Part shown: positions 1-64,000 of the stretch, piece by piece
How the letters are laid out: every line of letters begins with the position of its first letter
Numbering within the stretch: the stretch's first letter is position 1
Source: Lingula anatina
Taxonomy: Eukaryota; Animalia; Brachiopoda
Reading direction: 5' to 3'
Assembly: GCA_051362555.1 (NCBI GenBank)
Contig: CM120646.1
Coordinates: 5,766,001-5,830,000, forward strand
DNA: 64,000 nt
The notes under the pieces: generated by a model
Seen by the model: only the letters and a program-made list of their open reading frames with translations
Told to the model about the DNA's origin: nothing
The model's database searches: none
Translations under genes and position numbers: made by a program

Positions 1-147
1 GCGTTCTTTGACACTCCTCTTTCTCTTAATTGGAGAGTCTATAGAGGTTGAAATTTTGTCCATTTTATTTCTTTTAATTTTCTTTTTCGTTACGCCTTTT
101 GCAACCAGCTGACTCCTAGAGAACGAACATAATAATGTATATCTTAC

Positions 148-324
148 CAACATTTCCCCTCCTTTTATAAGACCTGTCTCCTTAACGTGCTTATCAACTG
201 CTATGTCGTTGCGTCCAATTTCTGAGAAGATAAAACTATATTAGATATTGATATCATATGGCGGCGACATTGGCCGAATATCAATCGAATCTGTCCTGGA
301 ACATGTTTGGTAAGTTGAACAAAA

Positions 325-363
<39 letters not shown>

Positions 364-538
364 GCAGTGCTGTAATCAATAATATATCCTGACAGAATTC
401 GCATTTATATGAAATTGGTGGTGGTGGATTCGTGTATAAAGTTATCATTTACTCACTTAGAGGTGCATAAACCATCCATGCTATTATGCCGACAGTGAAA
501 ATAACAATACCTCGAATTACTACCGGCCTGGTCTTCAT
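148..538 (-). CDS. 5' coding exons (457-538, 148-221) of a fourth carbohydrate sulfotransferase paralog; catalytic exon lies left of the window
   Basis: ATG at 538 gives MKTRPVVIRGIVIFTVGIIAWMVYAPL (type II anchor), with GTGAGT donor, CTCAG acceptor and GTAAGA donor. Near-identical to exons 1-2 of the copy at 13736-14108. Confidence 0.85.
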
Positions 539-1385
539 GTTGTCTATCAACAAATAAATAAATAAATAAATAAATATATAAATTAATAAAACAAAAAATT
601 AGAAAAGCACTCAGCGGAAACTTCTACCAAGACAAATAATTAACTAGCAATTAACCATTTATTAATAATAGATCGTTAGCAGCTACAAGATTGACATAAT
701 CCACTATCAAACTGATTGAACATGCAATATAAATCTACTACAATTGCTTTCAATTTAAGCTTTAATAATATCATTGGTATAAGTCATAGTTGTTCATTTG
801 GTTAAATATTTCTCAACTTACTCGGTGCGACCAAGTACCTTGAATAGCCTCTTCTAGATGGTTTGGATGATAAGTCTAAAATTTAGAATGAATTCTTGGA
901 TGTTTTACTTTAACCTATGCGCCTTTGCTTTTTAACGACGGAGTATGCAGCCACCTGCATGCAGCAGGGTATATTTTAAATTTAGATGTTTAATCATCTG
1001 TAAGTCAGAAGGCCCCTATAAAGTTTTTGCATTGAATGTCTGTGGCTGCCATATTCTGAAAAGTGGAAATAAGTCTGCTTTTTTATTGAATGGAACCCCT
1101 TGCTACGCAATACTGTAAGAATTGTATTCATTGCGGGGTCTAACAAATCTTTGAAGCAAAATATCACATTATAACCCCTGATATTTGTTGATAGCGCAAT
1201 CTAAGGAGCTAGTTGAGGCTTTCCCACATGATATGAACACAGCAGTTCTTCACGGTTGCTGATGCCCCTGGGTTCTGGTATGCCTGGATGGTACCGTGGT
1301 CTTCGTGATACGAGATATACCACCTGTATATCAGAATAAAATAAAATTGTGAAATAAAGTAGCAATCTAAATAGTTGGAAAATGT

Positions 1386-1423
<38 letters not shown>

Positions 1424-1469
1424 ATTCACTGTTGCTTTCCCTGTTTCATTTGAAAGAGGTGAATTCAGA

Positions 1470-2087
1470 TACTACAGAGTTCAACGTGACAATGTGATGA
1501 GGATAAAACGACCTTCGTTGAGCCCTGACTCTAACCCCAACGACCAGCGTTTATCAAGATCGCCAGATTTGAACCACATAGACAACCTGTGGTTAGGTCA
1601 TTACTCGCCGAATCAACGGCCAACTGGTCCTATATGTACATCAAAAGCGAACCAAATCGGACAAAATTTGACCGATGCCTGGAATGTTATTCTAGATCAA
1701 ACCCTGAAAACCTATCTCAAGGAATGCCTTGTCGCTTGAGAGCGCTGGTAGCAGCCAGATGCGGTCAGACGCACTAGCGACCGTTGCTGTGACTAGACAG
1801 CTGACATGAGGGTCCTTTGTGGGGCGTGTAACTCTATGACGATTTGGAAAACATGGAGATCCAAAATATCGCTTTTTTATGGCTGTCGTATGACTTAGGA
1901 TCAGCAATGTATTTTTGTTTGCTTCACTGGCGAATTCAATTAATGAACTGATGTCGCAATGACATCAAAGATATTATTAAAAGCTATTAGAACACGATTT
2001 TAATCTTTTTTCATTATCAGTCAGCAAAATAGGAAAAAACTGATGAAAAAAGAGTTGGGAAAATTTCCATATTAAATGTCAAGTGTG
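1470..2087 (+). mobile_element. Degenerate Tc1/mariner 3' remnant
   Basis: Translations RPSLSPDSNP and SRSPDLNHIDNLW match the Tc1 WPxxSPDLNPIENLW motif. Terminus ...AAGTGTG|TA at 2087. Homologous to 10310-10834. Confidence 0.75.
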
Positions 2088-2099
2088 TAGTTAAACAAC

Positions 2100-2713
2100 A
2101 ATTTAAACTACTTGGTATACACCTTAACAGTAAATTGAATTGGAAAGATAACACCGCAAAGAGTGTAAAGAAGGCACGGCAAAGACCGTATTTTTTAAGA
2201 TCATTGAGAACTCTTACTGATAGCGTGCCTATTTTAGTCAATTTTTACAGGTGTGTAATTGAAAGCATTCTAGCGTACGGAATTATAATATGGTATAGCG
2301 GAACAGCTGGGGAGGAAAGGAAGAAATTAGCAAACGTTGTAAAAACTGCAAGCAGGATTATCGGGCAGGGTCTCCCCAAGCTGGAAGATATTTTTAAAGA
2401 CAGGACGGAGAAAAGAATTGTCAACACCATGAAAGACTCTTTCCATCCTGCATCATCTCTTTTTACGTTTTTACCAAGCAACAGTAGACTTTTAACTTTT
2501 AAAGGCAGTAAACGCTTTTTAAATAGCTTTTATCCAAGTGCAGTGACGCATTTTAATTTGATCTCAAAACTAAATTCTTAATTTATTTATTTATTGTATT
2601 ATTTTATTATTTTACTCTGTATACTGCTCCAAAAGGAAAATGATTTCCGATTTTTATAATTGGCTAAATAAACTCTTATCTTATCTTATCTTATCTTATC
2701 TTATCTTATCTTA
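2100..2713 (+). mobile_element. 5'-truncated Rex1/Babar (CR1-group) LINE: C-terminal ORF2 fragment with (TTATC)n tail
   Basis: ORF 2135-2581 has KKARQRPYFLR, FYRCVIESIL, DSFHPASSLF and RFLNSFYPSAV, typical of the post-RT region of Rex1-type LINEs. AATAAA at 2667 is followed by about 8 TTATC units. The paralogous site at ~10845 is empty. Confidence 0.85.
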
Positions 2714-2940
2714 ACGTATTAGTCTCTATTTCCATCACACAAAATAAAGAACTTCATATCTGAAACCTGGTGCGGAGATGACTTTTTCACCGGTTTTGGA
2801 TAGAGTGATATCGGAGTTTTCAAGGAAATTGTTTTTGTTATGTTACATAATGGTATAATAATCTTTTTAAATAAAAATAAATAAATAAAATAAATAAATC
2901 AATAAAAACGAGCCTTCAGTCTCCGAACAACAGATTATTC

Positions 2941-5900
2941 TTACTTTAAATCAAGATCATAACCTAATATGTCTGCATCAGTTTTATACAAAGTCTGCAG
3001 TTGTTTGATCATCCAAGGTTTAAGAGTCTGGAAATGTTTGGAGACCAAATCCTTGGTCTTTTTCGCAAAGTCAACATTGTCTGATTGCGGATAGGTGATT
3101 TCGTCAATCCCTAACATTTTCAAAAGATTGTTGGAATCCTCAACAATGGTTTCGTATCTTCCTATGACTTCATAATCGACGCTGCAGGGGTGGCACAAGG
3201 AGTGCTGAATACCCCAGTGGACATCAGGATGATTTTTGGTATCTATCACATACTGGATATATTCTGGGAATGTTACATTGTACTCCATCATCATTTGATG
3301 TGTTACGTCCCGTTTTTTGTGGATAGAACGTAAAACGTAGCCTGCAATTCTTGGGTCGTAAATATCATTTTTTGCTCTTTGGAGTTTTTCTCTGAAAAAT
3401 GAGACCAGTCTCTCGAATGGATGCCTCGTGATAAGAACTTTAGTGTAGTTTTTCAGTCTGGCGTCGCTGTCTGATCTGCTCGTGAATGATTTTAATCTCT
3501 TCAACGCTTTGTTTGACCATACGTGGTGAACATCATTCTTTTTTTGGGACCATATGTAAGACTTATTCAATTTGCACGTCATCAGCAGCATGATTCTTTT
3601 CCAGTTGGTACAGCCAACTTTAGGAATTTCACAGAAGATGAACTTGTGATGATCATCCACCCAAAACTGATGTAAAGCTCGCCCTGCTGGTAATGGGCTT
3701 GTTTTGATTTTGTGTAGCGCACATTTCCGGCGTATGAATTCTTTCCGTTTTACAATTGTCTCTGCCCACGATGTATTAACTGATGAAGCGTTCGTCCTGG
3801 GTGAAAGCTGGAAAAAATAGATGAATTAAGAAAGCATATCAGTGTGTTTAACAAAGACACAATTTATAGATTAAAGAAATAAGCCAACTGCTATACAAAG
3901 TTGGTTTTGTTCCCGTATATATACATTTTTTCTGACGATTCTACTCGGATGCGTGGTCAATTTGACTTTGTTGATAATTTGTTGATAATTTTTCTCGGTA
4001 AAATGAGTACAATTTAAATGTTTGTATCAATCACATTATATAGGATATATGTATTATTTATTCAAAGCGAGAGTGCAAATATTCACTGTGTTGGATGAGT
4101 ATTTTGACCTTATGCAAAACCGCCGCAATTGCGTTTAGATATTAAGCAATATAAGGGAAACCTCAGAGGATTCAACATTTTAGTAAACATGTCGAGTACT
4201 TCCTTAATGCGTCCATGTAAAACGAAATCCACCGAAGTTGGTTGATTGAGAGAGGAAAGCAAGCTTTATTAAGTTCCATACTTTCTCTAACGAACCATCT
4301 TTGGATCTTTCTCCATGAGAAGCTTTTCTGCGAACCCTCTCGATTTACAACTTTTCAGCGTTTCTGCTTCCACTGTTGTTTTTGGCAAGAACGATGTCCT
4401 CGTTTTTGGTAAAGGCTTGGTTTTGGAGATATTCCAAGTTGCTTCAGTATTTCTCCCACTAGTTTCGGCTTTCCCCGGAGACGCTTTGGCTTGCAAATTA
4501 GCTTCACTAATTTCAATAATGTTGGGGAAAGTTTGCTCTTCAGTTTTTTCATATTTGTCCTTGCGAATCTGTTAATAAATAGAGATGCCAAAATACTATC
4601 AATACTAAACTCATTTTGTTTTGTATTAGAAATTTGAACTTTCAGTTAGACTTTAAGGGACAAAATTTCCTAAAATTATTAACATGTGGTCATGTAAATA
4701 CTGTTGCTGTGTATATAAGCAAACCAAGTCAAACAATTTTTTTCTTTTTTTCAGTAAGGAAAAAAAATTTACATGAATAAGTATTTGGTATATGTGTCTG
4801 ACATTGTATAACCAGCTCCATTTCTTACTTCAGCGTCAGATTATGACGTTTCAAATAATGGGCACCAAAAAAAAAAAGTTGGTTGGTCACTTAATTTCCC
4901 TTTTTATATGAATTATTTTGACGTTGATTTATGATAAATGAATATTATGATAAATGAATATTCTGGCACCTTCACGCATGCGCAGTAGTATCTCTATTGC
5001 CATCGGATCATGAAGGTTCCACTAATATCTGTCGTGTGTATATGGATCTCATCTTCTTCGTCTTGTTGTTGCTCAAAATCGACAAACACATTTTTCAAAG
5101 CAACCGCGACCGCCATTTTCTCTCTTTAACTTATTACTACGCATGCGCAAGGTGCCAGAATCTCCTCCAAGCGCAGCCGAGAATTAATTACAGCTTTGGA
5201 AGTGACTAGCTCGCGCTGCTAGTTAATTACGCGCGCAGACCGTGATCACTAGATACCACCAATGGATTTTTGGATTTTTAGAATTTAGATTTTTCATGTG
5301 AACGGTGCCTAATATCCATGCAACAGGGTCCCAGCGTCCTTTCACAATTTGTTTCCTCCTTAATTGGAAAGTCTTGTTAATTTCATTCCAATACATTTTC
5401 ATCCTTGATTACATAAGGGTATACGGTGTTTTTTTTTTTTTTTTTTAACAATATGGTAGGCCTAGATGTATAAAATGGGTCACTGCACTCACGCGGGGTT
5501 GTAGAACCGCATTTTGCAACCAACTCACAACTAGAGAGCGAACATGATAATGTAGATATTACCATTACTGTCTCTCCCTTTGTAATACCCGTCTCCTTAG
5601 CATGCACCTTTCCAACTGCTATGTCGTTGCGTCTGATTTCTAAAAGAAAAAAACCAGATTTGATATAACGGTAGCATTTCCCAAACATTAATCATACAAG
5701 TCACTTATCCAGGAAAACTTGAACAAAATAACGAGAAAGAGAGAGAGGTCAAAAGATATACCGCTATTGGTTAAAACATAGCACTGTAATCAATCAAATA
5801 TTCTAAAAGAAATTGCATGTATATGAAATGAAATGATAGTGGTAGTGGATTCGTGTATTAAGTTATCATTTACTCACTTAGAGACGCATAAGCCATCCAT

Positions 5901-5959
5901 GCTATAATTCCGACAGTGAAAATAGCAATACCTTGAATTACTACCGACCTGGTCTTCAT
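2941..5959 (-). CDS. Carbohydrate sulfotransferase (CHST8-14 / Sulfotransfer_2 family), copy 1; exons 5878-5959, 5563-5639, ~4282-4568, 2941-3807; possibly pseudogenised
   Basis: 5'-PSB IPKVGCTNWK, 3'-PB RHPFERLVSFF, DVHW, CHPCSVDY and an N-terminal TM exon. Exon 3 has an in-frame TAG (4287-4289) and +2 nt just before the donor used by the paralogs. Confidence 0.85.
4960..5161. repeat. Non-autonomous insertion with internal inverted repeat in intron 2 of CHST copy 1
   Basis: ATTCTGGCACCTTCACGCATGCGCAGTAGTA (4960-4990) is an imperfect reverse complement of TACTACGCATGCGCAAGGTGCCAGAAT (5135-5161). This intron is ~500 bp longer than in copy 3. Confidence 0.55.
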
Positions 5960-6707
5960 GTTCTCTAACAAAAATAAATAAATTAAAAAAAAAAAGAAAT
6001 TAGAAACATTCTTTGCAGAGAAGAATGTTCATGTAGATGAAAAAAGAGAACCACCAACACCAATTTATTATGTGTTGATAGATTTTACTTTATGTTGAAT
6101 TCTGTGACAGTTCACGGCCTTTGACTTTTATATATGTAGGTGATGGTTTACAAGTTGGATAAACCGATAGCCCCCCCCCCCTCCATATAAGGTCCTTTTC
6201 TATTTCTGATCAGTTTTACTATACACACCAGCCCTGTTGAGAAGCTAGAGTCTATGGAAAACAGAGTCTATGCAAAACATCTGATCCATATACATTCACC
6301 TACAACTGTATTTGTCTTTTCTACGCATAATCTATAAATATTCATTTCGAACCAGGTTAACTTTAAGATACCAGCATATATCTTATGAATTAATAATGCC
6401 ACTGCTAGTACGATATAATGTATACGTTTCTCAGGCACGGCACCTTAACATTATACTGATATACTAATTATAATGCAAAGATCCAATTGGAATCTGGCCT
6501 AGAACAATTGTGATCTGGTCCAGCCCAGTTAGTAACTGGACTAGATTAGGATCTGTGACATATAATATATACATCGAGCTTTCAGGAGGAACTTTTATGT
6601 ATATGAAAAGCACTCAAATGGAGAGGATTTCACTGAAATGAATTATGTACTCGGCAAAAATCCGCATGAAAATGGCTGTTAGAAATGTAACACATTATTT
6701 GATACTA

Positions 6708-8040
6708 CAGACTTACTTGACATTTAATATGGAATATTCTTTTTCAAATCATTTTTCTCTGATTTTTTCCCTACTTATCCGACTATATACAGATGAAAAC
6801 AGGGATTTGAATCTTGCTTTAATAACATTTACTAATTTTCATGATTATTGTGAGATCAGTTCTTTATCTGAAATCACCCAATTAAGCAAACAAAAATACA
6901 TGGCTGATTCTTAGTCAAACAGCAACCATTAAAAGCGCTATTTCGATCCCCATATTTTCCAAATCATCATCTGTGAAAGAGTTAAACGCTTCACAACGGA
7001 CGCTCGTATCAGTGTCTAGTCACAGCAACGGCCAGTGGCACGTCTGGCCTCTTCTGGCTGCTACTGTGGCTCTAAAACGGTAAGGTATTCCTTCTGACAT
7101 GTTTGTTAGAGTTTGAATAGGAATATTGATCCAGGCTTCGGTCGGAGTTGTCCAATTTCCTTCAGATTTGTTGTAGGACCAGTAGGTCATTGATTTGGCG
7201 GGTACTGGCTACCCACAGATTGCTTATAGGCTTCAAATCTAGCAATCGTGATGGCCGCTTCTCACACCCTTGGTTCTGCAAGTAATCTGCACATACAGGC
7301 GCTATTCGTGGACTGATATCTTCAACTTGTAATGTTAAAGTGTTCCTGAGTTGCCCTCTAGCTAAGGTAAGGTAGTTGGTTTCCTGAATATTCCTTTTTG
7401 TTCTGGTTAAGGTTTCTATAGATGACTAACAATGAGGCTTTGTCATCAACGTGAAATGTGCCCCAAATACTGATGCTCCGACCTCCCCAAGTCGCTCTGG
7501 GACTGACATGACGCTTAGTTGTAGGTCTCTTCGGAATGTCTGAGAACTCTTATTTGGCCACTTTGGCAGCGGTATAGATAAAATCTATGTTTCCAGTATT
7601 GTACCCAAACACGTTTATGGTCCCCAATTCATTGCAGAAATAGAAGACGATTTTGCGCTGTTCACAGAGGGTTCCTCAGATATTGTATGGTATAGTAACC
7701 TGTTAATAAGTCTGGAGATTACAATGGCCCTTGAAAAAAGCTTTTTTGGTGACAAGTTGCCTCTTATTCTTCGGGGAACTGGCAGTATTTGTTTATTTGT
7801 AGCAGCAAAATCGTACAAACAATGGATCTTGTTTCTGGTGGCAAGATCTGGATACCTTGGGCGTAACCTGTGTTGAGGTACATTAGTCTGGGCATACCTC
7901 TGTAAGACTTTGCAGAGCTTTCCTTGCGACACAATGATCTATCTGACGATTTCTATCTGTTTTGCTCCATTCTGGCGCAGAGCAACAATGCTGTAACACT
8001 TTGTTTCGATCAGTTTACGCACGGTAACATCTTCTATTTG
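6708..8040 (-). mobile_element. Degenerate Tc1/mariner element (minus strand)
   Basis: TA|CAGACTT terminus at 6708. Minus-strand HTH-like remnant SQGKLCKVLQRYAQTN (7615-7932) and a C-terminal LDLKPISNLW-like remnant near 7215-7245. Confidence 0.7.
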
Positions 8041-8202
8041 TATGCAAAATTCCCATATTTTCTGCGCAGTCTTTGTTGAAATATCGAGACTTTTTTGGAC
8101 TGAGCCATGCTCTGCCATAGTCAAACCAAGTAGTTGGAACTCCTTGGTCATACTAAGACCAGTCGAAAGAGTGCTACCCAAAGAAATCACCACACATTGC
8201 GT

Positions 8203-8468
8203 TGTAAGGGACGCGATGGCGCCCCTTAGCATGTCCCACGCCCCTAGGATGTCGCGGCGCCCGCGCCTAGAAAGATTTATGATAAGGTAGCGCCTAGAAA
8301 GATTTATGATAAGGTATTATTATAATGAGACATTAAGGTAGATATAAATAGAACAGGTGGTGGGTAGAGAGAACAAGTTAGGTAGTGGGAATAAAGAAGC
8401 TGTTTGGAAATCCACGACTCTTGTTGCTCACTTCTTCTCGATCTGTGAACCTAAAATCGAACCTTACA
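8203..8468 (+). mobile_element. Solo LTR (Gypsy-like, 266 bp)
   Basis: TGTAAGG...CCTTACA terminal inverted repeats, 4-bp TSD GCGT (8199-8202 and 8469-8472), TATAAATA at 8343, AATAAA at 8390, internal 27-bp tandem duplication at 8263-8316. Confidence 0.85.
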
Positions 8469-9429
8469 GCGTTATGCTTCAGACAAGGCAGTCAGTTAAT
8501 TGTACTGACACATCTGACTACACATTTATTAATTCTCATAATTTACATGAAATGCACGTTTTAAAAATATATAATATATTTTTACCTAGACATGCCTTTG
8601 AAACGAAAATATTCCGTATTAAATGACAAGTCAGTGGTACATTATTATTATAATCAGTGTCAATTAAGAGCAGTATTAAAGTTATCAAATGCTAAGGATA
8701 TCGCATTATGTCACATAATCGTAACTTAGTCCAAATCATCTCTATATTACAATATAATTACTTTAACATACCTATTTGGACTACTTACCTGTTTATATGA
8801 AACCGTTTGTTATCAGCTACAGGACTGAAATATTAATCGAATTAATCGAATATGCATAATTTACTGAACTTGCTTTCAATTTGATGCTTTTATAACATCA
8901 TAGAAGCCATTATTGTTCATTTAGTTAAATATTTTTGAACTTACTAATTGTGATGAAGTAGATTGAAGAGCCCGTTCTAGATGGTGCTTTTTGATGTATA
9001 CCGTATACAGCCACCTGCATTTTACAGTGCGTTATTTAAATTTTTGATGTTTAATCATCGTGCAAGTCAGTGCGCACCTTTATAGTTTTTTGTATTGAAC
9101 GTTTGTGGCTGCTATCTCTTGAAAAATGAAAATAAGACCTTGACATTTTAAATCGCAACACAATACTGTTAGAATTGTATTCAAAACGGAAACTAACAAA
9201 TCCTTGAAACCAAAAATCACATTATAACCCCGAAAAGCCAACTATTGTGCAATCTAAGGAGCTAGCTGAGGCTTTCCCGCATGACGCACTAGATGTGGGC
9301 CGAAAAAAGTTTAATTTGATATAAATTAAAAATTGAAAAAAATATCGAAAAAAACTCTGGGCTTTCTCTGAGCTTTCTCTGTTTCAGTTTCAGTATCCAT
9401 TTGCAAGAGTTGATTTAAATGGTACAGCA

Positions 9430-10834
9430 GGCTTCATCGTGACAATGCATTTGCTCACAGTTCTCGTAAATTGAGTGATTTGTTTCAGGAACGCAATGCT
9501 CTGAGGATGGAATGGCATTCTTTGAGCCCTAATAATAACCCTATTGTGCTCCTTCGTCACTGATTGGAGAAAGCAATTTAGAGGAGATTCAACTCCCTAA
9601 TAATCTGTAGCCAATCCACCGAGCGCACCAGTAACAAAATTGTTAATCTGCATCAGAATGGTCTGAAAAAGGCAGACATTGCCAGACAGATAAGTGTTTC
9701 ACAAGGAACGGTCCACACAGTTTTATAGAAATATGCCCAGACTGATGTACTTACAGAGAGGCCACGCCCAATGGATCGAAATCTATACTGCCGAAACTAA
9801 ACAGAGACCACCCATTCCATTCAGAATGAGGGGCAAATTGCCATCAGAACGCGTTTTTCAATTACAAGGCCCTTAGCGACCACCAGACTGGTTTCAGCAG
9901 GTTAGAATACCAGGCGACCTCTGAGGAAGCCACTGTAAACAGCAACACATCGTCGTCTGTTCCTAGAATGAATTGGGGACCATGACCGATTTTCGGTAGA
10001 ATACTGATATCGCGTGGCTCTCTTAATTGAGGTCAGATTTCACCTGAACTGTTCAACTAGTCATAATAGAAGTTACAGACATCCTGAAGAGGCCTGCCAC
10101 GTCTAGAGTGCCTAGGGTCATTGGCTGCATCAGTATTTGGAGTGAATATTAAAATGGGGCCAAAACATTAAAGGTAGTAATCGATGAAAAAATCTGGGAA
10201 CCACTCGTCCACCAGTTGCTATAGGGGGCCCCTTAGGAACAATTTTAAGTTGTACAATGAAAATGCCGGTTAACACAAAGCACCTTTAATCACAGACAAC
10301 TTACAGAACCATTAAGATCGCCAGATTTGAACCACATAGACAATATGTGGGTAGGTCTGATCGACGAATCAACTGCCTACTGGTCCTACAACAAACCTGA
10401 ACCAAATCGGACAAGTTTTGACCGATGCCTGAAATGTTATTCTTGATTAAACCCTTCAAACCTATCTCAAGGAATGCCTTGCCGCTTGAGAGCCCTGGTA
10501 GCAGCCAGTTGAGGTCAGACGCACTAGCGACCGTTGCTGTGACTAGACACTGACATGATGGTCCTTTGTGGGGCGTGTAACTCTATGATGATTTGGAAAA
10601 GATGGAGATCCAAAATATCGCTTTTTATGGTTGTCATATGACTTAGCATCAGCAATGTATTTTTGTTTGCTTCACTGGCGATTTCAATTAATGAACTGAT
10701 GTCACAATGACATCAAAGAGATTATTAAAAGTTACTAGAACACGATTTTTATCTTTTTCATTATCAGTCAGCAAAATAGGAAAAAACTGATGAAAAAAGA
10801 TTTGGGAAAATTACCATATTAAATGTCAAGTCTG
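9430..10834 (+). mobile_element. Degenerate Tc1/mariner element(s), frameshifted transposase relic
   Basis: HTH-like NKIVNLHQNGLKKADIARQISVSQGTV near 9635-9715; RSPDLNHIDNMW near 10315-10350; terminus ...AAGTCTG|TA at 10834. Confidence 0.75.
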
Positions 10835-11372
10835 TAGATAAACGACAACGCATTAGTCTCTATTTCCATCACACAAAATTAGAAACTTTATATCTAAAAC
10901 TTGGTGTGGAGATGACTTTTTCACCGGCTTCAGATAGAGTGATATCGGAGTTTTCAAGGAAATTGTTTTTGTTATGTTACATAATGGTATAATAATCTTT
11001 TTAAAGTTAAAACTTCTATTGCATATTTTTATTTATTTGGCTAAATATGTGCTAAGTATACAAGGATCCTTATGATAATTAAGTCCATGTGGAATGGAGT
11101 ATTTTCTCCCTAGATAATGGTCAATTTTTGAAGATGCGCGTACCTCCTTACCTGCATTATTGCCTATTGGATTTATCAAATTGATTAATAAGTGAAAAAG
11201 GTTGTTCCAATGTTAAGATTAGGTAAATATTTTTCTGACTTAACGTAATGTTTATGACCCTGAACCAAATAATAATAATAATTATAATAATTATAATAAT
11301 AATAATAATAATAGTAAATAAATCAATAAATAAATTAAACAAAATAAAAAAGCCTGTCTCCGACATAATAGA

Positions 11373-12307
11373 TTATTCTAACTTTAAATCAAGATCATAA
11401 CCTAAAATGTCTGCATCAGTTTTATACAAAGTCTGCAGTTCCTTGATCATCCAAGGTTTAAGAGTCTGGAAATGTTTGGAGACCAAATCCTTGGTCTTTT
11501 TCGCAAAGTCAACATTGTCTGATTGCGGATAGGTGATTTCGTCAATCCCTAACATTTTCAAAAGATTGTTGGAATCCTCAACAATGGTTTCGTATCTTCC
11601 TATGACTTCATAATCGACGCTGCAGGGGTGGCACAAGGAGTGCTGAATACCCCAGTGGACATCAGGATACATTTTGGTGTCTATCACATACTGGATATAT
11701 TCTGGGAATGTTACATTGTACTCCATCATCATTTTATGTGTTACGTCCCGTTTTTTGTGGATAGAACGTAAAACGTAGCCTGCAATTCTTGGGTCGTAAA
11801 TATCATTTTTTGCTCTTTGGAGTTTTTCTCGGAAGAATGAGACCAGTCTCTCGAATGGATGCCTCGTGATAAGAACTTTAGTGTAGTTTTTAAGTCTGGC
11901 GTCGCTGTCTGATCTGCGTGTAAATGATTTTAATCTTTTCAACATTTTGTTTGACCATACGTGATGAACATCATTCTTTTTTTGAGACCATATGTAAGAC
12001 TTGTTGAATTTGCACGTCATCAGCAGCATGATTCTTTTCCAGTTGGTACAGCCAACTTTAGGAATTTCACAGAAGATGAACTTGCGATGATCATCCACCC
12101 AAAACTGATGTAAAGCTCGCCCTGCTGGTAATGGGCTTGTTTTGATTTTGTGTAGCGCACATTTCCGGCGTATGAATTCTTTCCGTTTTACAATTGTCTC
12201 TGCCCACGATGTATTAACTGATGAAGCGTTCGTCCTGGGTGGAAGCTGGAAAAAATAGATGAATTAAGAAAGCATATCAGTGTGTTTAACAAAGACACAG
12301 TTTATAG

Positions 12308-12356
<49 letters not shown>

Positions 12357-12445
12357 AAAAGAAAAAGAAGAACAGCAACTTTCTTGCCCCGACCGGTTTC
12401 TTTCTTTCTTCAGGGGGTTTTGTTTATTTGTTACTAGGTGATGTC

Positions 12446-12512
<67 letters not shown>

Positions 12513-14108
12513 TCAAATAAACACAAACTGTTGTTGATAATTTTTCTCGGTAAAATGAGTACAATTAAAATGTTTGCTTAAATCATAATATATGCGATGT
12601 ATGTATTATTTACGCAAAGCGAGTGTGCAAATTTTTACTGTGTTAGATGAATATTTTGGCCTTATGTACAACGGCCACAATTGCGTCTAGATGTCACGCA
12701 ATAGAAGGAAAACCTCTGCAGATTCAACATTTCTAACCATTCCAGTGGCGGAATTGGAGGTGGGGTTGAGGGGTGTCAGGGAGATCCTGATCCCCCACCG
12801 TTTACTGAAAAAAAAGAACACACCAATGGTCCCTAGCTGAATCATAGTTCTAAACCGCATCGTTCTCCCTCTAAAATACCAAAAGTTTTCGGGTCCCCTG
12901 ACCCCACGCTCAAGGGGGGGGGGGGGGGGGGGAGGGGGGGTTGTGAGGGTCGGCTGTGCATTCGCGGACACCCCCACCCCCCTTCAAATAATTCTGGATC
13001 CGCCCCTGCATTTTGAATACTTCCTTAAATCCTTCCATGTAGAACGGAATCTACCGAAATTGGCGGAATGAGATAGTAAAGCAAGCTTAACTTAATTAGT
13101 TCCATACTTTCCCATGAACCATTTTCGGCTCTTTCTCCGTAAGTAGCTTTTCTGTGAATCCTTTCGGTTGACAAATTTTCAGCGTCTCTGCTTCCATTGA
13201 AATTATTGTTATTTGTGAACCCGTGGTTTTAGAGACATTCAAGGTTGCTTCAGTATTTCTCCTATTAGCTTTGGCTTTCCCCCGAGATGCTTTGGCTTGC
13301 AGATGAGCTTCACTAGTTTCACTAATGTTGGGGAAGGTTTGCTCTGCAGTTTTCTTGATTTTGTAGTTGCGAATCTGTCGATACAAAGAGATGCAAAAAT
13401 AAAGTCGATGATTTTTAATGAAAAAATTTTATCTTTAAAAAAATGATATTTATCATAAACATTCAATGTCCAGGTCCTGTGGGAGAGCGTTCTTTGACCC
13501 TCTCTCTCTTAATTGGAGAGTCTTAATAGAAAAAGCCCACCAGATTTAACTTTTTTGTGTATATCATTCCTTTAATTTTTCTTCCTCGTTCCCTCACTCT
13601 GATTACATAAGGGTATACGTTGTTTATTGTTTTTTACAATAAAATACATGCATAACTGTATACTAGCGGGGTTGTGGGGCTGCCTTTTGCAACCAACTCA
13701 CTACCAGAAAATGAAAATGATAATGTATATCTTACCAACATTTCCCCTCCTTTTATAGGACCTGTCTCCTTAACGTGCTTATCAACTGCTATGTCGTTGC
13801 GTCCGATTTCTGTGAAGATAAAACTACGTTTGATATTGATATTATATGGCGGCGACATTGGCCGAATATCAATCGAATCTGTCCTGGGACATTTTTGGTA
13901 AGTTAAACAAAAATAGGAGAGAGAGAGAGATGGGCAGTGCTGTAATCAATAATATATCCTGACAGAATTCGCATTTATATGAAATTGGTGGTGGTGGATT
14001 CGTGTATAAAGTTATCATTTACTCACTTAGAGGCGCATTAACCATCCATGGTATAATTCCGACAGTGAAAATAGCAATACCTCGAATTACTACCGACCTG
14101 GTCTTCAT
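11373..14108 (-). CDS. Carbohydrate sulfotransferase (CHST8-14 family), copy 2; exons 14027-14108, 13736-13809, 13108-13374, 11373-12245
   Basis: All four exons are phase-compatible (82+74+267+873 nt) with canonical GT/AG. PAPS-binding motifs are intact and there is an N-terminal TM segment. Confidence 0.9.
12387..12417 (-). other. Minimal hammerhead-ribozyme-like motif, probably from a Penelope-like element terminal repeat, inside a (TA)n tract
   Basis: Minus strand reads CCCC-CTGAAGA-aagaaa-GAAA-CCGG-TC-GGGG: core boxes, palindromic stem III and a 4-bp stem I are present; stem II is degenerate. Confidence 0.5.
12743..13008. mobile_element. hAT-like MITE (CAGTGGCGGA...TCCGCCCCTG family); partial copy also at ~20752-20840
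   Basis: Terminal inverted repeats shared with the TSD-flanked copy at 40292-40541. Confidence 0.7.
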
Positions 14109-15805
14109 GTTGTCTAACAACAAATAAATAAATAAATATATAAATAAATAAAACAAAAAATTAGAAAAGCACTCAGCGCAAACTTCTACCAAGACAAATA
14201 ATTAACCATTTATTAATAATGGATCGTTAGCAGCTACAAGATTGACATAATCCACTATCAAACTGATTGAACATGCATATTTACTACAATTGTTTTCAAT
14301 TTAAAGCTTTTATAATATCATTGGTATAAGTCATAGTTGTTCATTTGGTTAAATATTTCTCAACTTACTCGGTGCGACCAAGTACCTTGAATAGCCTCTT
14401 CTAGATGGTTTGGATGATAAGCCTAAAATTTAAAATGAATTCTTGGATGTTTTACTTTAACCTATGCGTCTTTGCTTTTTAACGACGGAGTATGCAGCCA
14501 CCTGCATGCAGCAGGGTATATTTTAATTTTAGATGTTTAATCATCTGCAAGTCAGTAGGCCCCTATAAAGTTTCTGCATTGAATGTCTGGCATATTCTGA
14601 AAAGGCTGGCATATTCTGAAAAGTGGAAATAAGTCTGCTTTTTTATTGAATGGAAGACCTTGCTACACAATATTGTAAGAATTGTATTCATAGCGGGGTC
14701 TAAAAAAATCCTTGAAGTAAAATATCACATTATAACCCCTGATATTTGTTGATAGCGCAATCTAAGGAGCTAGTTGAGGCTTTCCCACATGACGCACTGG
14801 ATGTGATATGAACACAGCAGTTCGTCACGGTTGCTGGATGCCCCAGAGTTCTGGGATCCCTGGATGGCACCGTGCTCTTCGTGACACGAGATATGCCACC
14901 TGTATATCTGAATAAAATAAAATTGTGTTGGGAATAAACTTAATTTGATAAGAAATAAAGTTGCAATCTAAATCGTTGGAAAAATATCAAGAAAAAACTC
15001 ATTCACTGTTGTTTTCCCTGTTTCAGAATTCATTCAAGGAATACCTTGTCGCTTGAAAGCGCTGGTAGCAGCCGGATGCGGTCAGATGCACTAGCGACCG
15101 TTGCTGTGACTAGACAGCTGACATGAGGGTACTTTGTGGGGCGTGTAACTCTATGACGATTTGGAAAACGTGGAGATCCAAAATATCGTTTTTAATGGTT
15201 GTCGTATGACTTAGCATCAACAATGTATTTTTGTTTGCTTCACTGGTGAATTAAGTCTAGATGAACAAAAACGTATTATTTTTTATTTCCATCACACAAA
15301 ATTAGAAATTTTATATCTGAAATTTGTTGCGGAGATGACTTTTTCACCGGTTACGGATAGCGTGATATCGAGCTAATTGGGGAGTTTTCAAGGAAATCGT
15401 TTTTGTTATGTAACATAATGGTATAATAATCTTTTTAAAGTTAAAACTTTTATTGCATGTTTTTATTACTTTGGCTAAATATATGCTATGTATACTAGAG
15501 TCCTCATGATAGTTAAGCCCATGTGAAATGGAGTATTTTCTCCCTAGATAATGTGCAATTTTAGAAGGTGCGTGTATCCATTTTTAATCCTCCTCCTCAC
15601 CTGCATTATTACCTACGGGATCTATCAAATGTATTAATAAATGAAAAAGGTTGCCCCAATGTTAAGATTAGGTTAATATTTTTCTGAACTCAATATAACT
15701 CAATGTTTATAACCCTGAACCAAATAATAATAATAATAATAAATAAATAAATAGATAAATAAATAAATAAAATAAAATAAAATAAAAAAGCCTGCCTCCG
15801 ACATA

Positions 15806-18800
15806 CGGCCATTCTCAATAACTAGGTCCAATTAGGGTTTTTAAAAAGTGAAAATTGAATTTATCATTTTGATGTTGTTTTATGCTCTAAAGTGTATTAT
15901 TCAGTAAAGTTGCCCAAAAATTGTGTATGCAACACTTTCACCGATCCTGAGATACGTGTGCCGTAACAAAGGGGTATAGAGACTCAAACAGGGCACAAAA
16001 AACCTTCGTGATCACAGAGGTACACATAGTTTGAGGCGTCGTATGAACTTATGCATCGAGCGGAGATTTTTCAAAAGATACAGTGTAAAATAGTAATGTT
16101 GCACAAATTTTGCACATTCGAAATAAAAGATATATGGCAGAAAATGCACTCCAGAGCCTTTGTCTAAAACATGTTGTGCGATCAGGGAAAATGAAAAAAC
16201 ATTTTCAAAATTCACACACGAGTCTGTCTTTTTGCCCTCAGTAAATCTAAGACACCCGTAAGGCTTGCTTTTCATGTGAAATAAAACCTATGTGCTTTCT
16301 TCCAGAAAAGACAGTGTTCCCTGGTAATTACTCTCTACCCTGTAATATGCAATCCAGGTACAAATGAAACATACATTTTGTAACGAAGATTTAATGTTTT
16401 TAACACTGAAATGACATTCTACAGTTTGGTACATAAGATGTATAAAACTGAAACCAAGTTTAAAAAAACTTTAAAGATATGCATCACGAACATCTTGCTG
16501 TGATTTCACTCTGTTCTGTATATAACAAAACACTGTATCTAAATACGGCAAATTTGTGTGTACATTAAGCAAATAACTTAGGGAAGGAAAAACAAGTTAC
16601 AAAAAGCAAAAAAAAAAAAAAACAAAAAAACTGCCATTTGTTTTATTGTTTTACATAAGAAATACTTCAATTCAAAACAAATAGTAAAGCTCCCAGGTTT
16701 GAAGTTTCCACCTTGGAAAAGAAAGTTCGGGTATAAGTAAATGCATAATACATAACGAAGGTTTAAATATATTCAACAGTTTGCATTTATATCAAAGACT
16801 AAAATTAAGCTTTAAGATCACTTTAACGATTTGCATAACATAGGCTACATCGTGCTGTGATTTACAAACAAACAGTAGAAAGTCCCTATTTAAAAATTTC
16901 CACCTTAGATAATAGGCTAAAATGAAATTTTGTAACGAAGGTTTTATGATCCTATAAAATTAATTAATCAACTTCTGAAAGTGAGTTTAAGAGTAACAAA
17001 CTTGTAACAACAAGTAAATATCTGTTCATGAACATGTTCAAATATTTACAATAAAAGTATACTTCTTTTAAAACATATACAGTATGCGTTTTCTGTCCTT
17101 TTCCGACAGTTAAAACATGCGTTGTGTTTTTCCGCAAGCCTCTGGGGCACTGATTATGGTTAAAATGGTGTCGTGTTTTAGACAGATTTTATCTTCTCTA
17201 GAGGGCCATAGTAGCAACTGCTTGCAATTCTCCCTAAAACACACTTCCACCTCTTCATCCTCCTTAACTTCTATCAGAGATCTTTCCAGTATACCACTCC
17301 CCACTATTAATTGCTGCAACATACGCCCGACAGTCAGGGCAGCGGCATCTCTCTCGGGTGTCTCATCAACGTCTGAGTCTTGTTCGTTGTCATTGTAGGT
17401 GGTCACTTGAAACACCTGGCCACGCCATGTACTGAATCTACTAAATCGTAGGAAGTTTTCACTCACTATCGTCCACTTCTGCTCACTTACACAAGTAACC
17501 TTTCACTCTCACGACCGATCTCAGATTCGATGGTCTAAAACTTCACGTACGTTTGTGCGACAGAAACAAAGTCAACCACAAGAATAAATCAACGTAACGC
17601 TGCTTTATTCAACAACTGACCTCGATTCATTACAAAAAGTGGCTTTTATACAACTTTCTTTTATAGCTATGATCTTATACGGATTTTCTGCTGCATGCCC
17701 GTGTTCTACCAGAGCGCCAAAAGTTAATTGTTTCTGATAATAACGTTGTCGGGAGCGTCACATGATCTCCGGGCGATCCCGACAGCCAGGTAGTGCAAGT
17801 TACTCCAGACAAACACATGTCGCAGTTAGCAACTAACATTGCGAACCTTGACCTGCTATGTCTCAAAACCCACAACGGCAGGTACTTTCATAGTTCCCTT
17901 TAACGGCTTGATTACTCTCTTTTCCTGTTCTTTTTGTTTTTGTTTTTGTTTTTTTTTTCTCACACTTTGCTGCTGACACAAACAGGAAAGAGACGTGTGC
18001 CATGCTCAACTGGACAGCCCATTTGAAAAAAAGAACGTGCGTCTTGTATCACGGCCTTGTCTGCTATCATTGCTTTGTCAGGGTGTGCACCCCTTTTCTA
18101 GCGTAGAATCGACACAACTTTTTACGTTTTTTCGCATTCCGATTTTGCCTTTCGTCATTTGGAAGTGCAGAGGATGGAATGTAATTCCGTCTAACCCTTT
18201 CACGTTCTATTCTTAGATATTCTTATGCATTCCTTTCCTCAAGTCTCTGTCTATACGTTTTTTTTTTTGTATTTCTGCTCTACTTTTTGTTATATCTGTA
18301 TCTTATTGTGACCCTGAAATAATTAGAAACCTTCGTTGCCGACATAAAACTTTCGTTACCTTTGATTCACCGTTTTCAAATACAGCAGAAGTCCCTTTCA
18401 ATCAAAATCAAATTCTGTTTGCAACTTAGGAGGATTTTTATTAAGTACACAATATATCGTTCATGCGAGATATCCATCCCTTCTCCTCCAGCAAACCGGT
18501 TAATCTCAAATACATAGAAATATACATGTTAATCAAATTCACCATCTTCTATTTTCTTCTGTGTTTTATAAATCAATGAATATTCAAGTTAAAAAAAAAA
18601 AACAACCATTTGTTCTTCTAATATCGCACATAATTTTAGGCCCAGCTGATATAATAATGTTACAGTAAGTGATATACAAAACAATACTCAAACTACAAAC
18701 CTTCGTTACCAAATGATCACGGAGGTTTACACGTTTGAATTAAATCTTATATACAACAATTTATCAAGTTCAATATGTACTTGTAAAAAAGAAAGATTAT

Positions 18801-19790
18801 GGTTATGATATCCCATTTAAACATTCTTGATAGGCCCCCTTGGTCATACTATACTTAGTCATTATAACTTAGGCATACTTACACACGGTGATTTTGCTTT
18901 CAAAACAGAGAGAATCTGCTCCACGTGATTCATCTGCTGCTCACAATGGCGGCTGTTGTACAAAAGGCGGCAAATATCTACTTAAATATTGAGTTATTCT
19001 TTATTTCCTGGTTAATTTGAGATATCGGTAACGAAAGTTTAAGTAACGAAGGTTTAGTAACACCTTAGAGTCAACCAGTTTCCTACGACTTTTTCCTCAA
19101 AAAACAAGTTAGATGTGATTTACTCGAATGGTCCGAAGTCTGCTTCATGAATAAAGTGATATATGGCAGGTTTTTCTGGCAGAATATACTAGGAATAATG
19201 ATCACGAAGGTTTTGTCATTTACTCATTAACTGAATTTCTCTGTGAAACTTCATTCATACATCGTAAAAAACAGACCTGGCTTCTGTTATCTTGTCTTGT
19301 TTAAAACATTTATAATACCAAGTTAGGAACGAACTTCTATCATGAAATGTTCATAAATAACTTCTTGAAGATTAGCCGTGTCTAAAATCGCACAACGGAG
19401 GTTTTTTGAAAAATCAAAATTTGGGCGACACTGCATATCAAAGGAATCATATTCAAACAGTCATACATACTGACGTTTAAAAAGCCTTATCTGAAAAAAC
19501 AATGTTATGTGACCTGAAAAAAAGGTATGTCACAAAAAGAAAAATATATTGTCGTGGTATAAACTTAGCATGTTTGATGGAGATTGTGTTTGGCGACAGT
19601 AACGAAGGTTTGATTTTTGTTATCAAAATTTATATTTTTCTGGCAATGTTTCACAGAATACTGACGATTTTGGCTTATAAGTTGGTCATAAGGTGCACGT
19701 CATTTTGAGTCAGTGAACAGACTTAATTGTCTTTCCTTTACCGAGCCAGGGTCAGGAACATCAATTGGACCTAGTTACTGAGAATGGCCG
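15806..19790. mobile_element. 3985-bp non-autonomous TIR DNA transposon inserted 8 bp downstream of the CHST copy 3 stop codon
   Basis: 28-bp TIRs CGGCCATTCTCARTAACTAGGTCCAATT with 1 mismatch; 3-bp TSD ATA confirmed against the empty paralogous site CGACATAATAGATT at ~11361; about 13 dispersed TAACGAAGGTTT-like motifs; short coding relic at 17110-17466. Confidence 0.9.
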
Positions 19791-19798
19791 ATAATAGA

Positions 19799-22082
19799 TT
19801 ATTCTAACTTTAAATCAAGATCATAACCTAAAATGTCTGCATCAGTTTTATACAAAGTCTGCAGTTCCTTGATCATCCAAGGTTTAAGAGTGGTGAAATG
19901 TTTGGAGACCAAATCCTTGGTCTTTTTCGCAAAGTCAACATTGTCTGATTGCGGATAGGTGATTTCGTCAATCCCTAACATTTTCAAAAGATTGTTGGAA
20001 TCCTCAACAATGGTTTCGTATCTTCCTATGACGTCATAATCGACGCTGCAGGGGTGGCACAAGGAGTGCTGAATACCCCAGTGGACATCAGGATGCTTTT
20101 TGGTATCTATCACATACTGGATATATTCTGGGAATGTTACATTGTACTCCATCATCATTTTATGTGTTACGTCCCGTTTTTTGTGGACAGAACGTAAAAC
20201 GTAGCCTGCAATTCTTGGGTCGTACGTGTGATTATCAGTTTTTGCTCTTTGGAGTTTTTCTCTGAAAAATGAGACCAGTCTCTCGAATGGATGCCTCGTG
20301 ATAAAAACTTTAGTGTAGCTTTTCAGTCTGGCGTCACTGTCTGATCTGCTCGTAAATGATTTTAATCTTTTCAACGCTTTAATTGTCCATCCTAGGTGAA
20401 CATCATTCTTTCCTAGGGACCATATGTAAGACTTGTTGTATTTGCACGTCATCAGCAGCATGATTCTTTTCCAGTTGGTACAGCCGACTTTGGGAATTTC
20501 ACAGAAGATGAACTTGTGGTGATCATCCACCCAAAACTGATGTAAAGCTCGCCCTGCTGGTAATGGGCTTGTCACGATTTTGTGTAGGGCACATTTGCGG
20601 CGTATGAATTCTTTCCGTTTTACAATTGTCTCTGCCCACGATGTATTAACTGATGAAGCGTTCATCCTGGGTGGAAGCTGGAAAAAATAGATGAAGTAAG
20701 AAATCATATCTGTGTGTTTAACAAAGAGAAAATTTATAGATTAAAAAAATAACGCTAAAGGGGGGGGGGGGGGAGTACGGCTTTGCATCCGCGGACCCCC
20801 CCCCCCCCCCTTCAAATAATTCCCTTCTGGATCCGCCCCTTCACTTCGAATACTTCCTTAGATTCTTCCATGTAGAACGGAATCTACCGAAATTGGCGGA
20901 ATGAGAGAGTAAAGCAAGCTTTTAAGTTAAAACTAAGTTAGTTAAAACTAAGCTCCATACTTTCCCATGAACCATTTTCTGCTCTTTCTCCATGAGAACC
21001 TTCTTTGTGAATCCTTTCTGTTGACAACTTGTCAGCGTCTCTGCTTCCATTGATTCTTTTGTTTTTGGTGAGCTGGTTGTTTTGGGGACATTCCATGTTG
21101 CTTCAGATTTTCTTCTACTAGCTTTGGCTTTTCCCAGAGACGCTTTGGCTTGAAGATTAGCGTCACTAGTTTCGCTAATGTTGGGGAAGGTTTGCTCCAC
21201 AGTTTTCTTTACTTTGTCGTTGCGAATCTGTCGATAAATAGAGATGCAAAAAATACTATCAACAGTAAACTCTCATTTTGTTTTGTATTAGAAATTTGAA
21301 CTTTCAAGGGGATTTTAATTTCCTAAAATTATTGATGACATGTGGTCATGTAAATACGGTATAGAAACAGACTAAGTAAAATATTTTTTTTAATGTTGTT
21401 TATCATAAATATTCAATATCCAGGTCCTGTGGGAGAATGTTCTTTGTCACTCTCTTTCTCTTAATTGGAGAGTTTTAAGAGAAAAAGCCCACCAGATTAA
21501 ACTTTTTTGTATATTTCATTTCTTTAATTTCCTTCCTCGTTACCTCACTCTGATAACATAAGAGTATATGGTTTTTATTGTTTTTTTTACAATAAAATAC
21601 ATGCATATCTTTGGTCACTGCATACTAGCAGGGTTGTTGGGCCGCCTTTTGCAACAAACTCACCACCAATGTACGAACATGATAATGTATATCTTACCAA
21701 CATTTCCCCTTCTTTTATAGGACCTGTCTCCTTAACGTGCTCACCAACTGCTATGTTGTTGCGTCCGATTTCTGAGAAGATAAAACTATATTAGATATTG
21801 ATATCACATGGCGGCGACATTGCCCGAATATCAATCGAATCTCTCCTGGGACATTTTTGGTAAGTTGAACAAAAATAGGAGAAAGGGAAAGCAAGAGAGA
21901 GAGATGGTTAGTGCTGTAATCAATAAAATATCATAACAGAAATCGCATGTATATGAAATTGGAGGTAGTGTATTCGTGTATAAAGTTATCTTTTACTCAC
22001 TTAGAGGCGCATAAACCATCCATGCCATAATTCCGACAGTGAAAATAGCAATACCTCGAATGACTACCAGCCTGATCTTCAT
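19799..22082 (-). CDS. Carbohydrate sulfotransferase (CHST8-14 family), copy 3; exons 22001-22082, 21698-21771, 20961-21227, 19799-20677
   Basis: Phase-compatible exons (82+74+267+879 nt), canonical splice sites, intact IPKVGCTNWK and RHPFERLVS motifs. Confidence 0.9.
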
Positions 22083-22138
22083 GTTCTCTAACTAAAATAA
22101 ATTAATAAATAAATAAATGAATAAATAAATAAAAAGAA

Positions 22139-22308
22139 ACTAGAAAAGCACTCAGAGAACGCAAGCCTCTAACAAGTCAAATAATTAACAATTAAGCATT
22201 ATTTAATAAATGGATCATTACTAAAATGAAACCTATTGTTCCTCGGTCCATTTCTGATTTATTCTAAATATTTCATCAAAGCCATACATATCTCTTTGCT
22301 TAATGTTG

Positions 22309-22341
<33 letters not shown>

Positions 22342-22382
22342 GGCAGATGGAACCGAAAACATTACCTTCTTGGCGGAGGTAA
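22139..22382 (-). mobile_element. Non-autonomous Helentron/HINE-like element; truncated ends also at ~600 and ~14160
   Basis: Reverse complement of the TTACCTCCGCCAAG...GAGTGCTTTTCTAGT element seen at 47911-48303. Confidence 0.65.
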
Positions 22383-24479
22383 TAAATATCAGTAAAGACG
22401 CCATTTTAACCTTATTCTGTTCCATGGACCTCGCACTTTTTCTAATTAATACGTAGGGATTATTGGTGGAGTTAATGCAATTCTGTCATTCTCACGTACC
22501 TATCAGTGGTTCTTTGCAGAGAAGGATGTATGCTTTCAAGTTTTGATAGCAGAAAGCAAAAACGAAAACCGGCTTGGAATTGACCTGTCCAGTGAACCAC
22601 CAACAGCAATTTATTATGAGTTTATAGTTTTAATTTTAAACTGAATTCAGTGACTCTTGTCCTTTGACTTTTACATATGCAGGTGATGGTTTCCAAGTTA
22701 GATAAACCTATAACTCCTGCAGAAGGCCTTTTCTATTTCTGGCCAACTTTTCCATAGACACCTTTCCCTGTTTTGCTATGTTTTCAGAGTACAGGGAATT
22801 TGGGAAGAATCCATTGTACTGTTACCACGAATCTAGTGGATTATTGGACGAGTGATGAAGTTGTTCTCTGATTTTGATGGGAAACATTCCTGTGATAAAC
22901 CAGACACTTAATGTTTTTTTTTATTCAGAGATGTGAAATGTTGGTTAAAATTGAATTTCTAGACCATCCTGTTGATAAGCTAGAATCTATGGAAAACAGC
23001 AGAAGCTCTCCTCAACCCCTGCAAAACATCTGATCCATTTACATTCACCTATAATTATGTTTCCCTCTACGCATATTCTATACATATTCATTTGAGACCA
23101 GGATGAGGTAAAGTTTGAGATACCAGTATGTATCTTTTGAATTAATAATGCCACTGCTATATATGATATGATATGATATGATAAGATATGATGTATACTT
23201 TTTTTCAGGTACGAAATCTTAAAAGAAATAGTCCATTATATTTCAAAAATCATTCTTTTCGCGTTTGTGTTTGCGAGCGTGCATTCTAACTCATGACTTT
23301 GGAGGGCGAGTGAGCGTTTGCAGGCACGACCTGTGGAAAAAAAACGTCAGCAGGTTGAGCGTGTGTATCATTATATTGAAAAATACATCAAGCTGTCGGG
23401 AAGAACTTCAACTGTTTATGGAAAACATTGAAATGGAGACCATTTCATTTAGTTGCATTACGTACTCGACAAAAGTGAAAATAGCTGTTACAAATGTAGC
23501 ACATAGCTTCATACAAGTACATTACAATCAATATCAATTAAGAACAATATTTAAGTTATTATTAATGTCACACAATCTGAATTAGTTCCAAATTAACACT
23601 GTGTTACAATATAATTACGTAAACACCTACTTGGACTACTTGCCTGGTTATATGAAACCGTTCATTATTAGCTACAGGACTGACATAATCCACTACCAGA
23701 TTGATTTAACATGCATAATTTACTACACTCACTTTCATGCTTTTATAAGATCATTGGTATAAGTCATAGTTGTTCATTTGGTTAAATATTCCTTAACTTA
23801 CAAGGTGCGACAAAGTAGCTTGAGTAGCCTCTTCTAGATGGTATGAATGGTCAGCCTAAAAGTTGGAATGAATTCTTGGATGTTTTACCTTAACCTATGC
23901 CCTTTCGCTTTTGAACGTCGGAGTATCCAGCCACTTGCATCTGACAGGGTATATTTTAATTTTTTATGTTTAATCATCTGCAAGTCAGTCGGCCCCTATA
24001 TAGTTTTATTATTGAAAGTTTGTGGCTGTCATATTCTGAGAAGTGAAAATTAGTCTACTTTTTTATTGAATGAAAAACGTTGCTACACAATACTGTAAGA
24101 ATATTGTATCCATGGTGGGAACTAACATGTCTTTGAAACCAAAGTCACATTATAGCCCCGAAAAGTCGTCTTTTGTGCAATCTAAGGAGCTAGGTGAGGT
24201 TTTCTCGCATGATGCACTGGATGTGGGCTGAACACAGCAGCAGTTCTTCAGGGTTGCTGGATGCCCCAGGGTTCTGGGATGCCTGGATGGTACCATGGTC
24301 CTTACGTCACGAGATGGAGCACCTGTTTGTCTGAACAACATAATAATTGTGCTGAAAATAAAGTTTAATTTGATAAGAAATAAAAGAAGCGGCCTAAATA
24401 ATTGAAAGAATGCCCAGAAAAAAAATCATTAACTGTTGCTTTCCCTGTTTCAGAATCCATTTGCAAGAGTTGACTTAAG

Positions 24480-24800
24480 GGATACTAAAGGGTCATTGTG
24501 ACAATGCACTCGCTCACCGTTCTCGTATAGTGATTGATTGGTTGCAGCAACGCAATATTCTGAGGATGGAACGACCTTCTTTGAGCCCTGATAAGAACAT
24601 CATTGTGTCCCTACGTCATTGATTTGAGTAATCAGTGCAGAGGAGGTATAACCCTCTAAAAATCTGGACCCACTTCGCCAAGTTGTCCAGGAAGAATAGG
24701 ACGAAACAGATTTCTTGCCCTTGTTGATGGCACGTCGCGCCGCCTTCAAGAGATAATTGCAGACGTGGTTGACTCACAGGCTTTTAGACACTTGACCTTT
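24480..24800 (+). mobile_element. Tc1/mariner C-terminal relic
   Basis: Frameshifted remnants resembling HDNAxxH, WPSLSPD and RRRLQEIIA; homologous to 9430-9600. Confidence 0.55.
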
Positions 24801-25355
24801 AACGAGCACATGCTGATGCTAAATCTATGTAAATTTTGTGATATTTGGTGGTGTCTTTTTAATTTAATGGACTTTTTATTTACCTCTGTGGAAATCACCG
24901 TGGAACGTCAGGTTCCCAAGATTTCAGGGGGTGCATGCTCTAAATTTGAATAAATGGTATAAAATATGGTTATCTTAATCGGCATTTGTATTTCTTGTAC
25001 CATGAGTTATGTTTAATATGGAATCTGGAATAAAAAGCACTGTTCAAAAAGGTTTACAGATGTGAGAAGATCATTTGTAAACAAGAACACATGGAATTAG
25101 AGTTAAGATAACCCGTTTGGCCAAGTCTGTAAATATCTTCAAATTTGAATGAATTCTAATCAGCTTCTGCACCCGAGTTTGTGTTGCAAAATGACTGTGA
25201 GATCATCAATAATTGTTACACCACCACTCCTTTCAGTTATAAATATAAAGCATGCTATTATGGGAAACTAATATGATAAACACTGTTTGGAAGAAACATA
25301 TATATCAGAATTAAGATACACGTTAAATAGGCACATAAACTCTGACATATTAATA

Positions 25356-28300
25356 TCAGACCGGACCCTGAGTACAGGTTACTGCAGAATTTTGGTGTCG
25401 CAAGATGTCTATATCTATTTGCCTTGGCTCTTCAAATTCATTAAACTTTTGTCCCACGTGATCAAAATTTGACCCCCTTGGAATGGTTATATTTTTCAAG
25501 TGACACGTGTATGTAGATTTTAGCATCGGACACGTGATGATGTCGTGGCACAAAGCCACGTTTTGTACCTTTGGTAAGACGACTTCGTCAATGAAATTCC
25601 CACTAGATTTAAATCTACGGGGTTGGCTATATTGTTTACCGAGTTCTAGCCAATTTTGTCCAAGAAGTCCAAGAAGTAATTTTGGTTTGGCTCCAATAAG
25701 GCATCCCCGTACACTTTGCCTGTAGTTGGGGTGATCTCGAATTATATGAAAAGGAAGTCCTGACGTTAGCCACTCCTCTACAAGTATTTTGTCGCGTTTG
25801 CTCAGACGAGAATCAAGGTCTCGGACGATAAACGCTTCAAGGTCAGTATCGTCTGCTACAAGAAAGCGCCACAGTGCGGGTGCAACACTGGAAGCAACAT
25901 GACCAGAAACCTCTATTACTTGAACGTTCGTCTGCTTTTTTATGAGATCTAAATATTTTTGTATTAATTTGTTGTCTCTGTTAAACTGTGGCTCTAGGTA
26001 TATTCGCATCATCCATGTAGGAAAGAAGATGCGGAGAAGTTGAGCGTTTCTCAAGGCGCCATGCCAATACCTGATTTTTTCCCCAAAAAGAGAGTAAGCG
26101 ATGACTTTTCTTGGTTTGTCAATCACTGGAATTTTATCTGGCTGTGCATTTATCCAAGTGAGAATAACATCTTGCCCTTCGGCTAACAAGTGGGGAAGGT
26201 GCGCTCTTCTATTTTCGTTGACACTGTAACGAATGCCATCTCTCTGAGTGTGCGCCAAGTACAAGTCCTTTAACACTTTCATCCGGCCGACGCCGTCGTA
26301 AACTAAAGTAATCCATCTATCGGCATACCACTCCGGGAACTGTCGCGGATAATAAAATCCGAACATTTCAACATGAGTCCTGTGTACAAAATCGTACGTT
26401 AAGATGGATTTATCACAAGATGAATATTTGCAAAAAAGGGAGGGACCGACCACCCCGACATTTGGTGGGTCGAATTCTGAAAGTTTTTGGATGTATTTTT
26501 CCGTCCACCTATCATTGATCATGAGAGTGTCGTCGTTGATGCGGTAATAGTAATCCATGTTGTCAAGGTACGCTGCCATCATGGCGTCATTCTGCGCCCA
26601 ACCAGGAGACTTAGAATGCATACACAAGACGGGTTTCAAATGTAAACTTTTCCCCTGGCACGCCAAGTTGCGAGTTGTTATTTGGAACGCCTCCCCAAAT
26701 AAAATGAGAGAGTCGTTACGGCTGAATAACGGGTCATTATAATCGTATGCAATGTAAAAATAGTATCTGTAGTTATCACTGGCTGTTAGGCAAAACCCCC
26801 TCATGAGATGAATGAAAAAGGACATATTTTCCAAGAGGTCAGTTACATTCACCCTACCGCTGAGATCAATATTCAAATTGTGTGTTGATATTGCACATCC
26901 TATTGCTATGGTAACAGAGTTGTTCATAGAGACAATATTTTGCGCATACTCAGACTGGTTCCTGGTTTTACTAAGTCTCTCCAGTGCTTTATCGAGATTC
27001 TGCATAATTTTCTCGTCTTCATAACCTAAAAATCTGCTGTTTGTGAATTCCTCGTCCACTATGACCGCTTCTCCTGATAATTTTCTGGAAATGTGAAAAG
27101 TGAAAAAAAAAAACGTTATGAAAAGAGTTTTTATACGTTTTTGTAGAAGTAATGTGAATTATTGTAAACAAAAGAATTGCCATGACATTTTATTGAGAAC
27201 AGTTCGTATTTTTTCGTACGATACAATGAAAAGCGGCCATCCCAATACTCAACAACTTACTTGTAAAATAAAACAAATGTGTTCTGTTTAAATCTTTTTA
27301 TACGGATAAGGATTTAAACTAAATTAAAGATAATGCAATTACATGTTCTGATAATTATCTACTACTACCCATATTTAATTTGTTACTTTTCTTAGGCAAA
27401 CATATATTAGTATAAGAAGTAGCATAGAGGGCCATCAATGTTAAAATGTAACAGTGAAAGCGATATCTTTTGTTAAATAAAAAATCAAGATATTTATATT
27501 ACAATACACGCAAAACTGGTAATATTCCCCACATTTTTGCCTTCAGAAATCTGGTGTGATTCTAACCAATTTAATGGATTGCACCTCGTTTTCGTTTGTG
27601 TAAAACAAACCGTGTATTTGCATAGGGAATCAATATTGTTATCGTAGCAGTTTTATTTACCGAAGCAATTCCATTGGTATAGTGTAGCAAAACTACAATG
27701 CATTATACGGCGGCGGCATTGACACAAGGAATGGGCTTACAGCATAATTGAAATAACAATCTAATGTAGTGTATGGGTGAAATTAATAATTGATGTGCGG
27801 TTTATGTGTAAAAGCTTTCAGTATTATATATACAGCTGTATAGTCTAGTTTCCTTGCGTTTGCGGGTCTCTATCAAATTCATAAGATTTTTATACTATCT
27901 TAGATTTTGAGTTCTAAATAATCAGACTAATTTCGAAAAGGGGCTTTTGCCAATACTATTTTTAATGTATCTTTTAAATATTGCAAATAAGCAAATAAAC
28001 ACCAATACCCGGCCATATTACCATGGTAACGTTGCCCTTAATTTTTTTTTTTTTTTTGATTCGCCGGACTTCATCTCCATCAACAGTGAGATCGTTTAAC
28101 GTGTCCCCACGCGACAAATTTGCTAAAAGTCAATTTTTTCCGAGAAAAGAGGGGCAATTTTCTCCTAATTTTCGAATTATTAGTCTGACAATAGTTATTT
28201 GATAACCTTTTGAAGTACAGTCAGGCGCGTCAGATTTTTGATACTATGTTTTAAACTGGTGTTTACAAGAGTCCAGTGAAATTTGGAGTAACTTAGCGTT

Positions 28301-29576
28301 ATAAGTGATAAAATGTAAACGGAGAGATTGTAAGAAAACCAGTCAGTTTGTAGTACTTATACATGTACATAGCCCATTAGCTGTTGGGGGTTTTCTGATA
28401 CGAACACAGGACATAACGAAAAACAAGGAACCCAAAATATCACTTTTACTCCAAAGTATGACGTCATGAGCAAAATGGCAATGCTTCATTTGAAGACATA
28501 TAAAGTTCACGAACGTTTAATGAAACATCAAGTGTTATCATGTATAATGCTATATGAATTTTGTTTTATGAACCTAGATTGGCTAAAGGGGGGGGGGGGG
28601 GGCTGTCCTGAATGCTTATTTTGGGACTCTAACGAGTCAAAAAACCGAGGAGTAAGTAGGCCTACCTCAGTGTTTATTAGCTCGATGTTACCTTTTCAAT
28701 CAATTGCTTTTTTTTATACTAGAAATAAATAAAATAACAATTAATACGTGAACAGTAAGATGATTATTGACGGTATGCAATAACAAGATGTTTTATATGG
28801 ATTAGACGATACTATACTAAAACATGCCAGCTATCATAATGTTTATCAGCAGGGGTCTGTATTCCGATGCCATTTACGAGTGATACAGAGTCCCAACTTA
28901 GTGTTTTAGACAGGTAAGCCCCAGCCTAGATTTTGACCCAGTTAATTTTAATTTTTTATTAAAATAGCTTACGTCAAGTTAACGTGACAGTAATGAATCT
29001 ACTGGGGGAACACCCTCTTAGCACCGGTTAAATATGTTATCTAAGCCTAATCAATAGACCGGTGTGCGTGTTACTGCTGTTAAACTGGAATCACTGCTAT
29101 GTATAATACTGGCAGTAAACTAAAGCTAGAGCACATATTACTATTAGATCTGTGATGATAGGAGTATTCGTCTTTATAATCTTCCCCTGTAGTTCAGTTT
29201 TCTATTAATTCCAGCCTTCTGGCTGCTTAGACTGGCAACTCATTCTTATTTTAAATCCATTGTTTTTGTGGGGGATACCTTGCCTTTCCCCGAAATTGTG
29301 ATTTTGTGTTTTCATATTTGTCATCATACAACCGCTTGCGGGCTATATACGTTACACACAACCCATATATATGAGCAATATATAATCTTTCATAGTGGCA
29401 TATTTGATCAATGTGAAGGCACCTTACCTGTTCAAATACACGATGTTACATATCAGGACCAGGAGAGCGAATATGGCAGTAAGAAGCAGCATGTTCTTAC
29501 TGGAGTAATGGACCTCGCACTCGGTGCGCAGTCGTATGGCACCCGTGCATAGTCCACGGTGACGGCTGGCCACCAT
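25356..29576 (-). CDS. Type II membrane protein (~625 aa) with two putative GT-A-fold glycosyltransferase-like modules; exons 29428-29576 and 25356-27084
   Basis: Exon 1 MVASRHRG...MLLLTAIFALLVLICNIVYLN (TM) ends AG|GTAAGG in phase 2, matching the TTTCCAG acceptor at 27085. The large exon has acidic DxD-like motifs YYRINDDT and IVRDLDSRL, plus NVGVVGP, KVIAYSLFG and FHIIRDHP. Confidence 0.8.
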
Positions 29577-30157
29577 TTTGCTTTCGACCCCGGTCACCTT
29601 TTCCTCAAGAGCTCCGTCACACCTGAATCAAAACAATGGCATATCTAGGTCAATGGTTAAAGCACCTGGCCACGGCGTCCCTCATACACACTGCCAAACT
29701 CTTTCCTCATGTTGACAGTGTAAGGTCGGTAAACCAAGCAGCGGTTGACTGTGGAAGACGCTGTGATGAGGGATGGCGTAGTTATACTATTAATGGGATA
29801 TCGACCTGCAGCTGTACGAGTATCGTTCAGTTTGTTATGTAATTTTAAACGGCACAGGTGGACGAAAGGAGTACTCAGCTGACTCAGCGATGGTTGCCTC
29901 AGTTTTCGCCTTTACTTTCGATACAAGGTCACTTGTACCACAGATAAAGGACTAAAAAAATCCCCGTGATGCGCAACTGAAAGGCGACGCATTTCCTTTC
30001 CCTGGTCGCGCCGCCGTGTTTACTCTGAATATATTAAATTGTAGCATTTCATTTGCTATCACTGTCATTTTGTATCAGTTCACGCAACAATTTTTCTTCT
30101 AGCCATGCTGCATTACTTTCGCTTGTAGAGTCCGGAGTTTTTTATGAGGGTCCCATT

Positions 30158-32097
30158 CAGGCCTACCCAACTACCAGACTCAGCACCTAAGGATCCTGAA
30201 TTAACCGGTATATCGGACCACACTACCCGTTTTCAAGGTGTGTGTCATATCGCATTTCGGAGTATAACACCCCAGAACAAATTTTGTAGGAAGAACGCGG
30301 GCTCATCCACGCTCGGCTGTCACCTTGATTGGATAGTAAACGATTGTCGTAAAATCGCTATATGATTTAAAAACCTGGTGCATAAATTTGAAAACCACCT
30401 AGAACAACCTTAGACTGTAGGCCTACTCATACTTTAGAGTACTCTATTTTATTGTCTCTATGGGGGTATATGGGGACTTTACGACATTCGGTTTGAATGT
30501 TTTAACCACTTTTGATAGGGCTTTTTATGGAACGCCATCCACGCAAAAAATCAGACTTGCAATTTAATAGCCAAATGACATTCTAACAGCCTACAAGAAA
30601 TCTAACAGTGGTCAAAATAATCTAATAGCCAACTCATAAAATTTAACGGTGTTAAAAAATCTAATAGCCAACTAATAAAATTTAACAGCGTTAAAAAATC
30701 TAACAGCCAACTCATAATCTTACAGCCAACTTTTCAAAACAGCCAAGTCAGCATCTAACGCTAGAGGTCACTGCTGTCACGGGTCTATCCGTGTACGGGG
30801 CGTAAAGTGATGACGTTATCTGGAGCCTTAGAGATGTTGTTTAATATCCATATTACGTAGATGGAAGGTCGAATCAGAACTAATATAAAAGAGTATTTTG
30901 CCACCGGAATACGTGGAGTTCCTTCCCGAAAGATGCACAAGAAAATGGTGTTCAGTTTCAAACACCCGCACTTAGTAATGCAAGGTTACATCGCGTAGGG
31001 TAAAACATGGTGGTGCCTAGGACGCATTGTCCTATCATAGGACGCAACTGGACGTAATCTGCATATGCATGAATCAAAACTGTGACCTAATTTCACCCAA
31101 TGCACAATCTGGGTCACTAGTCTCACGTTTTACTACGATGGTAATACAAGTCCAACGTTCATCCCATTACAATCACCGATGGGATGACAGTGAACGTTCT
31201 ATTTAAAATGATTCTATTAGAAACATATATTAATAAATAATTTAATATATAGAACAAGATCAAACAAACGCTTTGTTGAAAAGATTTTTATCAAAAAAAA
31301 TATGGTAAAGGGACCAAAACAATGGGGAAATAATTCTATGTATTCATGTACTGAGGCTTAATTTGCTTTTACATTTTCACGCTAAATTCATTCCAGATTA
31401 TATCAAAACCAAATAAAAAATTCAATTAGGACAAACATATGTGTACTCAGGAGTTTATGTTACATGTTCATATACAGCAAAGAGAATATATTACAAGTAC
31501 TGGGAGTTACATTCATATTGAAATGACGTCATCACTTTACGCGCCGTCCACGGATAGACCCGTGACAGCAGTGACCTCTAGCGTTAGATGCTGACTTGGC
31601 TGTTTTGAAAAGTTGGCTGTAAGATTATGAGTTGGCTGTTAGATTTTTTAACGCTGTTAAATTTTATGAGTTGGCTATTAGATTTTTTAACACTGTTAAA
31701 TTTTATGAGTTGGCTGTTAGATTATTTTGACCACTGTTAGATTTCTTGTAGGCTGTTAGAATGTCATTTGGCTATTAAATTGCAAGTCTGATTTTTTGCG
31801 TGGATGACGTTCCATAGCTTTTTTTGCATCGTATTAGATTAATGTGGCAGTTTAAGGTTGTTCTAGGTGGTTTTCAAATTTATGCACCCAATTTTAAAAT
31901 CATATAGCGATTTTACGACAATCGTTTACTATCCAATCAAGGTGACAGCCGAGCGTGGGCTCATCCTGTCGGTGTTCTGACTGATAGGCCTACTCAGAAA
32001 TGCGATCTGACACACACCTTGAAAACGGGTAGTGTGGTCCGATATACCGGTTAATTCAGGGTCCTTATGTGCCGAGTCTAGTAGTTGGGTAGGCCTG
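30158..32097. mobile_element. Outer foldback element with ~250-bp arms (30158-30412 / 31848-32097)
   Basis: CAGGCCTACCCAACTAC... is mirrored by ...GTAGTTGGGTAGGCCTG; flanked by the direct repeat CCATT (30153-30157 / 32098-32102). Confidence 0.8.
30526..31816. mobile_element. Inner foldback element with ~310-bp near-perfect TIRs containing CTAAYAGCCAAC subrepeats, nested in the outer element
   Basis: TATGGAACG...CGTTCCATA termini; arms at 30526-30835 and 31524-31816; flanked by GCTTTT on both sides (alternatively a TA TSD). Confidence 0.85.
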
Positions 32098-32592
32098 CCA
32101 TTGAGTATTTTCGTTATACCCACGAAAGCCTCCTTTCATTTCCTGAGACACGTGAAACGTTCATAACATGATCCGTGAAGCACCCGATTCCCGTGACTCG
32201 TAAATGTGGCTTTTCATTCTTCGTCCTTTGTGAAACGAAGTCATTAAACTCAGTGATTAATGATTTGCTACTCGCATTTTCAGTGAGATAGGCCTATGAA
32301 TATGAATAAAATTTTATTACCTGTGATTCATTCCCCGTTAACTGTGATTAGGCCTACTACCCCCTCCCCCCAGCAAGGGAACCCTTTTGTTATCTTTGCT
32401 TTAAGAAGGCATTATTTACAACGGAGAATGCGATAACCTGTGGTAAGTGAACTTGCAAAACCGAGGAAAATACCATATAACGTATATAGGGCCCCTTCAC
32501 GTGTAACGACCTCTCAGTGGCCCTTTCCACACTCTCTGACCACTGGGGGTCGCTGCTAGACTGGTACAAAATCGTTGTAAATTTGGCGTGTG

Positions 32593-33472
32593 CTGGTGTA
32601 ACATGAAAATCTGACTCCCATGAAAACGTGACTCCCCTAGTCAAATTTTCATAATGGAAATCTGACTCCCCCCATGAAATTTTGACTCCCCCCAACAAAA
32701 CTTTATAGGCCTAAGTCTTATTTTATTTCAGTATATAACTTTTATCTTGTAGTGTGCATAATGGAGGATACATTGGCACTTATTGAAAAATTTCATGAGA
32801 AAATAAGAAAATCAAAAATGTGTATTTTTCCACCCAATAAGTCCTATGTAAAAGCTATGGGAGTCCAAATCTTACAGGTAGTAAGATGAATATTTATTTC
32901 AAAAATTATCAATTTTCACCAAGTTTTTCACCACCAAATTTTCAAATACTAACAAAATATATGTCACAATGCAAACCATGTGGAAAACAATGGTATGGTG
33001 ACTAAATGTAAAAAAGAGCCTTTTCTTCATTGGAGACCAAATCCAAATAGGTATGAATATGAAGATTTTTCATGACTTTTTTCATTTTTTGCACACAATA
33101 TTTTACCACCAACATTCAAATATTTCCAATATATTCTTCATGATAAAGTATACTTAAGGGAAAGATGTCTAAATGATCAACATATATCAAATAAATAGCT
33201 TTTTCATACTAGGGGAGGCATTGGGTGGTAAAATACTTTTTTAATTTTCTTATTTTCACATCAAAATTTTCATCTGCAAACTAAGAAAAAGTGCCAATGT
33301 ATCCTCCATTATGCATACTACAATATAAAAGTCATATACTCAAAAGTCATATATAACATCTATTAAGTATTGAGGGGGGAGTCAAAATTTCATGAGGGGA
33401 GTCAAATTTTCATAATGAAAATTTGACTGGGGAGTCATATTTTGTGTGAGTCAGATTTTCATGGTACACAGG
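32593..33472. mobile_element. ~880-bp foldback MITE with TGACTCCCC subterminal repeats
   Basis: TGTAACATGAAAATCTGACTC... is mirrored by ...GAGTCAGATTTTCATGGTACA. The inner arms (GCATAATGGAGGATACATTGGCACTT / AAGTGCCAATGTATCCTCCATTATGC) are also complementary. Confidence 0.8.
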
Positions 33473-33695
33473 GACTCCTTTTAGGTGACCCGTAGTAATA
33501 AAACTTTAATTACAATAGGCTGCCAACCCCCCCCCCCCCCCCCAAAGTGCACCGATCCAGTAAAATGACCAAAGGATGGGGTCACAGCATACATGATAAA
33601 GCTAAAGTGAACCACTTAATGTAAAAAAAGTGAAGGAAGACATAGCGTTATCATACTCTAGGTTTTCCAAAATAATAATATAATAATAATAATGA

Positions 33696-33726
<31 letters not shown>

Positions 33727-36287
33727 CTCAAGGAATCTGAGTAAATGTATAATGCGCTAGTGCAAAAAGTGGCAATTATTGGGGTATGATGTAGCCTCCG
33801 TTCAACGTAATCTCTCCCTTCTCCTCCTGTGAACTTTATATATAGATCTTAGTAGACTGAAAGTCGAAATGTGCAGTCTTTTGAGTGGGCATTAACTATG
33901 AAAACATATCTTTTGTAACTTTTAAGTTATAGGCCTACTGAAATTGAAATTAAAGAAAAAAAAACGACAAAAATTATCGTTTATGTATCCAAAAGTCATT
34001 ACTGATCATTTTCGTTGTGGCATTAAATAATTTCTATGTTCGAGTGTGAACTAAATTCAACAGGAGTTCACAGGCAAATACCACCAAACGACCAACAAGA
34101 ATAAAAAAATTAAGTTATTTGTACAAGGTCTTACAAGGTCAGTAACGGGGAGGATTATTTATACTCTACATATAGCCTACTGCTTGCGAGGGGGTAATGT
34201 TAAGTCTGGTGGATTCCGTGACCAGAGAAGGGGTGTACCATTTCGCACCCCAGAGGCTTAAGTAATATTCATATAATTAATTCAATTAATTAATATACTA
34301 GTAAACAGACTTGTAGCCAGCAATGTCAAATGCGGGAGTAGGATCTTAATCTTTCCCAAAAAAAAAAAAGTCATGTTTTTTTTTACCTTCTTAGTTGACC
34401 GAGATTGAGAATTGGCATAAAATCTAGATCAACCTTTGATTCAAAGGGGACCATTTGCAGCCAAAAGGACAATTTCACATCCCCCTCCTCTCTCTTTCTG
34501 TAGGCTTTAGGGTCTACTTACCTAAATCCCATTGTATTTCACGAGTTTAAAAAAAGCAACGAACAACGCAGTTGTATTATGTTAAGGAAAGGATTATTTG
34601 GATGCTTTGATATTCGGATTAAATTGGCAATTAGCCTACAGGTGTCCCGCTCTTACATGGCTTAGGCCCCTACATATGCACCTTAGAAACTCACAACGAT
34701 GACAATTCGGAGCTTTTGCTTGCGCCTACGCTACATGAAGAGATTAATCAAGCTGCTGGGGATCATCTCATTGTTTTATTTCCTACGAGAGGTTTCTTTC
34801 CAGATAGCAAAATCCTTGAACCTCCTTGGTAAGTATATACGTGGAAGTATATCTATACCTCCCTAATGGCCTATACTATAGCTAGGGCCCCGTTTTAAAA
34901 CGATTTTATTGAAAATAATCTTAGTCAACGTAAACGCATTCTACAGTGGTCTTCTACGCTTCTTTCCTCTACTGACATTTGGTCACCGGATGGCATTATA
35001 GCAACATTAATGTGGCAAAATGAACACTTCTGTTGTAAGTTTTTCCCCCTGTTGCCTAAACAAGTACCGATATGAGTAAACCTCTCTATCGGTATAGGAC
35101 CTAGCTATGCTTACCTACCAAATCTCTAGCAAGCACTTTGCTAAAAAGTCCCATATTCCAAATAGCCCCACAGCTCCGCGGTGTGACGCAGTTTTGATTT
35201 ATCCATTTACTTAAAAAGCATATGAGAAGTCTTTCAGTTACAAACACGGAGTACAGATATCAGTGGAAATTGAAACAACGAAACCCCATAAAACGAACCC
35301 TTTTAAACGCGTGCCTTCTCCTCGGTAGAGAAGAACGGACGAGGACATAATAGTACGACTACGCCCGTTATGCACGTGACCGTGTGAAATATCCCTGACC
35401 CTATGGCAATTGGTATTTTGTCCATTGTGGTGAACGCGAATCTATGTGCAAGGACCGGGAATGCCTAAAAGTTTATTGGCCTATTCAGGTGAACGCGCTA
35501 CACGGTTTGGGCGGGGGTGGGGCTATTGGGGGGGGGGGGGGGGGGGATTTAACACTTCACTTAATATAGCACCGAAAAAGATCTTTCATGAATGTCAAAA
35601 AAGTACAATCTGACTTTATATGTCAATAAGGCTCTGTTCTCACAACTTTTAGATCGATCTATCACCGCGGGGAGTCTCACTAGATTACTGTCAGATAATC
35701 CCCCTTAAGTGTCCGTCCCCGCCTACTACAAGCTTTAAGGGGTAATTAACTTTCGTGTCCGCCCGGCTGACAGCTATTTAGCGTGAACCCCCAGGGAGTT
35801 AGGTCGATCCAATGTAGGTCGATCTAATCTATGAGAATGGGGTGTAACAATCCTATCTTAAGAATTAACTAAAATAATACTGTAAATCATTGTTGTTAAT
35901 TTGCCATTTAAATCTACGACACGAAGAAGCGACAAGAATACATAAAGGACATCGCAAGTTAGCCATCGTGCGTCTCTCAGAAACCAAAAAGAAGTCGACA
36001 TCTGAAAAGTGCTCATAGACCTTCTATAAAAAAGGTAGCCCCTAATCGCGGCCTACACCCCTGGTCACCCTCAAACAAGTAGACAAAAGAAAGGGGTAAG
36101 AAAGCAGTGGCCTAAATGTTGACATACCTGACCACTGAAGTGTTGAACAGCACTGGACACTATACAGTTACCAATGTAAATACACATGCTAGCTGTAATA
36201 CAATGCATGAGTAACTGCGCACATGAGTATGGCAAGTTTTCATATATATGAACCTGATGAAGGTATTGTGGTCAGTCTGCTGGCAGT

Positions 36288-36498
36288 ATGAGGGTGTGGA
36301 GGTTAAGGCTGCCCAGCTTGTCCAGTAGGGTCAAGCGCGTGCTGTGGTACCTGTGTGTGGTCACCGTCCTGGTGGCTGTTAAGGTGGTGTTCTTCCCTGC
36401 TGCTGAAAATGAACAGCATGAAGTGGAGGCCAGACTGCAAATTCCAGGTAATTGGGCGTTTCAAGCTTCATGAAGAGGTAATACCTCCTCCACCCCCC

Positions 36499-36565
<67 letters not shown>

Positions 36566-38257
36566 GCAAACTTTCGCACGCGCATAATCTAAAGAATAAA
36601 CACTTTTATACTTCCAGACCCACCCCCTCCCACGACAGGGGTCATTATCCTCACGTACCAGAGAAGCGGATCAACATTCGCGGGAGAGCTGTTCAACAGG
36701 CATCCCAAATCTTTCTACCTCTTTGAACCTCTCTGGGGGATATACAGGGCCATGGAGAAGGAGAAAATACTCAATTTTCCCGACAAATCAATGCGGTAAG
36801 CATTATTCAATCCTCACTAAGATTCGTTCGAATCAGATACACCATAAGAACGCCAAAAGGGGTTTAGTGAGTCCTTTCACAATGCCACATCGTTTAATCT
36901 AGCAATTTACTTTGTCCTTTAAGTCTGTCCGATAGGGGTTGCTGGAGTAATATTCGCCTTCAACTATCAAAGAACATGAGTAGGCCTATTCTACTTTATT
37001 ATCCCATTTAAATTGCCCTGCCCGTCTTGTTTACGAACAAAGTCGTTTCATCTGAAATATTTGTAATGTCTATCCTTACGTTTTTAGGGATAATTCTGAC
37101 ACAATGAAAACCAGCGTAAATTAAAATAGGACTACAGTACTGTTGTAAAATCAATAATAGGCCTACTAGTATTTTTATGTGGTTACATTTAGCTTTGTGG
37201 CATATGTACCTGCTTTGGATCTAATAAATTATATACATGTATGTAAATGTATACATTATTGTTAAACAGGCATACACCGAGCTGGGGAATGGAGAAAGAA
37301 CTCCTACTTCAAATAACAGACAACTTACTAAACTGTCGGTTAAAGGAAGTTCCCATGGAGACGTTGGCCCCGGGGCGAGATGAGAGCCACAGCTTTTTTT
37401 TCAACATGGACCACAGGAGCATGAACTTAAAAAGATACAGAGAATGTTTGGTCAGTAAAAAGAGACCCGAGGAGCACCAGTGCGTGCCAATTCTCAGCAA
37501 ATATTGTAACCACGCCAAACTTGTAGCTCTTAAAATATTGCGACTTCGCATGGAATGGCTGCCACCTTTGCTTGACAAAAACCCGGGACTGAAGGTGATA
37601 CATTTGGTCCGAGATCCTCGGGGTTCTCTATTCTCTCGCATGTCCCGCCGGCTTAATATTTGCGACGTGAATTGCGAAGCAAACGTGCGTTGTTTTCACA
37701 TGGCCAGAGATTTGCGGTGGAGGCGAAAAATGGAAGCAATCTATCCCGGTCGTCTTATTGAACTCAAGTACGAGTCCTATGCAGAAAAACCGCTCATGGA
37801 ATTAAATAGAATTTATAATTTTCTTAATATTCCTGTTCCCCCCGATGTAGAAGACTGGGTTCAGGAAAACACGGACGCTTTTTTCGAAAGGAAAGGTAAC
37901 TATGCAACAACGAAAGAAAACTCTTCGGCAGCAGCGCATGCGTGGGAGAGTCGCATACATGTTGCCATGGCGATGGATATTGACAACGTCTGCGCAGACG
38001 TTCTTGAAGACTTTGGATACAGAAAAGCATCGGAGATATTAAAAGACCGCATTACCAAAGAAATAAAGAAAGAGGGCATGAAAGTTGCTGCATATTCACA
38101 AAAATCTGAAGATAAGGGAAACCCTCAAACTGCAAAGCCACCAAAAAAGCATGATGTTCCATCTATGGATAGACATGAAAGTGCGCAAAGAAAAGTTCCA
38201 AAGGCGCACGATAACAAAAGTCAATTTCAGAATATTCATATTCGATTGAAACCTTAG
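36288..38257 (+). CDS. Gal/GlcNAc-6-O-sulfotransferase-like (CHST1-7 family, ~441 aa); exons 36288-36447, 36618-36795, 37270-38257
   Basis: Exon 1 has a type II TM. Exon 2 encodes IILTYQRSGSTFAGELFNRHP..FYLFEPLW (5'-PSB). Exon 3 has KVIHLVRDPRG (3'-PB) and LKYE. Phases 1 and 2 are compatible. Confidence 0.9.
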
Positions 38258-40291
38258 ATTTATATATAGACCTACTTTCTGTAAACACAGTCCGTTAAGC
38301 TCCAATCTAATCTGTTTATTTAAGGATACTTGCCATAAAAACAACAAGGCAGTGCGAGATATAGGGATGAATAGTAGCATAAGTAGGCCTAATTTCTATA
38401 GGTAGGCCTACCCAATACACTCTTCTTCTTTTTGCCATTTGCAATTCATTAAGTCATATACTTTTCAAAGTGCTTCACATATAAAAGCAGGTTAAGAGCA
38501 TACCACGGAAAAATGTTAAAAGATTCAAATCGTTTTTCACGTTTTATAGAACAGAATAGTTTTATTTTATAATGTAGGTCTGGCACCGGGTCTAATAAGG
38601 GCCTACATGTATAATACTGTGATCAAATATTATTAAAAATGAATTAGTAAATAATCAACTATCAATTTTATATTACGTCTTTGCTTGTCTGCTTTTTCTT
38701 TTTCTTTTCATTCTTTTTTCTTTTCTTTTTCCTTTTTTTTTGATAATAAATGTACACAGAACCCTTATGGTTTTTTTCATCTGAAAATAATTAGCAAAAA
38801 AACATTGTCAAGTAATAGTAATAGTCACAGAAACTTGAAAATTAAAAAAAGTATCAGCTGCAGGAGTATGGCCTAAACAGTGGGGAAGGAGGAAGAGTGA
38901 GATCACGCGAGGAAGTCTCCTTCTCAGGCTAACTAAATGCTAAAAGTCAGAACCATGTATATCAACACTGGCGTGTTAGTATTCATAAACATTCAAAGCT
39001 CTTCTTACATATATATAAACAGTTATAAGTATACACCATTCCATATAGCTTTAATGTAGAATATTTGAAAGTTGAAATCAATAGACGTATTGTGCTGACT
39101 ATGATATATTTAATATACCATTTAGGTAAGTAGGCTACAGTGTATATCAGCCACACACACACACACACACACACACACCTTCCGCTGCGAAGAGATTCTG
39201 GAAGTTAATTAGGGTGGTTTTGGCCTCTAGTTAATCTTTCTGTTTCTTATATTTAAGGCAACAGTTGGGAAATGAACGTAAAAAACTGAGGGAAAATGCG
39301 CGCGCAGTATCCGTGCAAATACCCAAAGAACCGCGTGGTTTGAGACACAATGAAAAGCAAATATATCTTTTTACTGAACAGTTGCATTACTGTTTTATTG
39401 TCTATGTTCAGTACTGAAGATACCGTCATTTAGGTTGCGTGTGTACATCTCGCGTGCCTCGTAACGTCTTTTTAATGCGAAGACATATTGGCTGCGTAAA
39501 AAATCACTTTACCGACCTCAACATTCCATGCATTATAATTCATTTGAATTTCACTGCGTTGAACTTACTACATGGTATTTTCTCCACGCATTGCACTAAA
39601 TAATTTTGAAGCAACCTCGAAACTTTCTATTCCAATGCTGGACCAATAAAATATTGCAGTTTTATTCTATTATTTATATTTTGAACGCCACAAAGGTAGT
39701 AAGAAAACTATTGAATTAAAGCTTTCATATGCCAGAGGAAAAATATTTTACTTTATATTTAGTAAAATTTTATTGTATTATATTTTTCAGAAAATGAATA
39801 TAGAAATTCGCTGTTTGTTATATTTTTTCAAAAACAGTAAAATAAGTTCTAGGCATATATTTACTGCCATAAATCCGTTGCACACTGTTAAAAGCTGACC
39901 TCTTACAATCAAAACATCTCAAGGGCAGTCTTCACAACATTAAACATCAATATTCTCTACCTAATATGTTAGACACCCGAGTACTTTAACATTAATGTCT
40001 TGTCATCGCACATGCGTATGGAGATATTATTAGTTTTCAGCAGCGAGCACGCAAAGAGAAAGCATGCAGTCACACAACTGGACTTCGTTAAACGGGCAAG
40101 ACCGAGAATACTGTGTTAACGTTAACCTAATTTGGCTCACATTCCACGTAAAAGAAATGTATACTTGTTGCAAACATTGCGTTTGAAATCAACTCATTTG
40201 GCTACGGTGGTATTATTAGCTTAAACAGAATCTAGAAAGAAATCGGTGGTCAGATATGCGTTGTAGCCTATAGATACATGAACCCTCTACC

Positions 40292-40541
40292 CAGTGGCGG
40301 ATTAAGGGGGGGGGGGCAGGGCGGTCCTGAACCCCCTTCGATCTCTGAAAAAAATATGGTCGCCTCTTGAAATTAGAATTTTGACTAACTGAATCATAGT
40401 TCTTAACCGTACCAAATGGCACCCATCGCCCTCTAAAATATCAAAATTTCAGAGGGCCCTGAACCCAACGCCAAAGGGAAGGGGGGGGGGGCGGTTTTGC
40501 ATCCGCGGACCCCCCTTCACATAATCCTGGATCCGCCCCTG
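40292..40541. mobile_element. hAT-type MITE
   Basis: CAGTGGCGGAT...ATCCGCCCCTG TIRs with a perfect 8-bp TSD CCTCTACC (40284-40291 / 40542-40549). Confidence 0.9.
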
Positions 40542-41325
40542 CCTCTACCAGGGCGGCAGATATTATAGGCACATTTTCCACCTTTATCAATTGAATAAAG
40601 TTATGTTAAAAAAAAAAATTCCACCAGCCACAATCAAAAGACTATATTTAGCCAGAGACATTATCAGTGAATATGTAGTGAAAAACCAATCTGTGACCCT
40701 GGTGGAGGGTAGCCTATAGGTACCTACGCAAAGTTGCGTAAGTCAGTAACTCTGCTCTCTGACGTCACTGTACTAACGCATTTCGCGGCAAATAATCTGG
40801 TGGCTAATGTTACGTTATTTCATCCCTTTGTCTGTAGTAAACGAAGCTTTAGGCTGATTTATGGCTGGTTTGCAGCAATTTATTTCGCGCACGCGGCGTA
40901 TAATTCAACCACTTCCGCTCTTTTAAAATAATGTGCCCCTTTTTTTATTGTTTACTCATTTCAGCTTCATTTCTGTATCCGGTTTAGGCCTACACTGCGT
41001 ACGTGAGGTGTCTTTCGTCAGAGGAGAGTCTGCGGTGAAAGAACAAAATAAGGGCTCTGTGTTAGATTTGGATTAATCTACAGATATAAAGGCACGTTAT
41101 TATTTTTTCTCTTCACATTATTACAGATAGTCGAAAAGGAAGTCTTCGGTATATACTCACCGTCAAATCTCACGGTTCGAAAGCGCGACTCGCAGTGGAA
41201 CGCAGGGTCACGCGATTTTAATCTAGCAGGGTAATAATTTTAACGACGGACCTATACACGCCAGGCGATCCATATAAAGCAGTACGGTGTTCATAATATA
41301 CTCAGCGGCCTACGTCGTGACAAAC

Positions 41326-41856
41326 ATGTCGGAACAAAGGGACCTGAAGGCTCGGGAATCTACACGGACAAACTACTCGAATAACGAGTTCCCGCCATCG
41401 TATGAAAGCATTTTTCCAGGGAGTGTAATAGAAGTGGACGACGTGTTTGAGGATGAGAATTCTAGACCGTTCATACCCGACCGGGAAAGGTCGTACGAAA
41501 TGAGAGATTTGGAGCTTGATTTAGTGAGTAGAGACCAAGTGGACGCTGCGGCGCTGGACAGGCGGCGAAGACGAAAGCAACAAGTTTGTATAACTACTGT
41601 AGGGATACTCATTGCTCTTATCATATTCGCGTTCACAATGGTGGTGCTAGCGTTTGTTGTGGACTACAAACAAAACCCAAATAACAATTCTACAATTATC
41701 GTGGATTCTTCAGGTCACAAGCATAGCAAGGACACATATTTCAGGACACGAAAAGCACGCAGTATTCATCTCACAAGGTTAAATCTTTTAGCAGACGACA
41801 TCTCAATATCCGGGTTGTACATATATTCTCCAGTCCATGACAAACCGCATTCGTGA
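41326..41856 (+). CDS. Small single-pass membrane protein (~176 aa) with cytoplasmic PPSY motif; function unknown
   Basis: ATG in AAACATG context; PPSY; acidic stretch; RRRRRK followed by the hydrophobic VCITTVGILIALIIFAFTMVVLAFVV; downstream N-glycosylation sequon and basic RTRKAR site. Confidence 0.6.
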   Translation: MSEQRDLKARESTRTNYSNNEFPPSYESIFPGSVIEVDDVFEDENSRPFIPDRERSYEMRDLELDLVSRDQVDAAALDRRRRRKQQVCITTVGILIALIIFAFTMVVLAFVVDYKQNPNNNSTIIVDSSGHKHSKDTYFRTRKARSIHLTRLNLLADDISISGLYIYSPVHDKPHS

Positions 41857-42373
41857 TAAATGGACGGAGATGTGTGGATGATATATATTCGAATGGAGGG
41901 AAAGCTTCCAAAGTAAGGGTTTGCACAAAGTAAAGATAGAGACGATAGATAAGAGACGTTGTAGAATGAAAAAGAAACCTTAGGTAATATTATTTCCAAG
42001 TTAGTCATAATAAAGGGTGGGCTGTGACTCACGCTGTTTTGAAAAAGTTTTAAACAACTCAAGGATGAGTTATTGTTAACGATGATATGAGGTTGTAAGA
42101 TATGGGACGGAGATGAATGGATTTTTTTTCTGAGAGAGAGAGAGAGAGAGAGAGAGATTCCCTGCAGTTGTACGTAAGGTAAACATGACGTATTGCCAGT
42201 CCCGTCAGTTGATATGTATAGAGATTTACAGGTCATTAACTTTGCGTGCTCTTCATTCGCTGTGAGGCGGTTCTGATACATCACTATATAAAGCGCTTTA
42301 TATGTTTATATGATCATTAGTTTAGAGCGTCCTACTGTTTGGCCTGTCCCTCTGTAGGGCCTATCATCTAAAA

Positions 42374-42416
<43 letters not shown>

Positions 42417-42733
42417 ATGAATAATAATAATAATAATAAAACAATCGGAAGTATTTTTCAATGCGCTATTTCCTAACCCATCCTACAACTTTTTTGCTCT
42501 CATTATCCTCAATTGTAATTGATTTATCTTAGATTATTTATTTATTTTTATTTTATTTACTTTTTTTTTTTTGGTGGGGGGGGGGGGGGGCACTATGGGT
42601 AATTTGATCTAGGTAAACTATGGGTTCATGACGAAAGGTCCACATTTTCAGAAAAAGAACCCCCTTTTGCACTTGCTTGCTACGGGCCTGGTTTAAGTCA
42701 ATAGAAACATTACTACATGTGTAAAACAAATGT

Positions 42734-42791
<58 letters not shown>

Positions 42792-43387
42792 AACAACATC
42801 AATTACATTATTTTTACACCCTGTGTGAATAAATGAATGTGTGTATGTGCGCGCGCCCAACATGTACGTGTATGTGTGCATACCTGCGAGGGTACATACG
42901 TGCATGTGTGTGTATGTGTGTGTGTGTGTTTGGTTTGCATGTCAAATTTGATGAAAACGAAACCATGTTGAATTGTTCAATTAATTATTTAATGTTTTGT
43001 TTTTATAGGTGATGTGAGAACGATTCTTACTTCACAGGCGGTGTTATAACAGAGGCAGCTACTATGATGACTTTTCATGGCATTAATAAATGGGAAATCC
43101 TGGAAAAGTTATAACTACGCACAGGAGAAATGGGGAATGTTACCTAGAAGGAAAAATGACTGGACAAGAAATATTTTTTCCTTCAAAAGACGACAACTGA
43201 TAGCAACAGATACTTCGGTGGAAATGATGATGACAGATACTTACGCTCTTCCGGGGCCACATATGGATTGAGATATTCACAGATATGGATGTGTCTCTGG
43301 CTAATTCTATACAGATTTGTCTATTGTGAGCGAGAATTTATGCATGGAATTGACTTCATCCCTCAGCTGACCTCTAGTGTAGATGAA

Positions 43388-43592
43388 CAGATACTTAGGC
43401 TGAAATAATACTAACTTATACTTAGGCTGAAATATTAGTGACGGATACTTAGGATAAAATAACAATAACTAATACTTAGGCTGAAATAATAGTGACGGAT
43501 ACTTATAATGAAATTATGACGGATACCTATAGACTGAAATTAGTTACTGATACTTAGGCTGAAAAAAAAATGACGGGCAGTTAGGGTAAAAT
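43388..43592 (+). repeat. Degenerate minisatellite, about 8 units of 25-29 bp, core GATACTTAGGCTGAAAT
   Basis: Directly visible repeated core with variable AT-rich linkers. Confidence 0.8.
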
Positions 43593-45240
43593 AAAACGAA
43601 TGAAGTCCTCTATTTGCATACATGTAACTGATGATCAGTTATCTCAATCTCTTAACGATACAAGGATTCTATGTTAACTTAATCAGTTTCATAAGCAGAA
43701 TATTTTTCAGCTTGGAATAGACCTAACTTGAAAGCTTCATAAGCATTTTGCTTGTGTACAAATAACGATCTTTGGACTGTAAACAGTTTTAGCTTTATTG
43801 CAATACTAACCACGTAAATCACAATACTTTAAAAGCCAAGTGAACAGTATTTTGAGCCTTGAGATCCATACCTTATAATTATTAATGTTTCATTGCTACA
43901 CGTAGGCCTATATAGATTTTTTTTACCATGAACACATATGAAACTGAAAATAAAATGAAAAATTCAACACTTAGTTCTAGAATCAGAAGTAATTCTGCCT
44001 TAGTCAAATTAAATCACTGATGTAGATATAAAAGGCTCTTTGTATATATGTAACACTCAATCGCATGCATGACAACGGACAAAGAAAATTGGTTGCTTAG
44101 ATTCCTGCCGTTTGACACCGAGGAAATATATATAGACGACTAGCAGAGCGGTGAGTAGAAACCACAACCCATATATTATAGTAACTCTTTGTCTCAATTA
44201 TTCATGTGTAAGTAATTGAGACGAAACAGAGATATGCAGGAAGGGTAAGAGCGAAAGCCACAACCATGAAGTTCTAAAATGACAACAAGCAAGACTAGTT
44301 TTGACAATGGCGGAAACTAGGGTTGAGGACACGGGTGGAATATGTACCCTTTCCTGAGCTGCCTGTTCTCTCCTTGTCCTCACCCTCCTCAAAAAATAAT
44401 AAAAATATATTAATAAATAATAATAATAAATGAATGATTAAAAAATAAAAAATAAAAATAAAAATGTTCTTTTCTACTGCTTTGTATTTGCCCAGCGATC
44501 CAAGGTAATTTTCATCACCCTTGCCCCCCCCCCCCCCAGTATCCCCCTGTATCCCCCAGTGCAGTGCAAGTACAAGCGTACGGATTAACCTCCCGTAGTA
44601 TTGTACCGAGTTGTATTTTAATAACGATAGTATGTGAATCATGCTGCCAGTGAAAGCACTCCTTGATACACTAATATTTTCCTTTCCAAAAACCGACTTC
44701 CGCTACATAAAACAGTGCTGGGCATTGTTATAAGAGGTGCTGGTGGTTGGGTTCGGTTTGGGTATAATGTGTTTTAAATTCTCTTGACCCAAGTAATTGC
44801 TACCCTTGCGTCTGTTGTGTTACACGCTGTTTTGACACGACAGCTGCACATTAGTCGTTCAGTTATAGATATCACACTACCGATGTAAAATCGTGTCTGT
44901 GTGTGTGTGTGTGTGTGTGCATGCGTGCGTGCGTGCGTGCGTGCGTGCGTTTGTGTTTGTTTGTTTGTGTGTTTGGGTTTTGGTACAAGCAAAATTTTCT
45001 AAGAAGGTGCAATAAATTTAGAGCATACAATATGACGTATCTGTCATTTACTCCTAATCTATTTATATAATATCACTAGAATAGAGGGTATAAATATGTT
45101 GTTTTACCAAAGTTGTTTTAAGTAATGTGGTGATTAAATTGGAGTTTTATGACTGACCATTAATGAGCTTACACATCAAGGGTGGTTCAAGTTCCAATCT
45201 TTTTCTTTAGATAATAGGACCCATCTGTATAAATATTTTG

Positions 45241-45308
<68 letters not shown>

Positions 45309-45367
45309 CCTACTTAGGGTTTAAGTTCTCGTTAAATAACATAATTGTCTCCAACTTGTGAACAAAA

Positions 45368-45403
<36 letters not shown>

Positions 45404-46105
45404 ATACAATTCCAATTAACCATACGCATGGGTGCACACATACACTTATCTTAGATCAACCCAGATAGACATAGGCCTATGCTGATCCTGTTGTTTCTTT
45501 AAAAAATCTTTTGGCAATTTTTTGGAAGCTTGAGATAGTTATCGTTAGTCAGGTACTTTATCACGTCAACTGGCCTTTTCAAAAATATCAGAGAATAACC
45601 TGAGCAGGCATCTTTCATCATAAGTATTCAACAACTGCTGGCGAGCTGCGATTTAGAGCGGTAGACCTACGATGGAATGCGGTAGTTGAGATCAGAATTC
45701 AGAGACGTGGTAAATGACAAAGCACTGGTTGTGCCTATAAACTGTCATATTCATATTACAATATTCATAATATGTAAAGCTGAACAATAACGAAACTAAA
45801 TATGCACCAGTCCTATTTAAATTTGGATCAAAAGTCAAATTTTGATCCAATATGTTGGTCACTATATAGGCATACAAAGAACGAACTGGTCCATCCCTAA
45901 CAAAAAGTCCCACAACGTCATTAATTTTTACGGTTTGATTGCAACAACACTATGTATGTATGTATGCACCACCCAGATTGCTTAGTGTAATTGTGAAATG
46001 TTAAGTGGGTTGTTGGTGCCGCTACATATAGCTAATATATTAGGCCTATATGGACATAAACCTACGCCAACATTTCATGACCTAACCCATTCTTGACCTT
46101 CAGAC

Positions 46106-46160
46106 TGACGTCATTTACTGAGAACGAGGCTGGAATTAGGGGAATCCCCTTGGAAATTTC
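46106..46160 (+). promoter_or_regulatory. Putative immune-inducible element: CRE (TGACGTCA) and NF-kB site (GGGGAATCCCC) upstream of TIR gene A
   Basis: Perfect CRE at 46106-46113, kappaB site at 46139-46149, adjacent GGAAATTTC; identical in copy B. Confidence 0.55.
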
Positions 46161-46461
46161 GACGATTTTGGAATATTTTGTGTTCTTTCCAGCTCCGCGT
46201 CTAGGTTATAAAGTAGAGTTGATCCAGTTTTTATACCAGACGAGACAAGGATATCGAGGCAAGAATGTTTATATGATGTTTTCATTTAAATGAAAAAAGT
46301 TAAAACATTTCTGTAGGTCTGTCATACAAGGAAACGAAAATAACTTTGAAGTATCGATCGATGAACTGGTATGGGACAAACGAACATGCATGTATAAAAA
46401 TGGTGAAAAAACAGAACTAACTTGTTGACAATCAAGTTTCAAGGTTTATTTCAGCACTATC

Positions 46462-47434
46462 ATGGCAAGTTCAACTCTCCGACAACAAAAGACATCGCAA
46501 CGTTACAGATATGACTTCTGTGTGGTGTATTACAACACGGATCAAGTAAGGGGGAACCCAGATTACGAGGACGGAAGAAAGAGCTTAAAGTTTGTTAAAA
46601 CATTAGTGAAACTCTTAGAAAAGTTTACATGGCCTTATGGTAATAATGCAAGAAAGCTCAGAGGCTACTATGCAGATCGTGATTTGCTCCCTGGGCGAAT
46701 GATCATAAATGAACATTTTCAAGTCCTGGGGGAGTCCCGCTACACGATCGTTGTTTTGAGTCCAGCCTTCATTCGAGATTGTTGGTCAGAATACATCGCC
46801 CAGTCTGCATTCCGGGAGTTGATCGGTACGTCACGCTTTGTGCCCCTTGCCGTCCATGGCGTTCAACCCACCGATAGCGGCATCCCGAAACAGCTGAATG
46901 TCGCATACATAGTATATTTCCGCCAAGGAGAAAGCCCTGAAGAAGATGATCGCGCCTGGTCCAAGGTGAAGAAAACTCTGCTGTGTGAAAATCCACGACA
47001 GAGAGACTTAGATGAACAAGTAGGAGCTAGTGGGCCGATAGTGCCAGACAGTGGAGGCTCTGGTAAGATTTGCATGAAATTGTTTACCTCCACTGGCAGG
47101 CATATTTCACTGTTCAAATGATGTTATTTTGGTCCTGCCTGAGTAGCTGTAAGTAATAATATATGGTAACCAAAGGTATGATTGAATTAATTTGAGATTT
47201 GCCTGGAATTTTATCCTTTTTTCCCTGGAAAAAAAAATTTATAGTAGACTTACAAAGAGGGCTACCAAATATAAGGAAAAATGCATCAATGGATGTGCAT
47301 AGCTTTAACCTCTAAGGAAAATATCAACAGAGGAAATAATAATGCATGAGACTTTATAATAATAGGCATGCTTAGTATGCAGTCCATGATGCTGTCATTC
47401 ATAGGGTATGGAAATTATCTGATCCGATGTGTTT

Positions 47435-47488
<54 letters not shown>

Positions 47489-49935
47489 AATATAACATAA
47501 CGAAAACAGACATTTTCTAAATTAACCATTACATTTTACTTTAAAAAATGTTAATAATATATTTCATAAAGAGAAAATAATATATACGAACCTTTAAAAA
47601 TTTTCTGGTGAGAATTACCTTTCCTTCTTGTGGAATCTTTCACCAGTGCCAGTTCACAATTAAATATTTCTTATTTCAGCTTCAGTTTCCAGCAACATCC
47701 CTAATGAAGAGGTGGCAGGTGGGTGTGGCTACCAGCAAAGACCACGTGAAAGTTCTGACTCCTCCCGCGTTGATCCTATTTCCACAGGGGACACTGCCCC
47801 ATTACCTGGACACCAACGGGGAAATAACCCCCGAAATGTAGGTGTACACTTTCAACAAGAATATAGAACACTTATGGTGAAATTGATATTTTTATGATAC
47901 GTTAGTGTAATTACCTCCGCCAAGGAGGTTATGTTTTCACCCCTGTTTGTCGGTCTGTTTGTTTGTTTGTCATCAACATAACTCAAAAAGTTATGGACTA
48001 ATTTTGATGAAAATTTCAGGGTAGGTCAGAAATGGGTTAACTTAGAAGTGATAAGTTTGTGGTGGTGATCCGAATCAATAGTCAATCAATAATCAATAAT
48101 CATAAATCAATCATCAACATACAGTAACTCAAAAAGTTATGGACCGATTTTGATGAAATTCTTAGGAACTGTCAGAAGTGGGCCAAGGAACAGATCAAAA
48201 GTTTTTGGTCGTCATCTGGATCAATAATCAATCAATAATCAATAATAATAATAAAAAATTGCTGCCTTGGTGGAGGCATGTGCTCTCGGAGTGCTTTTCT
48301 AGTATAAATATTTTTTATATAAAAAATTAATGACAGAATTTATGAAGTTGGGCAAAAGTAGAGATTTAGCGAATGACTTAACATTAATCTTGTTTAAAGA
48401 ATTATTTGTATGTGATTTATTTCGATAAGTTAATGAAGGAATTTAAAAGTTTTCTTTTTATGAATTTTTCTAGGGTCCATCTACTCAAGACGTGGAAGAC
48501 CAGGGTGAGCTTTATATTTTTAGGGGGTGTTCAGAATAAACTTATGGCACCAGCAGGTTCGATCTATCTCTGCAAGGATTTTCAAAGTGCAGTCAATGTA
48601 ATCAGCTCAAGTGTCTGGCATGCTCCCTTGAGAAGCTTGGGGGTGATTTACTTCAGTGTGCGCTTGACTTAGTTACCTCTTAGCTGGTTTAGGAAGCATG
48701 TCAGACAATTAAGCTGAATAAATTAATTGCACTTTGGTGAGAGTCCCAGCAGAGATAGATTGATCCTTCTGGTATGATTAGTTTATTCTGAACTCTCCTT
48801 TACATTACAGAATTTTTTGGGGCTGTAAAATATTGTTTTAATATAAAATGAACATTTTGTGTTTACGTACAATGCAATCCAAAGTAAGTAAAATCTGCCT
48901 CATGCAGAGTGTGCAAACCTGTTATGTGAAATACTATATAAACATTTTCTTATGATTTTATGCCCAGTTGGAACTTGCATATGCTGGGTTATAAGAACAA
49001 TGGCACCATTTGTGACACTTCCCAATTATGGTAAAGTTTTACTTTTAATAGGAGATAACATGTAAGAGATTTTTTACTTAATAATGGACAGCAGTGGTGA
49101 CCCAAGTGGTTTTCCTTGTTAATCAATCAATCAATTATTATTATCTCTGATTTTGATAGGTGAGGGGTACACAGACAGCTACCAGTCCGTACATCCTAGC
49201 CCTACCCATCACGGTAACAACCTCGACCCTGCACCCAGTTTGTCTTGCTCTGCTCGATCACCTCTTAGTGTGAGAGATGCGTCACTTCCCACGTTGGATG
49301 TACCCCCTACCTACTCCTTGGGCGATCTAGAAGATGACCTTGCCAGTGCCCAGATAAGTGCACAATCTGACAATCTGGGGAATGATAGTGACAATCAAGG
49401 GCAAGTCCCAGGCAACGATGTTTCAGAAGATGAGCCAGGGCCAACTGATTGCGTTAGAGGAGATCCAGGGGCACAGTTGGGAAGCAATCATCCACAAAAC
49501 ACACCCGAGGCTGCTGCTGATAATGAGAATGCGCAGAATGAACCTTCTTCGCCAGAACAGACGCTCCCACCAGGCCACATTTCCACGTCTTTGAACCTGC
49601 AGGCAGACAAAGACAGCTCTGAATTCAACACACATGTGGCCTCAGCACCAAGAGACATGGGGCAGCTGTTAGGTGAACCCTCACAAGCAGAACCTCCATC
49701 AAACCCTGGTAGTATTGACATGACTGAGGTGAAGAGCCCACCACCTGAATGGACTGCTAAGGGGGAGGGGGAGGAGGAGGGGGATCAGGGTGGGAGTGGA
49801 GAGCGGCAGGAGGGGGGCGGGGCTATAGGAGATTCAGTGCAGGGCAGTGTACATGACACCGTGCGATGGAACTCATTTCAAGGAATAAGAAATACTTTAC
49901 ACTCAATATTTCAGTGGTTGAGTGATAATCTTTGA
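46462..49935 (+). CDS. TIR-domain protein A (~521 aa; N-terminal TIR, long acidic disordered tail); exons 46462-47062, 47680-47837, 48474-48504, 49160-49935
   Basis: Box1 YRYDFCVVY, box2 RGYYADRDLLPG, SRYTIVVLSPAFIRDCW. Exons of 601+158+31+776 nt join in frame with GT/AG sites. No TM, LRR or death domain seen. Confidence 0.85.
47911..48303 (+). mobile_element. Non-autonomous Helentron/HINE (DINE-1-like) element in intron; duplicate at 54619-54985
   Basis: 5' TTACCTCCGCCAAGG, (TGTT)n microsatellite, internal tandem duplication, 3' subterminal inverted copy CCTTGGYGGAGG, short hairpin and CTAGT end. Confidence 0.75.
48523..48799. mobile_element. PIF/Harbinger-like MITE in intron; duplicate at 55205-55481
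   Basis: GGGGGTGTTCAGAATAAACT...AGTTTATTCTGAACTCTCCT with long imperfect arms and TTA on both flanks. Confidence 0.7.
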
Positions 49936-50052
49936 GAAAGCACCTGGTGGTAAATTCCAGTTGTAAGTGTTTTGTGAAAAATGAACTTAACTGGGGAGAA
50001 TGTTGTGTCCAAACACTGACATCTCTTAGTTTCTTGACTGATATGAGTCTCT

Positions 50053-50220
50053 CAGGGGCGGATTTAGGGCGTCTTCTGGGTCTTCCGAAAGACGGTCAGA
50101 TTTTCAAGTTTACATTAGCGGGTATCTAATTTTTTCTTTCGGAAGACGGTCAAAAATGAAGAACCGATCAACAAAGATAATTTGGAAGACTGTCAGGAAA
50201 TAACTCTGAATCCGCCCCTG
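50053..50220. mobile_element. hAT-like MITE in the 3' region of TIR gene A, absent from copy B
   Basis: CAGGGGCGGATT...AATCCGCCCCTG TIRs; empty site at ~56528. Confidence 0.75.
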
Positions 50221-50366
50221 TCAGTGAGACACCAGACTGTTAACAGCTGTTTCACGTATAACATGTTTGTGTGCGTGGAGAGAGATCGAGAAACTCTTTT
50301 CTCTTTATACTTACATGAATTTTCTGTATATATATACTTGTATAATTTTTTCATTCAACCAAGACC

Positions 50367-50436
<70 letters not shown>

Positions 50437-51926
50437 AAAACAAACACATAATGATTTGAATGTTTAATTATTCTTCATAAACGTTTTTGCCTCCTTCAGG
50501 CTCTTCAGACAATAAAACTCTTGAAGTGTTCTACGACCATTGAGGCATGTTATGTTCAATGTAAATGTCGAAGGATTTTACATACAATTATGTTGAAATA
50601 GAAATAAAATAAACTGTTAAACACAATTGAAGGTTAAAGTTTTTAATTAAAATTAATGTTTGTTTCATTATAAACGACCACATGAATGTTTTCAAAATAC
50701 AGTGTTTCAGACCTTTATAATGCAAGAATTTTGTTTTATCGTTCACAAAAGTACCTGAATCAGTAAGAAAAAGATGGGAGGTTGCGATGAAGTATTTCAT
50801 TTATTATGCACCTACATGTACATGTATTAAGGTCGCAGGGTCAGTAGGTTTGTGCACAAAATGACATATTCTGTTCATGGACTAGAGGTTTCAAATTCCC
50901 TAATTCATAAAACTGCTATTTCATTTCGGCGAGCGATTTCTCGATATCTTCTAAATTAAAGATAACACAGAGAAAGACCATGTTATATAGCGTCGTTTTA
51001 AGTAATCTGCACCTGGTGTTTAGGGGCTATAGGGAGGGTAGGACTTCTGCAGTCGATCCAGTCCATTGCATATCGGTTAATTTTCCTTGAGCCAGATTCC
51101 AAAAGTACACCACACTCCTAAAAAACAACCTCCTTGATTAATTGCCTTCAACGGCTGCCCCCCCCCCCCCCAACCGCCATTTTATTCTCAGCCTATATTG
51201 TACGACTCTGCAATGAGATATTTCTAAGAATCTCCTTCAATCAACAGACATAACTAAAAATTTTCACCCGTCCTCCATATTCCGCCACCAGAAGATGTCC
51301 TCTATGGTCAACGGCCACAGCCACTGGCCGCTCAACTTGAGGTTTACTAAGTAAAAGTGTCTCATCAAAAACTGACCATCCAAGTCCAAAACGACGACCC
51401 TGTGGTTCCACTGGTCTGCATTTTCCTTTCCAAAAAACCGACTTCCGCTATACAGTGCCGCGTATTGTTATATATAAGAGGCGCTCGTGGTTGGGTTCAG
51501 TTAGGGTATAATGTGTTTTAAATTCTATTGACCCAAGTAACTGCTACCCTTGCGTCTGTTGCGTTACAAGCTGCTTTGACACGACAGCTGCAGATGAGTC
51601 GATTCAGTTATACATATCACACTACCAATGTAAAATCGCGCGTGCGTGCGTGCGTGTTTGGGTTTTGGTTCAAGCAAAATTTTCTAAGAAGGTGCAATAA
51701 ATTTAGAGCATACAATATGGCATATCTATCATTTACTCCTAATCTATATATTTATAATATCACTAGAATAGAGGGTATAAATGTGTTGTTTTACCAAAGT
51801 TGTTATAAGTAATGAGGTGATTAAATTGGATTTATATGACTGACCATTAATGAGCTTACACATCAAGGGTGGTTCAAGTTCCAATCTCTTTCTTTAGATA
51901 ATAGGACCCATCTGTATAAATATTAA

Positions 51927-51965
<39 letters not shown>

Positions 51966-52054
51966 TTGCGTTACAATGCTTAGGCCCTACTTAGGGTTTT
52001 TAAATTTAAAAGTTCTCGTTAAATAACATAATTGTCTCCAACTTGTGAACAAAA

Positions 52055-52085
<31 letters not shown>

Positions 52086-52801
52086 ATGAATAAATAATAT
52101 ACAATTCCAATTAACCATACGCATGGGTGCACACATAGGCCTACACTTATCTTAGATCAACCCAGATAGACATATGCTGATCCTGTTGTTTCTTTTTAAA
52201 ATCTTTTGGCAATTTTTTGGAAGCTTGAGATAGTTATCGTTAGTCAGGTACTTTATCACGTCAACTGGCCTTTTCAAAAATATCAGAGAATAACCTGAGC
52301 AGGCATCTTTCATCATAAGTATTCAACAACTGCTGGCGAGCTGCGATTTAGAGCGGTAGACCTACGATGGAATGCGGTAGTTGAGATCAGAATTCAGAGA
52401 AGTGGTAAATGACAAAGCACTGGTTGTGCCTATAAACTGTCATATTCATATTATAATTTTCATAATATGTAAAGCTGAACAATAACAAAACTAAAAATGC
52501 ACCAGTCCTATTTAAATTTGGATCAAAAGTCAAATTTTGATCCAATATGTTGGTCACTATATAGGCATACAAAGAACGAACTGGTCCATCCCTAACAAAA
52601 AAGTCGCACAACGTCATTAATTTTTACGGTTTGATTGCAACAACACTATGTATGTATGTATACACCACCCAGATTGCTTAGTGTAATTGTGAAATGTTAA
52701 GTGGGTTGTTGGTGCCGCTACATATAGCTAATATATTAGGCCTATATGGACATAAACCTACGCCAACATTTCATGACCTAACCCATTCTTGACCTTCAGA
52801 C

Positions 52802-52856
52802 TGACGTCATTTAGTGAGAACGAGGCTGGAATTAGGGGAATCCCCTTGGAAATTTC
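52802..52856 (+). promoter_or_regulatory. Duplicate CRE + NF-kB element upstream of TIR gene B
   Basis: TGACGTCA at 52802-52809; GGGGAATCCCC at 52835-52845. Confidence 0.55.
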
Positions 52857-53156
52857 GATGACTCTGGAATATTTTGTGTTCTTTCCAGCTCCGTGTAGGT
52901 TATAAAGTAGAGTTGATCCAGTTTTTTATACCAGACGAGACAAGGATATCGAGGCAAGAATGTTTATATGATGTTTTCATTTAAATGAAAAAAGTTAAAA
53001 CATTTCTGTAGGTCTGTCAAACAAGGAAACGAAAATAACTTTGAAGTATCGATCGATGAACTGGTATGGGACAATCGAACATGCATGTATAAAAATGGCG
53101 AAAAAACAGAACTAACTTGTTGACAATTAAGTTTCAAGGTTTATTTCAGCACTATC

Positions 53157-54160
53157 ATGGCAAGTTCAACTCTCCGACAACAACAGACACCGCAACGTTA
53201 CAGATATGACTTCTGTGTGGTGTATTACAACACGGATCAAGTAAGGGGGAACCCAGATTACGAGGACGGAAGTAAGAGCTTAAAGTTTGTTAAAACATTA
53301 GTGAAACTCTTAGAAAAGATCACATGGCCTTATGGTAATAATGCAAGAAAGCTCAGAGGCTACTATGCAGATCGTGATTTGCTCCCTGGGCGGATGATCA
53401 TAAATGAACATTTTCAAGTCCTGGGGGAGTCCCGCTACACGATCGTTGTTTTGAGTCCAGCCTTCATTCGAGATTGTTGGTCAGAATACGTCGCCCAGTC
53501 TGCATTCCGGGAGTTGATCGGTACGTCACGCTTTGTGCCCCTTGCCGTCCATGGCGTCCAATCCACCGATAGCGGCATCCCGAAACAGCTGAATGTCGCC
53601 TCCATAGTATTTTTCCGCCAAGGAGAAAGCCCTGAAGAAGATGAGAGCGCCTGGACCAAGGTGAAGAATACTGTGCTGTGTGAAAATCCACAACAAAGAG
53701 ACTTAGATGAACAAGTAGGAGCTAGTGGGCCAATAGTGCCAGACAGTGGAGACTCTGGTAAGATTTGCATGAAATTGTTTACCTCCACTGGCAGGCATAT
53801 TTCACTGTTCAAATGATGTTATATTGGTCCTGCCTGAGTAACTGTAAGTAATAATATATGATAACCAAAGGTCTGATTGAATTAATTTGAGATTTGCCTG
53901 GAATTTTATCCTTTTTTCCCTGGAAAAAAAATTATAGTAGACTTACAAAGAGGGCTACCAAATATAAGGAAATTAAACATTAAAGATAAGTAACTATGCA
54001 CTAAAAATGCATCAATGGATGTGCATAGCTTTAACCTCTAAGGAAAATATCAACAGAGGGAATAATAATGCATGAGAATTAATAATAATAGGCATGCTTA
54101 GTATGCAGTCCAAGATGCTGTCATTCATAGGGTATGGAAATTATCTGATCCGATGTGTTT

Positions 54161-54214
<54 letters not shown>

Positions 54215-55816
54215 AATATAACATAACGAAAACAGACATTTTCCAAATTAACCATTACATTTTACTTTAAAAAATGTTAATAATATATTTCATAAAGAAA
54301 GGGTAAATAATATATACGAACCTTTAAAAATTTTCTGGTGAGAATTACCTTTCCTTCTTGTGGAAACTTCACCAGTACCAGTTCACAATTAAATATATCT
54401 AATTTCAGCTTCAGTTTCCAGCAACATTCCTAATGAAGAGGTGGCAGGTGGGTGTGGCTACCAGCAAAGACCACGTGACAGTTCTGACTCCTCTCGGGAC
54501 ACTGCCCCATTACCTGGACAACAACGGGGCAATAACCCCCAAAATGTAGGTGTATACTTTCAACAAGAATACAGAACACTTATGGTGAAACTGATATTTT
54601 TATGATACGTTAGTGTAATTACCTCTGCCAAGGAGGTTATTTTTTTACACCTGTTTGTTTGTTTGTTTGTCATCAACAAAACTCAAAAAGTTATGGTCCT
54701 ATTTTGATGAAAATTTCAGGGTAGGTCAGAAATGGGTTAACTTAGAAGTAATTAGTTTGTGGTGGTGATCTGAATCAATAGTCAATCAATAATCTATAAT
54801 CATAAATCAATCATCAACATAACTCAAAAAGTTATGTACCGATTTTGATGAAATTCTTAGGAACTGTCAAAGATGGGCCAAGGAAAAGATCAAAAGTTTT
54901 TGGTGGTGATCCGGATCAATAATCAATCAATAATCAAAAATTGCTGCCTTGGCGGAGGTCTGCGCTCTCGGAGTGCTTTTCTAGTATAAATATTTTTTAT
55001 ATAAAAAATTAATGACAGAATTTATGAAGTTGGGCAAAAGTAGAGATTTAGTTAATGACTAAACATTAATCTTGTTTAAAGAATTATTTGTATGTGATTT
55101 ATTTCAATAAGTTAATGAAGGAATTTAAAAGTTTTCTTTATATGAATTTTTCTAGGGTCCATCTACTCCAGACGTGGAAGACCAGGGTGAGCTTTATATT
55201 TTTAGGGGGTGTTCAGAATAAACTTATGGCACCAGCAGGTTCGATCTATCTCTGCAAGGATTTTCAAAGTGCAGTCAATGTAATCAGATCAAGTGTCTGG
55301 CATGCTCCCTTGAGAAGCTAGGGGGTGATTTACTTCAGTGTGCGCTTGACTTAGTTACCTCTTAGCTGGTTTAGGAAGCATGTCAGACAATTAAGCTGAA
55401 TAAATTAATTGCACTTTAGTGAGAGTCCCAGCAGAGATAGATTGATCCTTCTGGTATGATTAGTTTATTCTGAACTCTCCTTTACATTACAGAATTTTTT
55501 GGGGCTGTAAAATATTGTTTTAATATAAAATGAACATTTTGTGTTTACGTACAATGCAGTCCAAAGTAAGTGAACTCTGCCTCATGCAGGGTATGCAAAC
55601 CTGTTATGTGAAATACTATATAAAAATTTTCTTATGATTTTATGCCCAGTTGGAACTTGCATATGCTGGGTTATAAGAACAATGGCACCATTTGTGACAC
55701 TTCCCAATTATGGTAAAGTTTTACTTTTAATAGGAGATAACATGTAAGAGATTTTTTTACTTAATAATGGACAGCAGTGGTGACCCAAGTGGTTTTCCTA
55801 GTTAATCAATCAATTA

Positions 55817-55858
<42 letters not shown>

Positions 55859-56415
55859 CTCTGATTTTGATAGGTGAGGGGTACACAGACAGCTACCAGT
55901 CCGTACATCCTAGCCCTACCCATCATGGCAACAACCTTGACCCTGCACCCAGTTTGTCTTGCTCTGCTCGATCACCTCTTAGTGTGAGAGATGCATCACT
56001 TCCCACGTTGGGACCTACCTACTCCTTGGGCGATGTAGAAGATGACCTTGACAGTGCCCAGATAAGTGCACAATCTGACAATCTGGGGAATGCTGCGGAT
56101 GCTGCTGATGCTGCTGATGCTGCGGATGCTGCTGATAATGAGAATGCACAGAATGACCCTTCTTCGCCACCAGGCCACATTCCCATGTCTTTGAACCTGC
56201 CGGCAGAAGAAGACAGCTCTGAATTCAATCCACGTGAGGCCTCAGCACCAAGAGACATGGGGCAGCTGTTAGGTGAACACTCACAAACAGAACCACAATC
56301 AAAGAGAGATTCAGTGCAGGACAGTGTAAATGACACCATGCCGTGGACATTTCAAGGAATAAGAAATACTTTACGCTCAATAAGTCACTCCTTGAGTGAT
56401 AATCTAGGGCTTTGA
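53157..56415 (+). CDS. TIR-domain protein B (~436 aa); exons 53157-53757, 54409-54545, 55156-55186, 55874-56415
   Basis: Paralog of gene A with the same splice sites. The net indels keep the frame and there is a (DAA)n expansion in the tail. Confidence 0.85.
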
Positions 56416-56662
56416 GAAAGCACCTGGTGGTAAATTCCAGTTGTAAGTGTTTTGTGAAAAATGAACTTAACTGGGGAGAATGTTCTGTGTCCAAACACTG
56501 ACATCTCTTACTTTCTTGACTGATATGAGACACCATAGTGTTTGCTACTGTGTCATATATAACATGTTTGTGTGTGTGGATAGATATAGAAAGAGATTCT
56601 CTATCTCTTTATACATATATATGAATTTACTATATACATATGTACATATATATATATATATA

Positions 56663-56789
56663 TGACATAAGAAATAAAAAACAGCAATTTTTTTACCCCG
56701 ACCAGTTTCATTGCATCTTCAGGGGTTTTGAAGATGTGATGAAACTGGTCAGGGTAAAATAACTGCTGTTTTTTATTTCTTTTTTGTCA

Positions 56790-56790
<1 letters not shown>
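56663..56790. repeat. ~125-bp hairpin made of two inverted Penelope-like terminal fragments with hammerhead-like cores
   Basis: AGAAATAAAAAACAGCA...CCCCGACCAGTTTCA is mirrored by TGAAACTGGTCAGGG...TGCTGTTTTTTATTTCT; related to 12361-12420; lies between (TA)n and (CA)n tracts. Confidence 0.6.
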
Positions 56791-56827
<37 letters not shown>

Positions 56828-57137
56828 AAGTCAAAACCAGTCACATAATAATCGGAATGGTTAATTATTCTTCATAAAAGTTTTTGCCTCCTTCAGGCTC
56901 TTCAGACAATAAAACTCTTGAAGTGTTCTACGACCATTGAGGCATGTTATGTTCAATGTAAATGTTGTGGGATTTTACCTTATTTTGAAATAGAAATAAA
57001 ATCAACTGTTGTGTACAATTGAAGGTTAAAGTGTAATTAACGTTTGTTTGATTATAAAACTACCAATGTTTTCAAAATACAGTGTTTCAAATGGATACCT
57101 TTATAATGCAAGTATTTTCTTTTTTCGTTCATATTAA

Positions 57138-58820
57138 AGGGATAAAATCTTTCCTGGGGTAAACAGCAATTTTCCATACTTACCAATGGTTAATGAATCC
57201 ATTTCTACATTCAAAGTTAGTCCCCGTTTTTTTTTCAATTTTTTCTAAATTTTATTATTTATTTATTTATTTGTAATAATCCCTTAAGAGATTATTACAA
57301 AGTAAAGCCATCTGTGGAGGTCACGTGGTTGGATGGCAAGCACAGATTTCAGATTTATTGCTCTAAATGTCTTTTTTTGTGGTTAAATCAGTAGGACACA
57401 TACTGTCGAAAAGCGGTGTACTTCGGCACGTCATGATTGTTGTTTTGCTACGTCCGCGTAACAAAATAGCCCGAGAACGGCGATTCGTTGAAAATGTGTA
57501 CGTTACACGTAAATCTATATTGCAAAAAATCTACAGTGGCTTGAACTTTTATATTTTAAAAAGTGAATAAGCATTTGTTCTTCTGTCGAAAAATAGCATA
57601 GTTTCACCAATAAACCGTAAAGAATTCTTTCCACCGCGTCCTGAATACAGAGGACGGAATTTTTTACAGAACCAAAAACGCAAATGTCTAGGGAGGGACT
57701 ATAATGCGAGAAATTTGTTTACAAATATAAAATTCGCTTAAATTGCAAAAAAAGATTGCTAAAGTATAAAGGTTTTCAATTTTTAAAGGAAAATCCCGCA
57801 CACTCTTTGGTTTGTCAGTCTCGACCGAAAATCTGGGAAGTTGTCAAAATCAGCGGAAATTTACTCCCGCGCAAAACCATCGAATAAAATACCCATTTTT
57901 GCCGTCTTTCAAGCAAATAAACACCTTTATTCACTCTAAAAAGTTTCAAACTAACCTCAAATTTCACATAAGGTGCTATGATCCACACTTTTCTCCTAAG
58001 CAGCAGACTACTGACCTTGAACTGGTTTGATTCGTAAATATCATGTGACAGAAGTCATGTGACATTCATCACTTTACAGTTGTACGTCGACAGGAAACTC
58101 GAACTGCATTGTGGGAGGGGGAAAGAGCGTGAACTCATGGCGCGAAGGCTCTTGAACACAAAATAATGACTACCTGCTGTGTTTCAAGTTGCAGAAATGA
58201 TAGAAGGTATCGAGAAAGGTAATTTCCCGCTAATTTTACAATTATGGACCAGAGTGTGTGATCGTCGAGGTTTTTCCCCATTATTCGGATACTCGCCGTT
58301 TTTGTTTTGCTCTATTTTTTCCCACAATGCAATTCTCACGCATGCGCGCAGCGATTTTGTAAGTATCTGTAAAGTGGTGAATGCTGATTGGGCCTTCAAA
58401 TTATGCATTTCTTAAGTCCAGTGTGATCACAAATAAGGTTTTCAGTTTATTAGGGCAATGATTGCATGAAATAATAAAAATGCAACTTAAAATTAATGCC
58501 GAAGAACCAATTTTGCCTCTCGTTTTGCGGGAGTTTGTCTGACCTATTTTCATTGGAAATCCCGCAATTTTATCACGAGGGTGGACAGGTGGAGTGAATT
58601 GTGCGGCCAGTTTCGAATTGCACCAAAACTTGCGGAAATTTGTGACCCACACATGTAAACTATGTATGAAGATTATAATGAGGTAGGTATAGATTTTCAA
58701 CAGAATTCAGAAGTTATACTTTATACGAAAAAAGTGTATGCCTTCCCCCCAACTTCAAGATCATGTTCGGTATAAAGTATTCACTGTGTCTACTTACTGA
58801 ATTGGTGAGTGATCGCTGTC
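57138..58820. mobile_element. Possible Kolobok-like non-autonomous DNA element (left end only), apparently interrupted by the LTR element
   Basis: TTAA|AGGGATA begins where homology with duplication unit A ends. No matching right end was found in the window, so the extent is uncertain. Confidence 0.35.
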
Positions 58821-58823
58821 TAT

Positions 58824-59051
58824 TGTTATGCTCTTTGATAGAATTGTAGATGGATCGTCAATCTAGACACGTCCGGTACGGAGTGCAGAATATTAGACAA
58901 TGATCTGTGACAGTTGTGATGTCACAATAGTGACGATCTCCTGCAGGGGGCGTGCTGTCCCCACCTGGCCTAGCTCACTCACCTGAGGTGGCCTATCTTG
59001 GCACATGAAGAGCAGACCAGGTGGAGGAAGGAAAAAACTCCGATCACAACA
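58824..59051 (-). repeat. 3' LTR of the Gypsy element (start at 59051 firm; far boundary at 58824 tentative)
   Basis: On the minus strand the PPT AAAAGTGGGGGGAA is immediately followed by TGTTGTG. The candidate end ...CATAACA gives an imperfect terminal inverted repeat. Confidence 0.6.
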
Positions 59052-59065
59052 TTCCCCCCACTTTT
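59052..59065 (-). other. Polypurine tract (PPT)
   Basis: Plus strand TTCCCCCCACTTTT reads AAAAGTGGGGGGAA on the minus strand and abuts the TG of the LTR. Confidence 0.8.
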
Positions 59066-59160
59066 ATTAAAAAGAGCCGAAAAAGGTAAAGTTTTTTCCC
59101 AGTAATAGCAATACATGTTTAAACATGTAAAAATATTTTTCAATAACAATGGCTTCCAGC

Positions 59161-59291
59161 CTCGATCAGACTGACGTTAATGCTAACGACATCACCGAGG
59201 TGATAGTCTGACGAGAAAAAATATAGGATTAAACTGTGACAACTGTTGATTCAGCAGTTAGTCACATCACTGATACAGTGATAGTCTATCC
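59161..59291 (-). other. Two tandem predicted three-way-junction RNA structures in the retroelement 3'UTR
   Basis: 59161-59215 and 59226-59291 share the architecture: outer AGACU stem, AUCAC..GUGAU hairpin, second hairpin. Stem sequences differ while pairing is kept. Confidence 0.6.
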
Positions 59292-59828
59292 ACAAAAATA
59301 AATACTGGAAAGCCAAAAAATGAAATCAAAAATTTGGGGACATTCCTAGGATTTGGCGGAAGATCAGAATACTAAATAAATAATAAAATGGAAATAAATA
59401 AACACTTGTGCTGGTGCACTGTACCTAGTACAGAGTAATAAACTGTGCTGCGGTGCTGTATTGCGTCCTGCAATATAGTGCTTCTGAAATACACATATTT
59501 GTGTACATAACTTGACAAGTGATAGATATATATAAGTGCTACAGGTGCCATTGTGCTCTTGTGCATCTTTGTATCTGTAAATGATATATAAATAAATAAT
59601 GAATGATAATCAAATAAAGAAATGAATAAGGTGAAAATAGGCCCACTGATGGTAACTTTCATAGCTCCGATGATCTCCCGGATCAGGAAGAGGAGAGGGG
59701 CTTCAGTGAAATTTGAATTTAGTAAGTACTAAGAAGAAATAGTTTTCATAATTTTCTAGAAATTTTTAAATTGTTCAAAAAAGAAGTAATTTTGTCATAT
59801 TTTCAATTTTTGTTTTCCAAATTTCTGG

Positions 59829-62120
59829 TTACTCCCTTTTATACAAGGAAGTACCATTTTGTGTAGTGATTTTTAAAATATGAGAGACATCCACCCCTCT
59901 GTGCCCCGCCAATATCTCTGCCGTTTCATAGAGAATAAAGGGTGTTGAATGGCCCCCCTTTTTGCGAGCAAAATAGGGGGCATCTGACTCCAAAAGAAGT
60001 TTGGAGTCAGGCACCGCCCTAAGTGCTGCTAGTTGATTTTTGTTAAAGGTGGCAGCAACCCGGGTGAAACCGAAAAAGGTATTTGGTTGCTGCCTTCCCC
60101 AAATTTCGAGAAGGGCCTTAGTGCCTGTAAAGCAGTGAAAATGGATCCTCTGGGACTGCGGAACGCCACACAGTTTCAGATGAAACAAAAGAGATCTTAT
60201 GGCGAACTCACAGTCTCCAGAGTCTCCCCTCACTCCCCTACAGTGCACAACCAGGACATGCCTGGCCTCTAGAAAAGGCAGAAGTCTGTGGAGCAACTCA
60301 ACCTGATCCTGCCATTTAGACATGGCTTCAGTGTGGTCGAAACCTACCTTGCCAAAAGCTGTTACTAGCGGCATCTTAACCAACTCTGAGAAAGCCTTAA
60401 TTGCCTGGTCCAGATTGCCCTGAGAAAGCTTGCCGGCTAGCCTCGGGTGAAAACCAATAGCTACATACTCGATCCCAGACAGAGTGGAAAGATACCCCTT
60501 AGTAGGATATGTCTTGGGATCGCAGTAAATAGCTACAGTTCCCACCAACTCTACCTCTTTCCCAGAGCAAACAGGAAGCAAACCCTTAAGACCCTCTAAC
60601 TTGCCAGAGTATGGAAGACCAAAGGCAGCCAGGGTTCTATCTAGATGATAGTGACTATCGAAAGCTTGCCTCCCTGACTTACTTTGTTCCCCCGCCTCCA
60701 GACAAGTTTCTGGCCTGGTGAACCCTTGAATCCACAACGACCTCTGCTGCTCCGTTATAGAAGCAGACAGCTGTGTCAGGACTCTCCAATCCACCAGGAC
60801 CCCGACAGAGTTAGCTGGGTATAAGGTGAAACGCACTGGAACCGGTTTATTGAGAAATTTACAGAAATTTTCCATGGCAGTAATTTGGATTGAAGAAAAA
60901 GTGCCATGGGCTAAATTTAATTTATCTGGAAGAGCCGAAATGAACTGGTATAAAGTGTCCAGTTCTTTTTTAAAACCAAAAATGAAGAAAGTAAGCATCT
61001 CCAGTGCTTTAACCATTACACCCAAGATGTTGGGCTCAGGATTGGCGCGCTCATCAAAGATAGACGGGACATGCAGCCCCAGCGAATGCTGCCTGAGCAT
61101 CTGCTCATTAAGTTTCACCCCACACCCAGGGACCACACATTGCATCTCGGAGTGATCTTTCCTGGCCCTTTTGGGGTCAGGTCCAACCACTCCGGATGGT
61201 GTTTGGCTAGACCTTTTCGGTTCCCTGGTTGTAGGATGAGACAGCTCCGCTGACTCAACATGCCCATCCACCCCAGACTTTGCAGCAACCAACCCCTTGC
61301 CAGGTTTCTTACCACGCCTCCACCAAGGAGCTCTCTTCTTCCCCTTACGCTTACTGCCCCCCATGGGCTCAGATGGTACAGGCCCAGGAACAGGAACTTG
61401 GATCCCTGTTGGAGCAGCAGCTTCAGGGAGGTGTGAACCTGAAGAAGAGGAGATAGAAAAGTTGAAAGGGATGGCGGTATTTTGCAGCAGTGATGCGCCT
61501 GGCTTAGAAGCTTCCGGAGCAGCTGGAGGTTTCACGCTGGTTTCGGCATCCTTTGGGACTCCAAGAAGTCTGTCCTCCTCAATGGAGTCCAGACTGGAGT
61601 TGGGGTCGATGTTACTTGACCCCACACCAAGTTCAGCCTCAACCAATTGCGATTCCACCTCCATAGGCTGGACCGAGCCACTCCCATCGACCACCTGGGA
61701 AATGAGTGTTATGTTTGGGTCCTTCCCAAGCCTGAAATCACGAGTTTTTTGTCCATCGTACTCCACGGAGGGAGCAGATTTCAAAACTCGTGCAGGAGGG
61801 GTGAAATTTTTGGGAAGGCGCCAAACATTCTTCTCAATCCAGTTTTTAGACGCAAGCCCACTAGATTGTAGTTGGTAGGCCACTTGCTGCAACCATGCCA
61901 GAGACATGGCATACCTACCGGGAGCATGAAGCTCCTTTTTATAAATGGTAGCCATCCCAGCCACCAGTGTTTTGAAGTAGCTGCTGTGATCTTCCCCAGG
62001 CAGAGCCTGGGCCAAATCCTGGACAAACTGGGTTCCAGGGACATCTATAGGTGAACAGTGCTGTAATCTGAGTGAAGTCTCCTTCACAACAGGTGCTACT
62101 TCCGTGATAGTATTGGCCAT
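59829..62120 (-). CDS. tatD: Retroelement accessory ORF (763 aa): low-complexity/basic N-terminus, C2H2-like finger, C-terminal TatD-family nuclease domain
   Basis: TatD TIM-barrel motifs in order: FDSHYHLD, AIGFHP, FGKVGFDH (for GExGLD), VVHCR, HFHCFTG, LLESDAPY. Intronless and located between pol and the PPT. Confidence 0.88.
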   Translation of the reverse strand: MANTITEVAPVVKETSLRLQHCSPIDVPGTQFVQDLAQALPGEDHSSYFKTLVAGMATIYKKELHAPGRYAMSLAWLQQVAYQLQSSGLASKNWIEKNVWRLPKNFTPPARVLKSAPSVEYDGQKTRDFRLGKDPNITLISQVVDGSGSVQPMEVESQLVEAELGVGSSNIDPNSSLDSIEEDRLLGVPKDAETSVKPPAAPEASKPGASLLQNTAIPFNFSISSSSGSHLPEAAAPTGIQVPVPGPVPSEPMGGSKRKGKKRAPWWRRGKKPGKGLVAAKSGVDGHVESAELSHPTTREPKRSSQTPSGVVGPDPKRARKDHSEMQCVVPGCGVKLNEQMLRQHSLGLHVPSIFDERANPEPNILGVMVKALEMLTFFIFGFKKELDTLYQFISALPDKLNLAHGTFSSIQITAMENFCKFLNKPVPVRFTLYPANSVGVLVDWRVLTQLSASITEQQRSLWIQGFTRPETCLEAGEQSKSGRQAFDSHYHLDRTLAAFGLPYSGKLEGLKGLLPVCSGKEVELVGTVAIYCDPKTYPTKGYLSTLSGIEYVAIGFHPRLAGKLSQGNLDQAIKAFSELVKMPLVTAFGKVGFDHTEAMSKWQDQVELLHRLLPFLEARHVLVVHCRGVRGDSGDCEFAIRSLLFHLKLCGVPQSQRIHFHCFTGTKALLEIWGRQQPNTFFGFTRVAATFNKNQLAALRAVPDSKLLLESDAPYFARKKGGHSTPFILYETAEILAGHRGVDVSHILKITTQNGTSLYKRE

Positions 62121-62147
62121 ATCTGTAATAACAATGAAAAATAATTA

Positions 62148-64000
62148 TTAGATTTGACATTTTACACACTTGTATTTATCAATGTTTATCGCTTCGGTAG
62201 AAGTGACATTGACGCAGGATCCATGATACCATTCATGACAGTAATCACATTGAATCATGAATCTGCCCTGATAAGGCTCCCTGCAAATACAGTATGGTGT
62301 CAAATCTTCTTCCTCACTGTTACTCGAGTGCTGAAATTGTTCATCAGAAGCTAAATATTCTGTAATCCATGAGGGTACATTTCTGTCCCTACAGGGCATG
62401 AGCCTGTCATGGTTAATTACAAAGATTGCATTTTTTAGCTTCACTCGATACAGATAGCCAGATAATTTCTTTACAATGATGGCGGGTCTTTTCCATGGTG
62501 AACACAATTTTCGTGATTTGCCTTTAGTTGTTGCTGTATCCAAAACATAAACCAAATCCTTTTCAGCATAAGGTCTAAGCAGGATTTTAAGGTCATAGTC
62601 ACGTTTCATGCGTTTTGAAGTTGTTTTTAAATTGGCTCTTGCTGTAATATGAGCTAATTTCATTTTTTGTACTAACTTTGAAATGTATTCACCATAGTCA
62701 GTTTCTTTTGATTTCAGATTTGGGAACATAATTTGGGCTGGAGTACTGACCTCCCTCCCAAGCATGAGCATATTAGGGGTATACCCCGTACTTCTGTTTA
62801 CAGAAGCACGCAACGCGCCTGCAATTTGCTGGACATATTTATCCCATTCACCCTGATTTTTACCCAAAAAACACCGTACGGCATCCATCAGGGTACGATT
62901 GAACCTTTCAACCTGTCCATTTGCAGACGGTCGGTACGGAGTAGTGCGTGATTTGTGTATATGTAAAGCCCTACACAAATCCCCGAACAATTGACTTTCA
63001 AAATTCCGTCCCTGATCAGAAAAAAGTTGATAGGGATAACCGAACCTAGAAAAGAAACAGTCAATTGCTGCTTTCGCGGTCACTTCGGCCGTTTGAGAAG
63101 GCAACGGCACGCACTCTACCCACTTTGTGAATTGATCAACCATGACCAAACAATGCTCATTACCTTTTGCTGTTTTAGGTAGCGGTCCCAAGAAATCAAT
63201 ATGAACCCGTTCCATCGGAGCACCTGCAACATATTCAGTCAGGGGGACTCTTCCGTAACACCCTTTTTTCTTATTTTTATTACAGATGTCACAACTCAGG
63301 ACATAATTGGCTATTTCTTTGCTCATATGGGGCCAGTAAAATTTTTCTTTGATTTTTGTTTTTGTTCTAGCCACTCCTTGGTGACCAGCTGAAGGGATAT
63401 CATGATGTAATTTGAAAACAGAATTTTTTAATGATTCTGGGATGACTAATTTTAGATCTTTGCTTTCCTCTTCAGTTTTGAAAATGACTCCATGATGTAA
63501 TTTGAATAATTCTTTATTCAGCCAGTAAGTTTTGGAGATTGGGCTTGATCGGAAGAGTGCACCCTGATCTGGGGTATTCCCTTTGTACAACCACTCTCGT
63601 AAAATGTTAAGCTCAGGGTCTTTTGCTTGTTCAGTTTTTAATTTTTCCATAGAAAAACCCCAACACTGAGGAATATCCGGGTTTGGATTTGACCTCGCCT
63701 CCGGACCACACGCATTTATTTCTACATGAGATTCCTCAGGTTGCAGAGCGACATCGGTAGAGAGGGCTACAATTTTTTCTAGGAGACAGTAGAAAAGATG
63801 TTCCGGACCCGTTTCTCGTCCCAGATTGACTGTATTTAATGAGGATGTCAGATCGCGTTGACTTTTTGTAGATTTACCAGTAAATTTGGATGACAATTTT
63901 TTCTTTTCTGTTAAATTGACCGCTTCGTCGACGTCACCGAAAAAACTCCCCCAGTTTTCATGGGCTCTAACGCAATAACTACATCCTCCGCAAGGTAAAT
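62148..64000 (-). CDS. pol: Gypsy Pol C-terminus: integrase (HHCC, DDE core, GPY/F-like) with terminal PHD finger; frame open to the window edge
   Basis: HDIPSAGH...CDIC zinc-binding motif; RVHIDFLGP, SDQGRNFES, NGQVERFNRTL; SPWKRP; C4HC3 PHD at 62148-62297. Upstream of the listed TTG the frame continues LPCGGCSYCVRAHENW to ~63998. Confidence 0.95.
   Translation of the reverse strand, partial: LPCGGCSYCVRAHENWGSFFGDVDEAVNLTEKKKLSSKFTGKSTKSQRDLTSSLNTVNLGRETGPEHLFYCLLEKIVALSTDVALQPEESHVEINACGPEARSNPNPDIPQCWGFSMEKLKTEQAKDPELNILREWLYKGNTPDQGALFRSSPISKTYWLNKELFKLHHGVIFKTEEESKDLKLVIPESLKNSVFKLHHDIPSAGHQGVARTKTKIKEKFYWPHMSKEIANYVLSCDICNKNKKKGCYGRVPLTEYVAGAPMERVHIDFLGPLPKTAKGNEHCLVMVDQFTKWVECVPLPSQTAEVTAKAAIDCFFSRFGYPYQLFSDQGRNFESQLFGDLCRALHIHKSRTTPYRPSANGQVERFNRTLMDAVRCFLGKNQGEWDKYVQQIAGALRASVNRSTGYTPNMLMLGREVSTPAQIMFPNLKSKETDYGEYISKLVQKMKLAHITARANLKTTSKRMKRDYDLKILLRPYAEKDLVYVLDTATTKGKSRKLCSPWKRPAIIVKKLSGYLYRVKLKNAIFVINHDRLMPCRDRNVPSWITEYLASDEQFQHSSNSEEEDLTPYCICREPYQGRFMIQCDYCHEWYHGSCVNVTSTEAINIDKYKCVKCQI

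Follow-up and report, generated by a model that had tools for sequence, protein, structure and literature searches.

What does an open reading frame for a TatD-family nuclease do between the pol gene and the LTR of a retrotransposon? This question is raised by a locus on the minus strand of a 64,000-nt stretch of Lingula anatina DNA, which is called the window below. The analysis confirmed that an LTR retrotransposon of the Ty3/Gypsy type has its 3' end here and that its third ORF (ORF3) is a TatD reading frame. The features of the element are listed in Table 1.

Table 1. Features of the element in the window
Feature	Position	Strand	Remarks
Gypsy pol, 3' part	62148..64000	-	frame open to the window end; stop codon 62148-62150
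PHD finger, integrase C-terminus	62157..62291	-	Pfam E 2.6e-9
Predicted splice acceptor (pyrimidine tract and CAG)	62123..62140	-	ends 2 nt before the ORF3 ATG
ORF3, 763 aa	59829..62120	-	ATG at 62120, 27 nt after the pol stop
Basic, nuclear-localisation-like motifs (residues 257-263, 268-272, 316-321)	61158..61352	-	K[KR]x[KR]
Family-specific Cys2His2-type zinc finger and helical domain of about 110 aa (residues 325-475)	60696..61148	-	
TatD domain, group II (HxH), residues 487-761	59838..60662	-	Pfam, fold match
Residue 591, metal-bridging position, lysine	60348..60350	-	glutamate in 140/148 relatives
Polypurine tract	59052..59068	-	TG at 59051 directly after
3' LTR	58764..59051	-	start 59051 firm; far end uncertain

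The original prediction placed a 763-aa ORF on the same strand as pol and 27 nt behind it, and these coordinates were reproduced. The ORF is also inside the element as predicted, with its stop codon 761 nt before the polypurine tract. The part of pol in the window encodes a linker after RNase H, an Integrase_H2C2 zinc-binding domain, the rve core, and a C-terminal PHD finger (Pfam), and along its entire length it shares 55% identity with pol from a complete relative (L003). The window carries the integrase end of pol and the RT lies beyond its edge; the evidence for the Ty3 type comes from relatives. The same polypurine tract before TG recurs in L002, L003, L004, L008, L012, L013, L019, L021, and L078. 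The LTR start at 59051 is firm, while the claimed end at 58824 is only one of six candidates, which also include 58787 and 58764. An end near 58764 is favoured because of a donor-like site at 58797. The LTR is about 200-385 nt long in four relatives, and no second match to it was found within the 64-kb window. An identity of ORF3 as an env gene was ruled out, since a hydropathy scan and a structure model gave neither a signal peptide nor a membrane anchor. The first 40 residues reach a hydropathy of 0.36 at most, in line with the prediction, and one borderline hydrophobic stretch (1.93, residues 365-383) is a helix within the modelled domain.

A host TatD gene or retrocopy might have been captured once, or might merely adjoin the element, without any role in it, and public annotations do list the relatives of ORF3 as host genes. 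At E values up to 1e-30, the 50%-identity clusters contain 153 representatives of the ORF3 protein. The nearest one is Lingula anatina XP_013398409.1, with 40% identity overall. The named members among 30 proteins looked up are from Lingula, Mercenaria, Argopecten, Pecten, Ostrea, Lytechinus, and Diadema, that is, from a brachiopod, bivalves, and sea urchins. These are known as proteins, and the linkage to pol was scored in metagenome and GTDB loci. Two clusters contain 29 and 52 near-identical proteins from many long contigs, which fits a repeat. We scored 75 loci, 74 from a metagenome scan and one GTDB family locus; they were selected via TatD, and relatives without ORF3 are invisible to the counts. 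A profile built from 21 family proteins, some of them probably on the same contigs, classified 40 loci as family and 35 as cellular type. A pol gene was just upstream in 16 of the 40 family loci and in none of the 35 cellular-type loci. When at least 2 kb of upstream sequence was available, the counts were 12 of 13 for the family, including a partial integrase piece in L021, and 0 of 7 for the cellular type. Together with the complete element in L003, this speaks against a one-off capture, an outcome that the original prediction had allowed for. L073 had sufficient room upstream, yet no pol. L041 was borderline in the profile classification and fell outside the element clade in the tree.

L003 contains the whole element in one collapsed contig, with gag (1125 codons), pol (1513 codons), and ORF3 (815 codons), followed by a polypurine tract, an LTR, and a primer site. 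Its pol encodes protease, RT, RNase H, integrase, and PHD finger in this order, and the order from protease to integrase was confirmed in both L003 and L021. The best PDB match of L003 pol is Ty3 Gag-Pol (E 1.2e-103). The relatives are collapsed assemblies, in which a single LTR lies between the polypurine tract and the primer site. Elements that share this layout have integrases with 60-66% identity to that of the window. Given this recurrence, the position of ORF3 between pol and the polypurine tract, the two large clusters of near-identical proteins, and the purifying selection and co-divergence described below, a one-off capture or a chance neighbour without any role is highly improbable, and the TatD ORF3 is almost certainly a family-level cargo of a Gypsy lineage.

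Family ORFs have been entered in annotations as ordinary host or bacterial genes. In Thiodiazotropha and Sedimenticola bins they are annotated as bacterial TatD. One such bin contig annotated as bacterial, L078, has a Gypsy integrase beside the TatD ORF, and on the example of this one contig the TatD ORFs in the two kinds of bins most likely mark host DNA. A bacterial home of the family was rejected, since only one of 80 kept GTDB loci belongs to it; the remaining 79 matched at E 6e-18 or weaker and are ordinary bacterial TatD. IMG/VR scans with alignments of ORF3 and of the integrase gave no relative. Two weak matches to longer fused proteins were both placed or treated as cellular TATDN2. 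An identity as a Ginger1 DNA transposon was also rejected, since the relatives carry RT and LTR features.

The TatD domain is under purifying selection. In all 13 copy pairs with dS of 0.13-0.43, the TatD dN/dS was 0.20-0.69, that is, below 1 in every informative pair, and neutral evolution, which the original prediction had also considered, was not seen. Five closer copy pairs with few changes gave 0.33-1.99. All these values are Nei-Gojobori counts on profile-aligned codons, the pairs are non-independent, and most copies are decayed. Between families, where synonymous sites are saturated, TatD is still constrained, with a pN of 0.23 against a pS of 0.81 (L003/L004) and of 0.30 against 0.79 (L018/L019). 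The integrase pN was 0.07 and 0.11 in the same two comparisons, and thus TatD diverges about three times faster than the integrase. TatD and integrase distances among 15 elements were correlated (rho 0.50, Mantel p 0.0002), also without three near copies (0.41, p 0.006), and deep nearest neighbours frequently differ between the two proteins. These comparisons support TatD as a Gypsy cargo that is stable, selected, and vertically inherited.

At its N-terminus, ORF3 has a helical region. A low-complexity linker with basic motifs comes next, and then a zinc finger with a helical domain and the TatD domain. The TatD_DNase profile (PF01026) matched in full at residues 487-761, with an E value of 1.8e-26 and 93.5 bits against a cut-off of 27. 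Residues 321-763 were modelled with AlphaFold (mean pLDDT 80). The model aligned with E. coli YcfH over 247 residues (VIA-align, Z 25.5, rmsd 3.2), and TatD structures were its best matches in Foldseek. The HxH motif is made of H490 and H492, which are kept in 127/129 and 124/129 representatives. The K[KR]x[KR] motif of the linker occurs in 42 of 57 full-length relatives, compared with 16.9 in shuffles. The zinc finger and helical domain were present in 88 of the 91 relatives with room for them and in 0 of 120 cellular TATDN2-like proteins, and the Cys2His2 ligand pattern was found in 93 of 94 relatives. A Pfam search with this region gave no match, and its single-sequence model was poor (pLDDT 47.6). 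Fold searches with the ORF3 model were dominated by the TatD barrel, and the ESM Atlas led from the region to C2H2 fingers, all below 0.9.

All six TatD motifs are present in the predicted order, but the GxxGxD pattern masks a lysine at residue 591. Among 148 representatives covering this position, 140 have glutamate, 4 have aspartate, and 1 has lysine. The metal-bridging glutamate corresponds to E593 of TATDN2, E112 of TATDN1, and E91 of the E. coli enzyme. In published work, the E593A mutant of TATDN2 lost its R-loop activity (PMC10711561) and the activity of the E112A mutant of TATDN1 was strongly reduced (PMC10085689). The lysine makes the window ORF3 a poor candidate for activity, and this copy is probably catalytically dead. 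At 33 conserved columns the window TatD has 2 departures; among 135 relatives, 50 have none, 34 have one, and 25 have two. The window integrase has 9 private departures, within a range of 2-16 among 7 integrases. Judged from its sequence, the window copy is not decayed apart from lysine 591. In ureases, a carbamylated lysine bridges the metals. A bridge of this kind at residue 591 was judged unlikely, since the lysine is found in 1 of 148 relatives. The TatD fold might instead serve mainly as a scaffold that binds nucleic acid, with catalysis dispensable, and a copy with lysine 591, both ORFs open, and a typical number of departures (2/33) would suit such a scaffold. However, the lysine is as rare as stated and the seven metal and catalytic residues are canonical in 122 of 136 family proteins (a set that includes one cellular protein), and we consider the scaffold very unlikely. 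From these residues, an active enzyme is likely to exist within the family.

To which cellular TatD are the element proteins related? We prepared 90 TatD domains, of which 70 were used in a quick tree and 49 in a careful mixture-model tree; the others were dropped for redundancy and run time. The element TatDs formed one clade in the quick tree (31 rows, support 99) and in the careful tree (16 rows, 100/100). In the careful tree they grouped with eukaryotic TATDN2-like proteins against the bacteria (98/93), and the element clade was sister to all TATDN2-like eukaryote rows, while in the quick tree it was inside these rows; neither tree had named TATDN1 or TATDN3 rows. Neither tree nested the element TatDs in lophotrochozoan TATDN2, a grouping that was not rejected (AU p 0.146). 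In a BLAST search of 53 non-element domains, the ten best were nine named TATDN2-like proteins and one eukaryote-type locus. The element TatD is TATDN2-like, and the trees leave room for a single origin. Since its identity to TATDN2 is 25-29% and the stem branch of the element clade is long (0.99), the substrate preference may have changed.

TATDN2 is described in PMC10711561 as an enzyme that degrades RNA in R-loops, has little activity as a DNA nuclease, requires its disordered N-terminus for binding, and is weak on plain RNA-DNA duplexes. The last property argues against a simple role of ORF3 as a second RNase H. TATDN2 is also expressed in germ cells and protects primordial germ cells, as stated in part of PMC12709183. 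By analogy, ORF3 could act in the nucleus as a TATDN2-like RNase and remove R-loops where the element is transcribed or integrates; of the roles considered we favour this one, tentatively, as a serious possibility that falls short of probable. With slightly less confidence still, the RNA in hybrids could be its main substrate.

Alternatively, ORF3 might help to process DNA. As a 3'-5' exonuclease or AP endonuclease, it would trim the ends of the cDNA or mend the gaps of the integration intermediate. According to PMC10085689, TATDN1, TATDN3, and all three E. coli paralogs are AP endonucleases, and TATDN1 and TATDN3 are 3' exonucleases. Moreover, the top structural matches of the ORF3 model are YcfH-type enzymes, and the single frame of PHD and TatD in L013 would tie the nuclease to the integrase. 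However, most Gypsy elements finish cDNA trimming and integration repair without a TatD, and ORF3 is seemingly made apart from Gag-Pol, without an obvious route into the particle. Trimming of cDNA is also less favoured than in the original prediction because the closest cellular subfamily, TATDN2, is an R-loop RNase with little activity on DNA. We regard DNA processing as a rather unlikely role.

The separate production of ORF3 is suggested by splicing signals. In 11 of 16 elements examined, a start of ORF3 was identified behind the pol stop; an acceptor was within 6 nt of the ORF3 ATG in 8 of these 11, compared with 82 of 2070 background ATGs. A scan of 31 loci yielded a polypurine tract in 8 and a clear primer site in 4. 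In all four clear LTRs, a single donor-like site preceded the primer site by 20-57 nt, a count without a shuffle control. The conserved acceptor points to a spliced ORF3 mRNA in the style of env. In L013 the PHD finger and TatD share one frame, and therefore a separate ORF3 mRNA is not universal.

The PHD finger was present in 7 of 7 aligned integrases. It is closest to the fingers of PHF8/PHF2/KDM7A, CFP1, and BPTF, with a PDB match to PHF8 at E 3.6e-15. The fingers of PHF8, PHF2, KDM7A, CFP1, and BPTF are H3K4me3 readers. In the favoured model, splicing would join the donor in the LTR to the acceptor at the start of ORF3, which would thereby have its own mRNA, and the protein would act apart from Gag-Pol. 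The basic linker would import it into the nucleus, where linker and zinc finger would bind nucleic acid and the barrel would cut RNA. The PHD finger would steer the integrase to H3K4me3-marked, transcribed chromatin, which would be rich in R-loops, and their clearance would promote transcription or integration and protect the germ cell. A wider reading is that an old Gypsy lineage of brachiopods, bivalves, and sea urchins brings its own R-loop-resolving enzyme. Its Gag would be of the helix-hairpin-helix kind, its integrase would have a PHD finger of the H3K4me3 type, and its ORF3 would be a TATDN2-like RNase that is made from a spliced mRNA and acts in the nucleus. Such elements would insert into active, R-loop-rich chromatin of germ cells and remove the hybrids themselves. 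Taken as a whole, this is speculative and on balance unlikely.

ORF3 might also be a weapon in a conflict. Its targets might be RNAs that act in silencing, scaffolds of nascent transcripts, nucleic acid that stimulates immunity, or the RNA or cDNA of competing elements. Separate expression would suit action in trans, and the threefold faster divergence of TatD relative to the integrase would be consistent with such a conflict, as would the use of a TatD by the bacterial Qat defence system (according to the annotation of a database match). In L002 the RT, RNase H, and integrase core are deleted while a 751-aa ORF3 is retained, but this deletion may be an assembly artefact. Moreover, dN/dS was below 1 in all informative pairs and no positive selection was seen at that resolution. 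We consider a weapon an unlikely role, slightly behind DNA processing and ahead of a scaffold. R-loop clearance and a conflict role overlap if the silencing trigger is an R-loop.

If the wider reading of the lineage is true, hundreds of TatD annotations of hosts and symbionts would be elements of the TatD Gypsy family. The "host" genes of Lingula, Mercenaria, Argopecten, Pecten, Ostrea, Lytechinus, and Diadema need correction. With TatD, an apparently unpublished class of enzyme joins the genes that LTR retrotransposons carry. In contrast to the near-neutral cases in rotifers, it is old, under selection, and passed on along with pol. To our knowledge, no retroelement-encoded R-loop nuclease was previously known, and ORF3 would be the first if it clears R-loops. 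It would also connect retrotransposition with the metabolism of R-loops in germ cells, in a way that can be tested. Literature searches gave no TatD retrotransposon; the repeat catalogues Repbase, Dfam, and GyDB were outside this search and may list such elements. The word "TatD" is absent from the main texts of PMC6238403, PMC8556966, PMC8905726, PMC2836005, and PMC6338049, whose supplements may differ, and from PMC5408684. Thus TatD as cargo of an LTR retrotransposon is apparently new to the literature.

The family resembles several known systems. TATDN2 of human and medaka likewise has a group II HxH TatD at the C-terminus, a length of about 760 aa, and a long disordered basic N-terminal part. 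An xC(D/E)P motif is found in the element TatDs and in part of the TATDN2 set, but in 0 of 17 bacterial domains. Unlike TATDN2, the element ORF3 forms a separate long-branched clade, has the extra zinc-finger and helical domain, and is multi-copy and mobile, and the window copy is without the residue matching E593. The env ORF3 of errantiviruses and retroviruses occupies the same slot between pol and LTR. The TatD ORF3 is predicted to share with it a subgenomic mRNA that is spliced from a donor close to the 5' end. However, env is a fusion protein, whereas the TatD ORF3 has an enzyme fold without signal peptide or membrane anchor. Ginger1 also has an integrase of the Gypsy kind, at whose C-terminus a PHD finger can be present, but it has terminal inverted repeats (PMC2836005), while the TatD relatives have gag, protease, RT, and RNase H together with a polypurine tract, an LTR, and a primer site.

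The closest parallel in layout is Juno and Vesta of bdelloid rotifers, which are likewise of the Gypsy type and have an ORF3 of a 3'-5' exonuclease family in the env position (parts of PMC5408684). The role of this DEDDy ORF3 is putative, and ORF3s are generally expressed from spliced messages. This precedent makes a TatD ORF3 less surprising. The folds are unrelated, DEDDy in Juno and Vesta (PMC5408684, in part) and a TIM-barrel TatD in the window family. Furthermore, the rotifer gains look recent, repeated, and near neutral (parts of PMC5408684), whereas the TatD ORF3s belong to one clade, evolve under purifying selection, have relatives in two animal superphyla, and carry a zinc-finger domain of their own.

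In the TatD-carrying Gypsy lineage, the Gag domains identified by Pfam are a helix-hairpin-helix, then a PNMA-like capsid, and then a zinc knuckle. The helix-hairpin-helix motif (HHH_3) at the start of Gag scored above the cut-off in locus L013 (E = 1e-8). The matches in L012, in the complete gag-pol-ORF3 element L003, and in L002 were all below the cut-off (E = 1.6e-5, 0.0016, and 0.0013), and Pfam detected no HHH_3 in the L021 Gag. A literature search for a helix-hairpin-helix at the Gag N-terminus returned nothing relevant.

Two elements have variant layouts. L002:933-6315 encodes gag, a protease, a PHD tail, and an intact ORF3 of 751 aa, while RT, RNase H, and the integrase core are all missing. 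L002 is possibly a non-autonomous form that retains the nuclease ORF3, and its TatD is placed very near Argopecten XP_069103070.1 in the tree. In L013:1-2700, a single frame of 900 codons covers the integrase tail, the PHD, and TatD, and it is either a pol-TatD fusion or the result of a lost stop. L027, L028, and L032 are cellular-type TATDN2-like genes, each in a single frame, and no pol was found near them; L028 has two N-terminal zinc knuckles (Pfam).

Some bacterial bins contain retrotransposon ORFs of animal type under the annotation TatD hydrolase: L078 in a Sedimenticola bin and the proteins P0009, P0056, and P0068 in Thiodiazotropha. They are probably host DNA inside the bins. In the giant squid, a figure legend of PMC6962438 names 'TATDN2' among the transposon-like genes of the Hox cluster, and this might be one of these retrotransposon TatD ORFs.

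Directly downstream of the Gypsy element in the window, two TIR-domain exons lie inside a 6.7-kb tandem duplication (copies 95-98% identical). Three carbohydrate-sulfotransferase exons stand in tandem within 8.4-kb repeats, and there is one additional sulfotransferase. Long inverted repeats at 30158-32097 (arms up to 294 nt, 98%) form a foldback or MITE-like element. The open frame of 600 codons at 25356-27158 had no Pfam match at E 0.01; judged by eye, it may be glycosyltransferase-like.

Coordinates of Gag, TIR-domain, and sulfotransferase features
Feature	Location	Evidence or remark
Gag with HHH_3 match	L013:3979-4566	Pfam
Gag with HHH_3 match	L012:4120-4938	Pfam
Gag with HHH_3 match	L003:611-3985	Pfam
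Gag with HHH_3 match	L002:933-3029	Pfam
TIR-domain exon 1	window 46429-47121	Pfam TIR_2, E 8.6e-7
TIR-domain exon 2	window 53124-53816	second copy
Sulfotransferase exons, three tandem and one further	window 2941-3825, 11373-12263, 19799-20740, 37247-38257	

Primer-binding sites were not uniform across the family when L002, L003, L004, and L013 were compared. Those of L003, L004, and L013 resemble tRNA-Ser ends. The L002 site is identical at 11 of 12 bases to the tRNA-Leu primer site, for which the sequence in PMC8905726 served as the reference.
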